From IMG/VR virus record IMGVR_UViG_3300009124_000003: DNA of 23,980 bases. One strand, given 5' to 3'. This DNA is from a virus. Position numbers and translations under genes: made by a program. The notes beneath the pieces are model-generated. The model saw only the letters and a list, made by a program, of their open reading frames with translations. It was not told the origin of the DNA and did no database searches. This document shows, piece by piece, positions 1 through 23,980 of this stretch (positions within the stretch are counted from its first letter, which is position 1; each line of letters opens with the position of its first letter).

Positions 1-830
1 GACGGTGGTCGGTGGTCGACGGTGGTCGACGGCGATGCGATCGACGGTGGTCGACGGTGGTCGACGGTGGTCGGTGGCGATGCGATCGACGGTGGTCGAC
101 GGTGGTCGACGGTGGTCGGTGGTCGATGCTCGCCTAGTGCTCGCCTGTCGACGGCGGTCGACGGGTCGACGGCGGTCGACGGTGGCACGGGTCGACGGCG
201 GCACGGGTCGACGGCGGTCGACGGGTGCGGGTGCGGCGATGCGGGTCGACGGTGCGGCGGGTCGACGGTGCGGCGATCGACGGCGACGGGTGCGGGCGGC
301 AATGCGATGCGGCGATCGACGGATGCGGGCGGCGATGCGATCGACGGGTGCGGGTGCGGCGGCGATGCGATGCGGCGATCGACGGGTCGACGGTCGACGG
401 GTCGACGGCGGCGATCGACGGGTCGACGGCGATGCGATGCGGGTCGACGGCGATGCGGGTCGACGGGTCGACGGCGATGCGGGTCGACGGGTCGACGGCG
501 ATGCGGCGACGTCGTGTGGCGACGTCGTGTGGCGGCGGTCGACGGCGGCGATGCGATGCGGCGGCGATGCGATGCGGCGGCGCACCCGCTCGCCTGTGCT
601 CGCCTATGCGGGCGGCGATGCGACGGTGCGGGTCGACCCGGGTGCGGTGCGATGCGATGCGGGTCCGGGCGGCGGGCGGCGATGCGATGCGGCGATGCGA
701 TGCGACACGGGTGCGATGCGGCGACGCATGCGACCCGGATGCGATGCGACCCGGGTGCGGCGGCGGCGGTCGACGGGTGCGGGTGCGGTGCGTCGACGGA
801 TGCGACCCCTATGCGGCCCCCGTACGGCCC
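1..830. repeat. Low-complexity GC-rich mosaic array of short motifs (GGTCGAC, GACGGTGGTC, GCGATGCGAT, GGGTGCGG); probably non-coding and continues beyond the window start
   Basis: About 28 GTCGAC palindromes by manual count in 800 bp, many GCGAT/ATCGAC units and a strong G excess on the + strand. The long ORFs in all three + frames reflect the near absence of stop codons. Confidence 0.85.
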
Positions 831-1043
831 CCCACGTGCCCAGGCGTCTCCTGAGCCGCTCTAACGGCCTCCGGGCGTCTCTCCGGTACTCGCACCCGTC
901 CGTGCGCTCACGGGCGCTTAGAGGCGCTTACAGGGCGTCTGGCGCACGATACGCGATCGTAGTGCGCCCGTCCGGCACCCCTCGGGCCGGGGGGTGCCCC
1001 CCAAAAAACGCCGATATCGGCCGATCCGTTCCGCATCGTGGAA

Positions 1044-1057
1044 CGAACACATGTTCG
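1044..1057. promoter_or_regulatory. LexA SOS box (Gram-positive/actinobacterial type)
   Basis: CGAAC-ACAT-GTTCG is a perfect match to the CGAAC-N4-GTTCG consensus and is intergenic. Confidence 0.6.
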
Positions 1058-1192
1058 GGGGGTCGAAAACATTTCAAAACCGCCCACCCCTCCTGGGGAG
1101 TTTGGCGCGGGTCCTATTGGGTTTTTCTGATTTAGATTATTCTGATCGTAGGCTGTGTGGGGTGTTGTTTCGGTGGGAATCGTGGAGGGGGT

Positions 1193-3124
1193 TTATAGGT
1201 AGTGGCCGAAGAGTTCTTCTAAAGCGGCGGTGTCTTGTTTTTCGGTTTGGCCTGTCATGGCGGCTGTGATTTTGGTGCGTTTTTTGGCGAGCATTTTGTG
1301 GATGTGTTCGTCTATGGTTTCTGGTACGATGAGGGTGGTGGCGGTGACGGGGTGGGTTTGTCCGTTGCGGTGTGCGCGGGCTACCATTTGGTCGTAGTCG
1401 GATGGGGTCCAGGGTTGTTCAAGGATGAGCACTTGTGAGGCTGCGGTCAGGGTGTGTCCGGTTTTGGCTGCTTGGGTGGATAGTACGATGGACTGCACTT
1501 TCGGGTTTTCTTGGAAAAGCTTTTTTGCTTCTTCGGTGTCTTCGACTTTTTGGCCGCCGATGATTTTTGGTGCTTGTAGTTTCGTGGCTGTTTGTGTGAC
1601 GATGTCTCTGTGGTGGGCTGCGACGATCACCTTATGTCCTGCTTCATGATAGTTTTCAACGACAGGCTTCAGCATTTTCAGCTTGTTTTTCGCGCAAATT
1701 TTCTTCAACACTCCGAGTTTGATCAGGTGCTCGTTTGATTGTGCAGCCATACGTGCCCGGATCTTCGCAGCGGTAGCTGACTCACCCAGCTCTTCAGCGA
1801 TGCGTGCTTTTTCAGCAGCGAAGTATTCGATGATGTCGCGTTCAGCATCCACGTATTCTTGCCGGATAGCAGGGTCCCAGTCGAGATACACGACCTGATG
1901 ATCCAACTCAGGTAGGTCTGCTAGTACCTGCGACTTTTCACGACGCAGATAACAGGTCTCGCGTAGACGCTGGTTTAGTTCCGTAAGCTTACTAGCCGAC
2001 ACGTCACCGTCCAAACGCCAATGACCAAACCGGTCCTTAAACGCGCCAGCATACTCCTGATAGAACCGCCACAAACCACCGAACTGCTTCAACTGATCCA
2101 ACAGATCCAACTGTGGACCGAACTCAGACACACGATTCTCCAAAGGCGTACCCGACAAACAAAGCTTCAACCCGTCCTTACGAACCGACCTTGCGATAGC
2201 CTTCGCAGCTTTCGTCCTCTGAGCCTTCGAATTTTTAAACGCCTGAGACTCATCAAACACCACCGAACGGAACTTGACACCCGTCAAACCAGCCTGATGA
2301 TGAACAATGTTCGCATTACCAACCACAACGAAATCTGCATCGTCGGCGGCTCCCTCAACAAACTCCCCACGGCCCTCAAGCCTCAAAACATCCCTATAAG
2401 GAACAGCCTCTTTAATCTTCAACTCCCAATCTAACGTAAGAGAAGGAGGAACAACTACTAAAGCAGGATACGCCCCATCAAACTCGATAGAAGCAATAGC
2501 CTGCAACGTCTTACCCAAACCCATCTCGTCAGCCACAAACACTTTCCGCTTCTCAACGATGTATTCCACACCGGCAGCCTGATACGGATACAGGTCCAAA
2601 CCCAAACCGTCAACACGCAACGACGACTCAATTGCGGCAGAACTTTTCACAGACAAAGAAGCCGCCGCCGAAACCCGGCGTGCCTCATCATGAGCCAAAT
2701 CCGAAACGTCAATATCGAACCGTTCAGCAAACCCCAACAAAGCAGGCAACGCCGACGTAGGACCATGCCACTTGTACGTCTGCGAATCCCACTTAAAACC
2801 CGGAATCTTTTTAAGCTCCCCCTCCTTCACCGCATCATACGGAAACGAAACAACCACACCCTTATCATCAAGAGTCACCTCCGACACCGGCACAACGTTT
2901 TTCGGCAAAGTAATCTTTTCAACTACAGACTCTACCTCGTAGTCCCACAGGCGGGCGTATTCGATAACGGCGTCACGGTGGATGAGCGGGATGCGCCATA
3001 CTTCGTGGATTCGATCCCACTTGGCTTGGGGCACGGTCTTTTTGAGCGCATTGACTTCTTCTCTAATGAACGGGCTGGTCAGTACGATCTCAGTCCCGGA
3101 GAGGTAAACGGTTTTGCTGCTCAT
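1193..3124 (-). CDS. SNF2-family (SMARCAL1-like) helicase/ATPase with two N-terminal HARP-like repeats
   Basis: Motifs LYPYQ, ADEMGLGKT, VFDESQ, LSGTPLEN, LRREKSQVL, GHTLTAA, QMVARAHRNGQ. N-terminal repeats PF..E...LKK.VPQAKWD...W and FPYD....LKKIPGFKWD...W. Start placed at ATG 3124 after GAAGG. Confidence 0.92.
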   Translation of the reverse strand: MSSKTVYLSGTEIVLTSPFIREEVNALKKTVPQAKWDRIHEVWRIPLIHRDAVIEYARLWDYEVESVVEKITLPKNVVPVSEVTLDDKGVVVSFPYDAVKEGELKKIPGFKWDSQTYKWHGPTSALPALLGFAERFDIDVSDLAHDEARRVSAAASLSVKSSAAIESSLRVDGLGLDLYPYQAAGVEYIVEKRKVFVADEMGLGKTLQAIASIEFDGAYPALVVVPPSLTLDWELKIKEAVPYRDVLRLEGRGEFVEGAADDADFVVVGNANIVHHQAGLTGVKFRSVVFDESQAFKNSKAQRTKAAKAIARSVRKDGLKLCLSGTPLENRVSEFGPQLDLLDQLKQFGGLWRFYQEYAGAFKDRFGHWRLDGDVSASKLTELNQRLRETCYLRREKSQVLADLPELDHQVVYLDWDPAIRQEYVDAERDIIEYFAAEKARIAEELGESATAAKIRARMAAQSNEHLIKLGVLKKICAKNKLKMLKPVVENYHEAGHKVIVAAHHRDIVTQTATKLQAPKIIGGQKVEDTEEAKKLFQENPKVQSIVLSTQAAKTGHTLTAASQVLILEQPWTPSDYDQMVARAHRNGQTHPVTATTLIVPETIDEHIHKMLAKKRTKITAAMTGQTEKQDTAALEELFGHYL

Positions 3125-3189
3125 ATAAATACCTTCACGTGTAATTCTGAGATTAAACAATCTCACTGTAGGCTATCCTACGGTTCCAG

Positions 3190-3260
3190 TAGAAGCGGAA
3201 GGAATCGAACCCTCATTGAGCGGACCAGAACCGCTAGTTTTACCGTTAAACTACACTTCT
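3190..3260 (-). tRNA. tRNA-Gln(CUG), no encoded CCA
   Basis: Cloverleaf: AGAAGTG/CGCTTCT acceptor, GTTT/AAAC D-stem, AGCGG-TTCTGGT-CCGCT anticodon arm, GAGGG-TTCGATT-CCTTC T arm. Discriminator A is followed by CTG. Confidence 0.9.
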
Positions 3261-3261
3261 G

Positions 3262-3304
3262 AAAAATAAGGGGGAGGGTAGTGAACCACCCGCTACCCTC
3301 CCCC
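3262..3304 (-). terminator. Intrinsic-terminator-like hairpin
   Basis: GGGGAGGGTAGCG...CACTACCCTCCCC stem followed by CTTATTTTT on the minus strand. Confidence 0.55.
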
Positions 3305-3382
3305 GACTTGGGATACCAGCACTGAGGGGAAAGGAGGAGCAAAAACCCTCAAAACGTGTCTGGTTCCCGGACTACCTATATC

Positions 3383-3808
3383 TTAATCAACCAACTCGGC
3401 AGTGTCAACATACGTCAATCCCCAAGCCATGGGCCCTGAAGGGGAAAGCACGACGCGCTCTGCCGAAACAATCGGACGTTTGTCTTGAACGGTGACAAAC
3501 GTACCATACTTGTAAGGGTTATAAGTGATAGGCACACCTACTTCGACTTCGCTCAGGAAATCTTCTACCCAAAAACCACGCACACTAGCATGAACGTTTT
3601 TGCGTTTTTCACTCAGCACACGACCTCTGCCTGCTTCGCTGACGTGGAAAGTGCAGTCGGCAAGGAAAGCTGTTGATGAGTGTGCGATGACCCGACCGTA
3701 GTCATCCGACCCGTTAGCCATAGACTTCACCGACCACATAACGTTGGGAAAGTGAAGGTTACGGTAACAGGCGACACGCTTGCCAAAATCGACTTTATCG
3801 CAGAGCAT
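3383..3808 (-). CDS. Conserved phage hypothetical protein
   Basis: Motifs YRNLH..WSVK, FHVSEAGR.RVL.EKRKNVHA and ITYNPYKY resemble a recurring phage family. ATG 3808 overlaps the end of thyX. Confidence 0.75.
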   Translation of the reverse strand: MLCDKVDFGKRVACYRNLHFPNVMWSVKSMANGSDDYGRVIAHSSTAFLADCTFHVSEAGRGRVLSEKRKNVHASVRGFWVEDFLSEVEVGVPITYNPYKYGTFVTVQDKRPIVSAERVVLSPSGPMAWGLTYVDTAELVD

Positions 3809-4637
3809 CGACCAGCTCTTCGATCGGAAGCATTCCATCTTCGATGATAGCTCTAAACTGAATCCACCCACGCGTGAAGTTTCGGTAAGACTCCTGAGGT
3901 GCTGTTGCGGGAGTCCACATGGCGACGTGTTCAAGCGGACTGGCGTGAGGCGGCTGCGCCGTCACCAGCTTGATAAACAAGTCGATGTCTTTTTCAATGT
4001 CACGAACACCATCGTGGTTAAGGTACGACACCCGAGCACAGCGGGCGACGCTCGCAGCGACCCGAACCTTGTGCGTGAGTTTCTTTTCGTCAGGCTGAAT
4101 AAACGGAAGGTGCCAGCCGTCGACACCGATCTCTTCAGGTTCTGAAGCATCCATCGCTTCCTTTACTGCTTCAGCAAACACACGAATCTCAGGCTGAGCC
4201 AGTTCCGAGATGCGCTGGTCGAAGAACCCGTCCCATTCGGTACCGGTCATCACAACCTCGTGCCACATAAAAGGCTCCAGTAGGCGATTAGTCACCTGCT
4301 TATGAATGCCCATTTGTTCCATCATTTGAGCGTGCTCAACAGCGGTATCGCGTGCAGCGAGCCACACTTCACGAGCGCTCTTCGCAACAGACTCATCTTC
4401 TTCGCCTGCCTGCATACCTGGCTTGTTGGAACCAAACTCGACAGGAACTGCCGGATCGTCTTGTACCCGAGCGATCATCTTTGACATCGGGATAGCCCGA
4501 GAGCTAGCGCTATTGCGGCTAAACACACGATGCGTGTTCAACTCAGGCAGCATGAATCGTGGGAGCGTGCCGACAACTGTGGTCAGGCGCTCGCCGTTCT
4601 CACCGATTGAATCGCACTCAACGCGCGCTTCGATCAT
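3795..4637 (-). CDS. thyX: FAD-dependent thymidylate synthase (phage type)
   Basis: ELNTHRVFSRNSASSRAIP, HKQVTNRLLEPF, AQPEIR, ARCARVSY, HASPLEH. ATGA overlap with the upstream gene. Confidence 0.93.
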   Translation of the reverse strand: MIEARVECDSIGENGERLTTVVGTLPRFMLPELNTHRVFSRNSASSRAIPMSKMIARVQDDPAVPVEFGSNKPGMQAGEEDESVAKSAREVWLAARDTAVEHAQMMEQMGIHKQVTNRLLEPFMWHEVVMTGTEWDGFFDQRISELAQPEIRVFAEAVKEAMDASEPEEIGVDGWHLPFIQPDEKKLTHKVRVAASVARCARVSYLNHDGVRDIEKDIDLFIKLVTAQPPHASPLEHVAMWTPATAPQESYRNFTRGWIQFRAIIEDGMLPIEELVDALR

Positions 4638-5005
4638 TCCGCACCGTCCACATGCGCCATAACTGAGCCATCACCAAACAAATCTTCGAATCCTTCATGA
4701 TCTGGGTCAGCCACAACGTCAACAAATTCGTCAACATAGACTGGGGTTCCTGGGCCAAAGTACGCGCAGAAGATGTTGAACTCGGCGTATTCCCAAGCTC
4801 CGGCTTCGGTAAGCCCGTCCTTCATAAGAGCCTCAACGATACCCTGCTTGCTGTAGCAGATATGCTCCGCACGGCCGCCCTCACGAGTCCAATGCTCTGC
4901 AAGGCCCATAATGGCGCCTTCAAACTGAATACCCAGCGAAAGCAGGTCCATATCGTTGAACTCTGCGTATTCGCTAATTACATCTGCTTTGGTCATCGGA
5001 TTCAT
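4634..5005 (-). CDS. Conserved phage hypothetical protein (acidic)
   Basis: AGGAGA SD, own promoter, and YS...IV..LM.DG....A.EY.EFNI..AY.G..TP motif typical of a phage family. Confidence 0.8.
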   Translation of the reverse strand: MNPMTKADVISEYAEFNDMDLLSLGIQFEGAIMGLAEHWTREGGRAEHICYSKQGIVEALMKDGLTEAGAWEYAEFNIFCAYFGPGTPVYVDEFVDVVADPDHEGFEDLFGDGSVMAHVDGAE

Positions 5006-5036
5006 GCTTCTCCTTTAGATTGAGTGTTACATATAA

Positions 5037-5066
5037 ATACTAATTCAATTGAAAGGCTGCTGTCAA
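5037..5066 (-). promoter_or_regulatory. Sigma-A-type promoter TTGACA-N18-TAGTAT
   Basis: Consensus hexamers upstream of the 5005 start; one of six promoters with identical spacing. Confidence 0.75.
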
Positions 5067-5263
5067 GACGAAGGACACGCCCAAGTAGCTTTAGCGCTAC
5101 CAGGCTGACAACGGCAGTCCAAACAATAACGTTTTGTCACGCCTACGTTAGCCTGATAATTCATACCCCACCTGTGAGTGGCCCGGTTAACTGCGGCCTG
5201 CTGTAAGTCTTCACAACGGCCTGGAGGCCCAAACGACTTCGGAGCGTGGGTGGATTTCATCAC
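5063..5263 (-). CDS. Small Cys/His-rich hypothetical protein
   Basis: Start overlaps the upstream stop (GTGATG); H..W...YCLDC...WAC suggests Zn binding. Confidence 0.6.
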   Translation of the reverse strand: MMKSTHAPKSFGPPGRCEDLQQAAVNRATHRWGMNYQANVGVTKRYCLDCRCQPGSAKATWACPSS

Positions 5264-5646
5264 TGGGTCCTGATATTACACTCGGCACAGAACTCTGCGT
5301 CGTCAATCTTGCGAACACCACACTCTTGATACTTGCAGCCGTTGTCCCACGACTGCCCGCAAGGACCGATCAGAGAAGTGCCTTCGTGGTATGCCTGAAG
5401 CACGGCTCGAAGTGTGGGCACGGGAGCTTCAGCGGGGGGAGCTGGCGGGATGCCCTTATCTTCTTCAAGGAATGTTTTGAGAATCAAAGCCGTGGCTTGA
5501 TTGAGTGTCATCCCTTCTTTGTCGGCAAAGTCGATGAGGTCGTTTTTGATGAAACCCGGGACTCGTGTCTGAACAGCCACAGTCTTATTTGGATCTACAT
5601 GATCTGGTCTAAGACCCCGACGTTTATCAGTCTTCTTCTTCGGCAT
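5260..5646 (-). CDS. Ribbon-helix-helix-like protein with C-terminal Cys cluster
   Basis: VAVQTRVPGFIKNDLIDFADKEGMTLNQATALIL fits an RHH pattern; the C-terminus has PCG..GC...CG...CAEC. Confidence 0.7.
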   Translation of the reverse strand: MPKKKTDKRRGLRPDHVDPNKTVAVQTRVPGFIKNDLIDFADKEGMTLNQATALILKTFLEEDKGIPPAPPAEAPVPTLRAVLQAYHEGTSLIGPCGQSWDNGCKYQECGVRKIDDAEFCAECNIRTQ

Positions 5647-6049
5647 TGGGGTTGTAATCCTTAGGAGGGTCAAAATGAGATTCGTAACCTTCACCTGTCA
5701 AAAACTGCACGATGTCAGGAGACATGTAGATAGCGTCTGTATTGTCGGTAGGCGCCGACACGCCTAGACCGATTAGAATGCCTTGAAGAATGGCGCTGTC
5801 GATAAGCTCCATGACCCAAGCAATAGCGTTACTGTCCATGTCGTCCACAAAAGCTTTTACATTGGGGTACCCGGCTAGATACCCGACCACGGCGATGGCT
5901 ACGGTGCCGAAAGCGTCGATCTTCTTGAACTCGCCGTACGAAGAATCAGACCATTCCTTATACATGTTGGCCGCATTGAGGTAGGCTTCTTCTTCTGCTA
6001 GAAGCTCAACTAGAGCAGCATCCCAATCATCCATTCCCTCTTCAGGCAT
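5627..6049 (-). CDS. Hypothetical acidic protein
   Basis: Packed in the operon; ATG 6049 overlaps the upstream stop (ATGCCTGA). Confidence 0.65.
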   Translation of the reverse strand: MPEEGMDDWDAALVELLAEEEAYLNAANMYKEWSDSSYGEFKKIDAFGTVAIAVVGYLAGYPNVKAFVDDMDSNAIAWVMELIDSAILQGILIGLGVSAPTDNTDAIYMSPDIVQFLTGEGYESHFDPPKDYNPNAEEED

Positions 6050-6290
6050 CGTTAGTTCCATCTCGCTTGTCAGATACGTAATCTTCGATCGTGGAAAAGC
6101 CCGATTCGCGTAGTAGCGCCAGCTCAAGCCATTCGGTCATAGACATTCCAGAGCCTTCACTAATATCTAGCAGTAGGTTCTTCAATCCGGGCTTTACACG
6201 AAAGCTAATACCGACGCTTTCAGCTTCCCAATCTGCCCGCTTAGACGGGCGGCCTGTTCTGGTAGGAGACCAGTTCTTCATCATAGTCAC
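6042..6290 (-). CDS. Ribbon-helix-helix DNA-binding protein
   Basis: GRPSK followed by ISFRVKPGLKNLLLDISEGSGMSMTEWLELAL; GTGA overlap with the upstream stop. Confidence 0.75.
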   Translation of the reverse strand: MTMMKNWSPTRTGRPSKRADWEAESVGISFRVKPGLKNLLLDISEGSGMSMTEWLELALLRESGFSTIEDYVSDKRDGTNDA

Positions 6291-6553
6291 CGGAACTTCG
6301 ACTCAACGAGCCACTCGTTGCCGTCACGAAGACGCGTTCCACACTTCTGACAAATCTCTGCCCATGGGTAAGTAAGGCGCTGATTCTTTGGATGATCACA
6401 GACAAGGATTTGCTCAGCTCGATAGTTAGCTAGCTCCCTAATCCACTCCGATAGGCCCTTGCCTTCGGACTCGGCGGCGTCTTTCCATTGCGCCTTTTCC
6501 TCATCGGTAGCTCGGATGAGCACCTGAGTATTCTTGTTTTCCTTGTCGGTCAT
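6287..6553 (-). CDS. Ribbon-helix-helix protein with C-terminal zinc-ribbon-like motif
   Basis: QVLIRATDEEKAQWKDAAESEGKGLSEWIRELA, then CDH...CQKCG; GAAAGGA SD. Confidence 0.8.
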   Translation of the reverse strand: MTDKENKNTQVLIRATDEEKAQWKDAAESEGKGLSEWIRELANYRAEQILVCDHPKNQRLTYPWAEICQKCGTRLRDGNEWLVESKFR

Positions 6554-6621
6554 TTAGGCTGTCCTTTCAACAGAAACGAGCTTTATTGATATGCTATCAC
6601 AGGCTTTATAGATATTGCTGG

Positions 6622-6662
6622 AAAAGTAAAAGCCTGGGCCGATGTTAGGTCAGCCCAGGCTT
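6622..6662 (-). terminator. Intrinsic terminator after tRNA-Arg
   Basis: GCCTGGGCTGA...TCGGCCCAGGC stem followed by TTTTACTTTT. Confidence 0.75.
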
Positions 6663-6679
6663 CGGTCTTTATAGAAGTA

Positions 6680-6756
6680 TGGCACCCTCGGCAGGACTTG
6701 AACCTGCAACCGGCGGGGTAGAAACCCGATACTCTATCCAATTGAGCTACGAGGGC
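6680..6756 (-). tRNA. tRNA-Arg(UCU), CCA encoded
   Basis: GCCCTCG/CGAGGGT acceptor plus G-CCA; anticodon loop TT-TCT-AC; T arm GCAGG-TTCAAGT-CCTGC. Confidence 0.92.
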
Positions 6757-6762
6757 AAAGAA

Positions 6763-7332
6763 CTAGTAGTCGATTCCCTTCTTAGCAGCGATACCGCTTT
6801 CATAAGCGTGCTTATGGTTACCCATGACCGTCACGGTATCTGAAATGTCCATAAGCCATTCAGGGGCGTCACGGCCAGTCAGAACCAACGAAGTGGTCTC
6901 AGGGCGGCTCTCAATGGCTGTACGGACTTCCTCAGCGTCGATCCAGCCCCAGTTGATCGGATAGGTGATCTCATCAAAAACAATAAGGCGATACTTACCA
7001 CTCTCAATAAGAGCCTTTCCCTGACGCCAAGCTTCCCTAGCTTCAGCCTCAGACTGCGACAAGTCTTCACTATCCCATGTGAAACCATCACCAAGCGACC
7101 AGAAATCAACACCCAAAGGCTCAGCCATTTTCTGTTCGCCCGTAACCCAATCAGGACTCTTCAAAAACTGAACAACAGCCACAGGCCAATCCCTGGCCCT
7201 AGCCCTAAGCATAATACCAAAAGCAGAAGAAGACTTGCCTCGGCCATCGCCCGTGTTCAATACCACAAGGCTTTTGACGTTACGCAACGTGTCTGGTCGT
7301 GGGTCTTCTTCAAGTGGTGTCAAATCATTCAT
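6763..7332 (-). CDS. cobO: ATP:cob(I)alamin adenosyltransferase (CobO/BtuR family)
   Basis: TGDGRGKSSSAFG P-loop, VVQFLKS..W.TGE, GDGFTW, FDEITYPINWGW, LVLTGR.AP, KHAYESGIAAKKGIDY. Confidence 0.95.
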   Translation of the reverse strand: MNDLTPLEEDPRPDTLRNVKSLVVLNTGDGRGKSSSAFGIMLRARARDWPVAVVQFLKSPDWVTGEQKMAEPLGVDFWSLGDGFTWDSEDLSQSEAEAREAWRQGKALIESGKYRLIVFDEITYPINWGWIDAEEVRTAIESRPETTSLVLTGRDAPEWLMDISDTVTVMGNHKHAYESGIAAKKGIDY

Positions 7333-7351
7333 ACTATTTCTTTTCTGTTAG

Positions 7352-7441
7352 TGGCAGAGGGTAAGGGATTCGAACCCTTGAGGGCCGTAAAACCCTACTC
7401 GCGTTCCAGGCGAGCCCATTCGTCCGCTCTGGCAACCCTCT
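7352..7441 (-). tRNA. tRNA-Ser(GGA), CCA encoded
   Basis: AGAGGGT/ACCCTCT acceptor plus G-CCA; CTCGC-CTGGAAC-GCGAG anticodon arm; long variable arm; GTTCGAATC T loop. Confidence 0.93.
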
Positions 7442-7761
7442 CAGGAACCCTCAACGCTGTAATCGTCAATGGACATCTGACCTTCCATCTCACTCGAAGC
7501 ATCAGCCACGTTAGGGGCTCGATGATCTGGAATGGGTGAGACTGTGACGAAAGTGTAACACGTTTTTGGTGAGAATGTGATGCTCTCGACCGAGAACACT
7601 TTCAAAGCGCCGTCGACATACAACTGAACGTTATCAGCCGCAGCCACCATAGCTTCGTGGTAAGAAGGGGCATCGACCGCCCACAGGTCTACCTGATCGA
7701 GACGCTTTCCGTCTTCGTCAACAAAAACAATAAAGGGGTGCGGTGTGTATGATGCGTGCAT
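7441..7761 (-). CDS. Hypothetical protein, probably leaderless
   Basis: ATG lies 6 nt after the -10 TAGAAT; the stop codon overlaps the first base of tRNA-Ser. Confidence 0.75.
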   Translation of the reverse strand: MHASYTPHPFIVFVDEDGKRLDQVDLWAVDAPSYHEAMVAAADNVQLYVDGALKVFSVESITFSPKTCYTFVTVSPIPDHRAPNVADASSEMEGQMSIDDYSVEGS

Positions 7762-7767
7762 GTTTGT

Positions 7768-7797
7768 ATTCTATAAAATATGTAGACAGGGTGTCAA
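7768..7797 (-). promoter_or_regulatory. Promoter TTGACA-N18-TAGAAT
   Basis: Near-perfect consensus hexamers. Confidence 0.8.
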
Positions 7798-8099
7798 GAT
7801 TGATTAGCCTTCCACCGGTCACGTTCCGCACGGGCACGTTCCGCAGCACGACGCTGACCCATCTTCGACTTGCGATCCTTCTGGTACTGCTCGTAGCTCG
7901 TGTAGTAGAACTCGGTGAGGACAGGCGTCTTCTGGCTACCAGGGCAACGCGTGGAGAAGTTCTCCTCGTGAACCGGGATCTCAGGGGCCGAACCGGCCTT
8001 ATGCTTGATGCCGAGCAGCTTCTTGTGAGAGTGGAGCTTAGCGCCGCACTTCGGGCACTTACCAGCGACCGGTTGTTCTGTGTTCTTCTGCTTAGCCAT
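7794..8099 (-). CDS. Small basic putative Zn-binding protein
   Basis: CPKCG...H...CPGS with a basic helical C-terminus; TGATG coupling and a GGAG SD. Confidence 0.8.
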   Translation of the reverse strand: MAKQKNTEQPVAGKCPKCGAKLHSHKKLLGIKHKAGSAPEIPVHEENFSTRCPGSQKTPVLTEFYYTSYEQYQKDRKSKMGQRRAAERARAERDRWKANQS

Positions 8100-8980
8100 C
8101 AGAACGGCTCCTTGAGAGCTAGGTAGTGGCGAGCTACAGACAGCTCACTGTGCTCGCCTTCGACGTAGCCACGAAGCATCGCACCGTGGTGCGGTTCGTA
8201 CTTGCGGATCTCGCCTGCTAGCCAGTCGGCATCGACAAGGTGCTTGTTGTAACGTCCTGAGAGGTTGTTCTTGCGCCACTCACGTACGAAGTCGGGGTGA
8301 AGGTAGCCGTCGCCGCCTCGCTTATCAGCGACGACGACAGGACGGCCGCAAGCCATCGCCTCGTACGCTCCACGTCCGAGTGAGATCACGAGATCAACAC
8401 TGTTCATGACTTCTTGAGGGTTGAGGCTGCGACCGTATGCACGGCCTAGCTTCACTAGCTCCACACCCGCCTTCGTAGCTGCCTGTTCTACGATGCTACC
8501 GAAGAGGTGGTCGCCGTTGTTCGATATGTACAGTGCTCGTTTTGGGGTTGTGTTCAGCTTGGTGTCTGGTTGGAACAGTGCAGTGTTGATCGGGTTACGG
8601 ATCACGTAGGTATCGGTGACGCCTGGCTTGCCTTTGATGGCTTCTTGCACTTCTTCGCTGACAGCTACGTGAATGTCGGCGTTAGGGTGCGGTTTCTCTT
8701 CGCCGGGGATGATACCGTGGCAGGTTTGGATGATCGTGTCGCAGCGTTCACGCAGGTTGGTGTTGTCTACCATGGACATGTGGTTGAACATACCGAGGGC
8801 GTATTCGCCGTGGGGTCGTTCGAGTCGAACCTGAGGGAAGTCGGGCAGTAGGTTGTTGACGCCTCGACAGGCGATGGTTACGTCATGCCCTAGCTTACGC
8901 AGGGCTTTCGCCATCGTCACCGTCCACACTTCGCTCCCGCCTAGTTGGCTTAGGGATCGGGTTGCTAGAAGTATCTTCAA
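8099..8980 (-). CDS. GT-B fold glycosyltransferase (family 4-like)
   Basis: MKILL....GGSE....A.AL..LGHDVTI, VAVSE, IRNPINT.LF, DLVISLGRGAYEAMACGRPVVV; TTG start with GAGGAG SD. Confidence 0.88.
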   Translation of the reverse strand: MKILLATRSLSQLGGSEVWTVTMAKALRKLGHDVTIACRGVNNLLPDFPQVRLERPHGEYALGMFNHMSMVDNTNLRERCDTIIQTCHGIIPGEEKPHPNADIHVAVSEEVQEAIKGKPGVTDTYVIRNPINTALFQPDTKLNTTPKRALYISNNGDHLFGSIVEQAATKAGVELVKLGRAYGRSLNPQEVMNSVDLVISLGRGAYEAMACGRPVVVADKRGGDGYLHPDFVREWRKNNLSGRYNKHLVDADWLAGEIRKYEPHHGAMLRGYVEGEHSELSVARHYLALKEPF

Positions 8981-9071
8981 TGGTTCGCTCCTCGTAGATG
9001 GTTACGCCTGCATCAATGAGTGCTTGGATGCCGGGGATGTTGCTGGATGTGATCTTCTTTCGCCGTCTCAT
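8895..9071 (-). CDS. Putative leaderless 58-aa protein (not in the ORF track)
   Basis: MRRRKKITSSNIPGIQALIDAGVTIYEERT...GESPA; ATG exactly 6 nt after the -10 TAGGGT; overlaps the glycosyltransferase 5' end. Confidence 0.5.
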   Translation of the reverse strand: MRRRKKITSSNIPGIQALIDAGVTIYEERTIEDTSSNPIPKPTRRERSVDGDDGESPA

Positions 9072-9077
9072 GTGTTT

Positions 9078-9107
9078 ACCCTATATCGTTTACATGTCTA
9101 TCGTCAA
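9078..9107 (-). promoter_or_regulatory. Promoter TTGACG-N18-TAGGGT
   Basis: Same architecture as the other five promoters. Confidence 0.7.
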
Positions 9108-9123
9108 GCGTAATCGCAAAACG

Positions 9124-9321
9124 TTAACCTCGCTTCTTTGCATCCTCTTCGCGCTCTTTTTCAAACTCTGTAGCAGCCCGCATTAGAATGAGGTGGCGGG
9201 TCTGGTCGGGAAGCTCTGCCAGCTCTTCGAGTGAAAGCTCCTGAAGATTAGGAAGTTCTAGGTGCGGCTGAGTGTTGATCGGTCGATTTTCATCCCCGTA
9301 TCGGATGCGTCCAGTAGGCAT
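9124..9321 (-). CDS. Hypothetical protein
   Basis: Starts 3 nt after the upstream stop, with an AAAGGA SD. Confidence 0.65.
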   Translation of the reverse strand: MPTGRIRYGDENRPINTQPHLELPNLQELSLEELAELPDQTRHLILMRAATEFEKEREEDAKKRG

Positions 9322-9324
9322 AGC

Positions 9325-9549
9325 TTACGATCCTTTCCTGTCTGATTTGACCATCTCATATATTCCGCGCAAATAAACAGCGCGCAGCTCATCTTTTTCG
9401 ATGTCTTGAGGCTTCATACGCCCTTCGAACATTGAAAGCAGATATCCAAATGCAGACACGTTTGAGCTACGCAGCTCCTGCATTGCCGGTGTTTCTTTAA
9501 AAACACGTGTGTCATCGAGCATCCATGCTTTATCTTTATCATTAATCAT
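9325..9549 (-). CDS. Hypothetical protein
   Basis: ATG 9549 has a GGAGG SD and overlaps the end of the giant gene. Confidence 0.7.
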   Translation of the reverse strand: MINDKDKAWMLDDTRVFKETPAMQELRSSNVSAFGYLLSMFEGRMKPQDIEKDELRAVYLRGIYEMVKSDRKGS

Positions 9550-12500
9550 TGAGTGCCTCCAAGCGTCTTGCAGTTTCATCCAAAATATACTCTGTTCGTG
9601 CTGCGCCTTCAAGACCGATCGGCACATCTAGCGACTCAGAAATAAGCTTAGCACGTTCTGTCAGTTTATCCCAAGGCCGTTTTTCACGGTAGTCATCAGC
9701 GGACGAAATTTCGTTTGAAACAAGCATGGCAGTTCTGTTGAGCAGAATAACACGGTTATCACTGAACTGTCCGTATGAGTTCATACCATCATATCCTAGA
9801 AGGAGCGCTGCTGATGAAAGACCGTTTTTGAACTCACCATTGTTGTCTGTTGAAGCCGAACTAAGCATTAAGTCTAGCGCTTCGACAAGGTCTGCTGTTT
9901 CGGGGTTACTTGCCCACTCTCTACGAAGCATCACCAAGGGATCGTCGTCATTTGCTGACCCGGGGTTTTCTCTTTCCATCTCGTAATTTGTAACGGTTTT
10001 ACGCATCCGGTCGATTGTAGTCATGTTTGCTGATGGGCTAATCGCTCCACGAATAACACCTCCGCTCGGTCCTGCATATGTAGCAGCGTCATGTGCTGTT
10101 GTGTTTTCGTTTCTAACATTTTCTGGAGCGGCATCTCTATCAACAGCAAAGTACAAGCCAGCACCGTCAACACCTTCACCAATCGGAAGGTCTCCGTTTT
10201 CAATATGCCGCTTCTGTATCTCCACGTTACCACCACGCGAAAGCGGCACTGCTCCAGAGACGTAAATAACTTGCTCAAGCTCTTCTTCAGTAACACGCAA
10301 GTTCTTACCATCGAAGCCACGAATCTCAATCAAAGCCTCAATCAATTCACGACCCGCATAGCCCGAACCCGTTTTGCTTGTTTGATCATATTCAAGCGGC
10401 CCACCAGTCAGCGACCCCATAGTTTTTCTACGTTCACGCAGGTTCTCTAGCGCAGCAACAATAGCGGGGTTATTGCGAATAACGTCGGCAAGTTCGTCAC
10501 GATGTTCTGGACTTACCAAACTATCAGCAATCTGATGTGCCTGAACCGCAAGTTCGTCAATTTCAGCATGCCCACGGGTTACGCCTTCGACGGGTTCGTG
10601 GTCATCAACATCAATGTCGGGGTTCTTTGCTCTTGTGGCGTTTCCAACTTCTGCGGTTTTGTCTTTCAAAGCAGCAGCAGGAGTGTTTTCTGTTCGACTG
10701 CTTTCAATTCCGAAGCGCATCTCAGACTCAAGTCTTTGTAATTCTTGGATTACTTCACTTTCAATTTCTTTACGTTGTCGCACAGTTTCTTTAAGTTTTT
10801 GCTGCTGCTCTTGTAGGCGTTCAAACTTTTCTGCAAAACCGTCGGGCAGGTCTTCCACAATCCTGTCAATCTTGGCCTGCACCTCTTCAGGTGCTGGTAA
10901 TTCAGGAGCGGCTGGAGCATCGGATGGGTTTCGTGGAGGTGGACCGCCACGCCGACCTTCAGGCATTGCATTCGAAAGATCGGCAGCGAACTGTTCAAGT
11001 GTGCGTACTGTGTCGAGATCATCTAGTAGTTGTTCACGCAGCTCTTCATCAATGTCATCGAGTTCGCTGATTGCGGAACGAAGTTTGTCGAAATCGCTTG
11101 GTTCATCTTCATCAGCGAACCAGTCATCTTCTCCGCCAAGTGTGCTGGGCAGCTTCAGATAGAGGTCTGTGTCTCTTCTCGGAGTCATCAGCTCTTTAAG
11201 TGGTTGGCCATCAACCATAAAGTCTTCCCCAAGCGCATCGTAGACACGCCGCAATGGAGCCTGGCTAAGGCCGTCCTCACCAAACTGCCATCCGACTATT
11301 GAATTAGTGAGGGCTTGATAGCCGGGGTTTCCGTCAGGGCCTGTAGGCAGATTGGAAACGTCCAGGTTCGGAAAGTTTTGTTTCATTGTGGAGACGGGGT
11401 CAGCAGCTTCTGCTGTCTGGCTAGGAATCAGGTCAACATCATCTGCGACCTCAGCCACATCTTCAATGACATCATCAGAATCAATACCTATTGCTGCTCG
11501 GTTATCGTCGTTGAGACTAACTTCAAGCTTCTTGTTAATGTAATCCACGATTGCGTCTGAGCCAGGGAATTTCTTACCTTCCGTAACCCATGCGACTGCT
11601 TCAGCAAACAATTCCATACCAGCCTGGCTATCCGCGTCGTCGCCAATGTTGAACAGCTCGTCTCGTTCTCCCGTATGATTCATCCACTGCATAAGGTACT
11701 GGAAGTAGTTTTCGGTATCGTACCAATCGCTAACACCGTCGGGTGAAATCCGGTCCAGGAATCCAGACTCCTTCAGGTCTTTAAACAGCCGCTCTCGCAG
11801 TTCACGCCACTCTTCATCGTCTTCAACGTCGAGACTTCCTGCCAAAAGGTAGTGAAGTCCGTGAGCATTTTCGTGGATCAAGATGCGTTCTCTAAGTCCT
11901 TCGAGAGTAATCGCTGCGTCGTAACCGGTGTCGGGATTCTGGATGGCCCCGTCAAAAAACTCTTTCATGTTCCTTACTTCCATAAGGGGCATATTTCCAT
12001 CTGAGTTGGCCCACTTCCTGAACTCGTCAAAAGAAATGCCTTTCTCTTTGAAAATATCAGCGAAAAGTGTTGGGTGCAGGTAAATAGCGTGCTCTCCAGG
12101 CATGTAGGCTCCGCCAAACGAATTGATCTCTTCACCGCTAAGACCAGTGGGGGCGATCATAACCCTAGACGTAGAACGAAGCTCAGGGTTGATCAGGTCA
12201 AGGATTTCACTCACCTCCTTCTGGAATTCTTCGCTGTCCATCACTGCTGCGATGCCTTCAGAAATGTTAGTATCGGTCACGTCGTAAGAAGCGGTGACAG
12301 GCTCAAAATATCCATCGAGATATTCAGCGTTTTCGCCTGCGTATCGCTCGTCAAGTAGATCAATGTGTTCCTGCATGGCGGCAACGTAATGACCTAAACG
12401 AGAGTCGGGGTCAGAAATATCTATCCCATTCTCTTCTGCCCATTGAATCGTGGCGTCAAGCTGCAACTGTGCATTGTCTCGAAGGACCTTCATCTGTTCA

Positions 12501-15500
12501 GGAGAGCGGTAAACGAAACCGGAGTGCTCGCCCTTGCGGTTAGAAAGGGAATCAGCAGCACGTCCAGCATCACTAGACAAAGAGGGGTACACCTCGCTAA
12601 TCTCATCGAGAATGACGTCAGAGTCGTTGAAGTCAGAGAGTAGCTGGGAACTGCGCGAAGGCTGCCCGGGGGACGCTGGTTTGCGCGAATCGTCAGCACC
12701 TCCCAGAAGGGGACGCTGTCGCTGTTCGAATGGTATCTCCTCAAATGGTAGTGGATCATTCTCCCAATCTCGCTCGCCTCTAATATCGCGTTGGCGTTGA
12801 GCTTCTTCCTCTTCAAAACGACGCTGATTCTCGGCGTCTCGCCTGGCCCGCTCCCACTCTTCAGTCGTGATATCAATACGCTCAGGCATCGCCCCAATCC
12901 GACCATCACGATTAGGACGGTCTCCATCAAACAGCATTCCCATAATCTCGTCAATTGGATCAGGATCATCGTCAGCCAAAATCTCACGAATCGGACTATC
13001 ATCCCTAAAGCTCACAGCAAGTCTACGAATTTCGTCTTCTTTTTCCTTAGAAAAACGATTGTGCGGAGCACGAGCAGGTCGATAAAAGCCCTCATACCTA
13101 CTACCGTCATTCATGTCAAGATCCCCACCAGGGTCCCTGTTAAACTCATAACGCAACCCGACACCATTACCAATCATGATGTCTGAATCAATGTCTCCGT
13201 CACCTGCGGGCTCATAACCCTCCATCAAACGATGAAGCTCTCGCACGTCATCTTCCCAAGTGTCTTGTCGTGGGAAATAAACCGTTACGCCTTTTCCGCG
13301 TTGACGCCTGTTACGGGGGTCAAAATCATTAGTTGCATCCCAGAACGACTCTTCAGCGATCTTCATACCCCATCCTCGTTCGACAGCGGTATCGTAGATT
13401 CGGTCCAAAACTTCGTCTACTTCAGCGTCGGACGTAGAATAAACGTGTCCTTTGTAACCAGAATTTGTTTTCGGGTAAAGCATCTGTTGGAAATCAACTC
13501 CGTAAGGAAGTGGCTTGCGTTCCCAGTTTCTACCTTCAGGAACAACCCTTTCAGGAAGGTCGGCGGCAGGTGTCTCCGCCGCTGCTTCCGGGTGACCAGG
13601 ATCGTAAGGCTGAAGATCACGCATACCCACGTCACGAATGTTTCGACCGTTGATCGAAATGTAATCGTTCGGGATAGGCTTCGTTAGGACAATAGACTGT
13701 TCAGTCACTCCCGTAATGTCATAAAACGCATCTGACGCAAACACAGACCCGCCAAGCCGCTCTGACAGATCCCTTACTACCTGCCCTTCAAACAACAAAG
13801 GCTCAGGTGACAGATCTTCAGCAACAATCGCTCCGTCGTCCAATGCTCGTCCTAGATCAATTTCTAGAAGAGCCGTGGGCTGTTCGTTGCCGTCGGCGTC
13901 AAGGTGAGGGTCTGCAAAATGGTCAATCTCGGCACGAGACTCACTCAAGAAAACGGCGTCACCGATACCTTGATTGCTGTCCACTCTACTAACAGTGCGA
14001 GGTACCAGGCCTTCATTTCGGATTGAGTCAATCGTTTCAGCGACTGGCTGAGCCGGGTTGGGTTCGTCGTCCCTGAGGCCCTGAAGTGAGCGCCCGTAGT
14101 TGTTGTCAAAGTTTCGTACAGCGTGCCAAGCACGGCCACGGCTAGCAACGCCTCGACGCCACCTGGAAGTGCGTGCTTCCACTTCTGTTTGTACAAGTTG
14201 GCTAGATCCGACTTCGCGCACGCTTAGGCGACGGATAGTTGATCCGCCGTCGGGTCCTTCTTCAACGGTAAAGAAAATGCGGTCATCGTAAGGATCGTCA
14301 ACGTCCCCTCTGAGCACTCCTAGACTCTTTCCGCCATCATAATCAGTCATGCCGAAACCAGCAGACTCCATATGGGCACGGACTTCATCGGGCGACTGAG
14401 GAACATTCTTTTCGTTAGAAGAACCCACAAACAACTTATCAGGTGCGTCAGGCAAGGGAGGAGCTTCGCCTTCATCGTGGCCAGGGTTACCGGTTGAGAA
14501 GTTGTCACGGATCTCACGGTAACGCTGCTCTTCAGCTTCACGCAGCATAGCGCCGAACTGTGGGCCAGGCTTAATGCCTTGGTCCTGCAATTCGTTAGCT
14601 GTCAACGCAGGCGGAGCGTCCGCAAACTGAAGGAACGGCTCAATGTCGTCTTCGGTCTCAGGCTGCACCCGGTGGAACGCCCGCATATCATCACCCGAAA
14701 CACGACGGTTCTTGCCGAACTTGTTCTTCAAAGTAGCTACATTACCATCGTTAATGCTGCGGGCCTGCATAATCAGTTCCACGTCAGCAATTTCGTCGTT
14801 TGTGAACTTACGGTCCTTCAATACGGTCTTTACATCTTCAATGTCGTTGTCAGCCAGCAGTGAAGCAACCAAGGCCGCACGGTTACTGTAAGAACCGTCA
14901 TCGGGCAAACGATCTGGGCTTACGTTCAGACCAGGGAACACCTGCCCCCACACGGCACCGGTACCGTTATCAACAATGTCGATTTGGCGAATGTACCCAG
15001 AAGGAGAAACAGCCGAGTCAATGCCTCGAACAAACTCATCTCGGACACGCTCACCCGACACACCACGCAACGCCGAGTTAGCTCGGATAGCGTCAACCGT
15101 GGCAGAGTCCATGCCCCAGCCGGTACGGCCAGAGAAACGGAACGCACGAAGGATTCGCAGCGGGTCTTCACGGAAACGCTCTGCCGGGTCACCGACAGCA
15201 CGAACAACACCGTTCTCGATGTCATCAATGCCTCCAACGTAATCCACGATCTCGTTAGTGGAGAGGTCGTAGAAGAGAGCGTTCATGGTGAGATCACGAC
15301 GACGCACGTCTTCGTCAATCGTGGTGAACTCGACTTCGTCGGGGCGGCGACCTTCGCCAACGTCACGTCGGAAGGTTGCGATCTCGTACTCTTCGCCGTC
15401 GGGCATGTTGACGCGCACAACCGCAAAGTCTTTACCGGTCAGGTCCAGGCGAGCGCCCGGAACGTCAGCAAGCATGGCTTCGATTTCGTCTGGTGTGGCG

Positions 15501-17149
15501 TTCGAAGCGAGGTCGTAATCTTTGATTTTTCGACCCATCAGGGTGTCACGAACAGCGCCCCCGACAAGGTAAAGCTCGAATCCCGCAGCGTCGAATCGTT
15601 CCTTGATCGGATCAAGGCTATCAGGGGTTGGGATATTGGCTTCACGACGGACCGGCTCAGGAGCAGCTTCTGTGTCAACACGAACATCGCCGTAAACGTG
15701 AACTTGAGAAGCTTTAACAAAGCGGCCAGTCTCCGGGTCACGCACAGTATGAGGCGTGAAAGTAACGGCGGCGCCCGTAGCGATGTTGTCGGTAGGTACT
15801 TCGACTACGTCTGCAAACGGAAGTTCTGGGTTTTTATTTTGAACAATAAAGCGGCCAGTGTTTGGATCGCGCAAAGTGTGAGGTTTGAAATCAGGGTCAA
15901 GTGCTTGACCGAACGTACTTTGCAACTGTGTATTAATTTTGCCCAATTCTTCGTCAGTCGGACGATCCTTACCGTAGCCTTTAAAGTTTCCATACAGCCA
16001 CTGACTAAAAGAGCTGTACTCTTCCCTAAGCTGCCCAAGGGGAGTCTCAACAGGAACATCAGCAATGTCAAACAGCGCTTCTTGAGTATCGTCAGCGTCA
16101 TCACGATCAAGCCACGCAGCAAGGCCAGGGTTGCGCGCCCTAAATGCCGACTCCACAAGGTTACCAAACCCGCGCGGGTAGTTGATAATTTCAGGAGCTT
16201 CTGCTGGCCTGTCGCCAACCTTGCGACCACCGTAAAGATCGCCCGCCTCTAGCCAAGCCTCCCACGTGTAACCGTTTTTCACCCAATGCTCATTGATTTT
16301 ATCTTGACGAATTTCGTCCAAAACCATGTCAAAGTCGTAGCCTCTTTCCAGCCAAGATTCCCTTGTCCAGCCTTCACTTTCCAACCACGCATCAATTTCA
16401 GCTTCTCTCCGCGGGGCCGCCTCTGCTTCAACTAGATCTTCCCAGGCTTGCAGGGCGTCTTGACGAGTAACATACGCTGTCACCTTCTTTGAATCGTCAT
16501 CAGCACGAACAACTTGCAAGTCTCGATGGGCATTAGGATTAGGGCTAGGGATAAATAGTGTTTCAGGCAGTCGTGGGTCAGTTGGCGAAATGGGCGTTTC
16601 ATTCTTTGGTAGAAGTAGACCGTTAGCGTTGGTCGCCCAATGTGCCTCAGCTTCCCGCCGACCAGGGAACGGGAAACCAGCGTGGTCCAAAGCCTCTACT
16701 CCGTGGAAGCGGCGGTCGTCAGGAACAAACACACGCAGCGGTTTGCCGTCTTTATCGACATCCGTGGCTCGTAGCACGAGCATGTCGCGCTTAGGGGCCG
16801 GAGGCGGTCCGTCTAGATTGCCGAACAGCGAACCGATTGTGCCGCCGACACGGTCACCAATAGTTCCGTTCTGCTCACGCGCAGATAGAGTACCGCCGCT
16901 CCAAGACTGGCGGTAAGGGACAGGGCGTCCTTCTCTGTCTACGATTAGAGTGTTGCGGGTGTCCTGAATGCTGGTGCCAGGGGTTCCAAGTCCAAGCTCC
17001 AGGCCAGTTAGGGCGCTAACAATGCGCGTTCCTGCCGGACGCTCAAAAAGCGTCCCTTCCTGAACAATGCCGTCGTTATCAGCATCAGGAGAGTCTGGAT
17101 TGTAAGGGTCTGGGCGAATGCCGCCCCATCTTGGTGATCCAATAGCCAT
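9542..17149 (-). CDS. 2535-aa polyvalent protein: CCA-adding nucleotidyltransferase, Tpt1/KptA-like ART, phosphothreonine-lyase-like domain, zincin peptidase and C-terminal ART
   Basis: Single uninterrupted ORF. CCA: VGGAVRD..DYD, EDVRRRDLTMNA, RFREDPLRILRAFRF, GIKPGPQFG. ART1: WHA..SIRNEGLVP..VFLS..LLEID..IP..YI. Lyase-like: GYKGHVYS..K..GKGVTVYFP..SD..LRY. Zincin: HENAH..ELFAEA. ART2: GAGLYFA..A.TYA..GYDG..VILLNR. Confidence 0.9.
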   Translation of the reverse strand: MAIGSPRWGGIRPDPYNPDSPDADNDGIVQEGTLFERPAGTRIVSALTGLELGLGTPGTSIQDTRNTLIVDREGRPVPYRQSWSGGTLSAREQNGTIGDRVGGTIGSLFGNLDGPPPAPKRDMLVLRATDVDKDGKPLRVFVPDDRRFHGVEALDHAGFPFPGRREAEAHWATNANGLLLPKNETPISPTDPRLPETLFIPSPNPNAHRDLQVVRADDDSKKVTAYVTRQDALQAWEDLVEAEAAPRREAEIDAWLESEGWTRESWLERGYDFDMVLDEIRQDKINEHWVKNGYTWEAWLEAGDLYGGRKVGDRPAEAPEIINYPRGFGNLVESAFRARNPGLAAWLDRDDADDTQEALFDIADVPVETPLGQLREEYSSFSQWLYGNFKGYGKDRPTDEELGKINTQLQSTFGQALDPDFKPHTLRDPNTGRFIVQNKNPELPFADVVEVPTDNIATGAAVTFTPHTVRDPETGRFVKASQVHVYGDVRVDTEAAPEPVRREANIPTPDSLDPIKERFDAAGFELYLVGGAVRDTLMGRKIKDYDLASNATPDEIEAMLADVPGARLDLTGKDFAVVRVNMPDGEEYEIATFRRDVGEGRRPDEVEFTTIDEDVRRRDLTMNALFYDLSTNEIVDYVGGIDDIENGVVRAVGDPAERFREDPLRILRAFRFSGRTGWGMDSATVDAIRANSALRGVSGERVRDEFVRGIDSAVSPSGYIRQIDIVDNGTGAVWGQVFPGLNVSPDRLPDDGSYSNRAALVASLLADNDIEDVKTVLKDRKFTNDEIADVELIMQARSINDGNVATLKNKFGKNRRVSGDDMRAFHRVQPETEDDIEPFLQFADAPPALTANELQDQGIKPGPQFGAMLREAEEQRYREIRDNFSTGNPGHDEGEAPPLPDAPDKLFVGSSNEKNVPQSPDEVRAHMESAGFGMTDYDGGKSLGVLRGDVDDPYDDRIFFTVEEGPDGGSTIRRLSVREVGSSQLVQTEVEARTSRWRRGVASRGRAWHAVRNFDNNYGRSLQGLRDDEPNPAQPVAETIDSIRNEGLVPRTVSRVDSNQGIGDAVFLSESRAEIDHFADPHLDADGNEQPTALLEIDLGRALDDGAIVAEDLSPEPLLFEGQVVRDLSERLGGSVFASDAFYDITGVTEQSIVLTKPIPNDYISINGRNIRDVGMRDLQPYDPGHPEAAAETPAADLPERVVPEGRNWERKPLPYGVDFQQMLYPKTNSGYKGHVYSTSDAEVDEVLDRIYDTAVERGWGMKIAEESFWDATNDFDPRNRRQRGKGVTVYFPRQDTWEDDVRELHRLMEGYEPAGDGDIDSDIMIGNGVGLRYEFNRDPGGDLDMNDGSRYEGFYRPARAPHNRFSKEKEDEIRRLAVSFRDDSPIREILADDDPDPIDEIMGMLFDGDRPNRDGRIGAMPERIDITTEEWERARRDAENQRRFEEEEAQRQRDIRGERDWENDPLPFEEIPFEQRQRPLLGGADDSRKPASPGQPSRSSQLLSDFNDSDVILDEISEVYPSLSSDAGRAADSLSNRKGEHSGFVYRSPEQMKVLRDNAQLQLDATIQWAEENGIDISDPDSRLGHYVAAMQEHIDLLDERYAGENAEYLDGYFEPVTASYDVTDTNISEGIAAVMDSEEFQKEVSEILDLINPELRSTSRVMIAPTGLSGEEINSFGGAYMPGEHAIYLHPTLFADIFKEKGISFDEFRKWANSDGNMPLMEVRNMKEFFDGAIQNPDTGYDAAITLEGLRERILIHENAHGLHYLLAGSLDVEDDEEWRELRERLFKDLKESGFLDRISPDGVSDWYDTENYFQYLMQWMNHTGERDELFNIGDDADSQAGMELFAEAVAWVTEGKKFPGSDAIVDYINKKLEVSLNDDNRAAIGIDSDDVIEDVAEVADDVDLIPSQTAEAADPVSTMKQNFPNLDVSNLPTGPDGNPGYQALTNSIVGWQFGEDGLSQAPLRRVYDALGEDFMVDGQPLKELMTPRRDTDLYLKLPSTLGGEDDWFADEDEPSDFDKLRSAISELDDIDEELREQLLDDLDTVRTLEQFAADLSNAMPEGRRGGPPPRNPSDAPAAPELPAPEEVQAKIDRIVEDLPDGFAEKFERLQEQQQKLKETVRQRKEIESEVIQELQRLESEMRFGIESSRTENTPAAALKDKTAEVGNATRAKNPDIDVDDHEPVEGVTRGHAEIDELAVQAHQIADSLVSPEHRDELADVIRNNPAIVAALENLRERRKTMGSLTGGPLEYDQTSKTGSGYAGRELIEALIEIRGFDGKNLRVTEEELEQVIYVSGAVPLSRGGNVEIQKRHIENGDLPIGEGVDGAGLYFAVDRDAAPENVRNENTTAHDAATYAGPSGGVIRGAISPSANMTTIDRMRKTVTNYEMERENPGSANDDDPLVMLRREWASNPETADLVEALDLMLSSASTDNNGEFKNGLSSAALLLGYDGMNSYGQFSDNRVILLNRTAMLVSNEISSADDYREKRPWDKLTERAKLISESLDVPIGLEGAARTEYILDETARRLEALND

Positions 17150-17175
17150 CAGTACCGGTATCCTGCGATAGTCAT
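17149..17175 (-). CDS. Putative leaderless uORF MTIAGYRY coupled to the giant gene
   Basis: ATG is 6 nt after the -10 TAAAAT; its TGA shares the A of the giant gene ATG (TGATG). Confidence 0.55.
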   Translation of the reverse strand: MTIAGYRY

Positions 17176-17181
17176 GTTTCT

Positions 17182-17211
17182 ATTTTACTCTACAAACACC
17201 TCATATGTAAA
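17182..17211 (-). promoter_or_regulatory. Promoter TTTACA-N18-TAAAAT
   Basis: Same spacing as the other promoters; directly upstream of the giant gene. Confidence 0.7.
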
Positions 17212-17213
17212 GC

Positions 17214-17268
17214 GCCGAAGCCCGGGAAAGGACGAAAGGGTAGGGAAAGCGCTTTCCCGGGCTTCAGC
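17214..17268 (-). terminator. Long hairpin after the primase gene
   Basis: GCTGAAGCCCGGGAAAG...CTTTCCCGGGCTTCGGC; the short U tract overlaps the next -35. Confidence 0.6.
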
Positions 17269-17272
17269 AGAA

Positions 17273-19216
17273 CTACCAAGGACTAACCTCGTCATCGAAA
17301 AGGCCGTCTGCAAGAGCCTCGTTCATCTCCTCATCGGTGCGCTGAGGGGCCTGAGCAATCTGAGCGTCTTCGTCGGTTTCAGCCCACTCAACAACCTCGA
17401 ACGGCCAAGTAGCGCCACGCTTTGTCAACAGCGGCCACTCTCGCTTCTCACGCTGGCCACGGTAGTGATTGAACTGAATAAGCGACGGGTCAGTGATATC
17501 TGGCGTTAAAGCGATACCGAACTCAGACCAACGAGACCACACAGCAGAGCCGAACGGGCGCAGGTCACGGCGGTTCTGCTCACCCAGCGGAGCGTGGTGC
17601 TCCAACCACAGGGCGCAGTCGTACTCGACACGGATATAATCCAGGAATCGTACAATCTCGCCACAAACGGCCTCAGCGGTCTTGCCGCCAGGGTCAAGGA
17701 AAGACTTGTAGATCGGCCCGAAGAACAGGATGTCGGGGTTAGTGTTAGCGACATGCTCTTCGATCATGGCCTGATCACGCGAAGTCAGAAGGTTCACGCC
17801 GTCAGGCTTCATCACGAGATGAGCGCCGTCCATATTGCCTTCCTGACCGAACGCCTTGATGCGATCGTAGATCTTGCCGGTGGCACGACGGATGATGCGC
17901 TCCGGGTTCTCAAGGTCAATCATCAAGGTACGCAACGGGTCCATCGGCGTTCGGCGGAACGGGTGAATGCCAGCAGATGACATCATCGCAACCTGACGGG
18001 CAAGAGTGGTCTTACCAGCACCCTCAGAAGCAACAACCATCACACGGTCGCCACGCTCTAGAAGGTTCGGGATGATCCAGTCATAGCTGATGTCGGCGTC
18101 TTCCTCAAGGAACTCGTTCCACTTGACAGCGATACCCGTGTCAGTCTTGTCGCCCGTGGTAAGCAGAAGCTGACCTGCTGCACGACGAATAGCGGTCGCT
18201 GCCGCAGTCGGGTCGCTAGTGGTGTTCTTAATCATTGCCGCTTCTGCCATAAACCGGTCGATAGGGCTGTCGCCTACCTGAACCGGAATAGAATCAACTT
18301 GATCTTCATGGTAATGGTCATCAGTCGGCTCAGGAGCGCCGTCGTCGTCCTGCGGAAGAAGATCGACAGGGTCGATCTCGGTAAGAGCAGACATCAAGCT
18401 GCCTTCCAGACCAGCCGCAACAAGGTCAGAAACATCCTTGTGCTCGCCTGGCTGAAACACCTTGACCTTGCAGTCACGGTCCCAAAGCTGCTGACGGACC
18501 TCGACAGCATGACGATAGCCAGGCTCGTCGTTGTCCACAATGATAGCGACGTTAGCGCCTGCCAGAGCGTCGCTATGATACGGCATCCACTTTTTCTGGC
18601 CAGCGCCACCGGCACCGCCAGGGTTCGTAGTGGCCTGAAGGCCGAAGTTGTCAACCAGAGTCTCAACATCCTTCTCGCCCTCAACAATCCAGACAGTTTC
18701 GCCGTCGGTAACGGCGCGCAGGATCTGCGGAAGACGATAGAGAGGCTTCTGAAGGTCGTCAGTCTTCCATTCCCAGCCGCCTTGCTCAGAAGGCTTACGC
18801 TGAAGGAACGTCTTGCGACCGTCCTCGTAAACGTAGCGGAGAACTTCCATAACCAGACTACCGTTCTCGTCAAAGTACTTGTAGGTGTTGGTCAGCTTCT
18901 TCTCGCCGCCTTTACCGCCGCCACGAGTACCGGGAACCGGGGAAGTCTTAGGAACGTTGATGGTGACCTTGTTTTCTTGACCGTCGTCCGGCCAGAGGTC
19001 GTTCATCTCTAGGTTGATCGACTTGCAAATCTCGTCAACAGAGCAGCCACCGCCACGGAGACACTTCAGTAACACCTGATCCTCACGGCCGATGCCAATA
19101 CGCAGCGACGGGTTCTTGTCGTCGTTGCGGCACGGGCAAGCAGCATTGTACTGGCCTTTAGAGCCAGAAACGTTGTCAAGGCGTGAAAGTACTTCATCAA
19201 TAGGCGAGGTGTTCAT
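17273..19216 (-). CDS. DNA primase-helicase (Zn finger, TOPRIM, RepA/AAA_25 helicase)
   Basis: CPC..D..PSL...C...C; WIVEGEKDV, IVDNDEPG; ASEGAGKTT Walker A, IDLENP, LEHH, RPFGSAVW. Confidence 0.92.
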   Translation of the reverse strand: MNTSPIDEVLSRLDNVSGSKGQYNAACPCRNDDKNPSLRIGIGREDQVLLKCLRGGGCSVDEICKSINLEMNDLWPDDGQENKVTINVPKTSPVPGTRGGGKGGEKKLTNTYKYFDENGSLVMEVLRYVYEDGRKTFLQRKPSEQGGWEWKTDDLQKPLYRLPQILRAVTDGETVWIVEGEKDVETLVDNFGLQATTNPGGAGGAGQKKWMPYHSDALAGANVAIIVDNDEPGYRHAVEVRQQLWDRDCKVKVFQPGEHKDVSDLVAAGLEGSLMSALTEIDPVDLLPQDDDGAPEPTDDHYHEDQVDSIPVQVGDSPIDRFMAEAAMIKNTTSDPTAAATAIRRAAGQLLLTTGDKTDTGIAVKWNEFLEEDADISYDWIIPNLLERGDRVMVVASEGAGKTTLARQVAMMSSAGIHPFRRTPMDPLRTLMIDLENPERIIRRATGKIYDRIKAFGQEGNMDGAHLVMKPDGVNLLTSRDQAMIEEHVANTNPDILFFGPIYKSFLDPGGKTAEAVCGEIVRFLDYIRVEYDCALWLEHHAPLGEQNRRDLRPFGSAVWSRWSEFGIALTPDITDPSLIQFNHYRGQREKREWPLLTKRGATWPFEVVEWAETDEDAQIAQAPQRTDEEMNEALADGLFDDEVSPW

Positions 19217-19704
19217 CAGTGTGCGTCCTTTGTGTCAAATCCGTAGTTGTTCAAAATCCAGGCTTCACGTTCCTTTTCGTAAAGCGACGTAAACATATCA
19301 CGGTCGCCGTTAGTCGTCAAATCCTGTGCCCGGTTACTGCCAAGCTTGCGAATCGTGATCTTCAAAACTTCGTGGAGTTCCTTGTGGTTGTCTGTGCCAG
19401 CCGTGCCGTTGTATAGAGCGGCACGATTCGTCTGCAACTGACTCCACGCCTCAGGGGCCGATGGAGGCAGATCGTCTTCTTGCATCATGGCGATAGCTTC
19501 GACGCGCAGCTCGCCCGGTCGGGGCGCCCACTGTCGGCCAGCAACAGCCATGTCTTTGATAACTTTTGCTACCGCAGGGGCAGGCAAGTCTCCGATGTAT
19601 TCGTAAAACGCCTTTGCCCGGGCGGTAATTGTTGCTTGATCCATCGGCTTGTCCCATGAGACGGACAGCAGTTCGATAACTTCAAGACATTCTTTCTTGT
19701 CCAT
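19216..19704 (-). CDS. Putative helicase loader/inhibitor (G39P-like)
   Basis: MDKKE...I.LL...W, WAPRPGELR, PSAPEAW; TGATG-coupled to the primase-helicase. Confidence 0.65.
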   Translation of the reverse strand: MDKKECLEVIELLSVSWDKPMDQATITARAKAFYEYIGDLPAPAVAKVIKDMAVAGRQWAPRPGELRVEAIAMMQEDDLPPSAPEAWSQLQTNRAALYNGTAGTDNHKELHEVLKITIRKLGSNRAQDLTTNGDRDMFTSLYEKEREAWILNNYGFDTKDAH

Positions 19705-19741
19705 AGGTGATCCTTTCGTTCCTTATTCTTTCCCTGCTGAT

Positions 19742-19771
19742 AACCTAATTCAAAGCTGCATGGACTGTCAA
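19742..19771 (-). promoter_or_regulatory. Promoter TTGACA-N18-TAGGTT
   Basis: Consensus hexamers upstream of the loader/primase operon. Confidence 0.75.
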
Positions 19772-19784
19772 GCCTGAGAACCAG

Positions 19785-19810
19785 AAAACCCCCCGCCGAA
19801 GCAGGGGGCC
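19785..19810 (-). terminator. Intrinsic terminator
   Basis: CCCCCTGC-TTCG-GCGGGGGG followed by TTTT; cUUCGg tetraloop. Confidence 0.8.
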
Positions 19811-19836
19811 TTCCGTCTAACATCTCTGACTTTATG

Positions 19837-20079
19837 TCAGAGGACTTCCGAGGTCTCGATCAGTGCGACTAGCTCAGCCTTGTTTAGGCGTGCGTAACCG
19901 CTTAGATCAAGATCTCGCGCCATCTCTACAAGCTCAGCCTTGGTTTTATTGGCAAGATCAGTAAGATCTTCGACTGCATCTTCAATGGCATCTTCGATAG
20001 CGTCTTCAGCGATGTCTAGAGAAGCCTTAGCTTGTCGGCTGAACAGTGCGCGAAGCCGTTCAATAATACGATTCAACAT
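19837..20079 (-). CDS. Small protein with Rho_N-like helix-extension-helix domain
   Basis: LANKTKAELVEMARDLDLSGYARLNKAELVALI; AGGAG SD. Confidence 0.8.
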   Translation of the reverse strand: MLNRIIERLRALFSRQAKASLDIAEDAIEDAIEDAVEDLTDLANKTKAELVEMARDLDLSGYARLNKAELVALIETSEVL

Positions 20080-20094
20080 TTCACTCCTTCCTGA

Positions 20095-20523
20095 CTAGAA
20101 GGGCTCGTTGTTGGGGTCGTACGCAGGCGTCGGGGCCGGAGCGGACTGACGCGAGTCCCCGCCGTAGTTTCCGCTCTTCGGATTGCGCTGAATCGAAGCG
20201 CTAGCCCACTTCAGAGAAGGAGCGACGTCGTCAGCAACGAAGCTGACCTTCGAACGGTTCTCACCTTCTGGCGTAGTCCAGCGGTCCTGCTGGAAATGAC
20301 CAGTGACCGTCACGCGATCGCCCTTGCTAAGGGACTGCACAACGTTGTCAGCAAGCGCACGGAAGCAGCTAACATCGAAGAACGAAGTTTCGTCTTCACC
20401 GTCCTGCTTGCGCTTGTTCCACGCAATACCGAAGTTTGCAATCGACATCCCGCCGTTGGTCACCTTATGCTCGGGGTCCCGAGTCACGTTTCCAGTTACG
20501 GAAGCATTGTTGTCATAAGCCAT
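20095..20523 (-). CDS. ssb: Single-stranded DNA-binding protein (actinobacterial type)
   Basis: GNVTRDPE, TSFFDV.CF..LADNV..SL.KGDRV.VTG, ADDVAPSL.WA, C-terminal EPF. Confidence 0.96.
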   Translation of the reverse strand: MAYDNNASVTGNVTRDPEHKVTNGGMSIANFGIAWNKRKQDGEDETSFFDVSCFRALADNVVQSLSKGDRVTVTGHFQQDRWTTPEGENRSKVSFVADDVAPSLKWASASIQRNPKSGNYGGDSRQSAPAPTPAYDPNNEPF

Positions 20524-20581
20524 GATTGTACCTCATTTCTGTGTGTCTTGTTAATGGCTTGTGAGTTTTGCTCACGAAGGT

Positions 20582-20611
20582 AGCTTATATTAGTTTTGTG
20601 AACCGTGTCAA
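20582..20611 (-). promoter_or_regulatory. Promoter TTGACA-N18-TAAGCT (ssb)
   Basis: Consensus hexamers in the divergent intergenic region. Confidence 0.75.
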
Positions 20612-20671
20612 GTCTTGATCTGTTGTCATAGAATATCAACACGTATTGATTTATTGAAAGTGAGTTTACTC

Positions 20672-20896
20672 ATGGCTTCCAAGGAAAACGACATTCAGCA
20701 AGCAAATCTGGCCATTAGCGAATTCATCGCTGATTTCCTTTGTTTCATTGATCGTGAAGGCGGCGCTGCCAACGAAGAACATTTCGAATCGAACCTTCTT
20801 GTCGCTGATTTGCTGCTACAGAGCCTCGGTTTTAACATCACCGATGTGACTGAAGAGGGTAAGATTATCACTGAGATCTCGATCGGTCTTGGCTGA
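20672..20896 (+). CDS. Hypothetical acidic protein
   Basis: First gene of the + strand block; ATG 20672 chosen over the upstream TTG. Confidence 0.7.
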   Translation: MASKENDIQQANLAISEFIADFLCFIDREGGAANEEHFESNLLVADLLLQSLGFNITDVTEEGKIITEISIGLG

Positions 20897-20926
20897 GACA
20901 GTCAAAATATCAGGTAAACTAGAATT

Positions 20927-21718
20927 ATGCAGATTATCACTAGACCATATCGAAACGACGGCCCTATCAACAAGCTTGTTGTGTCGTTGAACAATTCAGT
21001 CCACGTTAGTCCAATCCTTCAGGTTATCGAATCTACTGGTCGTGCTCCTCACGTCCTTGTTGACCACGAGGGCAACGTGGAAGTTCTTGCTGACCCTCGT
21101 CAGGCCGTTGTGCCGTTCCGGGGCCAAAATCTACGTTCACCGCATGATGAGTCTCCCGCTGTTTGGGTTGAGTTCACCGGCACCGGGCCTGATGATCTGG
21201 CAGATATTGATGTTGTTGGTATTCTTAAGAGCCTGTGTGAGCAGTTTGGTGTTGAGTACGTTTTCCCGACTGTTCCAGACGCCCTTGCTCGAAAGACTTA
21301 CACCAGCACTGCGGGTATTGTTCAGCGTAAGTCGCTGCGTGGTCATGCTAATGCTACGGCTCTTCCTATCCCGACTCCGACTAAGCCTGTTACTGTTGAG
21401 GAATGGGAAGCTTACGAAGCTGAAAAGGGCGAGATTTCCGCTCTTGAGGCTCCTGCCTCCAACTTCGAAGTGCAAGAAGAAGAACCTGAGGTCGTTGAAG
21501 AGTCTGCCGCCGAGTGGCCAGAGTTCAAGGGCCGCCCTCTCAAGCTCGGTTCTAAGAGCGAAAAGATCGCACTCATCGCTGAAGCCCACGGGCTCGAATC
21601 CGTCGAATACGACGAAGACATCGAGATGCTCGTGACTTCCACGCAGGAAGAAGCTGGCCTTGAGGCCGACGGCGTGATTGACGCTGCTACCTGGGCAGCC
21701 CTTAACCCTAACACGTAA
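20927..21718 (+). CDS. Degenerate amidase-like protein with C-terminal peptidoglycan-binding domain
   Basis: APHVLVDHEGNV and AVWVEFTG resemble Amidase_2 strands; LKLGSK...Q...GLEADGVIDAATWAAL resembles PG_binding_1. ATG is 6 nt after TAAACT (leaderless). Confidence 0.65.
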   Translation: MQIITRPYRNDGPINKLVVSLNNSVHVSPILQVIESTGRAPHVLVDHEGNVEVLADPRQAVVPFRGQNLRSPHDESPAVWVEFTGTGPDDLADIDVVGILKSLCEQFGVEYVFPTVPDALARKTYTSTAGIVQRKSLRGHANATALPIPTPTKPVTVEEWEAYEAEKGEISALEAPASNFEVQEEEPEVVEESAAEWPEFKGRPLKLGSKSEKIALIAEAHGLESVEYDEDIEMLVTSTQEEAGLEADGVIDAATWAALNPNT

Positions 21719-21740
21719 TCGTCCTAAAGGAGGGTGCTAG

Positions 21741-23141
21741 ATGAAGTATCCTGGTACAATTATTAAGCGCGGTTCCAATAACGCTGACGCTGTCAAGTTT
21801 GTGCAGACTGTTGTTGGCGCTACCATTGATGGAATCTTTGGCCCTGGAACCGAAGCATACGTCAAATCGTGGCAGAAAGCCAACGGTCTTTCGGCAGATG
21901 GTATGGTCGGTCCTGCTTCTTGGGCTGTCATGCTCGATTCTCAGGCACAGAAGCCCGAAGAGGTTACTGGACCGAAAGTTAACCTTGCGTCCGGCTCCGT
22001 TGTTGTGACTGGCGATAAGGGCGCTGATATTATGAATATGGTGACGGTCGATCGCACCGAGTGGGATACGACCGAGCCCGAGCGCGCCGCTAAGCGTTCT
22101 TGGAGCCAGGTTACTGGCATTGAAATCCATTACACTGGCTCGCCCGGACCAAAGTCGCTTACTTTCACAGACAAACGGCAGTGGCTGCTTAATATCGAAC
22201 GTTATCACGAGAAGACTAAGGGCTGGTCCGATATCTTCTACAACATGTTTGTTTTCGCTGATGGCGAAGTTTGGCTGGGCCGCAACCCGCTGGTTCAGTC
22301 TCAAGCAAGCTTGTTCAACTGGCTGACTGTCCACGTTCCTGGAACTGTGGGCATGGAGCTGACTGAGATTCAGAAGTCAAAGATTGCAGCTATGGCTGAT
22401 ATCGTTGGTGGTTCTCTACGAGGTCATCAAGAACGGGCCGCTACTGGTTGCCCGGGCGAGTCTGCTATGCGTTTCATCAAGTCATACCGTGCTGGAAGTT
22501 ACGAGCCTGTCGCCCCAATCGACTGGGAAGCGATCGCTTTGTGGGTCGAGGCTGTAAAGTCAGTGCATCCTGATTGGATTCAGTCTGATGAAGGGCGCTG
22601 GTATGGTTGGGACGGCGAAGCGGTTGTTGAAATTCCCACCGAGCAAGTAGCTGATCGACTGGCTGCTAAGGCTGCTAAGGAAGCTGCTGCTAAGGCTGCC
22701 GCTGAAGAGGCTGCTCGTATTGCTGCTGAAGAGGCTGATCGTCTTGAGGCAGAGCGTGTTGCTGCTGAGGAGAAAGCACGAAAGGCGGCTGAGGAAGCTG
22801 CACGCCTTGAGGCTGAGCGTCTTGCCGAGGAAGCTGCCGCAGAAGTCGCTGCTGAAGTCGCCCGTCTTGAAGCAGAGCGCGTTGCTGCTGAAGCTGCCGC
22901 AGTTGCTGCTGCTCAAGAAGCTGCCGCTAAAGCCGCTGAAGAGGCAGCAATTGCTGCTGCCGAACAAGAAGCGTTCATTAAAGCTAATCGTATTGCTGCT
23001 GAAGTCAACGCAATCAAAAATGAGCGTAAGGTTGAGACTGACGAAGCTGAACAGTCATGCTGCAAGCCTGTTAAAAGTACTGAGATCAGCGGACTTCTAC
23101 ACAAGTTTATCAACTGGCTTGTCAGCCTCTTCAAGGAGTAA
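21741..23141 (+). CDS. Endolysin: PG-binding domain, PGRP/T7-type amidase and long Ala/Glu/Arg helical tail
   Basis: DGIFGPGT...WQKANGLSADGMVGPASW; IEIHYTG, YH...GWSDIFYN, GHQERAATGCPG; AAGGAGG SD. Confidence 0.88.
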   Translation: MKYPGTIIKRGSNNADAVKFVQTVVGATIDGIFGPGTEAYVKSWQKANGLSADGMVGPASWAVMLDSQAQKPEEVTGPKVNLASGSVVVTGDKGADIMNMVTVDRTEWDTTEPERAAKRSWSQVTGIEIHYTGSPGPKSLTFTDKRQWLLNIERYHEKTKGWSDIFYNMFVFADGEVWLGRNPLVQSQASLFNWLTVHVPGTVGMELTEIQKSKIAAMADIVGGSLRGHQERAATGCPGESAMRFIKSYRAGSYEPVAPIDWEAIALWVEAVKSVHPDWIQSDEGRWYGWDGEAVVEIPTEQVADRLAAKAAKEAAAKAAAEEAARIAAEEADRLEAERVAAEEKARKAAEEAARLEAERLAEEAAAEVAAEVARLEAERVAAEAAAVAAAQEAAAKAAEEAAIAAAEQEAFIKANRIAAEVNAIKNERKVETDEAEQSCCKPVKSTEISGLLHKFINWLVSLFKE

Positions 23142-23156
23142 CCCACACTTCATCAA

Positions 23157-23203
23157 AAGAAAAGCCCCCGGCATGTGGAGAGTCACACCGGGGGCTTTTT
23201 CTT
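23157..23203. terminator. Bidirectional intrinsic terminator between convergent genes
   Basis: AAGAAAAGCCCCCGG...CCGGGGGCTTTTTCTT. Confidence 0.85.
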
Positions 23204-23222
23204 GTGTGTGGGATGATGAAGG

Positions 23223-23980
23223 CTACTGTTCTTCGCCTTCAATACTGGAACCGTATGAGTAGATGTCCACACCTACCGCATTACGTCCCAGATCATTAGC
23301 AACCTGTAGCGTGGTTCCACTACCGACAAACGGATCTAGAACCGTGTCGCCCTCGTTCGTGGTAAGCAGCACACAGCGCCGAACCAGTTCTTGCGGGAAC
23401 GGTGCCATGTGCTTGCGCTTGCCACGGTAAGGAGGGAACCGCCACACGTCGCCACGATCCATGCCTTCTTCTTTAAGAAACTCGTCATGGAAAGTGTAAT
23501 TCATGCTCTTGGAAAACATCATGATCTTTTCAGAAGAAACACCAGGGCGCTTTGTGTGCTTAGGAGATTCAGGACGAAGAGTTTCTTTATCCCAAGTAAT
23601 CATAGATCGCAGCAGCCACCCGGTATTTTCTTGGATAGCAATAGCCACCCTTTCAGGTACCAGGCACCACTGACCCTTACGGATACCCGTGTCTCCTTGG
23701 CGATAGAGCGGAACGTCGCTCTTTGAGCCAGATGCTTTGAAATCGCCGCCTGCACCGCCAGACCCGCTAGCTGTGTCGCCAACGTTGAGCCAAAACACTC
23801 CCGTGTCTTTAACACATGAGTGCATCTTTTCTGCGACTCGAACCATATCGTTTACATAATCGTCAAGTGACCCACGACCGATCTCGCGCTCCGAGTCGCC
23901 GTAGCTACGAAGACCGAAGTAAGGCGGGCTGGTCACGACGCAGTCGATGCTATTTGCTTCGATCTCTACGTCACGAGCAT
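23223..23980 (-). CDS. Beta-class N4/N6 DNA methyltransferase (5'-partial)
   Basis: The frame is open to the window edge (ARDVEIEANSIDCVVTSPPY); WLNVGD, H.APFP..L, VLDPFVGSGTT. SPPY suggests m4C. Confidence 0.92.
   Translation of the reverse strand, partial: ARDVEIEANSIDCVVTSPPYFGLRSYGDSEREIGRGSLDDYVNDMVRVAEKMHSCVKDTGVFWLNVGDTASGSGGAGGDFKASGSKSDVPLYRQGDTGIRKGQWCLVPERVAIAIQENTGWLLRSMITWDKETLRPESPKHTKRPGVSSEKIMMFSKSMNYTFHDEFLKEEGMDRGDVWRFPPYRGKRKHMAPFPQELVRRCVLLTTNEGDTVLDPFVGSGTTLQVANDLGRNAVGVDIYSYGSSIEGEEQ

Follow-up and report, generated by a model that had tools for sequence, protein, structure and literature searches.

A phage polyvalent protein with a class II tRNA nucleotidyltransferase module beside a predicted ADP-ribosyltransferase

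Introduction

The locus described here raises the question of whether a phage encodes a dedicated tRNA-repair pair, in which a CCA-adding domain is followed by a Tpt1/KptA-like domain. This had been proposed in an earlier note for positions 13650..15635 of a viral DNA stretch of 23,980 nucleotides (the window, analysed here over its whole length), a region which corresponds to aa 505-1167 of a single, much larger protein, P0001.

Polyvalent Protein P0001 and Its Genomic Setting

9542..17149, minus strand: polyvalent (multi-enzyme) phage protein P0001, a single ORF of 2535 aa

Both domains lie inside the ORF of P0001 beside four more recognisable modules. The order of the six is a tag, a class II tRNA nucleotidyltransferase (the CCA module), an ART-fold domain (ART1), a LanKC-lyase-like domain, a zincin motif and an ART-PolyVal-like domain, with two regions with two RDPxTGRF repeats between the tag and the CCA module. 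With domains of such disparate activities joined in a single long chain, P0001 is a polyvalent protein of an estuarine phage. The fusion is not an assembly artefact, as one gap-free contig from an independent sequencing run (X5) bridges 12996-15388, running across the CCA module, ART1 and the next domain. Relatives P0002-P0006 cover most or all of the length of P0001, and co-existing strains exchange 1.2 kb of the zincin region (11483-12689).

The gene is preceded by those for primase-helicase, SSB and a DNA methylase, while downstream are genes for a glycosyltransferase, CobA, three tRNAs, ThyX and an SNF2 helicase. A candidate promoter at 17211-17182 is not taken as evidence, as the scan gave 6 sites against 5.5 expected. 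Among the matches listed, the stretch was found in 20 sequencing runs from 17 studies, and all nine listed runs with at least half of its words are estuary metagenomes, two of these being possible sources.

The CCA-adding Module

14495..15619, minus strand: class II tRNA nucleotidyltransferase, head to tail (aa 511-885; PF01743, phrog_2244)
15512-15562, minus strand: motif A (aa 530-546), with the catalytic DxD present
15332-15370, minus strand: B/A motif and loop (R594-x-D596)
15293-15301, minus strand: motif B (RRD, aa 617-619)
15155-15169, minus strand: template motif D, EDxxR (EDPLR, aa 661-665)
15035-15052, minus strand: ERxxxE (aa 700-705)

The module gives full-length matches to PF01743 (E-value 7e-34) and phrog_2244 (E-value 5e-55), its best PDB match is a CCA-adding enzyme (E-value 3e-39), and motifs A, B, D and E are intact. 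The catalytic DYD is located at aa 544-546 and, as had been noticed, the poly(A) polymerase signature G[RK][RK]F is absent from aa 546-600, where GKDF is found. The EDxxRRD motif is also intact (EDVRRRD, aa 613-619), but the templating role given to it earlier does not hold; it is motif B, and the template is EDPLR at aa 661-665 (motif definitions as in PMC2910056 and PMC7014341). The sequence supports the module as a class II tRNA nucleotidyltransferase and not a poly(A) polymerase. Its scores stay below all curated NCBIfam cut-offs (191 of 290 bits at best). Purifying selection on it is strong, with dN/dS against its relative L202 of 0.02 for head and neck and 0.05 for body and tail.

The flexible loop had been described as short and lacking the usual Tyr, with CC-only activity as a possible consequence. 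The loop sequence was read correctly, has no Tyr and is two residues shorter than that of Planococcus Cca; it nevertheless aligns without gaps to that of human TRNT1, in which Tyr is likewise absent, and Tyr is not invariant among loop families (PMC7014341). The loop deletion of bacterial CC-adding enzymes was not seen in this human-length loop. Counted from the B/A aspartate, Arg602 takes the position of human R105, mutation of which reduced A-addition 77-fold (PMC2910056), and the presence of ERxxxE rather than sRxxxE is reported to separate the CC/CCA type from A-adding enzymes and poly(A) polymerases (PMC2910056). Loop length, B/A motif, Arg602 and ERxxxE are each as expected for a full CCA enzyme, which makes CC-only activity unlikely, although loop length by itself does not exclude it, as eukaryotic CC-adding enzymes retain a full-length loop (PMC7014341). 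Addition of the full CCA end is the likely activity and the best reading of these motifs. Among the viral relatives, R[RK]P is present in the loop of 66 of 69 unique sequences and the same short loop in 54, with Tyr within the first six loop positions in four.

A scan of viral contigs with the module gave 365 relatives. Among the best 80 of these, 64 of the 78 complete ORFs are solo CCA genes of at most 480 aa, tRNA genes are present at 43 of the 80 loci, with five or more at 31, and no second CCA-like ORF was found at any of the 80 loci, each of up to about 21 kb. Best matches in cultured phages have 25-42% identity. Long fusions of the clade also carry HD, 2H, Pnk-like, GNAT, DEDDh, kinase, topoisomerase IB and ART-PolyVal domains. 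The CCA tree, a quick tree of 81 of 161 rows after dereplication, serves to name nearest relatives only.

tRNA Genes and Their 3′ Ends

3189..3260, minus strand: tRNA-Gln(CTG), with A73-C74 encoded and then TG; needs C75 and A76
6680..6756, minus strand: tRNA-Arg(TCT), CCA encoded
7352..7441, minus strand: tRNA-Ser(GGA), CCA encoded

As reported earlier, tRNA-Arg and tRNA-Ser encode CCA. The tRNA-Gln gene indeed lacks it, yet is not wholly CCA-less, C74 being encoded, and is situated about 11 kb from the CCA domain.

This gene matches a C-only pattern of the clade. ARAGORN called 431 tRNAs near the CCA clade, of which 47 that could not be anchored were dropped, leaving 307 unique genes; C74 only is encoded by 268 of these, CC by 3, CCA by 25 and none of the end by 11, counts which are not independent, as the loci are related to one another. 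The discriminators fit the known identities (C for His, G for Trp, U for Cys), indicating that the 3′-end register is right. Of the 13 clusters at 70% identity that have at least three tRNAs, 11 are mostly C-only and two mostly CCA. A viral control set picked by pattern, in which 336 tRNAs were called and 37 dropped, has 131 genes with CCA, 60 C-only, 3 with CC and 39 with none among 233 unique genes. Genes of both kinds make up the metagenome set (27 CCA and 26 C-only of 57). On the contig of L017, the CCA fusion of which lies in a head module, C-only ends are found in 9 of the 12 tRNAs that could be anchored.

A CCA-less tRNA is, however, not the specific evidence for such an enzyme that had been implied, since phage T4 lacks CCA in four of its eight tRNA genes (two of these C-only) and has no PF01743 match. 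Complete control contigs without such an enzyme, e.g., L157 and L122, contain C-only genes as well. A phage RNase Z-like partner for the C74-only genes was considered and rejected as a general rule, PF12706 being matched in one of 21 contigs.

The ART-fold Domain

13625..14149, minus strand: ART1, a domain of ART fold similar to the NAD+ lobe of Tpt1 (aa 1001-1175)
14150..14452, minus strand: small alpha/beta N-module (aa 900-1000), which travels with ART1

Every ART-like motif quoted earlier for the second domain is present. A model of aa 895-1185 (9-row alignment, pLDDT 77) was compared with known structures by VIA-align, in which three Tpt1/KptA chains rank first to third (Z 8.3, 6.8, and 6.4), followed by TreX and other ARTs; by this ranking the ART fold and the resemblance to Tpt1 are real. 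The match to KptA 9ld3 (Z 8.3, rmsd 3.1, 94 aligned) is restricted to residues 86-180. No winged-helix RNA lobe was found upstream of ART1, the Tpt1 alignments beginning at residue 86, and alignment of the ART1 family to a true phage Tpt1 (L310) with hhalign covers Tpt1 residues 97-137 only. The Tpt1/KptA-like label is thus correct for the fold and not for Tpt1 function, which is unsupported because only the NAD+ lobe matches, with the RNA lobe and three of four catalytic residues missing.

The N-module is modelled as strand-helix-four strands, with Z under 4 and to START/KA1-type sheets only, and gives no Tpt1 alignment in VIA-align. It is acidic in all ten copies, which share no conserved Arg-His, and RH, LRH and KxRF are absent from the 140 aa upstream of all five CCA-adjacent ART1 copies. 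Homology between the N-modules of the two ART1 subgroups is only suggested, by a weak profile match (probability 1.5%).

In the ART1 copy of P0001, H1009 is kept, HGT has become HAV (Thr to Val) and the strand-2 His is Phe. Four aligned CCA-adjacent copies have HAV and an insert of 17-24 residues, in contrast to HGT or HST in the five others. The known H-H-h triad includes an Hx[S/T] motif, the alcohol of which touches the NAD+ ribose (PMC8120803), and the HAV of the CCA-adjacent copies may alter NAD+ binding. A His, an Arg, an Asn and a Glu are invariant in all nine aligned copies. The invariant Arg1055 sits in the distal tetrad Arg loop of the NAD+ lobe, a placement in a gapped part of the alignment. 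The dN/dS of ART1 is 0.12.

PF01885 is not matched by the ART1 copy of the window and is weakly matched by its relatives (E-value about 1e-3, positions 87-164). Foldseek gave Tpt1 at an E-value of 0.12 in PDB and nothing at 0.001 or better in PDB or BFVD, and Atlas leads place ART1 near PARP and Tox-ART-HYD1 clusters. The family has six matches in 1.84 billion representatives, one of which, P0084, is a repeat-rich false match and was discarded. As a single query ART1 found no relatives in viral contigs, and a standalone search from P0086 found one. The ART1 family, small and unannotated, falls between Tpt1 and toxin-type ARTs and, by its sequence and modelled fold, does not belong to the Tpt1 family. 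From the model, ART1 is predicted to be an NAD+-dependent ADP-ribosyltransferase.

Association of the Two Domains

The CCA module is followed by the Tpt1-like domain as described in the earlier note, but within one 2535-aa ORF and with the 100-aa N-module (aa 900-1000) between them. Among 80 long proteins with a CCA domain of the clade, ART1 is found in five (P0002, P0003, P0005, P0006, and P0008), in each case with the N-module, and is absent from 75; P0002 is identical to the window over CCA and ART1 and is not an independent case. Across 160 CCA loci, a clear ART1 was found only in L202. In P0004, the CCA domain of which is 92% identical, CCA leads directly to the lyase-like domain, and in L203 (CCA 91%) it leads to the zincin region, the downstream genes being the same at 90-97% identity. 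ART1 is missing from both of these as well as from P0007, P0009, P0010, L001, and L017. The lyase-like domain comes after CCA in seven relatives compared to five with ART1. P0003 and P0008 contain an additional ART1 copy, separated from CCA by over 1,200 residues, and ART1 also occurs in five proteins that lack CCA (P0082, P0083, P0085, P0086, and P0087). True Tpt1 was found in one of 20 contigs with a clade CCA, as a separate gene about 154 kb from the CCA gene.

A dedicated tRNA-repair pair is not supported, as ART1 is lost from P0004, L203, and 75 of the 80 long fusions and is copied far from CCA. ART1 is likely not coupled to CCA, the two appearing in these sequences to belong to a shuffled multi-enzyme kit. 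Some linkage does persist among the sequences, ART1 adjoining CCA in five relatives down to 49% CCA identity.

Other Modules

13025..13552, minus strand: RamC/LanKC N-terminal (lyase-like) domain (aa 1200-1375; PF25816)
11525..12292, minus strand: predicted zincin-like metallopeptidase region (HExxH at aa 1759-1763 and a downstream Glu motif)
9695..10387, minus strand: second ART-like domain ART2, a lead only (aa 2255-2485; ART-PolyVal-like)

The lyase-like domain has 33.6 bits to PF25816 (cut-off 27) and an E-value of 3e-4 to NF038151; its model (pLDDT 47) gave only generic ferredoxin-like fold matches, and no near-length homologues were found. The zincin region has no Pfam or NCBIfam match and is predicted from its motif. 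ART2 has no Pfam match and is predicted from an ESM Atlas lead (0.93, 181 shared features) to a cluster with PF18760 on 35% of its members.

N-terminal Tag and Gene Position

17030..17137, minus strand: N-terminal tag D.D.DG..QEGT..ERP (aa 5-40), a candidate virion-loading signal

The tag had no match among annotated phages. Elsewhere, it starts proteins of 1710 and 1174 aa encoded between the neck genes and the tail sheath gene (L282-L284) and, in L001, the product of the gene after the prohead-protease cluster, while a tag-related stretch lies inside a prohead-protease-fused protein in L285 and L287. This occurrence in proteins of head and neck-tail modules suggests the tag to be a virion-loading signal. 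The next closest CCA fusions, L001 and L017, are also in head modules, among portal, protease and major head genes and beside a 2H-type protein.

The gene of P0001 itself is not near virion genes, unlike those of the tag-bearing or CCA-fused relatives L001, L017, and L282-L284. It comes after the gene for primase-helicase, within a cluster for replication and metabolism, an order common to L202 and L203. Because of this position, packaging of P0001 in the virion is uncertain and, from sequence, is given about even chances.

Alternative Explanations

Several other readings of the two domains were weighed. One is that the nucleotidyltransferase is only partial, either CC-only or adding C75 plus A76 to match the C74-encoding tRNAs, with host enzymes doing the rest; it could draw on the shorter, Tyr-less loop, on the 268 of 307 clade tRNA genes that encode C74 alone and on the loop-intact eukaryotic CC-adders (PMC7014341), yet the loop is of human length with Arg at the R105 position, the B/A motif and ERxxxE are present, C74-only genes require both C and A, and a partner enzyme is absent from all 80 loci (up to about 21 kb each), so that little probability is given to it. 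Very little is given to a dedicated two-step repair of tRNA ends, in which ART1 and the N-module would heal a phosphorylated end with NAD+ and the CCA domain would rebuild it, reversing host toxins. Against this are the loss of ART1 from orthologues with 91-92% identity, the absence of both the winged-helix RNA lobe and a conserved Arg-His, the acidity of all ten N-modules and the rarity of true Tpt1 in the clade, one of 20 contigs having it as a distant gene; these stand beside Tpt1/KptA as the best fold match, the weak PF01885 matches of ART1 relatives, the report that some Tpt1 enzymes remove a terminal 2′-phosphate (PMC10622864), the N-module as constant companion in place of the RNA lobe and the purifying selection on ART1. 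That selection (dN/dS 0.12), along with the four residues invariant in all nine copies, also makes it unlikely that the CCA-adjacent ART1 is a degenerate, non-catalytic domain binding NAD+ or protein, a reading which the HAV and the 17-24 residue insert of these four copies, as opposed to HGT or HST in the five others, would favor given the contact of the Hx[S/T] alcohol with the NAD+ ribose (PMC8120803).

The position of the gene also allows for P0001 to be an early or middle intracellular enzyme scaffold that is never packaged, in which CCA would only mature phage tRNAs and the tag would be left over from a head-module ancestor. The gene lies on the same strand between those for primase-helicase and those for glycosyltransferase, CobA, tRNAs and ThyX, the order is conserved in L202 and L203, and an RNA run from a related strain yielded contigs over 13307-17158, where DNA carry-over is possible and transcription not proven. 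The retention of the tag in P0002-P0006, its place at the start of head- and tail-module proteins elsewhere and the head-module setting of the next closest CCA fusions (L001, L017) argue otherwise, and the scaffold is considered possible but somewhat unlikely. A bolder combination, in which a tag-loaded CCA enzyme restores tRNA ends damaged by host defence ahead of the translation of any phage gene and ART1 founds a new Tpt1-derived ART family, with another substrate-binding lobe in place of the RNA lobe and perhaps still acting on phosphorylated RNA ends, appears distinctly doubtful.

Proposed Function

The explanation preferred here, and regarded as fairly probable, is of two adjacent polyvalent-protein modules, a full-CCA nucleotidyltransferase and a separately exchangeable, predicted NAD+-dependent ADP-ribosyltransferase with its own target. 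The CCA module would use CTP and ATP on 3′-OH tRNA ends, finishing phage tRNAs such as tRNA-Gln which are encoded only to C74, and would refill tRNA ends, whether of host or phage, that have been eroded. ART1 would act on its own target and not on the substrate of the CCA enzyme, most likely mono-ADP-ribosylating a host macromolecule, probably a protein because its partner lobe is acidic, or consuming NAD+. The N-terminal tag would load P0001 into the head and the zincin would cut the chain into modules. Points that sit less well with this explanation are the replication and metabolism cluster, which is not where virion-borne polyvalent genes usually lie, the scores of the CCA domain below the NCBIfam curated cut-offs and the persisting adjacency of ART1 and CCA in five relatives. 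Were P0001 packaged, pre-loading by the phage of tRNA-end repair against translation-blocking defences would become testable, and the C74-only tRNA genes of the clade are a ready substrate set for an assay.

Comparison with Known Systems

Neither phage CCA enzymes nor polyvalent proteins are new in themselves; phage CCA enzymes and phage KptA have been described for jumbo phages (PMC7824862, PMC9503650, PMC7162821). A CCA domain within a polyvalent protein was not found in any paper by keyword search or in the relevant papers, the supplements of which may hold such cases. Like the polyvalent proteins of Iyer et al. (2017; PMC5512222), P0001 joins unrelated enzymatic domains in one large chain, a predicted zincin with HExxH and a putative ART-PolyVal-like domain among them, and its modules are shuffled between close relatives, shuffling being described there as typical. 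It differs in that the Pol-beta nucleotidyltransferases described there are minimal domains of firmicute elements, and the main text of that paper has no mention of CCA, Tpt1 or KptA, although its supplements may list such fusions. The gene of P0001 is also found among replication genes, unlike the virion-gene setting of polyvalent proteins, which is typical and not absolute.

With the class II CCA enzymes, i.e., those of Planococcus halocryophilus (6ibp), human TRNT1 (4x4w/8cbm) and phage phrog_2244, the CCA module shares motifs A, B, D and E, the B/A motif, the loop, ERxxxE and a head-to-tail length of about 375 aa with no HD domain. In contrast to these, it is embedded in a chain of 2535 aa and is part of a phage clade in which the loop is short (hGxGRRP).

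ART1 resembles Tpt1/KptA (9ld3, 6e3a, 7kw9; PF01885) in the fold of the NAD+ lobe, the first-strand His, the SI...GL helix-turn, V.LS in the second strand and the terminal IP motif. It differs in having no winged-helix RNA lobe, Arg-His or second Arg, in the different alpha/beta module that precedes it, and in Phe for the strand-2 His and Val for the Thr of HGT. The single-lobe ARTs CC0527/DUF952 (2jqn), Rhs TreX (8s2m) and TreTu (7zhl) have a minimal fold like the Tpt1 C-lobe (Z 4.6-6.2) and no RNA lobe, and provide a precedent for a Tpt1-like fold that need not mean tRNA repair. ART1 has 10-14% identity to these and possesses its own N-module and a helical insert, the resemblance seen being one of fold.

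Genes that end after C74, such that the remainder of CCA must be added, are also found in chloroplasts, where they are finished by a nucleotidyltransferase (PMC3161902), and in T4 for tRNA-Pro and tRNA-Gln. Compared to these, the C74-only end is almost uniform here across the tRNA arrays that surround a single phage CCA clade.

Other features of the large ORF and of the window

The 2535-residue polyvalent protein P0001 and the rest of the window contain several further features:

17030-17137 (-), N-terminal tag, 35 residues
15719-15742 and 15848-15871, two RDPxTGRF repeats, directly preceding the CCA domain
13025-13552 (-), RamC/LanKC N-terminal lyase-like domain
6763-7332, phage-encoded CobA, an ATP:corrinoid adenosyltransferase (NF004637, over cut-off)

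The tag, for which no Pfam or PHROG name was found, is the shared start of several giant phage proteins encoded in head and tail modules, and is a candidate capsid-loading signal. Outside the window it lies at L282:8716, L284:8486 and L001:7546 and within L285:8363-11020, and a variant form is present in P0083. The RDPxTGRF repeats are retained in three related long proteins (P0002, P0005, P0006). The lyase-like domain, carried here by a phage protein, comes after CCA in seven relatives, and P0007 carries a HipA-like kinase domain alongside it. Part of the zincin region (11483-12689) is swapped for different sequence in co-existing strains from sequencing runs X5 and X11, and over this interval P0003-P0006 are only approximately 25% identical.

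CobA is flanked by two tRNA genes, and its counterpart in the close relative L203 is 97% identical. The GC-rich stretch 1-1135 (74% in its first kb) has long plus-strand open frames and no match to Pfam or PHROG.

tRNA genes and fusions associated with the CCA clade

Arrays around the solo CCA gene (L002-L080) come from among the best 80 of 365 CCA relatives in viral contigs and belong mainly to a single related group of large phages. Within these, 268 of 307 unique tRNA genes end exactly at C74, with nothing beyond, compared with 60 of 233 in the viral control set; A occupies position 76 in 219 of the 307. CTA-anticodon tRNAs and tmRNA are also present in many of these arrays.

A complete, two-lobed Tpt1 gene (L310:1405-2019) shares its 619-kb phage contig with a member of the window's CCA clade.

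This clade is fused to a DEDDh 3′-exonuclease in L001:8420-11020 and P0010, possibly a trim-then-tail pairing; tag-bearing proteins of L282 and L284 have the exonuclease without CCA. A second large group (P0011-P0071, P0081) joins it to HD, cytidylyltransferase-like, 2H/Acb1 and Pnk-like domains, with P0081 combining RNA ligase, CCA, HAD and 2H. The fusions of this second group are better candidates than the window for dedicated RNA-repair kits.
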